A stretch of 64,000 nucleotides of DNA, taken from assembly GCF_009914755.1 (NCBI RefSeq), contig NC_060928.1; one strand, written 5' to 3'. Shown piece after piece: positions 1 through 64,000 of the stretch. A model generated the notes under the pieces. It made no database searches. It was not told the origin of the DNA and saw only the letters and a list, made by a program, of their open reading frames with translations. The number at the start of each line of letters is the position of its first letter. Position 1 is the stretch's first letter. Source of the stretch: the human T2T-CHM13v2.0 reference genome, Homo sapiens. The position numbers and the translations under genes were made by a program.

Positions 1-46
1 GTGACAGAGTGAGACCCTAATTCTAAAACAACAACAACAACAAAAA
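1..46 (+). mobile_element. Alu 3' end and (CAA)n/A-rich tail, cut by window edge
   Basis: gtgacagagtgagacc.. followed by aaaacaacaacaacaacaaaaa. Confidence 0.75.
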
Positions 47-99
47 TTTTGAATTGAATGGATGGGTTTTGCCCTCTCATTTTAGATCCCATTCTTTTT

Positions 100-380
100 T
101 TCACTGAATATTTATTGAGTGCCTATTATTTGCCAGTTCTGCTAAGTGCTGAGGACATTAAGATGATAAGGCACTGGCCCTTTCCTTGTAGGAGCTATCA
201 TGTAGATAGTAAGGGAGACAGACATTGTGAAAAAGGATAATTAGACCACAATATCTTCCATGCCATCATTGAGGTATGAAGAGAATGCAGTGCGACCCAG
301 AAGATGGAGTGACTGACTTGTCCTAGGAAAGTCAGGGAAGGAGGGAACCCTGGGGCTGGGATTTAAGCATAAGGAGTTTA
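100..380 (-). mobile_element. L2 3' fragment
   Basis: tttattgagtgcctattatttgccag..ctaagtgctgaggac.. is typical of the antisense L2 3' end; boundaries approximate. Confidence 0.65.
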
Positions 381-1499
381 CTCATTTGCTGAAGTTTTGT
401 TTCCCAGATTTTAGTTTGATCACACTACCTCATAAATGTTAGAAAACATCTTCTGGCCAAATATGGTCTCAGCATTTGTTCTTTTGGTTCTGCAATTAGT
501 GACAGACCATAGTACCATAGTAGCATCTCTGGAATGTTCTTCTGAGCCGAAGAATTTAAAAGATGTCATACATAATCAGAGATAAACTGCATTCTTGAGG
601 CTTAGCAGATAAATGCTCCAATTTGTTAAGAAGTTTTATGGGAGACTTTCATTTTGGCCACCCAGTATTTACTTCCTGTGGCAATAACGCCATGTTAAAC
701 AAATTATGAATGGGAAAGATGATCATTCTGAAATGGGAATGTAGAAGCTCTAGGTCTGGGCCAGATGGATAGAAGCTGCTGTCACTTGGTGTTGGGAATG
801 ATTTGGACTCTGCACACACAGTTGGGATTCCCTTCAAGGTTATTGGACTACCTTAGACCAGAGGTTTGGCTTGATGGTTATGTCACCATCACCAGCGGGA
901 AGGGCAGCATGGTGGCACCGTCTCTCAGTGGCCTTCCCGACGCCTCCAATGCGATTTCTGTTCATCTTTAAAGAAATAAAGTCTGATTTAGAGCTTTGTA
1001 TTTCTTTCTTAGTGTTCGTTATAAAAGTGACCATTAAATATGAGGTTTTAGTGACTAAAACAGTTGGAGGCTACAGCTGGGCTGACAGCTTTAGTGGAGA
1101 GTTTATTTTCTTTCTTTTTTTCCCTCCTGCCTGGCTTCAGCTTTAAATTAGATTGTAATAATCATAACAAAGCTTCTCCCTGCCCTTAGTTGAAAGCACA
1201 TTGCAGACCTGAACTCTTTCTGAGACTTTATTTATGACGGAATCCCACACCATTTTAGAGCTTTCATCTTCCATGTGCTCAGCATTTTATGGGTCTCCGT
1301 TTTCTGTAGCATTTCTGAAACCATGGTTCAAAACAATGTCAATTCCCTCAGGCACCAGAAAGATCTAGGAAGAGTGTGTCCCGCTCTCCTCATTGTTTGC
1401 ATAGATGTGTTGACACTGTCATTGTGTTAACTCTGGAATACACAGTAAAGTGGGTTAGTTAAGGCTTTAACTAACTTTGACTAGTATGGCTTTGCAGCC

Positions 1500-1710
1500 T
1501 TATTTCCTGGGTATATTCCCAACTTAGGTACTTATTAGCTGTGTGACCTTAGATACCTTAGCAAACGTTTCTGTATTACATCTTCCTAGTTGTGAAGAGA
1601 GAACAATGGTAGCACTGACCTCCAAGAGTGGTTGCGAGGATTAAACGAGTACTTTCAGCACTTGGAAGAATTCTTTGCAGCAGTAAGTGCTTAACAAATG
1701 TGAGTTGTTG
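1500..1710 (+). mobile_element. MIR
   Basis: MIR core: ttattagctgtgtgacctt..gttgcgaggattaaacgag..cagtaagtgcttaacaaatg. Confidence 0.7.
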
Positions 1711-1887
1711 GTATTATCCCAGAAGTTCATGAATTGATGAAACTGGATGGTCGAGTAGTCATAAAATAATCCTCCTTTACTTGGTCTGCTTGTTTGTGCT
1801 TGCTAATGGTATGGTTAGAAGATTTTAAAGGTTAGACAACCACAGTCAATTGGTGGCTACACTGAATTATCATTTCCTGGAGACAGC

Positions 1888-2080
1888 AGGAGGCAGTGTA
1901 GTTTAGCTGTTAAGAGCATTGGGTTTGGAGTCAGAAAGCCTAGTCGAGCATCAGTTCTGTTTCTTACATGGCCTCTTAGTGGCTCAGTTCCCTCATCTGT
2001 AAAATGGAGCTAATTCCTCACAAGACCTTTTGCAAGAAAAATGTATGTGAATGTCTGGAGCACACATTAAATACTCAAAA
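1888..2080 (+). mobile_element. MIR
   Basis: gcagtgtagtttagctgttaagagcattgggtttggagtcaga..ctcagttccctcatctgtaaaatgg. Confidence 0.75.
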
Positions 2081-2504
2081 AAGTTGTTGTGGGTGAGGGG
2101 AGGAGTGAGGGGAAGAGAGATTGATTTAAGGTCAGATCTGTTTGTTTATCATGAGTTCCCTGGTAACAAGCAATGGAGATGGGAGTTTGCTCAGAGCCGT
2201 CAGCATCCAGCTGTGAAAGGGAAACACTCAGGCTCTTTTAACTTTGAGAATGTTGACATAAATTACAAAACCAAGAAGGACAAATGGCAATTTGCTGCTG
2301 TCAGTATTATAAACATCAGTGTGAGGGTGGACAGTTTAGCTCAGATGAGTCATTCCGGGTCTGTCCTGTCTTGTCCAGAAGCTTCACTTGCATAAGATGG
2401 GGTACCATTGGCAGAGGAAAGAAGCAAGCTAAGGACCCAGTCTGTCTTCTTACTGCTGGAAATAGTGGCAGTGGCTGGGCTGTCCCAGGGTTTATTCACT
2501 GTTA

Positions 2505-2690
2505 CAAGGTTCTGAAACTTTAGGGGGTATAAAACTCAAGTGGGGAACTTGTTAAAAGGGCACCTTCCAAAGCCTTATTCACAAACATTTCAATTCAGTA
2601 GGTTGTTGGTAGGGCCCAGGAATCTGCTTGTTTTCTGGCTCTCTAGGTACTTCTAACACAGGTGCTTAGAAACTACACTTTGAAAAAGAC
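2505..2690. mobile_element. MER5A/MER5B-like hAT DNA transposon relic
   Basis: ggttctgaaacttt..ggggaacttgttaaaa..attcagtagg..gggcccaggaatctgc..ctacactttgaaaa matches MER5 structure. Confidence 0.6.
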
Positions 2691-3648
2691 AATTCCAGTG
2701 AGATTGGGCAGAGTAAAGTTTCCGTGTAGGAGGAGCTGCCTCTGCCAGGCTTTTCCCCAGCATTATGGTTTGCTTCTAAAAAGGAAGCAAACAACCAGAA
2801 AACAAAAAAGCCAAATTTGCTTTATTTTGAGTCAAAGCACCACTTAATAACTTGTGTCAATTGTTTCTCACAACACTGCATGAAAGACTTAATATTAATT
2901 CCATTTGACATTAGAGGAGTCGGGGACTTTTGGTGCAAGCATGAATTAGAGGCAAACATTGCACAGGTTCTTCAGTTTGTCTCCAGCCATCTGGGTATTG
3001 CTAAACACATCTGTTTCTTCTCTTGGAGAGGATGCCCCAGTGTTGTCACATGATTTAAATTATGGCAAGAGTGGAGGTTCCGTTTGTCCACTTCCCTGGT
3101 TTGCAGGGATGGCTCGGGGGAGCCTTGCTTTGCCGTGACTGGCATTCATCCAGGGCCCGGGCATTTAACTCTGAATTTTGATTTGGGCATTTGCCTGGTG
3201 TGATATTCTGCCAGGGCCTTCCCAGTCTGTTCTCTGCTGTTTTGCTCCTGAAGATTTATGGCTAATGAAGGGATAAAGAAAGGTCGTGGCGAGAGGCGGC
3301 AGCATGTGGTGGTGACTCATGGTCTGGGCCTGGTGTGGAGCCAGTTTGGGTGGAACGCTCCACTGGCTGCTGTGCCTGTTTTCACGTGGCTCTTTGCCAC
3401 AGCCCTGCAGGAGGCAGTTTCTTGCCTGTCTCTGGTCAGAGAGGCCTGGTGATTCTGCCTGTCTCCTGCTGTTATGGACTCAGGTCAGGGCACTAAAGCC
3501 TGGCGGCCTTTTGACAAACAGTCTCACAAATGGGAGCTCAGGAGACAGTGGGATGGGCCGGTCCTGGGAAGGGCTCCAAAGCCACTCCAACGTGGGGGAC
3601 ACAGTAGCAGCATGGGCCGAAGGAAGTCAAGTGAAGCTACTAGCAGGA

Positions 3649-3830
3649 CAGGGTTTCTCAGCCTTGGCACTGTTGACATTTTGGACAAGATAATTCTTTA
3701 TTGCGGGGCTGCACTGTGCATTGTAGGATGGTGAGTGGCATCCCTGGCCCCTACTCACTAGAGGTTAGTAGCCCCACAGCCCCTCTCAGTTAATGCAACC
3801 AGCAAAATCACCCCTGGTTGAGAACCACTG
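3649..3830 (-). mobile_element. MER20 (hAT-Charlie), internally deleted
   Basis: TIRs cagggtttctca.. and ..tgagaaccactg; body ggcactgttgacattttgg..gtgcattgtaggatg matches MER20 but is shorter than consensus. Confidence 0.85.
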
Positions 3831-3887
3831 TGGTAGGTTGGGTTCCAGGCATGTGGCCAGGGTTAAGAAGATCCATCCACCATCCTG

Positions 3888-4080
3888 TTTTTATTGAGTA
3901 CTTACCACGTGGCAGGCATTCTTTGCATTCATTATCTCATTTAATCCCCATAACAACCCTAAGATGAAGGAACTCTATTGCTCCCATTTTCTGGATAAGA
4001 AAACTGAAGTTTATAAAAGTAACTTGCCCAAGGTCACATAGTGTGGGGCTCATATATGTGTCAGATGCCCTTTCCTCACC
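3888..4080 (-). mobile_element. MIR
   Basis: tttattgagtacttacc..tctcatttaatcccc..aaactgaag..aacttgcccaaggtcaca. Confidence 0.8.
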
Positions 4081-5404
4081 CTGTGGCCATATGTAATGAA
4101 GCCATAATATGGAAGCCTGGGAGAAAAGCTGCAATGCGTGACAACAGCTGGCATGTAGTGTAAGGGGGTGCTGCCTGTTGAGCTCCAGGGCTGAGATTGA
4201 GGAGTCTAATTACAAACCCTGTGGAGATAGTTAAGGGCTTACATGAACTTGAATACCAGGTGGATGATTCAGATAGAGATGGAGCTACTGGAAATGCCAT
4301 GTAGGTTGGGGGTTGGTTGCAGGTAAACTTTTACCTATGCCCAACTGTTGTCCCTCACTTGTTCATGACACTGGATCCCCTGAGATATGACTCCTGATGT
4401 GAGCCCAAATGTGCTTTTTCCACTTCAAATACTGCTCATTGGACTGGGGTCTCTCACCCCAACCTCCATTCCTCCTTAGGGACCAGCCCTTCTCTTGCCT
4501 GAATCTTAGCTTCTTCCACTGACACCACGCTGCCTTGGGTTGGGACATGCCTGAGCTATGACATGTACATTGAAATGACTAGACAACACGAGGTTGCTCG
4601 TCACCTCTGGCACAGTAAAGACCCTGGGACATGACAACTGAAGCTGGTGTGATCTCCAGTGCATGTAAAATACTTGTAGTTTATAGGAACTGATGATTCT
4701 GAATTGAATGCCAATCCTTGGGAAGGTTTTTAAAAGGAAAGATCAGAGTTTCTGATATTGTGGTTTCCTCAATATCAAAGGCACCAGGTGGAGGTGAGAA
4801 AGATGTTACCTGAAATCCAGGTGAGCCTCTTCAATGGGCTTTTTAAGGATGTTTTCCCATTAGTGGGGCAGGACAGGTTTTGGAGTGCATGATTACTTTG
4901 TAGTCTGGCTGATATCTAGAACCAAATGGGCTTCAATTTGGAAAATGACATTCACAGATAGCATTAGCTTGAATTACATGGATTTCTCCTCTATTTACAC
5001 CCAATTAATTAGCACTTAAACACATGTGCAATGTGAATACTGGGAATACCTTTGCAAAAAGGAAAATTCTGACTGAGTTGCAAAGCCTGCTTGGGACCTG
5101 CAATTGTTTGGGGGGTCCTACTGCTCATGGACCTGATAGACGCTGATGTCCCACAGAGCCTTCTCAGTGTGACATTTTGCTCAGCACAGTCACTATGCAG
5201 GTTTTAGCATTTCTGCAAGACTGTGAAATAATCTCTGTGATTCCCCTGTGTTCTTAATCCCTTTTGCTCTTCTGTGGTGGTCTTGCCCTTTCTCAAGAAT
5301 ATTATCGTTGGTACTTGTTGGTTCAAGGGGGTGTCATTTGAAGGAACATCATATAATATAGCAAGACTGCTCTCTGGAAATTTTTTGCTTTTGCTCACTC
5401 TGTT

Positions 5405-5580
5405 TTTATTCTTATTTTGAATACTAGAAAAATAATATATGTTTATGGAAGATGAATTAGAAAATACAAATAATCAACAAAGAAAAAAGAGGAAAAAATT
5501 ACCTTGTAATCATGCAACCCAGATATAGCCATTATTAACATTTTGGTTATGTCCTTGTGTTTTTGTTTCACTTTTAACAA
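5405..5580 (-). mobile_element. ancient L1ME-like 3' fragment
   Basis: agaaaatacaaataa..aaaattaccttgtaatcatgcaacccagatatagccattattaacattttgg; heavily diverged. Confidence 0.4.
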
Positions 5581-5772
5581 AAGGAGAGGATAGAAGAAAT
5601 TATCAGAACACATGTGGCATTTTTTTAGTAGAATTTTAAAAAATGCTTCAAAAAACCTTTTGATTTATTGGCAAATAGGTCCTGATGACTGTCAATGATG
5701 TACACAGTTTTGGAAATATACTAAGAAATGCCATATTAGTCTCCTTGCTGATAAAGGGTATATCTATAAGAG

Positions 5773-5774
<2 letters not shown>

Positions 5775-5822
<48 letters not shown>
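5775..5822 (+). repeat. (GT)24 microsatellite
   Basis: uninterrupted gt run. Confidence 0.97.
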
Positions 5823-5826
<4 letters not shown>

Positions 5827-6764
5827 AAATGAACTCTCTGTGGCTCCTGAAAAAGAAATTCTGTTCTGGATTTGTTGACTCACTGCCAAGCTCTGCTGCA
5901 GGCAGGGAGCAGATTCTAAGTTATTCAAGCCAAATATTTTCGCCCTCATGGTTTATTGGCTACTGTGACAGACTTCTCCTCACACCTCACCTCCTCACTG
6001 GCACGTGGACATATCAGGCATTTTGTTCATTTTGCTTCTCGATCTCTCCCTATTTCTTTCAATTACTCCTTAGCATTTCTTGAATTTATACGAGTACCAC
6101 CCCAACTCGCTAATACACGTTAGAAATACCCAGACACTTCCTTCTTGAGGTCGCTGCAGGAATCCACCGTCTCCCTCTAAGACTTTGTTCATGTGTGAGC
6201 CTCCTTAGGGCTCCTAAGCTGTTATGAGGGAGCAGCTCCTCTCAGGGAGGGAGCACCACTCACCTTCATTCATTCACAGTCACTCAGAATAACACTGTTT
6301 CCTTTCCATGCCCAACATGAGATCAGGGTGTATGACTGAACTCAAGGTTCATCACACCCTTAGGGGGACAGGCTTGGGGGGATGAGAGAGAGAGAGGAAC
6401 TGTGCTGCTTCAGTGAAGAACTCCTCACTCTCCTGGGTAAAAGAGAATTTTGTACAGGCTGTCATGACCAGTAAGCTATTGCTGAGAAGATGCATCCTAG
6501 GATGATAGTTTTAAAAAGTTAAAAAAAGAAATGTTTAGCTCCAGTTGGCAAAAAAAACTAGACACAGGAAAAGATAGTGTAGCCTGCTTTAAAGGATCAC
6601 AAAGTATGAAGGAGACTGGATGGGTAAGGGCTTTATATGAAGAGCTTGCTTTCCAGCTCCATGGTGTTTCCCTCCTTCTGCTTTCAGTGTTTTTGGTGTG
6701 TTGTTTGAAATGTTTGGAAAAGATCCTAAGTCAAAATGAGGCTAACGGTAATTGCTTTCTAAGT

Positions 6765-6960
6765 TCCAAGCGCTGTTGTAAGCACTGATCATGTAGTCAC
6801 TAATTTAAACCCTACAACAACCTCAGGGGAGGATCCATCGCCACTGTTTTACAGACGTGAAAACGTAGTACAGGCTTTAAGAAACCTACCCAAGGTCATA
6901 CAGCTGGTAAGCTGCAGAGCCAGGATTCAGGCCAGGAAACCACACTCTCTGCTCTGCCTC
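6765..6960 (-). mobile_element. MIR
   Basis: atttaaaccctacaacaacc..ttttacagacgtgaaaac..cccaaggtcatacagctggtaag..gccaggattca. Confidence 0.75.
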
Positions 6961-6984
6961 CTCTTGCAATGAAAGTGGCCATAG

Positions 6985-7065
6985 GACTCTGAGTTCTAGT
7001 CAGAGCTCTGCTAATAATTTGCTGTGTTATATCTTTGGGCCTCAGTTTCATCATTTGGCTAAAAA
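6985..7065 (+). mobile_element. MIR fragment
   Basis: ctgagttctagtc..gctctgctaat..gctgtgt..tctttgggcctcagtttcatcattt. Confidence 0.55.
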
Positions 7066-8504
7066 ATTATACAATCCTATAGATATGTTTATGCTATTCC
7101 CCTCCCCACTCCTACAAATCTTGAATACATCTAGAGAGATAAATGCAATTTGCCTCAAATGAAATTCAGATTGAATTTTGCATCTTGCTCCTTCCTCTTT
7201 TGGTCTTGATTCCACTTTCTCTGCAGGAGAGAATTGCTGTACTGCAGTCCAGTCACTGTTATAAGCAGAGACAGTTTCCTTGGAGCAGCTGACCTCATTG
7301 GGCCAGTCCTATTTAGTAATAAAGAGGGGTTTGTTATAGCTTTCCCATGAAAAGATTTAAGAGGAGCAATTCAGAGAAATGGAAACATTCTTAATTAGCA
7401 AGCACATCATCTCAAGTTTCCAAGATTTTTTAATCCATAGAGCAGAGACATGTTTAAAAGGAGAGACAATATGGTTTGAAGGACTAAGCACCAAACTGAC
7501 CGAGGGAAATGCCTTTATCCTACTGATTTGCCACATGTTCCCAACAAGTCATTTGGCCATTTAGGCTTCTGTTTCCTTGGTGAGGTTGCTATGGTAAGGC
7601 CTGAAGAATCACCTGTAAAACTCGCTGCAAATATTGACTTCTGATGATCTTGTTCAACCTTGGGAGGTAAGGTTTCTCAGCATCTCATCTGTTTGTATGT
7701 CTCCTGGAAGCCTTGCAACCCTGACCCTACTGATAGAGCCCAGCTGTTGTCTCTTACCTGTTCATGACACCCACCTTCCTTGTTAACTGTCTGATGATAG
7801 GCTCAACGGAGACTGAGGTGTTTGTAACAAGGGTGATAGCAAACATGGAGCATGGTACTATTGTGGTGACTTTGTACTGACTCATCATCATCAATAAAAT
7901 AACTTACTTCGTGAGGAACTCTGCACATATTTCCTAACATCTAGTTCTGTTCTAGGGGTTATCTTAAACTTGGGACCAACTTTCTAATTTTTTATCTCTC
8001 AGGGTGAAATGCATCCCTTTCTTCTTTATCCCATGCATAGGTAAACATTACCCATAGTCATGTTCTAGCTTTTAGAAAAAAAAAAAATTCTAGTCTGAAT
8101 TTTCTCTCCCATTCTTTAACAGTATCTTTGTTTTCTGGCTTTTGCTCCGATATTCCACAATTCACTCTTGTCTCTGCTTCTGACCTTTACTGGTGCTGCC
8201 TCAAGACTCAGCTTCCATTAAATGAGATCATTTGTTCTATATTTAACTGAATATTAAAAAGACAATGGGCCTAGGAGGAGAACAAAACTTTGCCCTAATA
8301 TCGGAGAAGCTGAGCACAAATATGGTGCTCAGGTGGAGGGGTAGGGGATGATGCCAGAATGGAAGATCGGAATCAGATTGCAAAAAGTCCCCTATGTCAC
8401 ATTGAGAAGTTTCAATTTTAAGTTTAAAACAACAAGAAATTCATAGAAAACATATATATGTGTATTCACATGAGATCAGATCTCTTGTTTAAAGAGGTTC
8501 AGTT

Positions 8505-8640
8505 CGTAGTTCAACAGAAATGTTTGATAAGCACCAATTTTGTGTCAGGGTCTATGGTAGGTGCTTAGGATACAAAGATGGGTAAAACATGCTCTTACTC
8601 TCAAGGAGGAGATGGAACTACAACATGACAAATAATAGTA
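8505..8640 (-). mobile_element. L2 3' fragment
   Basis: ttcaacagaaatgttt..aagcacc..tgtgtcagg..ctatggtaggtgcttaggatacaaagatg. Confidence 0.6.
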
Positions 8641-8738
8641 CAGGAGGAGTCAAGATTAATTTCTCAGTCTTTATGCTAACAGAAGTTTTTAGGCAGAAGA
8701 AGGACAATGTTTAAAAGTTAAATAAAAATAGCTCTGCT

Positions 8739-8878
8739 GGCTGGGCACAGTGGCTCACACCTGTAACCTCAGCATTTTGGGAGGCCAAGGCGGGAAGATC
8801 ACATGAGCCCAGGAATTTGAGACCAGCCTGGGCAACATAGTGAGACCCTATCCTTATATTATTAAAATGATAATTTTT
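8739..8878 (+). mobile_element. Free left Alu monomer (FLAM_C-like)
   Basis: ggctgggcacagtggctcacacctgta..gagcccaggaatttgagaccagcctgggcaacatagtgagacc; single arm; degenerate TSD aaaaatagctctgct / aaaaaaagttctgtt. Confidence 0.9.
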
Positions 8879-10189
8879 AAAAAAGTTCTGTTGTCAGTGT
8901 GGAGGGTAAACTAGACAGTAGAAACAGGGAAAGTGTTGAATGTAAATTTCCATTCAGTGTTAGTTGTCTTCATTATAATAATGATTATCGTCAACTTTTG
9001 TCCTTTTCACATGTGAAATCACACTTTGGGGACTCTTACCTAATACATTTCTTTCTAAAATTTAGTAACTGGCACCCATTTGGACAGATAAAACACAATG
9101 ATGGTACCAAGACAGCAAGACAGTTGGTGAAGGCCAGATTTGCTTTACATACCAAGAGTTCTTGCCTGTTTCCAAATGTTTTGGGTGGATGTAGTTTCTT
9201 TGGAAATTGTCCAGCTAAGGCTTCTTATGAATAAAAAATGTTGCTCTAATTAAAATCATTCAGGCCCAAGTTACATTTTTCCAATAATTCACTTGTGATT
9301 TATAATTGGAGATATATACAATATCAAATTACCTAAGTGGGGAGGGGGAGGGAGGAAAAGAAAACTAAGCTCTGTTGTAAGAATCAGTTCAGAATATTGC
9401 TGACTTCATAAACGAAACCACTCAGGCTTTCTCCCAGGCAGCAGTTGATATATTTATAGCCTTGTAATTTGGTTACTTATCACTTAGCTTATAAGTGAGT
9501 CACCCATGAAATACATGCACAGAGACCAAACGTGCTAATTACAAAGGTAGAGTGTAGATGGGAGGGCCCTGTTAGGACCCCTGTTTAATAGCAGTGGCAA
9601 ACTGTTGGGAAAGGATCATTTATCATGAAATGACATGAAGGCTCAAATGGCAGAGCTTTCGAGTCTGGCTTTAAAGAGCTATTCAGCTTTGCTCCTGTCA
9701 AGTGGGACTCCTTGTCTCATCATCACTGCCTTCCAGTTTGATATGCTGTGTTTGTTTCACGGAGGGGTGATGGGCGGGCAGCAGGGAGGGAGAGCGGTGG
9801 GAAGGATGGTAAGGGAGGCTCAGGGCAGGGAATAGCTGAGCTATTTGAGAGGAAGTGTTTGTGTTAACTTACTTTTTACTTCAGAAGTGACATTCTGACA
9901 GAGCTGTCAGAAATTACATTTATTTATTTTAAAATTTCCACATTATTTTTTTCCTGAAATGATTTCCCATTCCAGACTCTACCTGGTGAAATCTTGTTCA
10001 TCTCTCAAAACTCATTTCAAAACCGACTTCCTCCATGGGAACTCAAAGGCCTTAAATTTTCTTTCAAGCATATCCTAGCATATTAAATTTAAATGGAAGG
10101 TGCTACTTTTAGGTGTAAGAAAAATTTCAAGTTATCAGCCAACACATTGTCCTATATCAAACAAAGGTATATTTAAGCTTATTTCATCA

Positions 10190-10696
<507 letters not shown>

Positions 10697-11514
10697 TTAT
10701 GTATTCAAAAACCAGCTAGACCTGGAAAATTAATTCACTCTGCTCTGAATTTGGATGCACTCTTTTATCTCTCGACTTAACTCTCTGAGTGGTCCATTTT
10801 ATCTATGGAAATCTAGTTTCAAGATGTTCTGGCAGCAAAGAAACTCAAAGCCAGATTAATTGCTAAATTACAAACACGAAGCCACAGTATTTAAAAGCAA
10901 GCTTCACACAAAATAATGTTTTCATGTTATTTAAAAGATATACTCCAAGTCTCCGTTTGGAGATTGGATGGTTTAATAGATCCTAACATGTACAGAGGGA
11001 AAACTACCCATCAGTACTTGGATACTCTTGTGAAGCTAGAGTCATATCTGGGCACAGGGAGGATGAAGTCTCTGTGGCCAGTGCTGAGCGTGGTTGCTGG
11101 CAGGTTTTGGTAACAGTGATTCAGAGGCTGCTGTTGATCACTGGGAGATATCTAGAATTACCGCCAATGCCTGACTTCAGGGCTCTTGGATTGGAAAGAC
11201 TCAGGCGCATCCAAAAAACTCACCCCACTGTACCCTCCTCCACCCACATTCCTTCATTGCACAAAAAAAGACATCATTTGAGACTTAGGCTGAAATTGAG
11301 ATGTCATTTCTTCATTCATTAATTCATTCAAGAGATAGTTCTTAGATGTATATTGTATTCTGAATACTGTGTGAGGTGGAAAAAAAGATCTATTTCAACA
11401 AAGCTCCTCTCCTATCCAGGCTAGTGTGGCATGAATTATTCTTGGTGAGCATATAAGGGGTCCTAGAGATAAATAGCAGCTTTTTCTGAACTACTAATGT
11501 ATCATTTGAAAAAT

Positions 11515-12050
11515 GATTTTTTAAAAAATTTAAGTAATTCATAAACATGGTTTAAAGCATCATGTAGTGTGGAAGGGCTTATACTGAAAATAATCATTAT
11601 TCTGTCCTACTCCTCCCTTCTCAGAAATCCTCACCTTTAACCATTTCTGCTTTCTTTTGTTGGTAATGCCTGTAACTTTAAAAACATGCTTACTATGAAT
11701 TCTTGGTTCATTCATTGTAGACACTATTGTAGATGAGAATTTTGCTCATTCTCCACCCCCATCTCTCTTCTCTTTTGTAATATAATATCACTGTTTTTAG
11801 TTCTTCTAAAGTTAACTTTTGTAACTCAGAATAATGTACTTAAACTCCTCTTTTTTGTTCAATCAGCTATGAACATAATCTCTTGACCATCCACTTTGTA
11901 GGATAAGGATATTCATATTCCTATCCTTTCTGCCACTTTTTAAATGCCTCCTCACCTTCTCTTTTTTCTCAGCTGTAATTTTGCCTTCACTGTGTCAAGT
12001 TGATAATATTTACACTTTGTCTGTAACATAATTATTTTCAAAAGTCATAT
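11515..12050 (-). mobile_element. ancient L1M (L1ME-like) 3' UTR fragment
   Basis: AT-rich, diverged sequence resembling old L1 3' UTRs (aagtaattcataaacatggtttaaa..actattgt..gttgataatatttacac). Confidence 0.4.
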
Positions 12051-14170
12051 AAAATTATCCATTGTAGAATTTTCTGAGGACTTATGTCAAGCTCAGTGGA
12101 TCATTATTTCCAGAGTTGGAAAGAGCAACTCTGAAAAATTGGAGCAGTGTTCTGGCCTTTCTTCTACAGATTGTGATTCCTCACAAGGTTATTAATGATG
12201 GTCTGAGCTCAAACCTGAAAGTCCTTTTATTTCCTTGCATTAGAAATGTGTCTGGCTTAGAGTTTTGAGTTAAAGTTGCTTGATGATCTTTGCTATTTTC
12301 TCACCCAATCTTCTTAGGCAGACCTCATTTTCCTCTTAGTATTTCCATACTTCAGACCATCCTTGGTGGAGAGGAATGTTGCCAAGTCCTTTTACCATCT
12401 TCTACCTCTGTTATAGTGATAACACTATAAGACTACCTCTGTTATAATGATAACACTGTGCCATATTCCCCAGAGGTACCCTTCCCTTCCTTATTCATCT
12501 TGTCCAAACACATCTTTATTTTTTATTTGCTTATTTAAAAAAATTATCCAAATACTTGTTTTTGATTTTTGAGTTTAGGTTCATGGGGTACATGCACAGG
12601 TTCATTACAAGGGTATATTGTGTGATGCTAGGGTTTGGGCTTCTAATGATCTTTTTGCCCAAATAGTGAACATAGTACCTGAGAGGTAGTGTTTCAACCC
12701 TTTCCCCCCCCATCTCCCCTTTTGAGTTCCCAGTGTCTATCGTTCCTGTTGTTATGTCTGAGTGTACCCAATGCTTATCTCCCACATATAAATGAGATCA
12801 TGTGGTATTTGTTTCTCTGCTTATATGTTAATTCACTTAGAATAATGGCCTCCAGCTGCATCCATGTTGCTGCAAAAAACATGATTTCATTCTTTTTATG
12901 TCCGTGTAGTAGTCCATGGTTTATATGTACCACATTTTCTTTATCCAATCCACTATCGTTGGGCACCTGGGTTAATTCTGTGTCTTTGCTATTGTGAATA
13001 GTGCTGTAATGAACATATGAGTGCAGATGTCTTTTTGGTAGAATGATTAATTTTCCTTTGGGTGCATACCCAGTAATGGGATTGCTTGGTTGAATGGTAA
13101 TTCTGTTTTTAGTTTTTGAGGAATCTCCAAATGCTTTCCACAGTGGCTGAACAAATTTGCATTCCCACCAACAGTATATAAGTGTTTCCTTTTCTCCATA
13201 ATCTTGCCAACATCAGTTTTTTTTAAAAAATTTCAATAGGCTTTTGGGGAACAGGTGGTGTTTGATTACATGGATAAATTCTTTTGTGGTGATTTCTGAG
13301 ATTTTGGTGCATCCATGACCTGAGAGTGTATACTGTACCCCATGTGTAGTCTTTTATCCCTCACCACCCTGCCACACTTCCTCCCGAGTCCCCAAAGTCT
13401 GTTGCATCATTCTTATGCCTTTGCATCCTCATAGCTTAGCTCCCACTTATAAGTGAGAACATACAATATTTGGTTTTCCATTCTTGAGTTACTTCACTTA
13501 TAATAATAATGGTCTCCAATTCCATCCAGGTTGCTGCAAATGCCATTATTTTGTTCCTTTTTATGGCTGAGTAGTATTCCATGGTGTATATATATATCAC
13601 ATTTTCTTCATCTACTCATTGATTGATGGGCATTTAGGTTGGTTCCATATTTTTGCAATTGCAGATTGTGTTGCTATAAACATGCATGTGCAAGTATCTT
13701 TTTCATGTAATGACTTCTTTTCCTCTGGGTAGATACCTAGTAGTGGGATTGCTGGATCAAATCATGGATCGTTCTTTAAGCAATCTCCATACCGTTTTCT
13801 GTAGTGGTTGTACTAGTTTGCATTCCCATCAGCAGTGTAAAATTGTTCCCTTTTCACCACATCCACACCAATGTCTATTATTTTTTGATTTTTAAACTAT
13901 TGCCATGCTTAGAGGATTAAGGTGGTATCTCATTTTGGTTTTGATTTGCATTTCCCTGATCATTAGTGATGTTGAGCATTTTTTTGATGTTTGTTGGCCA
14001 TTTGTATATCCTCTTTTGAGAATGTCTACTCGTGTCCTTAGCCCACTCTTTTATGGGATTATTTGTTTTTCTTGCTGATTTGTATGAGTTCCTTGTAGAT
14101 TTTGGATGTTAATCCTTTGTCAGATGAATAGTTTGTGAAGATTTTCTCCCACTCTGTGGGTTGTCTGTTT

Positions 14171-14555
14171 TTTTAAAACAATTTATTATTATTTTATTTT
14201 TCCATAAGTTATTGGGGTACAAGTGGTATTTGGTTACATGAGTAAGTTCTTTCGTGGTGATTTGTGAGATTTTGGTGCACCCATCACCTGAGCAGTATAC
14301 ACTGCACCATATTTATAGTCTTTTATCCCTCACCCCCCTCCCACTCTTCCCCCCAAGTCCTCAAAGTCCATTGTGTCGTTCTTATGCCTTTCTGTCCTCA
14401 TAGCTTAGCATCCACATATCAGTGAGAACATACAATGTTTGGTTTTCCATTCCTAAGTTACTTCACTTAGAATAAGAGTCTTCAGTCTCATCCAGGTCAC
14501 TGCAAATGCTGTTAATTTATTCCTTTTTATGGTGTAGTATTCCATCGTGTGTGTA

Positions 14556-14621
<66 letters not shown>

Positions 14622-17600
14622 AGTTTCTTATATATATATCACAGTTTCTTTATCCCCTTGTTGATTGACAAGGATTTGGGTTGGTTCCACGAATTTGCAA
14701 TTGTGAATTGTGTTGCTATAAACATGCGTGTGCAAGTATCTTTTTGGAGTAATGGCTTCTTTTCCTCTAGGTAGATACCTAGTAGTGGGACTGCTGGATC
14801 AAATGGTAGTTCTACTTTTAGTTCTTTAAGGAATCTCCACACTGTTTTCCATAGTGGCTGTACTAGCTTACATTCCCACCAGCCCTGTAGAAATGTTCCC
14901 TGATCACCACATCCATGCCAGCATCTACTGTTTTTTGATTAGTTTATTATGGCCATTCTTGCAGGAGTAAGGTGGTATTGCATTGTGGGTTTGATTTGCA
15001 TTTCCCTGATCATTAGTGATGTTGAGCATTTTTTCATATGTTTGTTGGCCATTTGTATATCTTATTTTGATAATTATCTATTCATGTCCTTAGCCCACTT
15101 TTTGATGGGGTTGCTTGTTTTTCTCTTACTGATTTGTTTGAGTTCATTGTAGATTCTGGAGATTAGTCCTTTGTCAGGTGTATAGATTGTGAAAAATTTT
15201 TCCCACCCTGTGGGTTGTCTGTTTACTCTGCTGACTGTTCCTTTTGCTCTGCAAAGCTCTTTAGTTTAATTAGGTGCCATCTATTTACCTTTGTTTTTAT
15301 TGCATTTGCTTTTGGGTTCTTGGTCATGAAATCCTTGCCTAAGCCAATGTCTAGAAGGGTTTTTCCAATGTTATCTTCTAGAATTTTTATAGTTTCAGGT
15401 CTTAAGTTTAAGTCCTTAATTCATCTTGTGTTGACTTTTGTATAAGGTGAGAGATGAGGATCCAGTTTCATTCTCCTACATGTGGCTAGCCAATTATCCC
15501 AGCATCATTTGTTGCAAAGGGTGTCCTTTCCCCACTTTATGTTTTTGTTTGCTTTGTCGAAGATCAGTTAGCTATAAGTATTTGGGTTTATTTCTGGGTT
15601 CTGTATTCTGTTCCATTGGTCTATGTGCCTATTTTAATACCAGTACCACACTGTTTTGGTGACTATGGCCTTATAGTGTAGTTTGAAATTAGGTAGTGTG
15701 ATGTCTCCAAATTTGTTCTTTTTGCTTAGTCTTGCTTTGGCTATGTGGGATCTTTTTTGGTTCCGTATGAATTTTAGAATTGTTTTTTCTAATTCTGTGA
15801 AGAATGATGGTGGTATTTTGATGGGGATCGTGTTGAATTTGTAGATTGCTTTTGGCAGTATGGTCATTTTCACAACATTGATTCTACCCATCCATGAGCA
15901 TGGGATGTGTATCCATTTGTTTGTGTTGTCTATGATTTGTTTCAGCAGTGTTTTGTAGTTTTCCTTGTAGAGGTCTTTCGACTCCTTGGTTAGGTATATT
16001 CCTAAGTTTTTTTTTTTTTCCAGCTATTGTAAAAGTGGTTGAGTTCTTGATTTGATTCTCTGCTTGGTCACTGTTGCTGTATAGAAGAACTACCAATTTG
16101 TGTATATTAATCTTGTATCTGGAAACTTTGCTGAATTCTTTTATCAGTTCTAGGAGCTTTCTGGAGGAGTCTTTAGGGTTTTCAAGGTAAATGAGCATAT
16201 TGTCCTCAAACAGTGACAGTTTGACTTCCTCTTTACCTATTTGCCCTAAATTTTTCTCTTTCTGATTGCTTTTCCTAGGACTTCCAGTACTATGTTGAAG
16301 AGGAGTGGTTAGAGCGGGCATCCTTGTCTTGTTCCAGTTCTTAGAGGGAATGCTTTCAACTTTTCCCCATTCAGTATTATGTTGGCTGTGGGTTTGTCAT
16401 AGATGGCTTTTGTTGCATTAAGGTATGTCCCTTGTATTATGCTGATTTTGCTGAGAGTTTTAATCATAATGGATATTGGATTTTGTTGAATGCTTTTTCT
16501 GCATCTATTGAGATGATCATGTGATTTTTGTTTTTAATTCTGCTTATGTGGTGTATCCCATTTATTGACTTGCATATGTTAAACCATCCCTGCATCCCTT
16601 GTATGAAACCCACTTGATCATGGTGGATTATCTTTTTGATATGTTGCTGGATTTGGTTAGCTAGTATTTTGTTAAGGATTTTAACATCTATGTTTATCAG
16701 GGATATCAGCCTGTAGTTTTCTTTTTTTGTTATGTCCTTTCCTGGTTTTGGTATTAGGGTGATGCTGGCTTCATATAATGAATTAGGGAGGGTTCCTTCT
16801 TTCTCTATCTTGTGGAATAGTGTCAAAAGGATTGGTGCCAATTCTTCTTTGAATGTCTGGTAGAATTCTGCTGTGAATCCCTCTGGTCCTGGACTTTTCT
16901 TTGCTGGTAATTTTTAAATTACCATTTCAATCTTGCAGCTTGTTATTGGTCTGTTCAGGGCATCTAATTCTTCCCAATTTAAGCTAGTAGGGTTGTATTT
17001 TTCCAGGAATTTATCCATCTCTTCTAGATTTTCTAGTTTATGTGAGTAAAGGTATTCATAGTAGCCTCGAATGATCTTTTTATTTCAGTGGTGTCAGCTG
17101 TTTCATTTATTAGTGAGGTTATTTGGATTTTCTCTCTTCTTTTCTTGGTTAATCTTGCTAATGGTCTATCAATTTTATTTATCTTTTCAAAGAACCAGGT
17201 TTTTGTTTAGTTATCTTCTGTATTTTTTTTTGTTTCAATTTCATTTAGTTCTGCTCTGGTCTTGGTTATTTCCTTTCTTCTGCTGGGTTTGTGTTAGATT
17301 TGTTCTTGTTCCTCTAATTCCTTGATGTGTAACCTTAGAATGTCAGCATGTGCTCTTTCAGTCTTTTTGATGTAGGCGTTTAGGACTATGAACTTTTCTC
17401 TTAACACCACCTTTGCTGTATCCCAGAGGTTTTGTAGATTGTGTCATTATTGTCATTCAGTTCAAAGAATTTTTAATTTCCATCTTGATTTCATTTTTGA
17501 CCCAGTGCTCATTCAGGAGAAGGTTATTTAATTTTCATGTATTTGCATGGTTTTGAAGGTTCCTTTTGGAGTTGATTCCCAGTTTTATTCCACTGTGGTC

Positions 17601-20570
17601 TGAGAGAGTGCTTGATGTAATTTCAGTTTTCTTAAATTTATTGAGGCTCATTTTATGGCCTACCATATGGTCTATCTTGGAGAACGTTCCATGCGCTGTT
17701 GAATAGAATGTGTATTCTGCAGTTGTTGGATGAAATGTTCTGTATATATCTGTTAAGTCCATTTGTTCCAAGGCATAGTTTAAATCCATTGTTTCTTTGT
17801 TGACTTTCTGTCTTGATGACCTGTCTGGTGCTGTCAGTAGAGTATTGAAGTTCCCCACTATTATTGTGTTGCTGTCTATCTCATTTTTTAGTGATTGTTT
17901 TATAAATTTGGGAGCTCCAGTGTTAGGTGCATATATGTTTAAGATTGTGATGTTTTCCTGTGGGACAAGGCCTTTTACCGTTATATACACTTTTAACTGC
18001 TCTTGCTTTAAAGTTTGTTTTGTCTGATACAAGAATAGTTACCCCTGCTCACTTTTGGTGTCCATTCACATGAAATGCCTTTTTCCAACCCCTTTACTTT
18101 AAGTTTATGTGAGTCCTTATGTGTTGGGTGAGTCACCTGAGGCAGCAGATAGTTGGTTGGTGAATTCTTATCCATTCTGTGGTTCTGCATCTTTTAAGTG
18201 GAGCATTTAGGCGGTTACATTCAATGTTAGTATTGAAATGTGAGGTACCATTGCATTTATTGTGCTCTTTGTTGCCTGTGTAGTTTGTTTTTTTTTGTTT
18301 TTTGTTTTTGCTTTTTAACTTGTATTTTTGTTTTATAGGTCCTGTGTGATTTGTGCTTTAAAGAGGTTCTGTTTTGATGTATTTCCAGATTTAGAGCTCC
18401 TTTTAGCAGTTCTTGTAGTGGTGGCTTGGTAATGATGAATTCTCTCAGCATTTGTTTGTCGAAAATGACTGTATTTTTCCTTCTTATATGATGCTTCATT
18501 TTGCTGGATACAAAATCCTTGGCTGATAATTGTTTTGTTTGAGGAGGCCGAAGATAGAGCCCCGATTCCTTCCAGTTTGTAAGGTTTCTGCTGAGAAATC
18601 TGCTGTTAATCTGATAGTTTTTCTTTATAGGTTACCTGGTGCTTCTGTCTCACAGCTCTTAACATTTTCCTTAGTCTTAACTTTGGTTAACATGATGACG
18701 ATGTACCTAGGTGATGATCTTTTTGTGATTAATTTCCCAGGTGTTCTTTGTGCTTCTTGTATTTGAATGTCTAGGTCTCTAGCAAGGCTGGGGAAGTTTT
18801 CCTTGATTATTCCCCCAAGTATGTTTTCCAAGCTTTTAGAATTCTCTTCTTCAGGAACACCGATTATTCTTAGGTTTGGTCGTTTAACATAATCCCAGAC
18901 TTCCTGGAGGCTTTGTTCATATTTTCTTATTCTTTTTTCTTTGTCTTTGTTGGATTGGGTTAATTTGAAGACCTTTTCTTTGAGCTCTGAATTCCTTTCT
19001 TCTACTTGTTCAGTTCTATTGCTGAGACTTTCCAGAGCATTTCACATTTCTAAAAATGGCCAAAGTTTCCTGAAATTTTTATTGTTTTTTCTTTAAGCTA
19101 TCTATTTCTATGAATATTTCTCCCTTCACTTCTTGTATCATTTTTTTGGATTTCTTTGCATTGGGTTTTGCCTTTTTCTCTGGTGCCTCCCTGATTAGTT
19201 TAATAACTAAACTGAATTCTTTTCCAGTAAATCATGGATTTCTTCTTGGTTTGGATCCATTGCTGGTGAACTAGTGTGATTTTTTCGGAGTGTTGAAGAG
19301 CCTTGTTTTGTTATATTACCAGGGTTGGTTTTCTGGATCCTTCTCATTTGGGTAGGCTCTGTCAGAGGGAAGGTCTAGGGCTGAAGGCTGTTGTTCAGAT
19401 TTTTTTGTCCCATGGGGTGTTCCCTTGATGTAGCACTCTACCCCTTTTCCTATGGATGTGGCTTCCTGTCAGTTGAACTGCAGTGATTGTTGCCTCTTTT
19501 CTGGGTCTAGCCACCCAACGAGTCTACCCGGCTTTGGGCTGGCACTGGGGGTTGTAGAGGGACCTGCAGTGGGCAGGGCCCTAAAACTCCCAAGATTACA
19601 TGCCTTTTGTCTTCTGCTACTAGGGTGGGTAGGGAAGGACCATCAGGTGGGGGCGGGGCTAGGCATGTCTGAGCTCAGACTCTCCTTGGGTAGATCTTGC
19701 TGCTGCTGCTGTTGGGGATGGAGGTGAGATTCCCAGGTCACTGGAGCTGTGTACCTAGAAGGATTATGGCTGCCTCTGCTGAGTCATGTAGGTTGTCAGG
19801 AAAGTGGGGGAAAGCCAGCAGTCACAGGCCTCACCCAGCTCCCACTCAAACTGAAGGGCCAGTCTCACTCCAACTATGCCCCCACCCCCACAACAGCCCA
19901 GAGTCCGTTTCTGGGCAGTGGGCAAGAGGGGCTTGAAAGCTTGCCCCAGGCTACCTGCCTCCCAGCTGCTAAAGAAAAGGGGTTGGTTCTTCTTCTGTGG
20001 AATCTGCACATGGGATTCATGCCCTCTCCCGAGTTCTGGCCAGCAGGCTTCTTGCCCCTTGCCCCATTCAAATTGTTACAAAGTTCAGCTAGAGATTTCC
20101 TTGTCCCTGTGGAGTTTCACTCCCTGTTCCTCTGGCCGCCCTCCTGATGAATCCCTGTGTTGCCAGCAGGAATGGCCCGCTTGGGGACCCAGTGAACTCC
20201 CAGGGCCTTTCTGCTGCTTCCTGTACCCCTGTATTTCACTCCGCTCTCCACATTGACTCAGCTCCAGGTAAAGTCAGAAACTTCTCCTGCAAACAGACCT
20301 TCAGTTTCTCCAGTGGGGGTGTGTGTTTGGGAGAGGTGGGTCTCCCTTTCTCAATTCTGCAGTTGGGGCATTCACAGTATTTGAGGTGTCTCCTGGGTCC
20401 TGCAGGATCAGTCCGCTTCCTTTAGAGGGTGTGTGGGTCTTCTCGGGATTGATGCTTTGTTCTTGCAGTTAATTTGAAGCTAAAATTCACAGTGTGAGTC
20501 TCCTCATGCTGCTCTGTCCAGAGCTGCAATCTAGTCCTGCCTCCCATCTGTCTTGATGATCAATATCTGA
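14171..20570 (-). mobile_element. L1-C: full-length L1PB1-like LINE-1 nested in L1-B
   Basis: 3' end ttattggggtacaagtggtatttggttacatgagtaag; ORF2 relics (14639-18190), ORF1 relics (18257-18831), 5' UTR ~19300-20570; TSD ttgtctgttt at 14161-14170 and 20571-20580. Confidence 0.95.
14547..14640 (+). repeat. compound (TG)n(TA)n microsatellite inside L1-C 3' region
   Basis: gtgtgt.. followed by tatata.., with a duplicated tcacagtttctt. Confidence 0.95.
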
Positions 20571-20835
20571 TTGTCTGTTTACTCTGCTGATTATTTCTTT
20601 TGCTGTGAATAAGCTTTTTAGTTTAATTAAGTCCCATCTATTTATCATTGCTTTTGTTGCATTTGCTTTTGGGTTCCTGGTCATGAAGTCTTTGCCTAAA
20701 CCAATGTCTAAAAGGGTTTTTCTGATGTTGTCTTCTAGAATTTTTATGGCTTCAAGTCTTACATTTAAGTCTTTGATCAGTCTTGAGTTGATTTTTGTGT
20801 AAGGTGAGAGATGAGGATCTAGTTCCATTCTTCTA

Positions 20836-20916
20836 TTAAGTGGGTGCAAACATAATTGTGGTTTTTGCTAGTACTTTTTAATGGCAAAAACTGCAATTAC
20901 ATTTGCACCAACCTAA
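20836..20916. mobile_element. MADE1 (Hsmar1-derived MITE) inserted in L1-B ORF2
   Basis: 81-bp near-palindrome ttaagtgggtgcaaa..tttgcaccaacctaa; TA duplication at 20834-35 / 20917-18; removing it restores L1 ttcttctacatgtggc. Confidence 0.95.
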
Positions 20917-23414
20917 TACATGTGGCTTGCCAGTTATCCCAGCACCATTTGTTGAATAGGGTGTCCTTTCCACACTTTATGTTTGTGTTTGCTTTGTCAA
21001 AGATCAGTTGGCTGTAAGTATTCGAGTTTATTTCTGGGTTCTCTATTCTGTTCCATTGGTCTATGTGCCTATTTTTATATCAGTACCATGCTGTTTTGGT
21101 GACTGTGGCCTTATACTATAGTCTGAAGTCAGGAAATGTGATGTCTCCAGATTTGTTATTTTTCTTAGTCTTGCACTGGCTCTGCAGGTTCTTTTTTGGT
21201 TCCATATGAATTTTAGGATTGTTTTTCTAGTTCTGTGAAGAATGATGATGGTATAATATTTTGATGGGAATTGCATTGAATTGTAGATTTGCTTTTGGCA
21301 GTATGGTCATTTTCACAATATTGATTCTACCCATCCATGAGCATGGCATGTATTTCCATTTGTTTGTGTTGTCTGTGATTTCCTTCAGCAGTGGTTTGTA
21401 GTTTTTCTTGTAGGATTATTTCACCTGCTTGGTTAGGTATATTTCTAAATATTTTATTTTATTTTATTTTATTTTTGCAGCTATTGTAAAAGTGTTTGAG
21501 TTCTTGATTTGATTCTCAACTTGGTCACTGTTGGTGTATAGCAGTGCTATGGATTTGTGTACATTGATTTTGTGTTCCGAAACTTTAGTCAATTTATTTA
21601 TCAGATCTGGGAGCTTTTTGGATAAGTTTGTAGGGTTTTCTAGGTATATGATCATATCATTGGTGAACAGTGACAGTTTGACTTCCTCTTTACCAATTTG
21701 GATGCCCTTTATTTATTTCTCTTATCCGATTGCTCTGGCTAGGACTTCCAGTACTATGTTGAATAGAAGTGGTGAAAGTGGGAACCTTGTCTTATTCCAG
21801 TTCTCAGGGGGAATGGTTTAAACTTTTCCCTATTCAGTATAATGTTGGCTTTGGGTTTATTATAGATGGCTTTTATTACATTAAGATACATCCCTTCTAT
21901 GCCGATTTTGCTAAGGGTTTTAATCACAAAGTGCTGCTGGATTTTGTCAAATGTTTTTTCTGCATCTATTGAGATGATCATGTGATTTCTGTTTTTAATT
22001 CTGTTTATATGGTGTATCACATTTGTTGACTTGTGTATTTTAAACTATCCCTGCATCCCTGGTACGAAACCCACTTGATCATGGTGGATTATCTTTTTGA
22101 TATGCTGTTAGATTCAGTTAGCTAGTATTTTGTTGAGAATTTTTGTGTCTATGTTCATGAGGGACATCAGTCTGTAGTTTTCTTTTTTTGTTATGTCCTT
22201 TCCTGGTTTTGGTATTAGGGTGATCCTGGCTTCATAGAACGATTTATCTTCTTTCTCTATTTTTTTGGAGTACTTTCAATACAATTGGTACCAATTCATC
22301 TTTGAACGTCTGATAGAATTCAGCTGTGTATCCATCTGGTCCTGGGCTTTTTTTTGTTGGTGATTTTTTTGTCATCATCTCAATCTTGCTGCTTGTTATT
22401 GATCTGTTCAGAGTTTCTATTTCTTCCTGGTTTAATCTAAGATGGTTGTATATTTCCAGGAATTTATCCATCTTTTCTAGGTTTTCTAGTTTGTGCATGT
22501 AAAGGTGTCTGTATAGCCTTGAATGATCTTTTGTATTTCTGTGTTATCGGTTGTAATATCTCCCATTTTGTTTCTAATTGAGCTTATTTTGATATTCTCT
22601 CTTCTTTTCTTTGTTAGTCTCACTAATGGTCTATCAATTTTGTTTATCTTTTCAAAGAACCAGCTTTTTGTTTCATTTATCTTTTGTATTTTTTTGTTTC
22701 AGTTTCATTAATTCTGGTCTGATCCTGGTTATTTCATTTTTTCTGCTGGGTTTGGGTTTGGTTTGTTCTTGTTTCTCTAGTTCCTTGGGATGTGACCTTG
22801 GATTGTCTATTTGTTTTCTTTCAGACTTTTTGATGTAGGCATTTAATGCTATGAACTTTCCTCTTAGCACTGCTTTTGCTGTATTCCAGAGGTTTTGATA
22901 GGTTGTGTCACTGTTATCATTCAGTTCAAAGCATTTTTAAATTTCTATCTTGATTTCATTGTTGACTCAACTATCATTCAGGAATAGCTTACTTAATTTT
23001 CATGGTCTTGAGGGGTCCTTTTGGAGTTGATTCCCAATTTTATTCCACTATGGTTTGGGAGAATACTTGATATAATTTCTATTTTCTTAAATTTGTTAAG
23101 TCTTGTTCTGTGGCCTATCAGATGGTCTATCTTGGAGAATATTCCATGTGCTGATGAATAGAATGTATATCTTGCAGTTGTTGGGTAGAATGTTCTATAA
23201 ATATTTGGTAAGTTCATTTGTTCTAGGGTGTAGTTTACGTCTATTGTTTCTTTGTTGACTTTCTGTCTTGATGACCTGTCTAGTGCTGTTGGTTGAGTAT
23301 TAAAGTCCCCCACTATTATTGTGTTGCCATCTATCTCATTTCTTAGGTCTAGTAGTAATTGTTTTATAAATTTGGGAGCTCCAGTGTTAGCTGCATATAT
23401 ATTTAGGTTTGTAA

Positions 23415-23767
<353 letters not shown>

Positions 23768-25689
23768 CTCTTTGTCTTTTTTAACTGTTGTTGCTTTAAG
23801 GTCTGTTTTGTCTGATATAAGAATAGCTACCCCTGCTTGCTTTTGGTGTCCATTTGCATGTAATATATTTTTCCACCCCTTTACCTTAAGTTTATGTGAG
23901 TCTTTATGTGTTAGATGAGTCTCTTGAAGACAGCAGATACCTGGTTGGTGAATTCTTATCCATTCTGCCATTCTGTGTGTTTTAAATGGAGCATTTAGGC
24001 CATTTACATTCAACATTAGTATTGAGATGTGAGGTACTATTCTATTCATTGTGCTAGCTGTTGCCTAAATACGTTTTTTTCATTGTGTTATTGTTTGATA
24101 GGCCCTGTGAGATTTATGCTTTAAGGTTTTATTCTGGTGTATTTTGAGGTTTTGTTTAGCAGCTCTTTTAATGCTGGCTTGGTAGTGGCAAATTCTCTCA
24201 GCATTTGTTTGTCTGAAAAAGACTGTCTTTCCTTAGTTTATGAAGCTTAGTTTCACTGGATACAAAATTCTTGGCTGATAATTGTTTGGTTTAATGAGGC
24301 TAAAGATAGGACTCCAATCCCTTCTTGCTTGTAGGGTTTCTGTTGAGAAATCTGCTGTTAATGTGATAGGTTTTCTTTTATAGGTTACCTGGTGCTTTTG
24401 CCTCACAGGTCTTAAGATTCTTTCCTTCATCTTGACTTTAGATAACCTGATGACTATGCACCTAGGTGACTATCTTTTGCAGTATATTTCCTGGGTATTC
24501 TTCAAGCTTCTTGTATTTGAATGTCTAGATCTCTAGCAAGGCCAGGGAAGATTTCCTTGATTATTCTCTCAAATAATTTTTCCAAACTTTTAGATTTATC
24601 TTCTTCCTCAGGAACACCAATTATTCTTAGGTTCGGTTGTTTAACATAATCTCACACTTCTTGGCAGCTTTGTTCATTTTTTTAAAATTCTTTTTTCTTT
24701 GTCGTTGTCAGATTGGGTTATTTCAAAAGCCTTGTCTTTGAGCTCTGAAGTACTTTCTTCTATTGTTGAAACTTTCCAGTGTACTTTGCATTTCTCTAAG
24801 TGTGTCTTTCCAGAAGTTGTAATTTTTTTTTTATGCTATTTCTTTTGACATTTTTTCTTTCATATCCTGTATTATTTTTTAAGTTTCTTTAAGTTGGTTT
24901 TCATTTTTCTTTGGTGCCTCCTTGAGGAGCTTAATAATCAACCTTCTGAATTCTTTATCTGGTAATTCAGAGATTTCTTCTTGGTTTGGATTTGCTGGTG
25001 AGCTAATGTAATTTTTTGGGGATGTTAAAGAACCTTGCTTTGTCATATTACCAGAATTATTTTACTCGTTCCTTCTCATTTGGGTAGACTATGTCAAAGG
25101 AAAGATCTGGGGCTCAAAGGCTGCTGTTCAGATTCTTTTGTGTCATAGGTTGATCCCTTGATGTGGTACTCTCCCCCTTCCCCCTAGGGATGGGGCTTCC
25201 TGAGAGGTGGACTGCAGTGATTGTTATTGCTCTTCTGGGTATAGCCACCCAGCATAACTACCAGGCTCTGGGCATGTACTGGGGAATATCTGCAGAGTCC
25301 TGTGATGTGATCAGTTTTCAGGTCTCTTAGCCATGGATACCATCACCTGCTCCAGTGTATGTAGCAGGGGAGTGAAGTAGACTCTGTGTGGGTCCTTAGT
25401 TGTAGTTTTGTTTAGTATGCTGGTTTTCTCAAATGCTGGTTGTGCTAGGAGTGAAGTTATCCTGTGGGCAGACTCAGGACCTCTGGTTTGCCAGGATGTT
25501 ATAGGCGGTGGAATTAGCTATTGTTTTCTCCTTTCTTGGAACAAGGTTGCTTTTTTTTTGAGTTGCTGTAATGGCTTGAATTGGTTGACTTCCAGTCAGG
25601 AAGTGGTGCTTTCAAGAGAGCATCAACTGTCGTAGTATAGTGGGGATACAATTTTGCCCTGAGGTTGTCTGGATAAGTATTCAGGTTTT

Positions 25690-26003
<314 letters not shown>

Positions 26004-29000
26004 CGTATTTGGGTTTCTCAGGTAATGAGCAGGGCCATAGAGCTTCCAAGAGATTATGTCTTTTGTTTTCTGCTACCAGGGTAGGTAGAGAAAGACCATC
26101 AAGTGGGGGCAGGGGTAGGCATGTCTGAGTTCTGGCTCACCTTGCTGTGGCTCTCAGTGGGGGATAGGGGTGTGGTTCTCAGGCCAATGGAGTTATGTTC
26201 CCAGGGGGATTATGTCTGCCTCTGCTGCAACATACAGGTCACCAGGAAAGTTGGGGAAAACCAGCAGTGACAGGCCTTACCCGGCTCCCATGCAGCCAGC
26301 TAGGCTGGCCTCACCCCTACCATGCCCCATCAACAGCACTGAGTTTATATTCAGGCAGCTGGTGAGTAGGGCTGAGATCTTGCCCCAGGCTATAAGCCTC
26401 CCCACTGAAGAAGCAAGCAGGGCTTTCAGGACTCAGTTTCAACCCTCCCCACCTGCCTCAGCTTCTGTGCTTATATCTGCACTTTCCGTTCACTCCCTCT
26501 ACTCCCAGGAAAATTCACGTTCGATGGAAATTATTACAGAGTTCGGCTGGGAGTTTCCTTCTCCCTGTGGTCCTTCTCCAATTCCACTGGCAGCCCTCCC
26601 CAAGGACTCCTGAGGGATAAACTCAGAAATGGCCACCCGGGTTTCCCTGGCGACCAGGAGTACCTACAGGGTTCTTCCCATCTTCTACTTTTATATTTTG
26701 CTTGGTTCTCTAAATTCATTTCAGCTATAGGTAAGGTTAAATCATTCTCCTGTGATCTGGATTTTAGGGTTCCCCAGTGAAGATGTGTGTTCGGAGGTAG
26801 ACTTTCCGCCTCTCACACTTTGGGCACTCACAATTTTTTGGCTGTCTCACTGAGTTTGCAGCACCAAGCTGCTTCTTTCAAAGGATCTGTGAATTATTTC
26901 GGTTTTTGCAGTCTGTTCCTGTGGTAGTTCTTGGAGCAAAAGTTCACAATATGAGTCTCCACATGCTGTTCTGTCCATCCAAATGAAACCTGCAAGTTAG
27001 TTCTGCCTCTTATCCACCATTTAAAAATATTTTTTGACTTTTTAGTATTAGTCATTCTAACTTGTATGAGATATTGTGGTTTTGATATGTATCTCTCTAA
27101 TGATTAGTGATGAAGAGCATTTTTTCATGTTTTTTGGCTACTTATATCTTTTGAGAAGTGTCTGTTCATGTCCTTGGCCCACTTTTTAATGGGGTTGTTT
27201 CTTTTTTGCTTGTTGTTTAAGTTTCTTATAGATTCTGGATATTAATACTCTGTCAGATGCACAGTTTGCAGATATTTTCTCCCATTCTGTAGGTTGTGTG
27301 TTTACTCTGTTAATCATTTCTTTTGCTGTGTAGAAGCTCTTCAGTTTAATTAAGTCCCATTTGTCTATTTTTTATTTTATTGCATTTGCTTTTGGGGTCT
27401 TCATCATAAATTCTTTGCCTAGGTCAATATCTAGAAAAGGATTTCCTAGGTTTTCTTTTAGGATTTTTATAGTTTGAGGTCTTGCATTTAAGTCTTCAAT
27501 CCATCTTGAGTTAATTTTAATATATGGTGAGAGGTAGGGGTCCAGTTTCATTCTTCTGCATATGGTTAGCTAGTTTCCCCAGCATAATTTATTGAATAGA
27601 GTATCCTTTCACCATTATTAATTTTTGTTGACTTTGTTGAAGATCAGTTGGTTGTAGGTGTGTGGTTTTATTTTGGGGGTCTCTATTCTGTTTCATTGGT
27701 CTACATGTCTATTTTAGTACCAGCACTATGCTGTTTTGGTTACTATAGCCTTGTAGTATAACTTGAAGTCAAGTAGTGCGACGCCTCCAGCTTTATTCTT
27801 TTTACTTAAGATTGCCTTGCCAACTCAGGCTCTTTTTAGGTTCCATATGAATTTTAGAATAGTTTTTTTCTAATTCTGTGGGAAATGATATTGGTAATTT
27901 AATAGGAATAGCATTGAATCTGTAGATTGCTTTGAGCAGTATGGACATTTTTAATGATATTGATTAATGAGCATAGAATGATTTTGTATCTGTTTGTGTC
28001 ATCTATAATTTCTTTCAACAGTGTTTCACAGTTCTCTTCATAGAGATATTTCACCTCCTTTGTTAGATGTATTCCTAGAGATGTTTTTGTGTGCGCCTAT
28101 TGCAAATGGGATTACATTCTTGATTTGGCTCTCAGCTTGAACATTATTGGTGTATAGAAATGTGATTTTTGTACATTGATTTTGTATCCTGAGACTTCCC
28201 TGAAGTCATTTATCATTTCTAGGAATCCTATGGTGGAGTCTTTAGGATTTTCTAGGTATAGAATCATATTGTCAGTGAAGAAAGATTATTTGACTTCCTC
28301 TTTTCCTATTTGAATGCGTTTTATTTCTTTTTCTTGCCTGATTTCTCTGGCTAGGACTTCCAGTACTATGTTGAATAGAAGTAGTGAGAGTGGACTTGTC
28401 TGGTTCCAGTTCTTAGGGAAAAAAAAGCTTCCAGCTTTTGCCCATTCGATATGATGTTGGCTGTGGGTTTGTCATAAATGGCTCTTATCATTTGAGCTAT
28501 GTTCCTTTGGTGCCTAGTTTGTTGAGAGTTTTTATCATGAAGGAATGTTGAATTTTATTGAAGGCTTTTTCTGTGTCTAATGAGATGTTTATATGGTTTT
28601 TGTTTTCAATTCTGTTTATGTGGCAAACCACATTTATTAATTTGTATATGTTGAACTCTCCTTGCATTCCAGGAATAAAGCCCATTTGATTGTCGTGAAT
28701 TAACTTCTTGATGTGCTGCTGGGTTCAGTTTGCTAGTATTTTGTTGAGGATTTTTGCATCTCTGTTCTTCAGGGATATTAGCCTGTAGTTTTCTTTTTTG
28801 TTGTGTCTTTGCCAGATTTTAGTATCAGGATGTACTGGTTTCATAGAATGAGTTAGGGAAGAATCCCTCCTCCTTGATTTTTTGGAATAGTTTCTTCAGG
28901 TTTGGTACCAGTTCTTCTTTGAACATGTGGTAGAATTAGGCTGTGAATCCATACAGTCCAGGGCTTTTTATTGATTGGTAGGTTTTTTATTACTGATTCA

Positions 29001-31452
29001 ATTTCATTACTTGTTGGTGTGTTCAGAATTTCTTTTTCTTCCTGGTTCAACTTTGGGTGTTTGTATGTTTCCAGGAATTTATCCGTTTCCTCTAAATTTT
29101 CTAGTTTGTGTGCATAGAGATGTTCATAGTCATCCCTGAGGATCTTTTGTATTTCTGTGGGATTGGTTGTGATATCACCTTTGTTGTTTCTCATTGTGCT
29201 TATTTAGATTGTCTCTCTTTTTCTCTTTGTTAATGTAGCTAACAGTCTATGAATCTTGCTGATTCTTTCAAAGAACCAGCTTTTTAAATCTTGATTCTTT
29301 GTATGTTTTCTTGGTCTCAATTTCATTTAGTTCTGCTCTGATTTTAGTTATTTCTTTTTAGTGCTAGCTTTGGGTTTAGTTTGTTCTTGCTTTTCTAATT
29401 CCTTCAGGTGTGAGGTTAGGTTGTTAATTTGCAATCTTTCTATATTCTTGATGTAGTCATTTAGCGCTATACACTTTCCTCTTAACACTGCTTTTGCCAC
29501 ATCCAGGGGTTTTGGTATGTTGTGTCTCTATTTTCATTTCTTTCAAAACATTTTTAAAATTTCTGCCGTTAGTTTTTACCCCCAAATAATTCGAGAGCAT
29601 GTTTTTTAGTTTCCGTATGTTCATGTACCTTTGAGAGTTCCTCTTGGTATTGATTTCTACTTTCATTCCACTATGGTCCAAGAAGATCATTGGTATGATT
29701 ACAATTTTAAAAAATTTGTTGAGACTTGATTTATGAATGAGCAGCTGGTCAATATTAGAGTATGTTCTGTGTGCAGATGAGAAGAATGTATATTCTGTGG
29801 TTGTTGGGTAGAATATTCTGTGGAGTGTTCTGTCTATTAGGTCTGATTGTTCCAGTTTATATTTAAGTCCAAAATTTCTTTTTTAGTTTTCTAGCTCAAT
29901 AATCTGTCTATTGCTGCTGGTGGAGTGTTGAAGTCCCCCCACTATTATTGTGTGGCTGTCAAAGTCTTTTCTTAGGTCTAGAAGTAATTATTTTATAAAT
30001 CTGGGTACTTTAATGTTGGGTGCATATGTATCTAGGATAGTTAAGTCTTCTTGTTGAATCGAACCCTTTATTATTATGTAATGCCGTCTTTGTCCTTTTT
30101 TACTGTTGTTGGTTTAGGGTCTATTTTATCTGATACAAGAATAGTGATTTCTGCTCTTTTTTGTTTTCCATTTGCATAATAGAAATTTCTCCATCTTTGA
30201 GCTTATGGGTGTCATTACATGTGAGATAGCTCTCTTGAAGACAGTAGAAAGATGGGTCTTATTTTTTAAATCCGATTTTCCATTCTGTGTCTTTTAAGTG
30301 GAGCATATAGGCCATTTATGTTCAAGGTTAATATAGATATGTGAGGTTTTTTTTTCCCTGTCATAGTATTGTTAGCTAGTGCTTTGTAGTCTTGATTGTG
30401 TAGTTGTTTTATGGAATTAATGGGCTATATGTTTGTGTGTGCTTTTGGGGTGGCAAGTATCATTCTTTAATTTCCATGTTTAGAACTCCCTAAGCATCTC
30501 TTGTAGGGCCAGTCTGGTGGTGATGAATTTCCTTAGCAATTGCTTGTCTGGGAAATACTTTATTTTTTTTGTTGTTGTTTATGAAGCTTAGTTTGGCAGG
30601 ATATGAAATTCTATGCTGGCATGTCTTTTCTCTAAGAATACTAAAAATGAGCCCCCAATCTCTTCTGGCTTGTAATGTTTCTGCTGAGAAGTCTGCTGTT
30701 AGTTCTGATGGGTTTCCCTTTATAGGTAATATGAGCCTATATTATCTTTTTCTCTAGCTGCCTTTAAGGTTTTTTTCTTTCATGTTGACCTTGGACAGTC
30801 TGATGACTATCTGCCTTGGGGATGGTCATCTTCTATAATATCTCACAGAAGTTCTCTGGATTTCTTGTATCTGCATGCTAACCTCTCTAGCAAAATTGGG
30901 GAAATTTTCCTGAATTATATCCTCAAATATGTTTTCTAAGTTGCTTACTTTCTCTTCTTCTCTCTCAGGAATGCCAGTACATCATAGATTTGATCACTTT
31001 ACATAATCCCATGGTTATTGAAGGCTTTGTTTATATTTTGATTATTTTTAAACAAAGTTTTGCCTGACTGGGTCAATTCAAAGGACCAGTCTTCAAGCTC
31101 TGAAATTCTTTCTTCACCTTGGTCTGTTATTAATGCTTCTGTGTTTTAAAATTCCTGAAACAACATTTTCAATTCCATAAGGTTCTGCTTGGTTCTTTCA
31201 TAATATAGCTATGGTGTCTTCTAAATTTTGGATTATTTTTCTGTTTTCTTTGTGTTATATTTCAACTTTATCTCAGCATTGAGTTTCTTTGCCATCCATA
31301 TTCTGAATTCTATATCTGTCATTTCAGACATTTCATTCTGGTTGGGACCCATTGCTTGGGAGCTAGTGGGATCCTTTGGAGATGATAAAACACTCCGGCT
31401 GTTTTTATTGTCCGAGTACTTCCACTGATTCCTTCTCATCTGAGAGAGCGGA

Positions 31453-31500
31453 TGCTGCTGCTGCTGCTGCTGCTTCTCCTTCTCCTCCTCCTTCTCCTTC
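31453..31500 (+). repeat. (TGC)7 + (CTC/CTT)n simple repeat inside L1-A
   Basis: tgctgctgctgctgctgctgcttctccttctcctcctccttctccttc. Confidence 0.9.
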
Positions 31501-34500
31501 TTTTTGAATTTGCTATTGTTTGGATGGGGCTCCTTGATTTTTTAATCTTTTTTTTTCCTTTGGTTGTATGGCTGTGGTATTTGTAATATATATATATGTA
31601 ATAGATTGGCTGCATTTCTGGGTGCTTTAAGGGTCCTAGCTCTGCACAGGTTTCTTGGTTGCAGATAGGTTCATGCAGTGGCTTTCTCAGATGGGGCTTG
31701 TTGTAGCAATGCAATTTTCTTTGGTTATGTAATTCAGGCTGCAGTCTAGTAGATGGAGCTTAAGGGTAAGAGCCAGCAGGTAAAGATGGGAGCAGAGGAA
31801 ACAGAGAAGCACAAAAAATACTCACTCCCAGTGCACATTAGCCTTCAGTGGAGGTGGAGCTACTAGAAAAGCCTGAGAAGCAGACTATTTCAGCTCGTGC
31901 TCCCTAGGCCCTGATGGGAATAGGTTGCTGCTGAGTCTGTGACAGTGCAATGAGGAAGGTGGGGTGAGAGAAGATTCCTCTCCACATCTGTTTTTGGGCT
32001 ACAGTGGTGCTGCCTCCAGTGTCTGGTGCTGTGCTTGTGTTTCTTTTGACCCAAGGGGGTCTTGGGTGGGCTGTGCTCTCTCCTCCCTTAGGGGTAGTCT
32101 GTGCTAAGGATTAGATTTCCTCGGGAGTGGGGTCCGTCTCCCTCCTGCTCCTTGTAGCTGGTAGGGCCCTGTCCCCCAACTGACCAAGGGAGCAGGCTGG
32201 GGGACCTAGCAATGACACACTCAGACTGCTTCCAGATCACAAAGCTGTCTCTGCTGCAAGTCTTGCAGCCTGGGAGAAACCTAGACTTCAGCAACTCTCC
32301 TCCCATTCCTGTCCTGCAACAGGAGAAAGTCTAATTCAATGCCTACTGCTGGGGCACTCTCCACACTTGCCACTTAATTCTGGCTGTGCGGGTCCTTCGC
32401 CAGTTCCAGAGCAAGCACTGGAAACTCTGGCCCAAGACTACAATGAATGTTGTAGCCACCACTACCGGGTTGCCAAACGACATCTCTAAACTCCCCAAAT
32501 GGTTCCAGGTGTGGATTTGTGACTGGAGACGGTGGGACTCCTCTCGGGTGAGCAGCATGGGCAGGAAGCTGTGGGGAGTGCAGTCCACTAAATTCTTAGT
32601 CTCACAGCAGCCTATAGCAAGGCATTGGGTATTTTCCTAGATACGTATAGGGGAGCCTGGCTTGCCTGCCCCTCCTTGGCTGGGTGGTGACCACATCCTC
32701 GTCAGCCTGAGTTCAGGTTGAAGGTAGGGTGCAGCCTGGGATTAAACTCTCAAAATGGCCCCAGAACCTGGGACTGGAGAGGGTGGGGCACCATCCAGGC
32801 AGGAAGCATGAGCAAGAAGCTGAGGGGAGTGTGGTCTGCTTGCATCTCAGTCTCAACAGCAGCTCACAGCAGGGTGGCAAGTACCCTCGCGGGGGTGCAT
32901 GGAGGTACCTGCCCTCTGGTCTCCCTCCTTGGAGCAGTGCAGTGGCTGTAGCTATGTCTGTAAATCCCTGGTATCTAGGCTCAAATCAAAATGGCTTCCA
33001 GCTGAGGCTGCTCCAGGCTTGGATGCCTGTAGGATTCTGTGTGGGTTTTCTTTCTGGAGCAACATCTCTGTGCAGTCTTTAGGCAGCTCTGTATGTATGT
33101 CAGGCACAAGGGGCTAGTGGGCAGAGGGTTTCTCTCAGAGCTAAGATCATAAAAGCCTGTTTCGGAGCTCTGGAATTTCTCTTTTACTGTTTCCCCATGT
33201 CCGGGAGCCTCTCCCGGCTGTCAGTCAGTTCCTGGCTTGGCAAGCTGCCTCAGACTTTTTCCTAACTTACTTCTGGCACTTCCTATGTCTTCTCTGATGA
33301 ATTCAAGCATTCTCTACAAATGATATGTTTGAAAGGTAAGTATCTACTTGCTATTTTGGCTTTTATCCATGGAGCAGACATATGCTACCTGTGTCCCCTC
33401 CTCTGAACACTTCAAACACAGCTAAACATCCCTCATCTCAGGCCTTGGTTCTTTCCTGGTGAAAGTGAAGGCTTGGGGCAATTGTGTGTCAATAATGAGA
33501 AATTTGGGTTTGGGATTTTTATCTTGCTGGATTCATATGATGAAAATAACACTATTAAAAAAATACTTGTTGATGCAAAGTACTTTTCCTATACTATCTT
33601 ATTTAAATCATACACTTGAGTACAGAGAGGTCAAGTAGCTTGAATAAGATTGCAGCTAATATGTGATAAAGCCAACCCAGCTCCTCAGACTTGGGACCTG
33701 ACCCTCTTCCCCTTCTACTTGAACATGCTGTTTGTATAGGTTCTCATCACCAGGAACTTTTTGTAAGAAACCCAAATCCCACTTGCTGTAATATGAACCT
33801 ATTTATTTTTGTTCTATCCTCAGTGAATATAAAAAAGAATACTCAATCACCCCCAAATTAGAGGTTTATTCCAAAGTGGTAGGTTTACCTCATATAGTGT
33901 TAGGATAATAAGGCCTTAAGTAGAAAACATTGAAAGAGACTAGCAAGTTTTAAAAGAGGCTTTAATCATGTGATCGCATTTCTCATTTCCAAGCAAAGTG
34001 TGTGCACATGTGAGTGTTTGAGGCTGACGTGATAGCCCTGTGATTGTCCCTTCTTCCACTTCTATCCAACATGCAGAACATTTTCAACCTAAAGTATAAA
34101 ACTGTAGTGAAGGATGTAAAAGTGTAAATCTGGGTGCTCACAAGTATCATCAGCTCCTGGAAGAAATATCGTATATTTTCTATTTCTGTTCTGCTCATGG
34201 ATCACCCACATGTCACCTTTTCTCCACCCTGTCCTCGATGATGTGTGCTTTTTTGGGCTGAGCTCTGAGAATGAGGTGTGTAGATTAAAATTGTACTGGG
34301 ACTCTGGCCTGGCCTAGAAGAAAGTTCAGGAGTGAGTGTCAATGTTGTGGTTGGGACTCAGTCTGGTTGGAGGGGAAATAGTTGACTAATGGAAGGAGGC
34401 AAAGGCAAATCCTGAAACAGGCAGGCTTGGGAAGCAGGGAGGCCCTTAACCCAGAGGCAGGAGAGAAAAGTCTTGATTTAAATGTTCGAAAAACGGACTG

Positions 34501-35049
34501 AAAATAAATCAGTCTCTTTTATTAGTATACGGCCTAAATTTACACTTCTAATGTCACCACCAAAGAATAACCCATTTGTTCTAAAAGGCTGGCGTCTTTA
34601 GTTGGCTTGGTTATCCAGTGAGGGAGATGTCTTTTCTGGGTAGACATCCTTGGTACATTGTGGATAATGCTGTACCTTCCAAGTGGGTTTACATCTTTTT
34701 TTGAGGAGCTCAGATTTTTATTTCACCTTAACTTGGAGCAGGTAGATTATTTAGGACTTCTGCTTCTCTTCGTTTTGGTTTTCTCTTTGGGAATTTTGCA
34801 GCTCCTGGACTGGAAAGGGATTGGGCTTGGTTTTGCCAGGCTTCTCTATGGAGAAAATATGACATGCCTTGATGCTCATTTCTCTGAGCCTGAAACATAT
34901 TTTACATCATAATTGGCTTTGAGGGTTTTAGAAACAGGACATGACCAGCTTTTTTGAAATTAGAATGTTTGTCAGGTCATACCTGATGAAGAAAATATCA
35001 GAAATATGAACACTAAGGTAGAAATTACTTCAGAGTGAATGTTGGTTGA

Positions 35050-35205
35050 TGGAGTCATTCGTTGCATTAAACAGATATTTATTGAATGCCTGATACTGGG
35101 AACTGAGTAATAAGAAAAAATAAGGTGTTTTCTGTTTTCTTAAGAGGCCCACAGGAGCTGAGAAGGCAGCCAATTACCTGTAGAAAGCATGATAAGTACT
35201 ATGGA
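35050..35205 (-). mobile_element. L2 3' fragment
   Basis: tcattcgttgcattaaacagatatttattgaatgcct..gcatgataagtactatgga. Confidence 0.55.
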
Positions 35206-36399
35206 CGTTTTGCTTTGCGTTAGGAATTTCAGTACAATGCTGCAGACAAAGGTCTCTCTAACCAATATTGTCCTCTAAACAGGAGTATTTTTCATGAACA
35301 ATCTCATATGTTAGCCAAGGTTATGTTTGTTCCTGTAGGTTACCCATTTCACAGAGTGTAGTTGTTTTGATCTATGTCAAAAACAACCTATGTGCCCTGT
35401 ATCCCAAAAGACATTAAAATGGCTTGGCCTGTTTTCCCCACACAGGCTTAGAAGCATTACAAATACTGTATATTGTTAAGTTTGAAATGCTAAAGAGAAA
35501 ATTTTCAGTATAGAATTTAATCAGCCAAACTTAATTTCTTCTGGAAGAGCTAAATATATAAGCTATTGTACAGTTTTAGATTTCTGGGAAAAATAAAACC
35601 TTACTTTTTATTAATTAGCATGATAATTTTTTCAAAAGTGACCAGACAATTGTTTTAGGATAGCTCCTATTTAATATAGTTTCCAGAGGGAATATTTGCT
35701 CTGAGATGTGAGAGCTTCCTGTTTCTTACTGGAAGCCCAAATGAGAATTCAAAGTATGTATGTGTGTGGTAGTGATGGTGGGGGCACCCATTACTTTCCA
35801 ATATATCAGTATAACTCCTTATTCTTATTCATTATTATTCACTTGGTTCCTCTTACAATATGAATAGAAGGAGAAAAACATTTATAGATTACTTAAAACA
35901 TTTTATGAGAAGAAAGGGAACAAATTAGCCCATTTGAATCACTAGCTTTGCAGAGGAGAATGGGCAGAAGATATATTTAATCTTTCATCAAAGACTTTAT
36001 TCGAAATTACTAATATACAGTTTCACTCAGAACAGCACTAAATGAGTTATTAGGACATTTAAACAAGATCATCATTGTTTTTATTAGCAGCATTATTCCT
36101 TACTCCTTTTGTTAGAAAAACACCCTGCAGTGTGTGCAAATCTGTTTAATTGCAATGCTTTTACATTTTCTTTCAAATGTAGTTGACTTATTTTATAAAT
36201 ATTTCAAGTACATAATTGCTATTTTGCTTTAATGAAATCACAAATGTATTTAGATAATCTAAGAGGTTAGAATACATTGCTCCTATGTCAGGTTTGTAGA
36301 AGAAGTAAGAATGACTTATTGACTTTATTGACTATGATCCTGAGGGAGAGTCTTTCACCCTATGATCCTCCTTTGTAGTAAACATCTGTGGCATTGCAT

Positions 36400-36605
36400 A
36401 CACCTGGGCTTCAAGCCCAGTTCTTTAACTTACTAGTTGGTGTGATCTTAGGTAAGTTCTTTATCTTCTTTGAGCTTCCAGAATGTTCTGTAGATTTTAT
36501 TGAGTATAGTAATATGAACTTGCCAGACTGATAGGAGGATAAATAGATAATAAAGTACCTAAGAGAGGGCCAGGCAAATAGTAAGTACTCAATCAACGTT
36601 AATTT
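36400..36605 (+). mobile_element. MIR
   Basis: acctgggcttcaagcccagttct..tgtgatcttaggtaagtt..gaggataaatagataat..atagtaagtactcaat. Confidence 0.65.
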
Positions 36606-37920
36606 CTTTCCTTGTCAGCTCCTTTTGATTGATAGAGGAGACTTGCTAAAGAGATTCTTGAGGTTCTGATCCCAGTTGTCAGTAGAGATCCATCTTCTTT
36701 TCTTTATTACTGAAGTTAAGAACTCTAGATTTAATCCAAGACCATTCCTTCTATGTGCTGTGCAAAAAAAAGCATGTCTTTAGTCATATGCATCCTGTCT
36801 TTGTGGTTCAACAGTGGTCACAATAGCAAACGTGAAGATATCGTGCTGATCTGGAATAGAGAAAAGTGGAACAGATGTAGAATTTGGGGCTTGGCTAAGG
36901 CTGCTGGGAAATTTGCATTAGGTGGCCTAGCTGGGAATCCAGAAAAGCAGGTGTTTTTGCAAGGATATGACCTGGGGTGGTGGTGGTGGTAGTGGCATGG
37001 GGTGGTCCAGGAGGCCACAGGGTACAGGGCCTCTGCCCCCCTTTTACTGGGGCAGAGGAAGCTACGTGCATCCACAAAGAATCCATTCCACAGCCAGTGA
37101 TCACTATTTGCTCCTAGAAAATATCTAGGAAATTATCCATGTTCTTATCACTTAACCCTATAACTCTAAGTCCACACAATGCTCATTGACACATTGAAAT
37201 GAAACCAGTTGCTTCAGTTAATGATGTAATCCAGTCACTTCCCATATAGGCACATCTTTCTTAAAGCCTCATGCTGGAGAAGATGGGTTGGCATGATTGT
37301 GTGGCTTTCACGTGATACTGTCCTCTGGGGAGGCATAGGAATAACGTCGCCTCGAATGTATGACCTTGAAAATGTGTGATGTACAATGCATTCCTTGGTA
37401 CTGTTGCCTAGAGAATAACAAGAAAGTACTTAATGTGGTTGTTATTTGTTCCTTGCTACTTCCCTGGGCAAATTTCCATTCCACCTTAGAGGTATGGTGG
37501 AAACAGAGGCAGCAAGGCCAAATCTTGACTGTCCATCAGTCGTTTCTGAGATTTGGAGCAACCAAAGGCTGACCTGGGCATTTCTGCTCATTCCAGGATG
37601 GGCTTAGAGATTCACCAGGCCTTCCTGAGAATGGAAGTCTTTTCTGTACTTCTCACAGAGCCCAGAGTGGCATCTATACCACAAAATAGTTGCTCACTAT
37701 GGATCAACTTATTGGATGAATAAAAGTTTTTCTGAGATAAGCCCTTTTTATATTTGCCACTTATACTTGTGGACAGTTGTGCCTTGCATTGTTATCATCA
37801 TCAATATCATTGTAATTGTCATTAACAGGAAACACCTGTAAGGCAATATCCAAGGTGTTATGCAAAAAAGAATGAGAGACACAATCAAAATAGAACTTTT
37901 GAGGGCAATGACCAAGTCTT

Positions 37921-39389
37921 TTTTTGTTAACTTTTATTTTAAGTTCAGGGGTACATGTGCAAGATGTGCAGGTTTGTTACATAGGTAAACGTGTGTCATG
38001 GGGCTTTGTTATTTCATTACTCAGGTATTAAGCTTAGTATTGGTTAGTTTTTTTCCTGACTGTCACCCTCCACTCTCCAATAGGCCCCAGTGTGTGTTGT
38101 TCCTGTCTATGTGTCCATGTATTCTCATCATTTAGCTCCCACTTATAACTGAGAACATGTGGTATTTGGTTTTCTGTTCTTGTGTTAGTTTGCTAAAGAT
38201 AATAGCCTCCAGCCCCATCCATGTCCCTGCAAAGGATGTGATCTTGTTCTTTTCTGTGGCTGCATAGTATTCTATGGTGTATATATACCACATTTTCTTT
38301 ATCCAGTCTATCATTGATGGGCATTTGGATTGATTCCATATCTTCGCTATTGTGAATAGTGCTACAATAAACATACACATGCATGTGTCTTTATAATAGA
38401 ACGATTTATATTCCTTTGTGTATATACCTAGTAATGGGGTTGCTGGGCTGAATGGTATTTCTCTTTAGGTGTTTGAGGAATCACCACACTGTCTTCCACA
38501 ATGGTTGAACTAATTTACACTCTCACCAACAGGGTATATGCATCCCTTTTTCTCCACAATCTCGCCAGCATCTGTTACTTTTTAACTTTTTACTAATAGC
38601 CATTCTGACTGGTGTGAGATAGTGTCTCACTGTGGTTTTGATTTGCATTTTTCTTTTCTTTTTTTTTTTTTTTTCAGACAGAGTCTCATTCTGTCGCCCA
38701 GGCTGGAGTGCAGTGGCACAATCTTGGCTCACTAAAACCTCCGCCTCCCGGGTTTAAGCAGTTCTCTGCCTCAGCCTCCTGAGTAACTGGGATTACAGTC
38801 GTGTGCTACCATGCCTAGCTAATTTTTGTAGTTTTAGTAGAGACGGGGTTTCGCCATGTTGACCAGGCTGGTCTCAAACTCCTGACCTCGTGATCCACCC
38901 ATCTCAGCCTCTCAAAGTGCTGGGATTACAGACGTGAGCCACCGCATCCAGCCCTTGATTTGCATTTTTCTAATGATCAGTGATGTTGAGCTTTATTTAT
39001 CACATGTATGTCTTCTTTTGAGAAGTGCCAGTTCATGTTCTTTGCCCCCTTTTTAATGGGGTTGTTTGCTTTTTGCTTGTAAATTTAAGTTCCTTATAGA
39101 TACTGGATAATACAACTTTGTCAGATGGATACTTTGCAAAATTTTTCATCAATTCTGTAGGTTGTCTGTTTACTCTGTTGATAGTTTCTTTTGCTGTGCA
39201 GAAGCTCTTTAGTATAATTAGATTCCATTTGTCAATTTTTGCTTTTGTTGCAATTGCTTTTGGCATCTTCATCATGAAATCTGCCTGTGCCTATGTCCTG
39301 AATGGTATACCTAGGTTGTCTTTCAGAGTTTTTATAATTTTGGGTTTTACACTGAAGTTTTTAATCCATCTTGAGTTAATTTTGGTATA
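37921..39389 (-). mobile_element. 5'-truncated L1PA (L1PA10-12-like), ~1.15 kb excluding Alu
   Basis: ggggtacatgtgcaagatgtgcaggtttgttacataggtaaacgtgtg; ORF2 C-terminal relics; TSD gaccaagtctt (37910-37920) / gaccaaatctt (39390-39400). Confidence 0.93.
38655..38953 (-). mobile_element. AluS (Sg-like) inside the truncated L1
   Basis: ctcctgacctcgtgatcc with ccaggctggtctcaaac; TSD ttgatttgcatttttct at 38638-38654 / 38955-38971. Confidence 0.95.
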
Positions 39390-40429
39390 GACCAAATCTT
39401 AAACGACTTTTTATTTCTAGAGCTTAGCCCAGTGCTTGTTGCATAGTACTGGCACAGTAAGTTGTTGAATGATGACACCTGAAAAAGTGAATGTGTATGA
39501 TAAGAACAGATCAATAAAAGAGCTGCAATAGCTGAAGAGCTATATCTTACACCCCATTTTCCCTTTTATTTAATCAAACCACCTCCCCAGCACTTCCCAC
39601 CCCACATCTGAAATAACTCTCTTTTTCTTTCATTTGAGAAAGGAGTGTATATTCTATCCCAGTGCTGTTACTTGGATCTATTAAGGGAAGCACAGGCTAT
39701 AGTGCTGCTGTAATGCTAGGATTTTGGCTGCCTTGAAATTTAAGAGAAGAATTCTTTCTAATACTAGAAATAGATCAATATTGAGCTCCTGCTTTTTCTC
39801 TGTGCCCAGAACACCTACTGAAATCAGGAGGACCTGGCAGTGTGTGGGAACAGTGGAATGGGGGCCTTTGTCTGTTAATTTGATTTTCATTCTTTCATTT
39901 CACTCCAAAGGTGATTCTGAAAAATAAATGCATTTATAAGGCTATTAATAACCATATTTTCCTCTTGATCATTATGATTAAGTTGTTGGTACTGCCAGGT
40001 GCCTGCTGCTCCCATCACAAAGCCCTGAACAATTTTGCTTCATCATTTGACTACACTGAGTTACTCTATGTTGGAGGAGTTGCTGCTGATTTTTTCCTTC
40101 TCCTGTCAGTTGATTTAAATTCACACTGGAAACAGAGAATCAAGTTTAAAATAATATTCTAAATCATAAAAGTCATTCTTTGGTTAAGGAACAATAAGTC
40201 AGCTTTCCTTTTATTAGACTATTCCCAAGAAGGGTTTCATGGTCAAAATGTCACAGCTGGGTTTTTTTCCACATTTTTTCTTCTTCCATCCTGAGTGTCT
40301 CATGATCCAGTTGTTCGTTGAAGCCTGCAATCCCTGAATAAATATTCTCCTCATTGTATTTACTGCAAAAATGTTCCACAGATCTCCATGAGTTAACTCC
40401 CCAGACCCCAATATTCCAGTTCATGCTTT

Positions 40430-40645
40430 GCAGTGTCATGGAGCAGATCAGAGTACACACCCTGCAGAAAGATGCCCAGTTTTGAGCCCCAGCTCTGCCC
40501 ATCTACTTGCTGTGAGATTACCAGCCTCACCAAACCTTTGTTTCTTCTTATGAAAATTAGAATCATAATAGTATCTACCTCCTCAGTTGGTGATGAAGAG
40601 TAAAACTTTCCTGGAATACTGACAGTGCTCAATAGATGGTAGTTT
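40430..40645 (+). mobile_element. MIR
   Basis: cccagttttgagccccagctctgcc..acttgctgtg..aatcataatagtatctacctc..agtgctcaatagatggtag. Confidence 0.7.
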
Positions 40646-40713
40646 TATTATTGTGAGAATGAGAAAAGCAGTTCCCAACATCCAGCAGCTGGACAGACAG
40701 CAAGAGTTCTTGG

Positions 40714-41210
40714 TGTTCTCCTGCTGAAATAAACATTTTCACAGGATATCAGCATTAGACAAGGCCACTCTGTGATCGTGAAGGATAAAGAAAAAAACCA
40801 AGACCATTGTGTAATTATGTTTCAACACAGATAAATTATGGACATTGTCCAAGACACAAAACTGACCAAACATCCCTTTATTCTGGCTAATATGAATGAC
40901 TGCTGATTTTTTTAAACCAATTATGGCTTTAGCCTGGCTCTCTTCATCCCTTTTTCCACATAAGATTTATCACGATACTTAGTCATAGAAGTACTTTTGC
41001 TTCCTGATAGTATCCAATCAACAGCAAAGTCCACTTCCTTAAACCCTCCCAAAAATCACCTAACAGGACCAACATTCTACACTAAATCCTTTCTAATACT
41101 TTCTTACTGAGACACTCCATGGTTCCTCACTGTGTGTGTTCTCTCTTGCCACAGCACATGATTCAACTACACGTGTATTTCTGGTAGTCTCTGTCTGCAG
41201 GGCATTGACA
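40714..41210 (+). mobile_element. ERV1-class solo LTR (MER89/MER90-like)
   Basis: ~490 bp TG..CA unit: gctgaaataaac..agacaaggccactctgtga..ctggctaatatgaatgactgctg..agggcattgaca; family name from recall; no clear TSD. Confidence 0.6.
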
Positions 41211-42194
41211 GCTACTCCTTTTGAAAACCACAAGTCACAGGATTTAAAGTCATATAGCAAGGAAAGGACATTTTGTGACCTTGGATAAGTTATTTAATGT
41301 CTCTGTTCATTTTCCCACTTGTTAAAATTAGGGGACTGAGCTCATGCATTCTATGTGCCTTTTTAGCACTAACATGCTATGGGTATCTGTGTCAGACACT
41401 TACCAACATTAGGAGTGCTGTGGAACAGAAATACTTAATGCAGGAATGTCCTCAAATTCTGATCTTTCCTAGACTGCCAAAGAAAATCCTGTAATTCCAA
41501 ATTCAATTTATCCCCTCCTCCCACCTCTTCATGAAAAGGAGCTCTTTCTTTCTGGGAAATAGGCTAATATGCTGAGAGTAGAGGAAGGAGAAGAAGGAAA
41601 GAAAACCACGTAGGCTGGGAATGGAGAAGGAGATTTTCTGGGAATCACAGAGACTGATAGAGACATGGAAACACCAGAGAGAAGTGGCTGAGAGGAAACA
41701 GGAAAATAAAGCATTGTGTAGATCATGTATTTGTATCCCTTTTATTGCCTTTAAAAAGTAGCAAGTAAATAATAGGATTGATTATTGAGTAATCTGGGTT
41801 GTTGAATAGTGTGTCCTGAAGAGAACATTCATCAATAATTGAATGTGAGTTTATAGGATTTGGGGAACACATTTGTTATATAGTCAGAGAACCCCCCAAA
41901 GAAGGCCTGTTTCTCCTGGAGAGCTTGCCACTTTATAGTTAATAAAGGTAAGAAGAAGCTTCTTTTTCAAACATTTTCAGGATTTAACCATTCACAGCTT
42001 CTCCTGATCTCCATTCGGAAGGACCCATAGAGTCCAGCCCTTGTGTGGGCGATAATGAGAATGTGCTTACATGGAGCTGGATGAAAGAGGCAGAAATCAG
42101 TATCACTAGTTTAAAGGTTTATGAGGCTTAGTTAATTAAAGCTTTTAATTTGCACGGGAACCCAAAGAAGCTAATCTTTGTCAGATCCAAACAG

Positions 42195-42300
42195 TAAGAT
42201 GACTAGCCATTCTGGTTTTCCCATAATGATGAGGTTTCCTGAGATGGAGAACTTCCAGTGCTAAAACCAGGACATTCCTAGGCAAACTGAGATCAACTTA
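42195..42300 (-). mobile_element. MER81-like hAT-Blackjack MITE relic
   Basis: reverse strand reads cagtttgcctaggaatgtcctggttttagcactggaagttctc..ggaaacc..aaaccagaatggctagtcatctta, a CpG-decayed MER81. Confidence 0.7.
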
Positions 42301-43956
42301 GCATTCCTCTTCCTCACAGACTCAAGTTTTCTTCCATTTAAAATGCTGTTACAGACTGAATGCTTCTTTCTAACATGTTCCCTGTGCATCAGATCTCTGC
42401 TAAATAATGGAGTCCTAGAACTGGAAGGGATGCTTAGATGTCATGAGGTCATCCACTGCCTTCCAGTAGGTTTCATTCAGCTGGGCTGTTTAGATCATCT
42501 GCTCCTAAAAAACGATGTGCTGGGAAACAGAGTCCACAGATAGTGTAGAGTCTGATACTTAGTCTGTAATTTTATAATCCTTACTATTTGCTATTTGAAT
42601 ATCTTTCATATTATGTGGTTTCTTTTTTTCTTACACGTTATTATAGGATTGAGAGGTGTGGCTGCCAGTTTCTGCAGAGGAATTATGGAGGTTGAGTTTA
42701 GAAGTTCATGGTTCTAGCAATAGCCATGGTTTGGGGGGAAATTACTGCTTTGTTTTGGCAAATGTAAATATAAGTTTTCAGGAAATATGTGCCTAAATTA
42801 AGAGTGCAGTGTTTAGACGGTTCCCCCAAACTGCTGTTAAAACTATAAGGAGATTGGCTTGTCTCATTGATAAGGAAGAAAGTTGCTAATATTTTATTTC
42901 CTGCTTGTTTTATTAATTCTTTATATTTGATATTCTCTTATATCCTACTCAAATATGTGTATAGATCTCAATAATTCTAAAAGTTCAGGGAATGGAATTC
43001 ATTTTTTTTGGTAAATATATTGCCGTTTTCTATCTCATTAGGGTAGACAATTTGTCTATCTCAATTGGCCAAACTGCTATTGGGTCGCAGTCGCCTTAGC
43101 TTGTGTAAACTATAAAGAACTGGTTCAGATACTCTATATGGAACTCTGTCAAATTCTGGTTCCCAAACCTTGGCTCAGTTTAAGACTTCAAGATACACAC
43201 ATAAATGTAAATAAATAAATTAAAAGTATATATATATTTATTGTTGTTGTTGTTATTGTTAGATAGATTGTTTTGTCCCAAAGGTATAACCAGTACGTGG
43301 TCACTATAGTAAATACATAAATTACAGAAAAATAATAGGAAGAAGAAGAAAATTACTCTGATTCCACCTAAAGATAGTGATTGATTTGGGGGTATTTCTT
43401 TTTGCTCTTTATTTCTATGTAGTGTTGTTTGTTTCACATATTATAATATTGCATCCTACCCTTTTCACTTATAATTATAACACAAGCATTTTTCCATTTA
43501 ATCATGAACTCTTTTTAAATAACATGTGTAATGGTTGCACAACATTCCATGGCATGCTGTAGCATTTCAGTAGAACATAGCTCGGTGGAGGAGACAACAG
43601 TATACACATAGAGTAAGCTTAGATTATGTTCTCAAATTAGTTAGGCAAGAATGTAAAATCTGATGGGCAGCAAGGTGTCCTCAGAGGATGGGAGCAGATG
43701 CAGGATAAATCAGCATGGCTTCTCTTACTCTGTGCTGATCCTCATGAGGCACGTGGCTGCAGCTGATATCCTTCATAGCGGGTCTCTGGATCTGGAAAGC
43801 TCCACAATCCTTTCACCACCCTTTTATATGCTTCTTGGAAGAATTTACACCAACAAACTATGCATTTTTGTTGAAGATAATTATTACAACATTGAACTTT
43901 TCTGGAACCAAACTCAGCAAAGAATAGGTGATGTTCTCGTCTTGAAGGACATATAG

Positions 43957-44533
43957 GGTATCAATTTATTGCCTCACAGCTACAAATTCACTCTTCATTG
44001 CATGCTCTGAGAAAATGGATATGGGCCCTTTAAATATTTTTCTTTGCCAGATGGCACCATGTTAATCTTTGTCGGTAGAGGGTGCATGAGAGACATGATA
44101 GGAGGAACGGGCTTTGCTTCCTGGTCTGACCATTTTTATATGCAAGCTCCTGGAATGCCTGTGGTTTCTCCAGCACCTGGGTCCTGCTGGCAACCAGCAG
44201 CACCCAGTGGCCAGCAGCGTACTCTTTCACCTCTTCTTGGGTGACTTTGTGGAATGCTCCAATGTGACATCTCCCTGTGAACGCCTTTCCTGACACCCTA
44301 AAAAGTGTCAGGAATTTCCAGCAAGTTCCAGAGAGCAGGTTTCCAGCAAGTTTGGTCAGTATGACACCACAGCGATATCTCTGCCATTCACTGAACTTGG
44401 ATTCTTCCTTCTTCAGTGAGGTATGGATTTCAACCCTGGATTGGGAAGTGGCTGGGGACCCTTCCCTGGGCACTGTATCCCAGCCCTGGGGACAGTGGCT
44501 GCTTCATATTCCCGTATCCATTAGCATTCTCTT
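43957..44533 (+). mobile_element. ERVL-class LTR (MER73/MER74-like), 3' end missing
   Basis: gtatcaatttattgcctcacagctacaaattcactcttcattgc..tttgccagatggcacc..gtagagggtgc..cccagccctggggacagtggctgc; cut by L1-D poly(T). Confidence 0.7.
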
Positions 44534-47500
44534 CTTTTTTTTTTTTTCCTTTCCAACTTTTATTTTAGGTTCAGGGGTACATGCGCAGGTTTGTTACATG
44601 GGTAAACTATATGTGATGGGGGTTTGGTGTACAGATTATTTCATCACCCAGATAATAAGCATAGTACTTGACAAGTAGTTTTTCAATCCTCACCCTCCTC
44701 TCACCCTCCACCCTCAAGTAGGCCCAGGTATTTAGTTTCCTTCTTTCTGTCCATGTGTACTCAATGTTTAGCTTCCACTTATAAGTGAGAACGTGAAGTA
44801 TTTATTTTCTGTTCTTGCATTAAATTGCTTAGGATACTGGCCTCTAGCTCTATTCATGTTGCTGAAAAGGACAAGATTTCACTGTTTTTTATGGCTGCGT
44901 AGTATTCTGTGGTATATAATATGTACCACATGCTCATTATCCAGTCCACCATTGATAGGCATCTAAGTGGATTCCATGTCTTTGCTATTGTGAATAGTGC
45001 TGTGATCAACATATGCATGCATGTCTTTATGGGAAAATTATTTATGTTCCTTTGTGTATATACCCAGTAATGGGATTGCTGGCAGTTCTGTCTTAAATTC
45101 TCTGAGAAATCTCCAGACTGCTTTCCACAGTGGCTGAACTAATTTACGTTCCCAACAGCAGTGTGTATGCATTCCCTTTGCTCCACAACCTCACCAGCAT
45201 CTGTTATTTTTTGACTTTCTAATAATAGCCATTCTGACTGGTGTGAGATGGTATCTCATTGTGGTTTTGATTTGCATTTCTGTAATGATTAGTGATATTG
45301 AGCTTTTTTTCATAGGCTTGTTGGCTGCATGTATGTCTTCTTTGGAGAAATGTCTGTTCACGTCATTTGCCCATTTTTTAATGGGGTTGTTTGTTTTTTG
45401 CTTGTTAATTTATTTAAGTTCCTTATAGATTCTGGATAGTAGACCTTTGGTGTATGGTTTGCAAATATTTTCTCCCATTCTGTAGGTTGTCTGTTTACTC
45501 TGTTGATAATTCCCTTTTTTGTGCAGAAGCTCTTTAGTTTAATTAGATCCCACTTGTCAATATTTGTTTTTGTTGCAATTGCTTTTGAAGTCTTTGTCAT
45601 GAAATTTTTGCCAGGGCCTATGTCCAGAGGGTACTTGCTAGGTTTTCTTCTAGGGTTTTCATAGTTTTAGGTTTTACATTTAAGTATGTAATCCATCTTA
45701 ATTTGTGTATATGGTGTAAGGAAGGGGTCCAGTTTCCATTTTCTACATATGGCCAGCCAGTTATCCTAGCACCATTTATAAAATAGGGCATCCTTTCCCC
45801 ATTGCTTGTTTTCATTGACTTTGTTGATTATCAGTTGTAGGTTTCTGGCTTTATTTCGGAGTTCTCTAACCTGTTCCATTGGTCTATGTGTCTGTTTTTG
45901 TATCAGTATCATACTGTTTTGGTTACTGTGGCCTTGTAGTAAAATTTGAAGTTAGGTAGTGTGATACCTCCAGCTTTATACTTTTTCCTTAGGATTTCTT
46001 TGGCTATTTGGGCACTTTTCTGGTTCCATATGAATTTTAGAATAGTTTTTCTAATTCTGTAAAAAATGTCATTGGTAGCTTGATAGGAATGGCATTGAAC
46101 ATATAAATTTCTTTGGACAGTATGGCTGTTTTAACAATATTGATTCTTCCTATCCATGAGCATGGAATATTTTTCCATTTCTTTGTGTCATCTCTGATTT
46201 CTTTCAGCAGTATTTTGTAATTCTTGTTGTAGGGATCTTTTACCTCCCTGTTTAGCTCTATTGCTAGGTACTTCTTTGTGTTGCTTTTGTGAATGGGGTT
46301 GCATTTTAAAAAATAATTTAAAAAATTTTGAGGGGTACATATTAGGTGTACATATTTATGAGGTACATGAGATGTTTTGGTACAGGCATGTAACACATAA
46401 TAATCATGTCATACAAAATTGGCTATTTATCCCCTCAAGTATTTATCCTTTGTATTACTCTTTTAGTTATTTTAAAATAACTAAAATTATGCTTTTAGTT
46501 ATTTTAAAATGTACAATTAAATTATTGTTGACTATAGTGCCCCTGTTATGCTGTCAAATACTAGGTCTTACTCTTTCTTTCTATTTTATTTTGTACCCAT
46601 TAACCAACCCCACTTCTTCCCTGCCCTCCCACTACCCTTCCCAGCCTCTGGTAACTATCCTGTTCTCTATCTCTGTGAGTTCAATTGTTTTGATTTTTAG
46701 ATTTCACAAATAAGTGAGAACATGTGATGTTTTTCTTTATCTGCCTAGCTTATTTCACTTAACATGATGACAGCCAGTTCCATCCATGTCGTCGCAAGTA
46801 ACAGAATCTCATTCTTTTTTTTGTGGCTGAATAGTACTCCATTGTGTATAAGTATGACATTTTCTTTATCCATTCTTCTATTGATGAACACTTAGGTTGC
46901 TTCTAATGTTGGCTGTTGTTAACAGTGATACAACAAACATGGTAGTGCAGATATCTCTTCAGTATACTGATTTTTTTCTTTTGGTACATACCCAGAAGTG
47001 GGATTGCTGGATCACATAATAGCTCTATTTTAGTCTTTCAAGGAACCTCCAAACTGTTTTCCATAGCGGTTGTACTAATTTACATTTCCACCAACAGTAT
47101 ATGAGGGTTCCCTTTTCTCCATATCCTCACCAGCATTTGTTTTTGGCTGACTTTTGGATAAAAGCCATTTTAACTGGAGTGAGATGATATCTTGTAATTT
47201 TGATTTGCATTTCTCTGATGATCAGTAGCATTGACCACTTTTTCATATGCCTGTTTGCCATTTGCATGTCTTCTTTTGAGAAATGTCTATTAAAATATTT
47301 TGCCCATTTTTAAATCGGATTATTAGATTTTTTTCCTATAGGGTTGTTTGAGCTCTTTATATAGTCTGCTTATTAATCCCTTGACAGATGGGTGTTGCAA
47401 ATATTTTCTCCCATTCTGTGGGTTGTCTCTTCACTTTGTTGATTGTTTCCTTTGCTGTGCAGAAGCTTTTTAACTTGATGTGATCCCATTTGTCCATTTT

Positions 47501-47844
47501 TTTCTTTGGTTGCCTGTGCTTGTGGGGTACGACTCAAGAAATTTTTGCCCAGACCAATGTTCTGGAGAGTTTCCTCAATATTTTCTTGTAGCAATTTCAT
47601 AATTTGAGGTCTTAGATTGAAGTCTTTATTTTATTTTATTATTAAACTTTAAGTTTTAGGGTACATGTGCACAATGTGCAGGTTTGTTACATATGTATGC
47701 ATGTGCCATGTTGGTGTGCTGCACCCATTAACTCGTCATTTAACGTTAGGTATATCTCCTAATGCTATCCCTCCCCCCTCCCCCGACCCCACAACAGGCC
47801 CTGGTGTGTGATGTTCCCCTTCCTGTGTCCGTGTGTTCTCATTG

Positions 47845-51665
<3,821 letters not shown>

Positions 51666-51728
51666 TATGATGTTAGCTGGTTATTTTGCTCATTAGTTGA
51701 TGCAGTTTCTTCCTAGCCTCGATGGTCT

Positions 51729-52744
51729 TTACAATTTGGCATGTTTTTACAGTGGCTGGTACCGGTTGTTCCTTTCCATGTTTAGTGCTTCCTTCAGGAG
51801 CTCTTTTAGGGCAGGCCTGGTGGTGACAAAATCTCTCAGCATTTGCTTTTCTGTAAAGTATTTCATTTCTCCTTCACTTATGAAGCTTAGTTTGGCTGGA
51901 TATGAAATTCTGGGTTGAAAATTCTTTTCTTTAAGAATGTTGAATATTGGCCCCCACTCTCTTCTGGCTTGTAGAGTTTCTGCCGAGAGATCCACTGTTA
52001 GTCTGATGGGCTTCCCTTTGTGGGTAACCTGGCGTTTCTCTCTGGCTGCCCTTAGCATTTTTTCCTTCATTTCAACTTTGGTGAATCTGACAATTATGTG
52101 TCTTGGAGTTGCTCTTCTCGAGGAGTATCTTTTTGGCATTCTCTGTATTTCCTCAATTTGAATGTTGGCCTGCCTTGCTAGATTGGGGAAGTTCTCCTGG
52201 ATAATATCCTGCAGAATGTTTTCCAACTTGTTTCCATTCTCCCTGTCAGTTTCAGGTACACCAATCAGACGTAGAGTTGGTCTTTTCCCATAGTCCCATA
52301 TTTCTTGGAGGCTTTGTTCGTTTCTTTTTATTCTTTTTTCTCTAAACTTCTCTTCTCACTTCATTTCATTCATTTGATCTTTCATCACTGATACCCTTTC
52401 TTCCAGTTGATCAAATCGGCTACTGAGGCTTGTACATTCGTCACGTAGTTCTCATGCCATGGTTTTCAGCTCCATCAGATCCTTTAAGGACTTCTCTGCA
52501 TTGGTTATTCTAGTTAGCCATTCGTCTAATCTTTTTTCAAGGTTTTTAACTTCTTTGCCATGGGTTCTAACTTCCTCCTTTAGCTCGGAGTAGTTTGATC
52601 GCGTGAAGCCTTCTTCTCTCAACTCGTCAAAGTCATTCTCTGTCCAGCTTTGTTCCATTGCTGGTGAGGAGCTGCATTTGTTTGGAGGAGGAGAGGCGCT
52701 CTGCTTTTTAGAATTTCCAGTTTTTCTGCTCTGTTTTTTCCCAT
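51729..52744 (-). pseudogene. L1-F ORF1, disrupted
   Basis: Fragments MEQSWTENDFDELREEGF (52452-52658) and ENILQDIIQENFPNLARQ (51747-52226). Confidence 0.92.
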
Positions 52745-52869
52745 CTTTGTGGTTTTAGCTACCTTTTGTCTTTGATGATGGTGACATACAGATGGGGTTT
52801 TGGTGTGGATGTCCTTTCACTTTGTTAGTTTTCCTTCTAACAGTCAGGACCCTCAGCTGCAGGTCTGTT

Positions 52870-52998
52870 GGAGTTTGCTGGAGGTCCACTCCAGACCCTG
52901 TTTGCCTGGGTATCAGCAGCGGAGGCTGCAGAACAGTGGATGTTGGTGAACAGCAAATGTTGCTGCCTGATCATTCCTCTGGAAGTTTTGTCTCAGAG
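52870..52998 (-). promoter_or_regulatory. ~129-bp L1 5' UTR segment retained in L1PA4-and-older elements (ZNF93-binding region)
   Basis: gagtttgctggaggtccactcc..ggaagttttgtctcagag is present; this block is absent from L1HS/L1PA2. Confidence 0.7.
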
Positions 52999-53319
52999 GA
53001 GTACCTGGCCGTGTGAGGTGTCAGTCTGCCCCTACTGGGGGGTGCCTCCCAGTTAGGCTACTCGGGGGTCAGGGACCCACTTGAGGAGGCAGTCTGTCCG
53101 TTCTCAGATCTCAAGCTGTGTGCTGGGAGAGCCACTACTCTCTTCAAAGCTGTCAGACAGGGACATTTAAGTCTGCAGAGGTTTCTGCTGCCTTTTGTTT
53201 GGCTATGCCCTTCCCCCAGAGGTGGAGTCTACAGAGGCAGGCAGGCCTCCTTGAGCTGCAGTGGGCTCCACCCAGTTTGAGCTTCCCAGCCGCTTTGTTT
53301 ACCTACTGAAGCCTCGGCA

Positions 53320-53781
53320 ATGGTGGGCACCCCTCCCCCAGCCTCGCTGCTGCCTTGCAGTTTGATCTCAGACTGCTGTGCTAGCAATGAGCGAGGCTCT
53401 GTCGGCATAGGATCCTCCGAGCCAGGCATGGGATACAATCTCCTGGTGTGCCGTTTGCTAAGGCCCTTGGAAAAGTGCAGTATTAGGGTGGGAGTGACCC
53501 GATTTTCCAGGTGCCATCTGTCACCCCTTGTCTTGGCTAGGAAAGGGAATTCCCTGACCCCTTGTGCTTCCCAGGTGAGGCCATGCCTCGCTCTGCTTTG
53601 GCTCACGCTCGGTGTGCTGCACCCACTGTCCTACACCCACTGTCTGACAATCCCCAGTGAGATGAACCGGGTACCTCAGTTGGAAATGCAGAAATCATTC
53701 ATCTTATGCGTCACTCACACTGGGAGCTGTAGACTGGAGCTGCTCCTATTCGGCCATCTTGGCTCAGATTTAAGTCTTTAA
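53320..53781 (+). CDS. ORF0: LINE-1 ORF0 homologue, open and extended to 153 aa (candidate; expression unknown)
   Basis: MVGTPPPASLLPCSLISDCCASNERGSVGIGSSEPG..IRVGVTRFSRC matches L1 ORF0; ATG in gcaATGg context; antisense in L1-F 5' UTR. Confidence 0.6.
   Translation: MVGTPPPASLLPCSLISDCCASNERGSVGIGSSEPGMGYNLLVCRLLRPLEKCSIRVGVTRFSRCHLSPLVLARKGNSLTPCASQVRPCLALLWLTLGVLHPLSYTHCLTIPSEMNRVPQLEMQKSFILCVTHTGSCRLELLLFGHLGSDLSL
53752..53762 (-). promoter_or_regulatory. YY1 site of L1-F sense promoter
   Basis: reverse strand ccAAGATGGCC, intact, at the L1 5' tip. Confidence 0.8.
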
Positions 53782-56208
53782 TCCATTTTTATTTGATTTT
53801 TGTATAAGGCGAGAAATAGGGATCAAGTTTCATTCTTCTGCGTATGGATATCTAGTTTTCCTGGCATCATTTATCAAAGAGACTGTCTTTTCCCCCAATA
53901 TGTGTTCCTGGCACCTTTGTTGAAACTGAGTTCATTGTAGGTGTGTGGATTTGTTTGTGGGTTCTGTATTGGTCTATGTGTCTGTCTTTATGCCAGTACC
54001 ACACTGTTTTGGTTACTATAGCTCTAGCTCTGTAGTATAATTTAAAGTCAGGTAATGTGATTCCTCCAGCTTTGTTTTTTGTTTGTTTGTTTGTTTGTTT
54101 TTTTGTTTGTTCAGAATAGCTTTGGCTATTCTGGGTCTTTTGTGATTCCATATAAATTTTATGATTTTTTTTCTACTTCTGTGAAGATTTCATTGGTATT
54201 TTGATAGGGATTGCATTGAATCTGTAGGTTGCTCAAGGTAGTATGGACATTTTAGCAAAATTGTTTTTTCCAATCCATGAACATGGAATATCTTTGCATT
54301 TTTCTGTGTCCATTTCTTCCATCATTGTTTTATAATTTTCATTGTAGAGGTCTTTCATTTCTTTGGTTAATTCCTAGGTATTTGGAATTGCATTTGTGAT
54401 TTGGATCTCAGCTTGAATGTTATTGGTATAGAGAAACGCTACTGATTTTTGTACATTGTTTTTGTATCTTGAAGTTTTACTGAAGTTGTTTACCAGATAT
54501 AGGACCTTTTGGGCAGAGACTATGGGGTTTTCTGGGTATAAAATAATATCATCTGTGAAGAGAGATAGTTTGACTTCCTCTATTCCTACTTGGATGCCTT
54601 TTAATTCTTTCTCTTGCCTGATTGCTCAGCTAGGACTTCCAGTATGCATTTAATATGAGTGGTGAGAGTGGGCTTCCTTGTCTTGTTCTGGTTCTTAAGG
54701 GGAATGCATTCAGCTTTTGCCCATTCAGTATGATGTTGGCTGTGGGTTTGTCATAGATGGCTCTTATATTTTATGCATAATTTGTTGAGGGTTTTTAACA
54801 TGAAGAGATGTTGAATTTTATTGAAAGCCTTTTCTTTGTCTATTGAGATGATGATGTGGTTTTTATTTTTCCTTCTGTTTATGTTATGAATCACATTTAT
54901 TGATTTGTGTATGTTGAATCAACCTTGCATCCTAGGAATAAAGCCTACTTTCTCATGATGGATTAGCTTTTTGATGTGCTGCTGGATTCGGTTTGATAGT
55001 ATTTAGTTGAGGATTTTTGCATCTGTGTTCATCAAAGATATTGGCCTGATGTTTTGTGTCTGTGTGTGTCTGCTGGGTTTTGGTATCAGAATGGTGCTGG
55101 CCTCATAGAGTGAGTTAGGGAGGAGTCCTTTTCCTCAATTTTTGGGAATAGTTTCAGTAGAATTGGTACTGGCTCTTCATTATACATCTGGTAGAATTCT
55201 GCTGTGTAGCCATATGGCTCAGGGCTTTTTCTGATTGGTAGGTTTTTTATGAATGATTCAATTTTGGAACTCATTATTGGTCTGTTCAAGGTTTTAATTT
55301 CTTCCTGGTTCAATCTTGGGAGGTTGTATGTTTTCAGTAATTTATTCATTTCTTCTAGGTTTCTGGTATGTGTGTGTAGAGGTGTTCATAATAGTCTCTG
55401 AGGAGTTTTTCTATTTCTGTGGGGTCAGTGCTAATTCCCCCTTTGTCCTTTCTGATTGTCCTTTTTTGAATCTTCTCTCTTTTTTTCTATATAATTCTAA
55501 CTAGTAGTCTATCAATCTTATTTATTATTTCAAAAAACCAACTTTAGGTTTTGTTGATCTTTTGCATGTTTTTTCACATCTCAATTTTATTCAGTTTGGC
55601 TCTGATTTTGGTTATTTGTTTTCTTCTGTTAGCTTTGGGGTTTTTTTTTTCTTGTTTTTCTGATTCCTCTAGGTGTGACGTTAGATTGTTAATTTGAGAG
55701 CTTTCTAACTTTCTGATGTGGGCATTTAGCACTATAAACTATCCTCTTAACACTTCTTCATTTGTGTCCCAGAGATTCTAGTATATTGTATCTTTGTTTT
55801 CATAAGTTTCAAATAATTTTTTTATTTCTGCCTTAATTTCACTGTTTACCCAAAAGTCATTTATGAGACAGTTGTTTAGTTTTCATATAATTGTATTGTT
55901 TTGAGAGATCTTATTAGTATTGATTTCTGTTTTTATTTTGCTGTCTTCCAAAGGCTTGGTTGGTATGATTTTGATTTTTCTGAATGTGTTATGAATTGTT
56001 TTATGGCCAAGCATGTGGTTGATTTTAGAGTATGTGCCATGTGCAGATGAGAAGAATGTATATTTTGTTGTTGTTGGATGGAGTGTTTTGTAGATGTCTG
56101 TTAGGTCTATTTGGTCATATTGTGTTTAGGAATATGTAACAAATATGTAACAAATATCTTTGTTAGTTTTCTACCTTGATGTTCTGTCTATTACTGTCAG
56201 TGGGGTAC

Positions 56209-56586
56209 TGTATTAGTCTGTTCTCACACTGCTATAAAGAACTACCTGAGACTGGATAATTTATGGAGAAAAGAGGTTAAATTGACTCACAGTTTGCAGG
56301 CTGTACAGGAAGCATGACTGGGAGGGCTCAGGAATCTTATAATCATGGCAAAGGCAAAGGGGAAGCAAGCACATCTTACCATGGCAGAGCAGGAGAGAGA
56401 GAAGGGGAAAGTGCTACACACTTTCAAACAACCAGGTATCTTGATAACTCACTCACTATCATGAGAATAGCAAGGGGGAAGTCCACCCCTCATGATACAA
56501 TCACCTCCCACCAGGCCCCTCCTTCAACACTATTAATTACAATTTGATATGAGATTTGGGTGAGGACACAGTGTCAAACCATATCA
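56209..56586 (-). mobile_element. MaLR 3' LTR (MSTA-like)
   Basis: tgtattagtctgttctcacactgctataaagaactacctgagactgg..caggctgtacaggaagcatg..caaaccatatca; adjacent polypurine tract (56587-56625, reverse strand) marks it as the 3' LTR. Confidence 0.92.
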
Positions 56587-58520
56587 TTCCACCCCTGGCC
56601 CCTCCCAAATCCCATTTCCTTCTCATATTTCAAAGCACAATTATGCTTTCCCAACAGTCCTGCAAAGTCATAACTAATTCCAGCATTAACTCAAAAGTCC
56701 AAGTCCAAAGTCTCATCTGAGACAAGGCAAGTCCCTTCTGCCTCTGAGCCTTTAAAATCAAAAGCAAGTTAGTTACTTTCAAGATATAATGGGGGTACAG
56801 GAATTTGGTAAATAGACCTTTTCTAAGAGGGAGAAATCAGCCAAAACAAGGGGGCTACAGGCCCCATACAAGTCTGAAACCCAGCAGGGCAGTCATTAAA
56901 TCTCAAAGCTTTAAAATAATCTCCTTTGACTCTATGTCTCACATCCAGGCCACATTGATGCAAGGGGTAGACTCCCAAGGCCATGGACAGTTCTGCCCCT
57001 GTGGCTCTGCAGTTCCCACAGCTGTTTTCATGGGCTGGCATTGAGTGCCTGCAGCTTTTCTGGGCATGTGGTGCCAGCTGTTGGTGGGCCTACTATCCTG
57101 AGGTCTGGAGGATGGTGGCCATCTTCTCACAGCTCCATTAGGCAGAGCCCCAGTGGTGACTCTGTGTGGGAGCTTCAACCCCACGTTTTCCGTCTGCACT
57201 GCCCTAGTTGAGGTTCTCCATGAGGGCTCTACACCACAGCAGACTTCTGCCTGGACATCCAGGCATTTCCATACATCCTCTAAAATCTAGGTAGAGACTC
57301 CAAAACCTCAACTCTTAGCTTCTGCACACCTGCAGGCTCCGCACCACATGGAAGCCATCAAGGCTTTGAGCTTTCACCCTCTGAAGCAATGGCCCGAGCT
57401 GTACATTGGCCCATTTTAGCCATGGCTGAAGCTGGAGTGGCTCAGATGCAGGGCGCCATGTTCTGAGGCTGCACAGAGCAGCAAGGCCCTGGGCCTGGCC
57501 CATGAAACATTTTTTTCCTCCTAGGTCTTCAGGCCTGTGATAAGAGGGGCTGCCATGAAGGTCTCTGAAATGCCCTGGAGACATTTTCTCCGTCGTCTTG
57601 GCAGTTAACATTCAGCTCCTCTTTACATATGCAAATTTCTGCAGCCTTGAATTCCTCTTCAGAAAATGGGTTTTTCTTTTTATATTGCATGGTTGGGCTG
57701 CAAATTTTCCAAACTTTTTTTTTTTTTTTTTTTTTTGGAGACAGAGTCTCACTCTGTTGCCCAGGATGGAGGGCAGTGGTGTGATCTTGGCTCACTGTAA
57801 TTTCCACCTCCTATATTCAAGTGATTCTCATGCTTCAGCCTCCTGAGTAGCTGGGATTACAGGCATGCACTAACACACCTGGCTAATTTTTGTATTTTTA
57901 GTAGAGATGGAGTTTTGCCATGTTGGCCAGGCTGGACTCGAACTCCTGGCCTCAAGTGATCTGCTGGCCTTAGCCTCCCAAAGTGCTGGGATTACAGGCA
58001 TAAGTCACCACACCCAGCCCGAATTTTCCAAACTTTTATGCTTGCTTCCCTTTTAAATATAAGCTCTAGTTTTAGGTCATTTCTTTGTTTATGCAAATAA
58101 GCATAGGCTTTTAGAAGCAGCCAGGTCATATCTGGAACACTTTCCTGCTTAGAAATTTCTTCCGTCAGAAGAAATTTCGTCTCTCTCAAGTCCAAAGTTC
58201 CACAGATCTCTAGGGCAGGGGCACAATGCCACTAGTCTTTTTGCTAAAGCATAGCAAGAGTGAAAAATAATTATTCCAGTTTCTAGTAAATTCCTCATCT
58301 CCATCAGAGACCACCTCAGGCTGGACTTCACTGTCCATATCACTATCAGCATTTAGGTCACAACTATTCAGCAAGTCTCTAGAAAGTTCCAAACTTTCCC
58401 TCATCTTCCTGTCTTCTGAGCCCTCCAAACTATTCCAACCTCTGCCCATTACCCAGTTCCAAAGTCACTTCCACATTTTCAGGTCTCTTTATAGCAATGC
58501 CCCACTTCTCTGGTACCAAT
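56587..58520 (-). mobile_element. MaLR internal region (MSTA-int-like), PPT to PBS
   Basis: Typical THE1/MST-int sequence (ccaaagtctcatctgagacaaggcaagtccc..); ends ..gccccacttctctggtaccaat, the PBS on the reverse strand. Confidence 0.92.
57719..58019 (-). mobile_element. Alu (old S / Sz-like) inside MaLR internal region
   Basis: Dimeric Alu; TSD aattttccaaactttt at 57703-57718 / 58022-58037. Confidence 0.95.
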
Positions 58521-59585
58521 GGTGGAATGGCTTTTTGAAGTCACAATCACAACGCCAACTAGGTGTGAAAATACTTTACAAGGTTTGGGCAAAGTTCTCC
58601 AGAAGGCTGTGTATGCTTTGAATCAGCATCCAATATATGGTACTGTTTTTCCCATAGCGGGATTCATGGGTTCAGGAATCAAGGGGTGGAAGTGGAAGTG
58701 GCAGCATTCACCATCACCCCTAGTGACCCACTAGCAAAATTTTTACATTCTTTTCCCACAACATTATCTTCTACTGGCCTAGAGGTCTTAGTTCCAGAGG
58801 AAGGAATGCTGCCACCAGGAGACACAGCAATGATTCCATTTAACCGGAAGTTAAGATTGCCACCTGGCCACTCTGGCCTCCTCTTGCCTCTAAGTCAACA
58901 GGCTAAGAAGGGAGTTACAGTGTTGGCTGAAGTGATTGACCCAGACTATCAAGATGAAATAAGACTACTACTCCACAATGGAAGTAAGGAAAAGTATGTC
59001 TGGAATACAGGAGACCCCTTAGGGCGTCTCTTAGTATTACCATGCCCTGTGATTAAGGTCAATGGAAACTACAACAACCCAATTCAGGCAGGACTACAAC
59101 TGGCCAGAACCCCTCAGGAATGAAAGTTTTGGTCACTCTACCAGGTAAAAAACCGTGACCAGCCAAGGTGCTTGCTGAAGGCAAAGGGAATACAGAATGG
59201 GTAGTAGAAGAAGGTAGTTATGAATACCAGCTATGACCACATGACCAGGTACAGAAATGAGGATTGTAATTGTCATGACTATTTCCTCCTTATTTTGTTA
59301 TAAATATGTTTGTGCATACATACACCTGTACTGAGAAAGTGTCTTCATTTTATTTCCCTTCTTTTTCCTTTATCACGTAACGTAAGATTTATTGACTTCA
59401 TATCAGCATTTAAGTGTTGTTAACTTTATTTAATAGCATTTAGGTTAAGGATTAGTGTGCTTCTTGTTGTATGAAGGATAGTTGTATTATGTTAGGCATA
59501 ATTATGACCTATTATTTTCTTTATTTGGAGATTAAGTGTGATTTCAGGAGATGTGTATGAGTGCCAAGTTGACAAGGAGTTGACT
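58521..59585 (+). mobile_element. HERV-L internal 3' segment (integrase C-terminal part, dUTPase, 3' UTR, PPT)
   Basis: ggtggaatgg..gaagtcacaa.., LQKAVYALNQHPIYG; dUTPase frame; PPT-like gttgacaaggagttgact directly before the LTR. Confidence 0.92.
58686..59123 (+). pseudogene. HERV-L dUTPase-domain relic (145-codon open stretch)
   Basis: LPPGDT..LRLPPGHSGLLLP..GVTVLAEVIDPDYQDEIRLLLHN..GDPLGRLLVLP; motif 3 (normally G-x-ID-x-DY-x-GE) has both glycines substituted. Confidence 0.85.
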
Positions 59586-60171
59586 TGTGATAGTCAATAT
59601 GAGGTGACAACCTGATTGGATTGAAGAATGCCTAGATAGCTGGTAAAGTATTGTTTCTGGGTGTGTAAGTTAGGATGTTGCCTGAGGAGATTGACATTTG
59701 AGTCAGTGGACTGGAAGAGGAAGACCCACCCTGAATGTTCAATGGGCACCATCCAATTGGCGCCAGTGCAGCTAGAACAAAAGCAGGAGGAAGAAGGTGG
59801 GATAAGACGGCTTGCTGTGTCTTCTGGCTTTCATTTCTTTCCTGTGGTGGATACTTCCTTTTGTTTCTCCTGCCCTTGGCCATCAGACTCCAAGTTCTTC
59901 AGCCTTTTGACTCTTGGACTTCTGCCAGTGTTTGACGAGGGGCTCTTGGGCCTTCAACCACAGACTGAAGGCTGCACTGTTGACTTTCTTGCTTTTGAGG
60001 CTTTTGGACTCAGACTGAGCCACTACTGGCCTCTATCTTCCTCAACTTGCATATGGCCTATTGTGGGACTTTGCCTTGTGATAGTGTGAGCCAATTCTCC
60101 CTAATAAACTTCCTTTCATATATACGTATATCCTGTTAGTTCTGTCCCTCTGGAGAACCCTGACTAATACA
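59586..60171 (+). mobile_element. HERV-L 3' LTR (MLT2A2/MLT2B3-like)
   Basis: tgtgatagtcaata..tgattggattgaag..atttgagtcagtggactgg..aataaac..ttctgtccctctggagaaccctgactaataca. Confidence 0.93.
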
Positions 60172-62113
60172 GGTACTGATGTCTTCCGCTATTATTTTGT
60201 GGTTGTCTAAGTATCTTCCTAGGTCTCTTAAAATTTGTTTTATGAATCTGGGTTCTCCAGTATTGGGTGCAGATATACTTAGGATAGTTAAGTCTTTTCG
60301 AATTGAACCCTTAATCATTATGTAATACCTTTCTTTGTCCTTTTTGTCATTTGTCAGTTTAAAGACTATTTTGTCTGAAATTAGAATGGCAACCCCTGCT
60401 CTTTTTTGTTTTCCATTTGCTTGCTTGATTTTCTTTTTCCAGTCCTTTACTTTGAGCCTAAGGATATCATTGTATGTGAGTTGGATCTCTTGAAGGCAGC
60501 ATACAGTTGGGTCTTACCCCTTTAGATTCTTAATTCTTCACCTTTTAAATGGGGTGTTTAGACCATTTATGTTCAAGTTTAATATTGATATGTACAGATT
60601 TGATTCTATCATTGTGGTGTTAGTTGGTTGTTATGCAGACTTGATTGTATAGTTGCTTTATGGTGTCAATTGTCTATGTACTGAAGTGTGTTTTTGTGAT
60701 GGCTAGTAACAGTTTTTTGTTTCCATATTTAGCATGCCCTTAAGGACCTCTTGTAAGGCAGGTCTGGTGGTAATGCATTCCCTTAGCATTTGCTTGTCTG
60801 AAAAGGATTTTTTTTTTTTTTCATTTATGAAGCTTAGCTTCACTGGGTATGAAATTCTTGGTTGGAATTTTTTTCTTTTGAGAATACTAAATATAAGCAC
60901 CCAGTCTCTTCTGGCTTGTAGGATTTCTGCTGAAAGACCCACTGTTAGCCTGATAGGGTCCCCTATGTAGGTGACCTATCCGTTCTCTCTAACTGCCTTT
61001 AATATTTTTTCTTTTACTTTGACCTTGGGAATCTGATGACTATGAGTCTTGGGGATGGTCATCTTATATAGTATCTCACAGAAGTTCTCTGAATTTCCTG
61101 AATTTGAATGTTTACCTCTCTAGTAATGTTGGGGGAGTTTTCATGGACAATATCCTCAAATATGTCTTCCAAGTTGCTTGTTCTCCCTCCCTCTTTTTCA
61201 GGGATACCAGTGAGTCATAGGTTTAGTCTCTTTACATAATATCATATTTCTCAGAGGTTTGTTTATTTTTTTTCTTTATTTTGTCTGACTAAATTTTTTT
61301 TAAGAACCAGTCTTCGAGCTCTGAGATTCTTTCCTCAGCTTGGTCTATTCCGCTGTTAATACTTTTGATTTATTATGAAATTATTGAAATGAGTATTTCA
61401 GATCTATCAGATCAGTTTGGTTCTTTCTTAAAATGTCTATTTTGTCTTTTAGATCTCTTATCATTTTATTGGACTCCTTGGATTGGGTTTTGGCTTTCTC
61501 CTGAATCTTGATGCTCTTCTTTGCTATCCTGATTCTGAATTCCTTGTCTGTCATTTTAGTCATTTCAGTATGGTTAAAAACAATTGCTGGGGAGCAAGTG
61601 AAGTCATATGGAAGTAAGAAGACACTTTGGCTTTTTGAGTCGCCAGAGTTCTTGCACTGGTTCTTTCTTATCTATATGGGCTGATGTTCCTTTAATCTTT
61701 GAAGTTACTGCCCTTTGGATGGGTTTTTTTTGCTTTCTTTGATGCCCTTGTGGTATAAATTGGATTCAGTTAACTGGCTTCATTGCTGAAAGATTTCAGG
61801 GGGCTACAGCTCAGCTCAGCACAGCTGGGCTGTGTGCTGTAATCCTAGGCAGCTGGTAGCAGGCCCATGGCTTTATTCTCTGGTACTTCAAGGTTAAGCA
61901 CCTCCTGCACTGGAGGGGCTGAGGTGTTCCCGGCCTGCTGGCAACAACGATCTGATGGGGGATGCTGGCAAAACTGCTTCTTTGGGGTATGGCAGCAGGG
62001 TCCTTGCATGTATGTGTGCACTGGTGGGAGCAGGGCAGCAGAGTCCGTGCACACACATGCTTGTGCCAGTAGCAGCAAGGCAGTGGAGTGCGCATGCACA
62101 TGCACGGGCAGGG

Positions 62114-62220
62114 CCTGTCTCACAGGGTTCTTGTGAGGGTTAAGGGAGATAATACATATAAATTATTTGAAACCGTACCTGGAACATAATAAGTATTCAA
62201 TAAATATTATCTGTTGTTAT
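62114..62220 (+). mobile_element. MIR 3' half abutting L1-D
   Basis: ctcacagggttcttgtgagggttaagggagataat..cctggaacataataagtattcaataaat. Confidence 0.8.
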
Positions 62221-62794
62221 AAGTTAATCTGAGTGGATCTGAGATTGAATTTGGTTGGAGGGCCACAAAGACAAATGTAGTGCCTGACAGGAGCATATGC
62301 CACAGTTTACTTAGCCATTCCTGCGTGGCAGACATTTTGTTGTTTTTGATGTTTTACTGTAATAAACAATGCTATTATTAACATATTTGTGTGCAAAACC
62401 CATGTACTTGGGAACTTTATTTATAGTGGGGAATGGCAAGTCATTTATCTTTAAGGAGGTGCTTCATAAACCAACATAGGTTTTGGCCTCACCCAATACA
62501 GCAAGTAGAATTATTATAAAGTATAGAATAAATCTTGTTGAGGATCTTAGTGACTCAAAGTTTGCCAACTTGTCAAGAACCTCTTTCTAACTGCTTCTTA
62601 ACATGTGACAAAGCAAAGTTTTTCTTTTGAGAAAATAATAATATTCAATACACAGTAAGTAATCTTATCATAGTTTTTAGGATGTCCTTTGGCTCTAAGT
62701 TAGGCACATTGAAAATGCCCATTCTGAGTTAGTTAGTTAATTAAGTTAATACTTATTCAAATGTCAAATGGTTTAGAAATTAAACAATTTTGGG

Positions 62795-62925
62795 ATGGGA
62801 CTTCAGGAATGACTTAATAGTTATATGACCTTGGGCCAGTTATTTTAACCTCTGTGAATTAAGCAATTATTTTGGCCTCTCTCAGACTCAGTTTCCTCAT
62901 AAGTATAATAAAAATAATAATGCTT
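62795..62925 (+). mobile_element. MIR fragment
   Basis: acttaatagttatatgaccttgggccagttattttaacctct..ctcagtttcctcat. Confidence 0.6.
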
Positions 62926-62934
62926 ATGTTAATT

Positions 62935-63570
62935 TTTATGCAACAATTATATATTGAGTTTCTATTACATGACAGGTACTTTTCTAGGTGCTTGGGATGC
63001 ATCAGTGAAAAAAATCTCCCTGTTCCAAAGGACCTTACATTCTAGTGGTAGCAAGGACAGATGATAAATGATAAACATAATGCTTAAATAAATTATATAG
63101 CATATTAGAAAATGGTAAATGCAATGGAAAATGGAAAACACAGTGTTGGATAAGAAGGATCAGGTATGCATGGAAGGATCAATATTTTTAAAAGTGCAGT
63201 TAGGGTAGGTCTCACTGGGGTAATATTTGAACAAAAATTTGAAAGAGGTAAGGCAGTCAGCCATGCAGCTATGTGGGGAGAGGTATTCCAGGTAGAGAGA
63301 AGCAAGTGGAAGGCCCTTAGGTGGGAGCATGACAGGCATATTTTAGGAATAGTAAGGACAGTGTGGCTGAAGCAGAGTGAATGAGGGGGAAGATGGTTGG
63401 AGACAAAGTCAGTGAGGTAACAAGTCCCAGATCATGTTGGACCTTCTAGGCATTGTCAGAGCTTCAGATTTTGCTCTGGGTGAAATGGAAAGTCATGGAG
63501 GATTCTGAACAGAGGAACAGTTGAACTTATGTTTTATCAGAATCATTCTGACTCTTGAGTGAGGATAAAC
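62935..63570 (-). mobile_element. L2a/L2b
   Basis: tatattgagtttctatt..ctaggtgcttgggatgcatcagtgaa..ccttacattctagtgg..gtgtggctgaagcagagtgaatgagggg..ccagatcatg. Confidence 0.85.
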
Positions 63571-63807
63571 TCTGGGGGTGCAGCTGATATTGTCACTCCT
63601 TCTCCTTCCTGTTCCCCTTCCCATGGAGGATACAGCCTGGCAGCTGAAAATGTGAGGCAGCGAAGGGGTTGGGGCAGCCATGCAGAGGCATAGGCTGGGG
63701 TTGGGGAGCTGCAGGCTGTGGGTCAGAAGCTGAGGGGGTGGTGTGGAGGTGGTAGGTGGAAGACACAGCCAGCATGGCGGGTGGTAGAGTGGGGAGAGGG
63801 AGTTGGT

Positions 63808-63990
63808 CACACTGAGCAAATTAGTAAATTGATGGTGAATGTAAGAATAATGGGAGCCAAGTTTTTCACTGCTGGAGAAGGAATTTATAAACAGAAATGA
63901 GGAAGGCTAGAAGGAACTCTGAAGTTGGACAGGAATTGGAGGTATCAGTATGAACATATGATTGTCTGTCTAGCTAGCTTTGTAATTATA
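63808..63990 (+). mobile_element. L1MC/L1MD-type 3' UTR fragment
   Basis: aataatgggagccaagtttttcactgctggagaagg..gaaggctagaa..ggaattggaggtatcagtatgaac. Confidence 0.7.
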
Positions 63991-64000
63991 GATGTTTAAG

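What the first reader, a model, noticed from the sequence alone, without database searches (positions are those of the whole stretch)
56204..60176. MaLR / HERV-L head-to-head hybrid provirus with two U5 ends and one target-site duplication
Seen: a 3963-bp insert (56209-60171) in L1-D is flanked by a perfect 5-bp duplication, GGTAC (56204-56208 and 60172-60176). Removing it gives cagtgg-ggtac-tgatgtc, which aligns without a gap to the same L1 site elsewhere in the window (cagtggggtgttaaagtc, ~51219). The two ends belong to different families and face opposite ways. The left is a minus-strand MSTA-like 3' LTR plus internal region; the right is a plus-strand HERV-L 3' segment plus MLT2 3' LTR. 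Both outer termini are U5 ends (tgtattagtc.. / ..gactaataca, a 10-bp inverted repeat), there is no U3 outer end, and neither partner has a 5' LTR. Known: 5-bp TSDs are typical of ERV-L/MaLR integration, and MaLRs lack pol and are presumed to borrow ERV-L enzymes. Inference: one integrase reaction inserted a hybrid cDNA built from a MaLR RNA and a HERV-L RNA reverse-transcribed in the same particle. That would be a fossil record of MaLR-ERVL co-packaging, and would show that the integrase accepts a U5/U5 substrate.
Basis: partly seen in the sequence, partly recalled or inferred. Interest (0 to 1): 0.92.

Follow-up and report, generated by a model that had tools for sequence, protein, structure and literature searches.

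The report
Head-to-head MaLR/HERV-L hybrid insertion
Two different ancient retroelements, a MaLR and a HERV-L, lie tail-outwards inside one 5-bp target duplication and are joined exactly at the MaLR primer-binding site, so they most likely entered the genome as one aberrant DNA in one integration, a rare physical trace of the two elements sharing replication machinery.

Summary
A 3963-bp insert (56209-60171) in an old L1 is flanked by a perfect GGTAC/GGTAC duplication. With one copy kept, the L1 flanks fit three other in-window L1 copies best. The left half is a minus-strand MaLR (THE1/MST group): a 3' LTR plus the complete internal region, carrying a later Alu. The right half is plus-strand HERV-L: integrase C-terminus, dUTPase and an MLT2-type 3' LTR. 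Both outer ends are canonical U5 termini, and there is no 5' LTR.

New here: the inner junction lies at the MaLR primer-binding site, with a 3-nt microhomology (AAT) to HERV-L. The MaLR half is therefore exactly a full minus-strand DNA before the second strand transfer. Best model: the 3' ends of two minus-strand cDNAs annealed and primed each other. That gives a linear DNA with two natural U5 ends, which was integrated once.

Both families make 5-bp duplications and share the U5 terminus and the start of the PBS. The two halves show equal private divergence (about 0.10). The junction is unique in the genome.

Co-packaging in one particle is the most economical reading but is not proven; host end-joining of two cDNAs remains possible. 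Primate orthologues and Dfam names could not be checked.

The parts
56204..56208 (.). Left copy of the 5-bp target-site duplication GGTAC (L1 sequence)
   Evidence: with one copy kept, the L1 flanks align best to 3 of 3 other in-window L1 copies.
56209..56586 (-). MaLR (THE1/MST-group) 3' LTR, 378 bp. Its U5 end faces left and abuts the duplication.
   Evidence: 83-86% identity to genome LTR copies over 1-378; contiguous with the internal 3' end, as in L010; 24 of 27 mapped copies end in AATACA, as this one does (the other three differ by one base).
56587..58520 (-). Complete MaLR internal region, from the polypurine tract next to the LTR (56587-56610) to the primer-binding site (58500-58518, read on the + strand as its complement). 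It carries a nested Alu.
   Evidence: collinear with L010, L013 and L014; 19 of 19 full copies start their internal region with the same PBS, preceded by a 5' LTR and a 6-nt spacer that are missing here.
57719..58021 (-). Later Alu insertion (poly-T first on the + strand) with a 16-bp duplication at 57703-57718 and 58022-58037
   Evidence: family D3; this stretch matches unrelated places in several loci, and the MaLR alignment overlaps by about 15 nt across it. The name Alu is recalled from the look of the sequence.
58518..58520 (.). Inner junction: the 3 nt AAT shared by both parents (microhomology)
   Evidence: MaLR copies read ...TGGTACCA-AT... on this strand (16 of 19 have AT next to the PBS). 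HERV-L copies read ...TAG-AATGG... (4 of 5 AAT, 1 AAC).
58521..59585 (+). HERV-L internal 3' segment: integrase C-terminus from just after the catalytic-glutamate motif, the dUTPase domain, and the 3' untranslated part
   Evidence: 39 genome copies match from window 58518-58524 onward at 88-90%. Pfam dUTPase PF00692, E 4.7e-14, on window:58569-59123; collinear with L002 and L003.
59586..60171 (+). MLT2-type 3' LTR of HERV-L, 586 bp. Its U5 end faces right and abuts the duplication.
   Evidence: 81-85% identity to 40 genome copies; 18 of 29 copies reach the same last bases; start corrected to TGTGAT... at 59586.
60172..60176 (.). Right copy of the 5-bp target-site duplication GGTAC

Best explanation
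This is one integration of one aberrant linear cDNA, made from two different templates in a single HERV-L-type particle. A MaLR minus-strand DNA had been copied to the end of its template, the primer-binding site. A HERV-L minus-strand DNA had stopped in the integrase region. Their 3' ends annealed over AAT/ATT, and each was extended using the other as template. Each new strand ran to the 5' end of the other minus strand, which is the natural U5 terminus. The result was a blunt double-stranded DNA with a U5 end on each side and no 5' LTR. The HERV-L-type integrase trimmed both ends to CA and inserted the molecule into an L1 with the usual 5-bp stagger. Both LTRs point outwards, so the hybrid could not make genomic RNA and was never copied again. 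Shown: the anatomy, the duplication, the termini, the junction position, the microhomology, uniqueness, the family habits and equal divergence. Inferred: the order of events, mutual priming, one particle, and which integrase acted.
For: (1) Single duplication: GGTAC on both sides, with one copy fitting other L1 copies best in 3 of 3. (2) Five base pairs is the habit of both families. Among MaLR solo LTRs, 21 of 27 mapped (of 29 fetched) have flanks with at most 1 mismatch, 13 of them exact. Among MLT2 solo LTRs it is 13 of 16 mapped (of 29), 5 exact. (3) Both outer ends are canonical U5 termini ending in CA. (4) The MaLR half is the whole internal region plus 3' LTR and stops at the PBS, whereas 19 of 19 normal copies continue into a 6-nt spacer and a 5' LTR. 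That is the extent of a minus-strand DNA before the second strand transfer (standard retroviral reverse transcription). A random break would fall within these 3 positions of a cDNA of about 2.4 kb about 1 time in 800 (my arithmetic). (5) There is a 3-nt microhomology and no filler. For random joins, 3 nt or more is expected about 5% of the time (my arithmetic). (6) Shared machinery is plausible. The motif of U5 end, short spacer and TGGTACCA occurs 171 times against 0 in the control, in a HERV-L class and a MaLR class. The HERV-L PBS, read in 3 of 3 fetched 5' ends, also follows the MaLR-type spacer 774 times against 0 in the control. (7) The halves have equal private divergence. Length-weighted ML terminal branches are 0.100 for the MaLR half (1794 bp) and 0.104 for the HERV-L half (1654 bp) (weighting is my arithmetic). 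(8) The junction is unique in the genome, as expected for a dead-on-arrival hybrid.
Against: No orthologous primate locus could be examined, so simultaneous arrival of both halves is not shown directly. The sequence cannot tell reverse transcriptase from a host polymerase as the enzyme that extended the annealed ends. It also cannot tell one particle from two. By star decomposition the MaLR LTR alone looks younger (0.060-0.065) than the MLT2 LTR (0.087-0.102). The copies were chosen by likeness to the window, which biases these figures, and only 7 HERV-L internal copies were used. No second example was found: the PBS-to-PBS dimer search gave 0 true hits, and a looser search for aberrant PBS junctions was at chance level (10 vs 16 in the control). 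The duplicated GGTAC is also the core of the PBS palindrome at the inner junction; the model does not explain this coincidence.
Confidence: 0.58

Rival explanations
1. Two separate, incomplete cDNAs (a MaLR one lacking its 5' LTR and a HERV-L one broken in pol) were joined by host repair (microhomology-mediated or polymerase-theta-type end joining). The joining happened either before integration or after a two-donor integration in which each cDNA gave one U5 end to one integrase complex. Co-packaging in one particle is then not required.
For: The final sequence would be identical: one 5-bp duplication, two U5 ends, and a 3-nt microhomology typical of such joining. Integrase complexes can hold two U5 duplexes in vitro (PMC3623958, passages).
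Against: It needs two abortive intermediates from different particles to meet and to be held by one integrase complex. A MaLR intermediate ending at the PBS is largely single-stranded, a poor substrate for classical end joining. Reverse transcription normally runs inside the capsid (established knowledge), so one particle is simpler.
Confidence: 0.25
2. Two independent insertions (a nested or adjacent MaLR and HERV-L) were later reshaped by deletions or an inversion, and the flanking GGTAC repeat belongs to only one of them or is chance.
For: GGTAC also occurs inside the palindromic PBS core at the inner junction (58511-58518), so short repeats that could mediate rearrangement exist. Rearranged class III insertions are reported in mouse (PMC6466679, passages).
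Against: It needs at least two breakpoints to fall exactly on element termini: the MaLR U5 end against the left duplication, and loss of the MaLR 5' LTR exactly at the PBS. Undoing an inversion between the GGTAC copies gives an arrangement that no integration explains: a MaLR without a 5' LTR fused to L1 at its PBS. No inner duplication flanks either element. One-copy L1 alignment is best in 3 of 3.
Confidence: 0.06
3. The junction is an assembly artefact, or a copy of a hybrid family that spread by retrotransposition.
For: None found.
Against: Only the window itself spans the junction among the 40 best of 5046 candidates. A 24-nt junction pattern gave 2 hits with up to 3 mismatches: the window and an unrelated site. 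Divergence of about 10% in both halves and an Alu nested with its own duplication indicate an old, real locus.
Confidence: 0.02

Closest known systems
Complex LTR-retrotransposon insertions made by abnormal template switching (Angela, Squiq, Opie; Sabot and Schulman 2007, PMC1950507; abstract and section 4 read)
   Same: Two parent elements are fused during reverse transcription of co-packaged RNAs and integrated once. The single family-typical 5-bp duplication is the key evidence.
   Different: Those complexes are same-orientation, same-family, share an internal LTR, and have normal U3 and U5 outer ends. Here the halves are inverted, come from an autonomous element and its presumed parasite, have no shared LTR, and both outer ends are U5.
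Recombinant ERV families from co-packaged genomes (e.g. HARLEQUIN; ERV1/ERV3 recombinants; PMC5753468, passages)
   Same: A chimera of two retroelement lineages made at the cDNA stage.
   Different: Those are collinear copy-choice recombinants with two LTRs that went on to multiply. This one is head-to-head, lacks a 5' LTR, and is unique in the genome.
Integrase complexes assembled on two U5 ends in vitro (PMC3623958, passages; that foamy-virus intasomes are built from U5 oligonucleotides is recalled)
   Same: One integrase complex engages two U5 termini and can make a concerted insertion.
   Different: Those are test-tube reactions with short oligonucleotides. This would be a germline in vivo product carrying kilobases between the ends.
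Autonomous/non-autonomous class III pairs: MERV-L with MT/ORR1 MaLRs in mouse (PMC6466679, passages)
   Same: MaLRs are described as non-autonomous relatives of ERV-L. Here they share the U5 terminus and PBS.
   Different: The dependence is inferred from likeness. In my searches I found no paper reporting a physical MaLR-ERV-L chimera or co-packaging (listings; none of the 15 listed held 'co-packaging').
Defective HIV-1 proviruses with inversions or asymmetric LTRs (PMC9278108, passages)
   Same: Aberrant reverse-transcription products that are still integrated.
   Different: They arise within one genome and have U3 and U5 outer ends. No U5/U5 heterologous hybrid appears in the passages I read.

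Membership tests
ERV-L (HERV-L with MLT2-type LTR) | dUTPase domain downstream of integrase (PMC5753468) | tested here: met
   Pfam PF00692, E 4.7e-14, 52.7 bits (cut-off 22), on window:58569-59123.
ERV-L (HERV-L with MLT2-type LTR) | LTR of the MLT2 type, TG...CA, contiguous with the internal 3' end | tested here: met
   The subfamily name was not testable without Dfam.
ERV-L (HERV-L with MLT2-type LTR) | Complete provirus: 5' LTR, PBS, gag and pol 5' part | tested here: not met
   HERV-L homology starts at 58518 in the integrase region. Upstream is MaLR sequence on the other strand.
MaLR (THE1/MST group) | LTR of about 380 bp ending ...AATACA, plus a non-coding internal region of about 1.6 kb starting with the TGGTACCAG... 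PBS | tested here: met
   collinear with full copies, and the PBS is identical to 8 of 19 copies over its 19 nt as printed.
MaLR (THE1/MST group) | Two LTRs in the same orientation | tested here: not met
   The 5' LTR and 6-nt spacer present in 19 of 19 comparison copies are absent here.
Integrase-mediated class III insertion | 5-bp target-site duplication directly abutting TG...CA termini | tested here: met
   GGTAC/GGTAC. Family habit: 21 of 27 MaLR and 13 of 16 MLT2 solo LTRs.
Nested insertion (one element inserted into the other) | Inner element complete or solo, flanked by its own duplication inside the outer element | tested here: not met
   No inner duplication. The MaLR ends at its PBS on one side and at the outer duplication on the other.
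Template-switch complex element (Sabot and Schulman type) | Same orientation, internal shared LTR, near-identical outer LTRs, single duplication | tested here: not met
   Only the single duplication is shared. The orientation is inverted, and the outer LTRs belong to different families.
Hybrid formed in one particle (co-packaging) | Both RNAs in the same capsid at reverse transcription | not testable with these tools
   Only indirect support: the PBS junction, the microhomology, and the shared PBS and U5 ends.

The most novel reading that the evidence does not exclude
This locus is a fossil of two minus-strand cDNAs, one MaLR and one HERV-L, priming each other inside one HERV-L particle. That would be the first physical evidence that MaLR RNA was packaged, reverse-transcribed and integrated by ERV-L machinery. 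It would also show a so far undescribed class of integration-competent aberrant retroviral DNA: a head-to-head heterodimer with two U5 ends.
Probability: 0.5. Interest if true: 0.8.

Novelty: new variant of a known kind. Interest (0 to 1): 0.66.

Why it matters
MaLRs are among the most numerous LTR elements of mammals and have no polymerase or integrase of their own. Their dependence on ERV-L has rested on likeness alone. A single insertion that physically joins a MaLR replication intermediate to a HERV-L one places both cDNAs in the same integrase complex, and probably in the same particle. It also gives a concrete, searchable signature: outward-facing U5 ends of two elements, one shared 5-bp duplication, and an inner junction at a PBS. 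That signature can be looked for in annotated genomes, above all in mouse, where MERV-L and MT elements are young. It adds a mutual-priming route to the list of reverse-transcription errors that still yield integrated DNA.

Tried and rejected
- **Rfam on 55500-60800:** 0 matches at gathering score.
- **Palindromic PBS-to-PBS dimers:** I searched for head-to-head MaLR dimers joined at the PBS (24-nt pattern, up to 3 mismatches). There was 1 site on chr14. Its flanks show no MaLR internal homology, only a 71% match to an LTR-like stretch, so it is chance.
- **MaLR PBS complement followed by something other than the normal spacer:** 10 hits against 16 in the control, so uninformative.
- **Same-orientation chimeras:**
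  - HERV-L spacer plus the MaLR-variant PBS gave 5 hits, all at 2 mismatches. They look like MaLR spacers with a 1-nt loss.
  - The reciprocal pattern turned out to be the normal state of many MaLRs (774 hits), so it cannot serve as a chimera test.
- **Second junction-like 24-mer at chr4:129.5 Mb:** no homology to either element beyond the 24 nt, so chance.
- **Fetching whole HERV-L proviruses to read their 5' ends:** The PBS was read instead from three 111-nt stretches.
- **Literature:** 'LTR retrotransposon' + 'inverted dimer' + 'cDNA' returned 0 papers. Searches on 'U5-U5' / concerted integration, 'two U5', and minus-strand / inverted / head-to-head gave no in vivo U5/U5 provirus in the listings or passages I read.
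- **Considered and rejected on logic:**
  - a nested insertion followed by two exact deletions;
  - an inversion between GGTAC copies;
  - intermolecular autointegration, which would put an LTR terminus, not a PBS, at the inner junction;
  - flanking GGTAC derived from PBS copies, because the spacers are absent and one copy is needed for the L1 alignment.
Full report
**1. What is in the sequence**

The stretch 56209-60171 (3963 bp) interrupts an old L1. It is flanked by GGTAC at 56204-56208 and again at 60172-60176. I aligned the L1 flanks to three other L1 copies in the same window, keeping zero, one or two copies of GGTAC. One copy gave the best score in 3 of 3:

| L1 copy | One copy | Two copies | Zero copies |
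|---|---|---|---|
| near 29.9k | 119 | 111 | 109.5 |
| near 51.2k | 120.5 | 112.5 | 107.5 |
| near 23.3k | 94 | 84 | 81 |

The alignment across the site is gapless for the copies near 51.2k and 23.3k. The copy near 29.9k has a 1-nt indel 10 nt to the right. So the L1 carries exactly five extra bases, a true target-site duplication. The two flanks are contiguous L1 positions.

**2. Anatomy**

The window's own genome can be searched, so I compared the insert with other copies of each element.

- **56209-56586, minus strand.** A MaLR LTR of the THE1/MST group, 83-86% identical to the best genome copies.
- **56587-58518, minus strand.** The whole MaLR internal region, collinear with full copies (L010, L013, L014). 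It starts next to the LTR with a purine-rich tract, so the LTR is a 3' LTR.
- **57719-58021.** A later 303-bp insertion with a 16-bp duplication of its own. I call it an Alu from recall.
- **58518 onward, plus strand.** HERV-L. Of the 40 best of 5046 candidates, 39 match from window 58518-58524 rightwards at 88-90%. The frame reads the integrase C-terminus. The next open stretch has a dUTPase domain (Pfam PF00692, E 4.7e-14), the mark of the ERV-L lineage (PMC5753468, passages).
- **59586-60171.** An MLT2-type LTR, collinear with the 3' LTR of a provirus (L002).

Both outer ends are canonical U5 ends. Among MaLR copies, 24 of 27 mapped end in AATACA and the other three differ by one base. Among MLT2 copies, 18 of 29 reach the same last bases. 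Neither half has a 5' LTR. I could not check subfamily names without a repeat library.

**3. The inner junction (new)**

On the plus strand the MaLR part ends with the complement of its primer-binding site (58500-58518). In 19 of 19 full MaLR copies the PBS is preceded by a 6-nt spacer and the 5' LTR. Here both are missing, and HERV-L sequence follows. The three bases AAT (58518-58520) fit both parents:

- MaLR copies read ...CCA-AT... on this strand (16 of 19).
- HERV-L copies read ...TAG-AATGG... (4 of 5; the fifth has AAC).

So the MaLR half is PBS, internal region, polypurine tract and 3' LTR. That is the extent of a retroviral minus-strand DNA that has been copied to the end of its RNA but has not made the second strand transfer (standard reverse-transcription scheme). 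A random break would fall within those three positions of a cDNA of about 2.4 kb about once in 800. Microhomology of 3 nt or more is expected in about 5% of random joins. Both figures are my arithmetic.

**4. Family habits**

- **Five-base duplications are the rule in both families.** Among MaLR solo LTRs, 21 of 27 mapped (of 29 fetched) have flanks equal or with one mismatch, 13 of them exact. Among MLT2 solo LTRs it is 13 of 16 mapped (of 29), 5 exact.
- **The two families share their U5 terminus and the start of the PBS.** The motif 'U5 end, 0-10 nt, TGGTACCA' occurs 171 times in the genome against 0 for the reversed control. It falls into two classes. One has a 5-nt spacer and lies about 4.5 kb upstream of the integrase matches (HERV-L). 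The other has a 6-nt spacer (MaLR).
- **The PBS itself is shared.** The HERV-L PBS read in 3 of 3 fetched 5' ends also follows the MaLR-type spacer 774 times (control 0). The MaLR subfamily in the window has a slightly altered version. That HERV-L is named for a leucine-tRNA PBS is recalled; PMC6114882 (passages) gives only the naming rule.

**5. Age**

I built no consensus. I aligned each segment with the fetched copies and read the window copy's private branch.

| Half | Segment | ML terminal branch |
|---|---|---|
| MaLR | LTR | 0.079 |
| MaLR | internal 5' part | 0.090 |
| MaLR | internal 56800-57718 | 0.115 |
| HERV-L | internal | 0.099 |
| HERV-L | MLT2 LTR | 0.112 |

Weighted by length, this is 0.100 over 1794 bp for the MaLR half against 0.104 over 1654 bp for the HERV-L half (my arithmetic). 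Star decomposition gave 0.060-0.085 for the MaLR segments against 0.082-0.102 for the HERV-L segments; there the MaLR LTR alone looks younger.

Three caveats apply:
- The copies were picked by likeness to the window, which biases such figures.
- Only 7 HERV-L internal copies were available.
- Some rows were dropped for low coverage before the counts. In one search, this was 1 of 29 MaLR LTR copies and 2 of 19 MaLR internal copies. In one search, it was 3 of 19.

Other copies of both families have median private branches of 0.074-0.087, so the families were active in the same era. The halves are not clearly different in age.

**6. Uniqueness**

Only the window spans the junction. A 24-nt junction pattern with up to 3 mismatches hit the window and one other place on the same chromosome. 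That place has no likeness to either element beyond the 24 nt. This fits a hybrid whose two LTRs point outwards and which therefore could not be transcribed as a genome.

**7. Mechanism**

The simplest account runs as follows. Two minus-strand DNAs, a MaLR one finished at its PBS and a HERV-L one stopped in integrase, annealed by their 3' ends over three bases. Each was extended on the other. Each extension ends at the 5' end of the other minus strand, which is how a normal U5 end is made. The product has two U5 ends. Integrase trimmed both to CA and inserted it with a 5-bp stagger.

Integrated copies end at CA while the PBS lies 5-6 nt further on, so the enzyme must remove that spacer at every U5 end (inference).

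The main rival keeps the single integrase event. It lets a host polymerase join two cDNAs from different particles, before integration or after a two-donor integration. The sequence cannot separate the two accounts. I prefer one particle because reverse transcription runs inside the capsid. Later rearrangement of two independent insertions needs several breakpoints to fall exactly on element ends, and I rate it low.

**8. Against, and left open**

- I found no second example. The search for PBS-to-PBS MaLR dimers gave one chance hit. A looser search was at control level. Chimera patterns were uninformative.
- The duplicated GGTAC is also the core of the palindromic PBS start at the junction. 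That has roughly a 4-in-1024 chance, and I cannot explain it.
- No primate orthologue, repeat library or second assembly could be consulted.
- Supplements of the papers were not opened.

**9. Comparison with what is known**

- **Same logic, different structure.** The single duplication around a complex element is used for template-switch complexes in grasses, but those are same-orientation and same-family with normal ends (PMC1950507, abstract and section 4).
- **Collinear ERV recombinants** are common (PMC5753468).
- **Integrase can hold two U5 ends in vitro** (PMC3623958).
- **HIV proviruses with inversions exist** (PMC9278108).
- **MaLRs are called non-autonomous relatives of ERV-L** (PMC6466679).

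My searches found no report of an inverted U5/U5 hybrid or of MaLR-ERV-L co-packaging. They cover only the held open-access library.

**10. Verdict**

- Single integration of a hybrid is well supported.
- Origin in one particle by mutual priming is the best reading, at about 0.58.
- It is a new variant of known aberrant reverse-transcription products.
- It is a single locus but mechanistically informative: interest 0.66.

Noticed in passing
window 56204-56208, 58511-58518, 60172-60176: The duplicated target GGTAC is also contained in the 8-nt palindrome TGGTACCA that starts the PBS at the inner junction. That is about a 4-in-1024 coincidence, and no model here explains it.
   Followed up: partly
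genome-wide; L010-L028; L090-L092: In both HERV-L and MaLR the PBS lies 5-6 nt beyond the terminal CA (spacers GATTT and GAAAAT/GTAAAT), while integrated LTRs end at CA. The integrase must therefore trim 5-6 nt from the U5 end, not the usual 2 (inference).
   Followed up: partly
genome-wide: The MaLR-type spacer followed by the exact HERV-L PBS occurs 774 times with up to 2 mismatches (control 0). Most MaLRs of this group therefore carry the HERV-L PBS. The subfamily in the window has a variant with extra bases.
   Followed up: partly
window 57719-58021: An Alu-like 303-bp insertion (poly-T first, 16-bp duplication at 57703-57718 and 58022-58037) inside the MaLR internal region. It must be younger than the hybrid. 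Its subfamily was not determined.
   Followed up: no
L030-L058: None of the 29 best matches to the MLT2-type LTR is followed by a PBS, so they are solo or 3' LTRs. Two U5-end variants exist: 18 share the longer end seen in the window and 11 have a shorter one.
   Followed up: no
L004: One HERV-L copy (chr14) has unrelated sequence immediately upstream of the same integrase position where the window's HERV-L half begins. Whether that is another break at this site was not examined.
   Followed up: no
L089 (chr14:51300973) and L093 (chr4:129506072): Two near-matches to my junction-type patterns proved to be chance. The first is a near-perfect 24-nt palindrome inside an unrelated LTR-like repeat. 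The second has no likeness to either element.
   Followed up: yes

What the first reader, a model, noticed from the sequence alone, without database searches (positions are those of the whole stretch)
58495..58545. The hybrid junction falls exactly at the MaLR primer-binding site: signature of an aberrant second strand transfer
Seen: the MaLR internal sequence runs to ..cttctcTGGTACCAat (58511-58520; the PBS start is an 8-bp palindrome). It then switches to HERV-L integrase sequence ggtggaatgg, with only about 2-3 nt (aa/aat) attributable to both partners. Known: retroviral minus-strand synthesis runs off the RNA template around the PBS and must transfer to plus-strand strong-stop DNA there. 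Inference: the + strand of this window is the MaLR minus-strand cDNA read 5'->3'. At the obligatory jump it landed on a HERV-L minus-strand cDNA and copied it to its U5 end. A random genomic deletion would be unlikely to stop within a few nt of the PBS.
Basis: partly seen in the sequence, partly recalled or inferred. Interest (0 to 1): 0.75.

Follow-up and report, generated by a model that had tools for sequence, protein, structure and literature searches.

The report
Back-to-back hybrid of two retrotransposons
Two different ancient retrovirus-like elements, joined back to back exactly at one partner's primer site, entered the human genome as a single insertion, which likely records a failed DNA-copying step and suggests that both were copied in the same particle.

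Summary
The junction is real and lies 0-2 nt past the MaLR primer-binding site (PBS), with 2-3 nt shared by both partners. The strongest fact, not named in the finding, is that the whole 3,963-bp hybrid (MaLR 3' LTR and internal part on minus; HERV-L integrase-dUTPase and LTR on plus) has two outward U5 ends, one exact 5-bp target-site duplication and a collinear host L1. It is one insertion, single-copy.

Three other MaLR copies lack the 5' LTR, start in the same 6-nt spacer and carry target duplications, so PBS-ended cDNAs are a recurrent intermediate. A 1q21 element (MaLR 5' LTR, PBS, 28S rRNA piece, HERV-L, one duplication) looks like the mirror error. No second inverted chimera was found. 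The PBS palindrome and a HERV-L break hotspot got no support.

Failed second strand transfer is well supported. Whether reverse transcriptase (about 0.5) or host end-joining (about 0.35) made the join cannot be told from sequence. It is a new variant of known template-switch chimeras, useful as fossil evidence that HERV-L machinery carried MaLR.

The parts
55600..56208 (-). Host L1, left flank (older than the hybrid)
   Evidence: Aligns to the L1 copy at window 50637-51227
56204..56208 (.). Left copy of the 5-bp target-site duplication (GGTAC)
   Evidence: the two L1 flanks overlap by exactly 5 bp on the reference L1
56209..56586 (-). MaLR 3' LTR (MST type; subfamily name recalled, not tested), U5 end pointing outward to the left
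   Evidence: 65-83% identical to the 5' LTRs of 29 MaLR paralogues; ends in CA on minus; purine tract just inside
56587..56610 (-). MaLR polypurine tract
   Evidence: Purine-rich run directly before the LTR on minus
56587..58520 (-). Complete MaLR internal region, about 1.6 kb without the Alu, ending 0-2 nt past the PBS; no 5' LTR
57715..58021 (-). Alu inserted later, with its own duplication of about 15 bp
58500..58518 (-). MaLR primer-binding site, matching tRNA-Leu(TAA)
58518..58520 (.). Junction; 2-3 nt shared by both partners
58518..59585 (+). HERV-L 3' internal piece: end of integrase, dUTPase (about 58764-59057), 3' untranslated part; frames broken
   Evidence: Pfam dUTPase E 4.7e-14; rve just upstream in a paralogue; 81-87% identical to 29 paralogues
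59586..60171 (+). HERV-L 3' LTR (MLT2 type; MLT2A2-like by recall, not tested), U5 end pointing outward to the right
   Evidence: 39 other genomic LTRs at 81-85% over most of its length; TG...CA ends
60172..60176 (.). Right copy of the 5-bp target-site duplication
60172..60800 (-). Host L1, right flank, continuing in register
   Evidence: Aligns to the L1 copy at window 51234-51853

Best explanation
This single-copy insertion joins a MaLR copy that ends at its primer site to the 3' part of a HERV-L copy in the opposite direction, and likely arose when the MaLR cDNA missed its second strand transfer and was likely extended by reverse transcriptase on a HERV-L cDNA in the same particle. Shown: anatomy, break position, one 5-bp duplication, single copy, and three other PBS-ended MaLR insertions. 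Inferred: (1) the window's plus strand from 56209 is the MaLR minus-strand cDNA, which ran off its RNA template just past the PBS; (2) its 3' end paired through 2-3 nt with a HERV-L minus strand in the integrase region and was copied out to the HERV-L U5 end, the HERV-L strand being copied or filled the other way; (3) the product had two U5 ends with nearly the same terminal sequence, which the HERV-L integrase inserted together into an L1. With no inward-pointing promoter it could not be copied again. No present-day function is claimed.
For: Exact 5-bp duplication and collinear L1. Five bp is the family's length: 9 of 10 related LTRs match at 4 or 5 of 5. The break is 0-2 nt past the tRNA-paired end.

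Three independent MaLR copies without a 5' LTR start in the spacer and carry duplications: L062/L106 and L122/L138 share 7 nt, L169/L170 match at 4 of 5. A control anchor about 40 nt inside gave no complete LTR loss among 15 hits from 2661 copies; 6 were fetched, 9 judged from printed letters.

Mirror case at 1q21: MaLR 5' LTR and PBS, 28S rRNA piece, HERV-L, MLT2-type LTR, with one 5-bp duplication exact in 4 of 5 duplicated copies. Both halves of the window element are about equally diverged from their nearest relatives. No second copy of the junction at up to 3 mismatches.
Against: The overlap is only 2-3 nt, at chance level. The three LTR-less copies keep about 5 nt of spacer (3-6 given ambiguity) and the window keeps 0-2; if this MaLR ended likewise, 3' trimming was needed, which fits host repair better than reverse transcriptase (lack of proofreading recalled). 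Those three copies are THE1-like, not MST-like.

No second inverted chimera was found in screens that catch about 36% of junctions among 1735 MaLR-type anchors, nor among 188 HERV-L anchors. The control comparison is too small to be significant. Several older-looking hits (L114, L118 family, L119, L125) could not be classed. No stall site on the HERV-L side was confirmed.
Confidence: 0.52

Rival explanations
1. Two-donor integration or end-joining: a PBS-ended MaLR cDNA and a 5'-incomplete HERV-L cDNA each gave one U5 end to the same integration complex, and host end-joining fused the free inner ends, before or just after strand transfer. It shares the failed second transfer and the common particle with the best explanation; only the enzyme and timing of the join differ.
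For: Predicts the same duplication, break position and short overlap. Two of three LTR-less copies show 5+2-nt duplications, as host repair through short overlaps would leave. It explains the shorter spacer remnant here. Concerted integration from two separate donor DNAs in vitro is recalled, not read.
Against: Needs two incomplete, partly single-stranded DNAs to reach the target together. The join has no inserted bases. The 1q21 mirror element has three templates in series, breaking right after an 18-nt PBS, which fits reverse transcriptase switching between these same partners.
Confidence: 0.33
2. Later genomic rearrangement: a longer structure (two neighbouring insertions, or a head-to-head dimer of full cDNAs) lost its middle by deletion, or ectopic repair replaced the MaLR 5' LTR with a HERV-L 3' piece.
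For: Short deletions that start in the spacer do occur (L107, L112, L121), and same-direction MaLR/HERV-L joins with doubtful duplications exist (L032/L068, L044).
Against: Two insertions would have to use the same 5 bases of L1. A patch would have to end exactly at both LTR ends. A deletion from a dimer would have to stop in a 6-nt spacer out of about 2 kb, where pre-integration ends are seen three times.
Confidence: 0.09
3. Integrase made the join: the MaLR strand ends in CA at the PBS (58517-58518), like a processed LTR end, and was transferred into HERV-L DNA, after which the two U5 ends were integrated.
For: The junction reads CA followed directly by HERV-L bases if the cut is placed after 58518.
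Against: Needs a third strand-transfer event and resolution of a branched DNA. The three LTR-less copies do not end at this CA.
Confidence: 0.04

Closest known systems
Template-switch complex LTR retrotransposon insertions (Sabot and Schulman 2007, PMC1950507; first half of the text read)
   Same: Two parent elements fused during reverse transcription and inserted once; a shared flanking 5-bp duplication is the diagnostic
   Different: Those are same-family, same-direction, with three LTRs and similar outer LTRs; this one is cross-family, inverted, with two 3' LTRs and two U5 ends
5'-LTR-less (type 2 defective) HTLV-1 proviruses (PMC7877780, passages; their origin before integration is recalled only)
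   Same: Loss of the 5' LTR with the 3' LTR kept; the three THE1-like copies found here have this form
   Different: In the window the free end is fused to a second element that supplies another U5 end
Mosaic or recombinant HERVs such as Harlequin (PMC4724089 passages and two supplement searches; PMC5753468 passages)
   Same: Recombination between ERV families, attributed to cross-packaging
   Different: Those are same-direction and some spread further. That paper treats antisense MaLR pieces as secondary insertions or software artefacts; here one duplication encloses both halves and the copy is single
MaLR as pol-less relatives of ERV-L (PMC11359688 passages); trans-complemented pairs such as MusD/ETn (PMC10924933 passages)
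   Same: A non-autonomous element that needs a helper's enzymes and shares its tRNA-Leu primer site
   Different: The passages read give homology and timing; a physical MaLR/HERV-L join inside one insertion is more direct evidence

Membership tests
Single integrase-made LTR insertion | TG...CA outer ends | tested here: met
   56209 and 60171
Single integrase-made LTR insertion | Target duplication of the family's length, target otherwise intact | tested here: met
   5 of 5; L1 overlap exactly 5 bp; 9 of 10 relatives match at 4 or 5 of 5
Canonical provirus | Two direct-repeat LTRs of one family, with one U3 and one U5 outer end | tested here: not met
   Two different LTRs, inverted, both U5 outward
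MaLR (MST type) | LTR of about 370 bp, purine tract, internal region of about 1.6 kb, tRNA-Leu PBS | tested here: met
   similarity to thousands of genomic candidates
MaLR (MST type) | Best match to a named Repbase or Dfam subfamily (MSTA against MSTB) | not testable with these tools
   No repeat library on hand; names are recalled
HERV-L / ERVL | dUTPase behind integrase at the end of pol, then an MLT2 LTR | tested here: met
   feature stated in PMC4724089 and PMC5753468; the MLT2 subfamily name is recalled
Failed second-strand-transfer product | Minus strand ends at or just past the PBS, with no 5' LTR | tested here: met
   three further cases
Failed second-strand-transfer product | Join made by reverse transcriptase | tested here: inconclusive
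   2-3 nt overlap at chance level, no inserted bases
Failed second-strand-transfer product | Same junction in the oldest orthologue | not testable with these tools
   No related genomes held
Template-switch complex insertion (Sabot and Schulman type) | Third internal LTR and near-identical outer LTRs | tested here: not met
   No internal LTR; the outer LTRs are of different families. It works like this class but is not a member
Amplified recombinant family (Harlequin-like) | Several copies share the junction | tested here: not met
   One copy

The most novel reading that the evidence does not exclude
The human genome holds a small fossil class of MaLR/HERV-L strand-transfer accidents (this inverted two-U5 hybrid, the 1q21 mirror element, the 5'-LTR-less copies). 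Together they are direct physical evidence that HERV-L particles packaged, copied and integrated MST and THE1 genomes, and that a class III integrase accepted two U5 ends from two different families in vivo. A census would pair each MaLR subfamily with the HERV-L lineage that moved it.
Probability: 0.6. Interest if true: 0.68.

Novelty: new variant of a known kind. Interest (0 to 1): 0.5.

Why it matters
MaLRs make up about 4% of the human genome (PMC4724089) and lack pol and env (PMC11359688), so a helper must have copied them. ERV-L is the usual candidate, on homology and timing in the passages read. Chimeras enclosed by one target duplication tie a given MaLR to a given HERV-L in one reaction, which makes the helper question testable by sequence alone. 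They also map where the minus strand ended in these extinct elements and show that two U5 ends sufficed for a clean insertion. The element itself is a dead single copy in an lncRNA intron, with no function shown.

Tried and rejected
1. Palindrome-joined head-to-head dimers: 0 exact matches. At up to 3 mismatches there were 56 sites; the 50 listed all had 3 mismatches and were mostly ordinary LTR junctions. Three odd ones were fetched: two keep their LTR and one is an LTR-less copy.

2. Break hotspot at this HERV-L site. It looked strong in the first set (4 of 13 breaks within 30 nt, P 9e-5, 29 loci). It was not reproduced: 0 large breaks within 15 nt among 36 new loci, 2 of which gave no anchor match; 2 of 7 breaks, P 0.09, when two loci shared with the first set are counted. 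Genome-wide there were 7 hits at the site, only 1-2 of them large, against 2 and 2 hits at control sites whose anchor counts were not measured.

3. A 9-14 nt inverted match between the junction and the MaLR purine tract/U3 border (56585-56598 with 58516-58529). Eleven of 1060 ERVL 9-mers occur in the MaLR half, and the region has 61 inverted pairs, so it is treated as chance.

4. HERV-L inserted into the PBS, since the duplication equals the palindrome core: rejected, because the right flank continues as L1, not MaLR.

5. Splicing at the AG before the junction: the deletion joins seen lack a donor pattern and the partner is antisense.

6. Amplification: single copy.

7. HERV-L PBS without its LTR: 1 hit among 188 anchors, with the LTR visible.

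8. Literature: ten searches found no description of this locus or of an inverted two-U5 MaLR/ERVL insertion. Seven older papers on MaLR, strand-transfer errors and aberrant integration were not held, so close laboratory precedents may exist. A search of the PMC4724089 supplements for an estimated hg19 position gave 0; the estimate was recalled, so this is weak.

Full report
Anatomy. An old L1 is interrupted at 56208 and resumes at 60172. Both flanks align to another L1 copy in the window and overlap on it by exactly five bases, which read GGTAC on both sides. Between them lie, on minus, a MaLR 3' LTR (56209-56586), its purine tract, a complete internal region with a later Alu, and the PBS. On plus follow the end of HERV-L integrase, a dUTPase (Pfam E 4.7e-14; integrase core just upstream in a paralogue) and an MLT2-type LTR (59586-60171). 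Both outer ends are U5 ends finishing in CA. Five bases is this family's duplication length: of 10 related LTRs, 3 match at 5 of 5, 6 at 4 of 5 and 1 at 2 of 5. The hybrid is therefore one insertion. Subfamily names (MSTA, MLT2A2, THE1) are recalled, not tested.

The junction. All 29 MaLR relatives fetched continue past the 58520-equivalent into a 6-nt spacer and their 5' LTR. The 29 HERV-L relatives match the window from 58518 and none matches at 58515-58517. The PBS (58500-58518) matches the 3' end of tRNA-Leu(TAA) genes plus CCA, so the break is 0-2 nt past the tRNA-paired end. The overlap of 2-3 nt is unremarkable (17.6% and 6.3% of random joins). No second copy exists at up to 3 mismatches; the one other hit is not a MaLR/HERV-L join.

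Is a PBS end a natural intermediate? Among 1735 PBS anchors (20 in the reversed control), two screens for a missing LTR gave 19 and 42 hits and together catch about 36% of junctions. I examined 15 of the 19 and 23 of the 42 as loci (three are shared) and judged the rest from the printed letters; five of those are duplicates of one locus examined. Besides the window, two young MaLR copies lack the whole 5' LTR, and a third came. All three start inside the spacer and have target duplications: 7 nt shared in L062/L106 and L122/L138, 4 of 5 in L169/L170. Some older-looking hits could not be classed. A control anchor about 40 nt inside gave 15 hits among 2661 copies and no complete loss (6 fetched). 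The counts are too small for significance; the duplications are what show that these ends existed before integration. None of the three is joined to a second element.

Did MaLR and HERV-L meet in one reaction? Five duplicated copies at 1q21 carry a MaLR 5' LTR, spacer and PBS, then an antisense piece of 28S rRNA (Rfam E 4e-39), then HERV-L integrase, dUTPase and LTR, inside one 5-bp duplication that is exact in 4 of 5 copies. The break comes right after the PBS, as expected if a MaLR plus-strand strong-stop DNA had landed on the wrong template. A targeted screen found only this family and two short deletions. Two more same-direction joins (L032/L068, L044) have doubtful or no duplications. The window's halves are about equally old: best LTR identities are 83% and 84-85%, best internal identities 82% and 87%, though the relatives were chosen in different ways. 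A review places MST and HERV-L amplification in primates and describes MaLR as pol-less (PMC11359688, passages).

Mechanism. The review read confirms only that a second strand transfer is part of the cycle and was reported as intramolecular (PMC12789967, passages); that it takes place at the PBS is established knowledge, recalled. The MaLR half is a minus strand that did not make this transfer. Most likely (0.52) reverse transcriptase extended it on a HERV-L minus strand, giving a linear DNA with two U5 ends that integrase joined concertedly; concerted joining leaves short direct repeats (PMC2857682, passages). The main rival (0.33) is that two incomplete DNAs each gave one U5 end and host repair fused the inner ends. 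The shorter spacer remnant here and the 5+2 duplications elsewhere favour this rival; the clean join and the 1q21 series favour the first. Both need the two cDNAs in one particle or complex. Later rearrangement (0.09) and an integrase-made join (0.04) need more coincidences.

Results against. No second inverted chimera, no palindrome dimers, no HERV-L counterpart among 188 anchors, and a HERV-L break hotspot that appeared in one set and failed in two checks. Orthologues were not available.

Comparison. Fused elements within one duplication are known from grasses as same-direction, three-LTR structures (PMC1950507, first half read). 5'-LTR-less proviruses are known from HTLV-1 (PMC7877780, passages), and mosaic HERVs are common, with antisense MaLR pieces read there as secondary insertions or artefacts (PMC4724089, passages and supplement hits). 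Ten searches of the held library found no inverted two-U5 cross-family case; seven older papers were not held, and laboratory precedents for aberrant transfers at the PBS are recalled only. Verdict: real, a new variant of a known kind, interest 0.5.

Noticed in passing
L039, L040, L041, L053, L058 (G000:C1, 120.0-148.6 Mb): THE1-like 5' LTR and PBS, antisense 28S rRNA piece, HERV-L integrase-dUTPase and MLT2-type LTR inside one 5-bp duplication; five duplicated copies of one event.
   Followed up: yes
L062/L106 (C5:102.09 Mb), L122/L138 (C5:84.58 Mb), L169/L170 (C1:59.59 Mb): THE1-like copies with no 5' LTR that start in the spacer before the PBS and carry target duplications.
   Followed up: yes
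L068:2298-6700 (C4:29.77 Mb): THE1-like element whose 3' LTR stops after about 65 nt and joins HERV-L pol in the same direction; outer 5-mers match at 3 of 5, so one or two events is unclear.
   Followed up: partly
L044:1335-3099 (C1:238.45 Mb): About 160 nt of MaLR internal sequence joined in the same direction to HERV-L within 6 nt of the window's break site; no clear duplication.
   Followed up: partly
L131 (C23:115.98 Mb): The PBS palindrome and spacer occur repeated and scrambled between the internal region and the LTR, perhaps slippage during strand transfer.
   Followed up: no
L118 and five duplicates (C1:142-144 Mb, C2:89-92 Mb); L114: PBS with a perfect tRNA match and no LTR recognised behind it; older or different family, not classed.
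   Followed up: partly
window 56204-56208 and 58512-58516: The target duplication has the same five letters as the core of the PBS palindrome; taken as chance because the L1 continues in register.
   Followed up: partly
window 56585-56598 and 58516-58529: A 14-nt, 86% inverted match links the MaLR purine tract/U3 border with the junction; about chance level.
   Followed up: yes
window 47650-53780: A near full-length younger L1 on minus sits inside older L1 sequence; used as the reference for the flanks.
   Followed up: partly
window 56209-60171: Both LTRs point outward, so the hybrid would be a divergent promoter pair inside a LINC02615 intron; no annotated regulatory element overlaps it and activity was not tested.
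   Followed up: no
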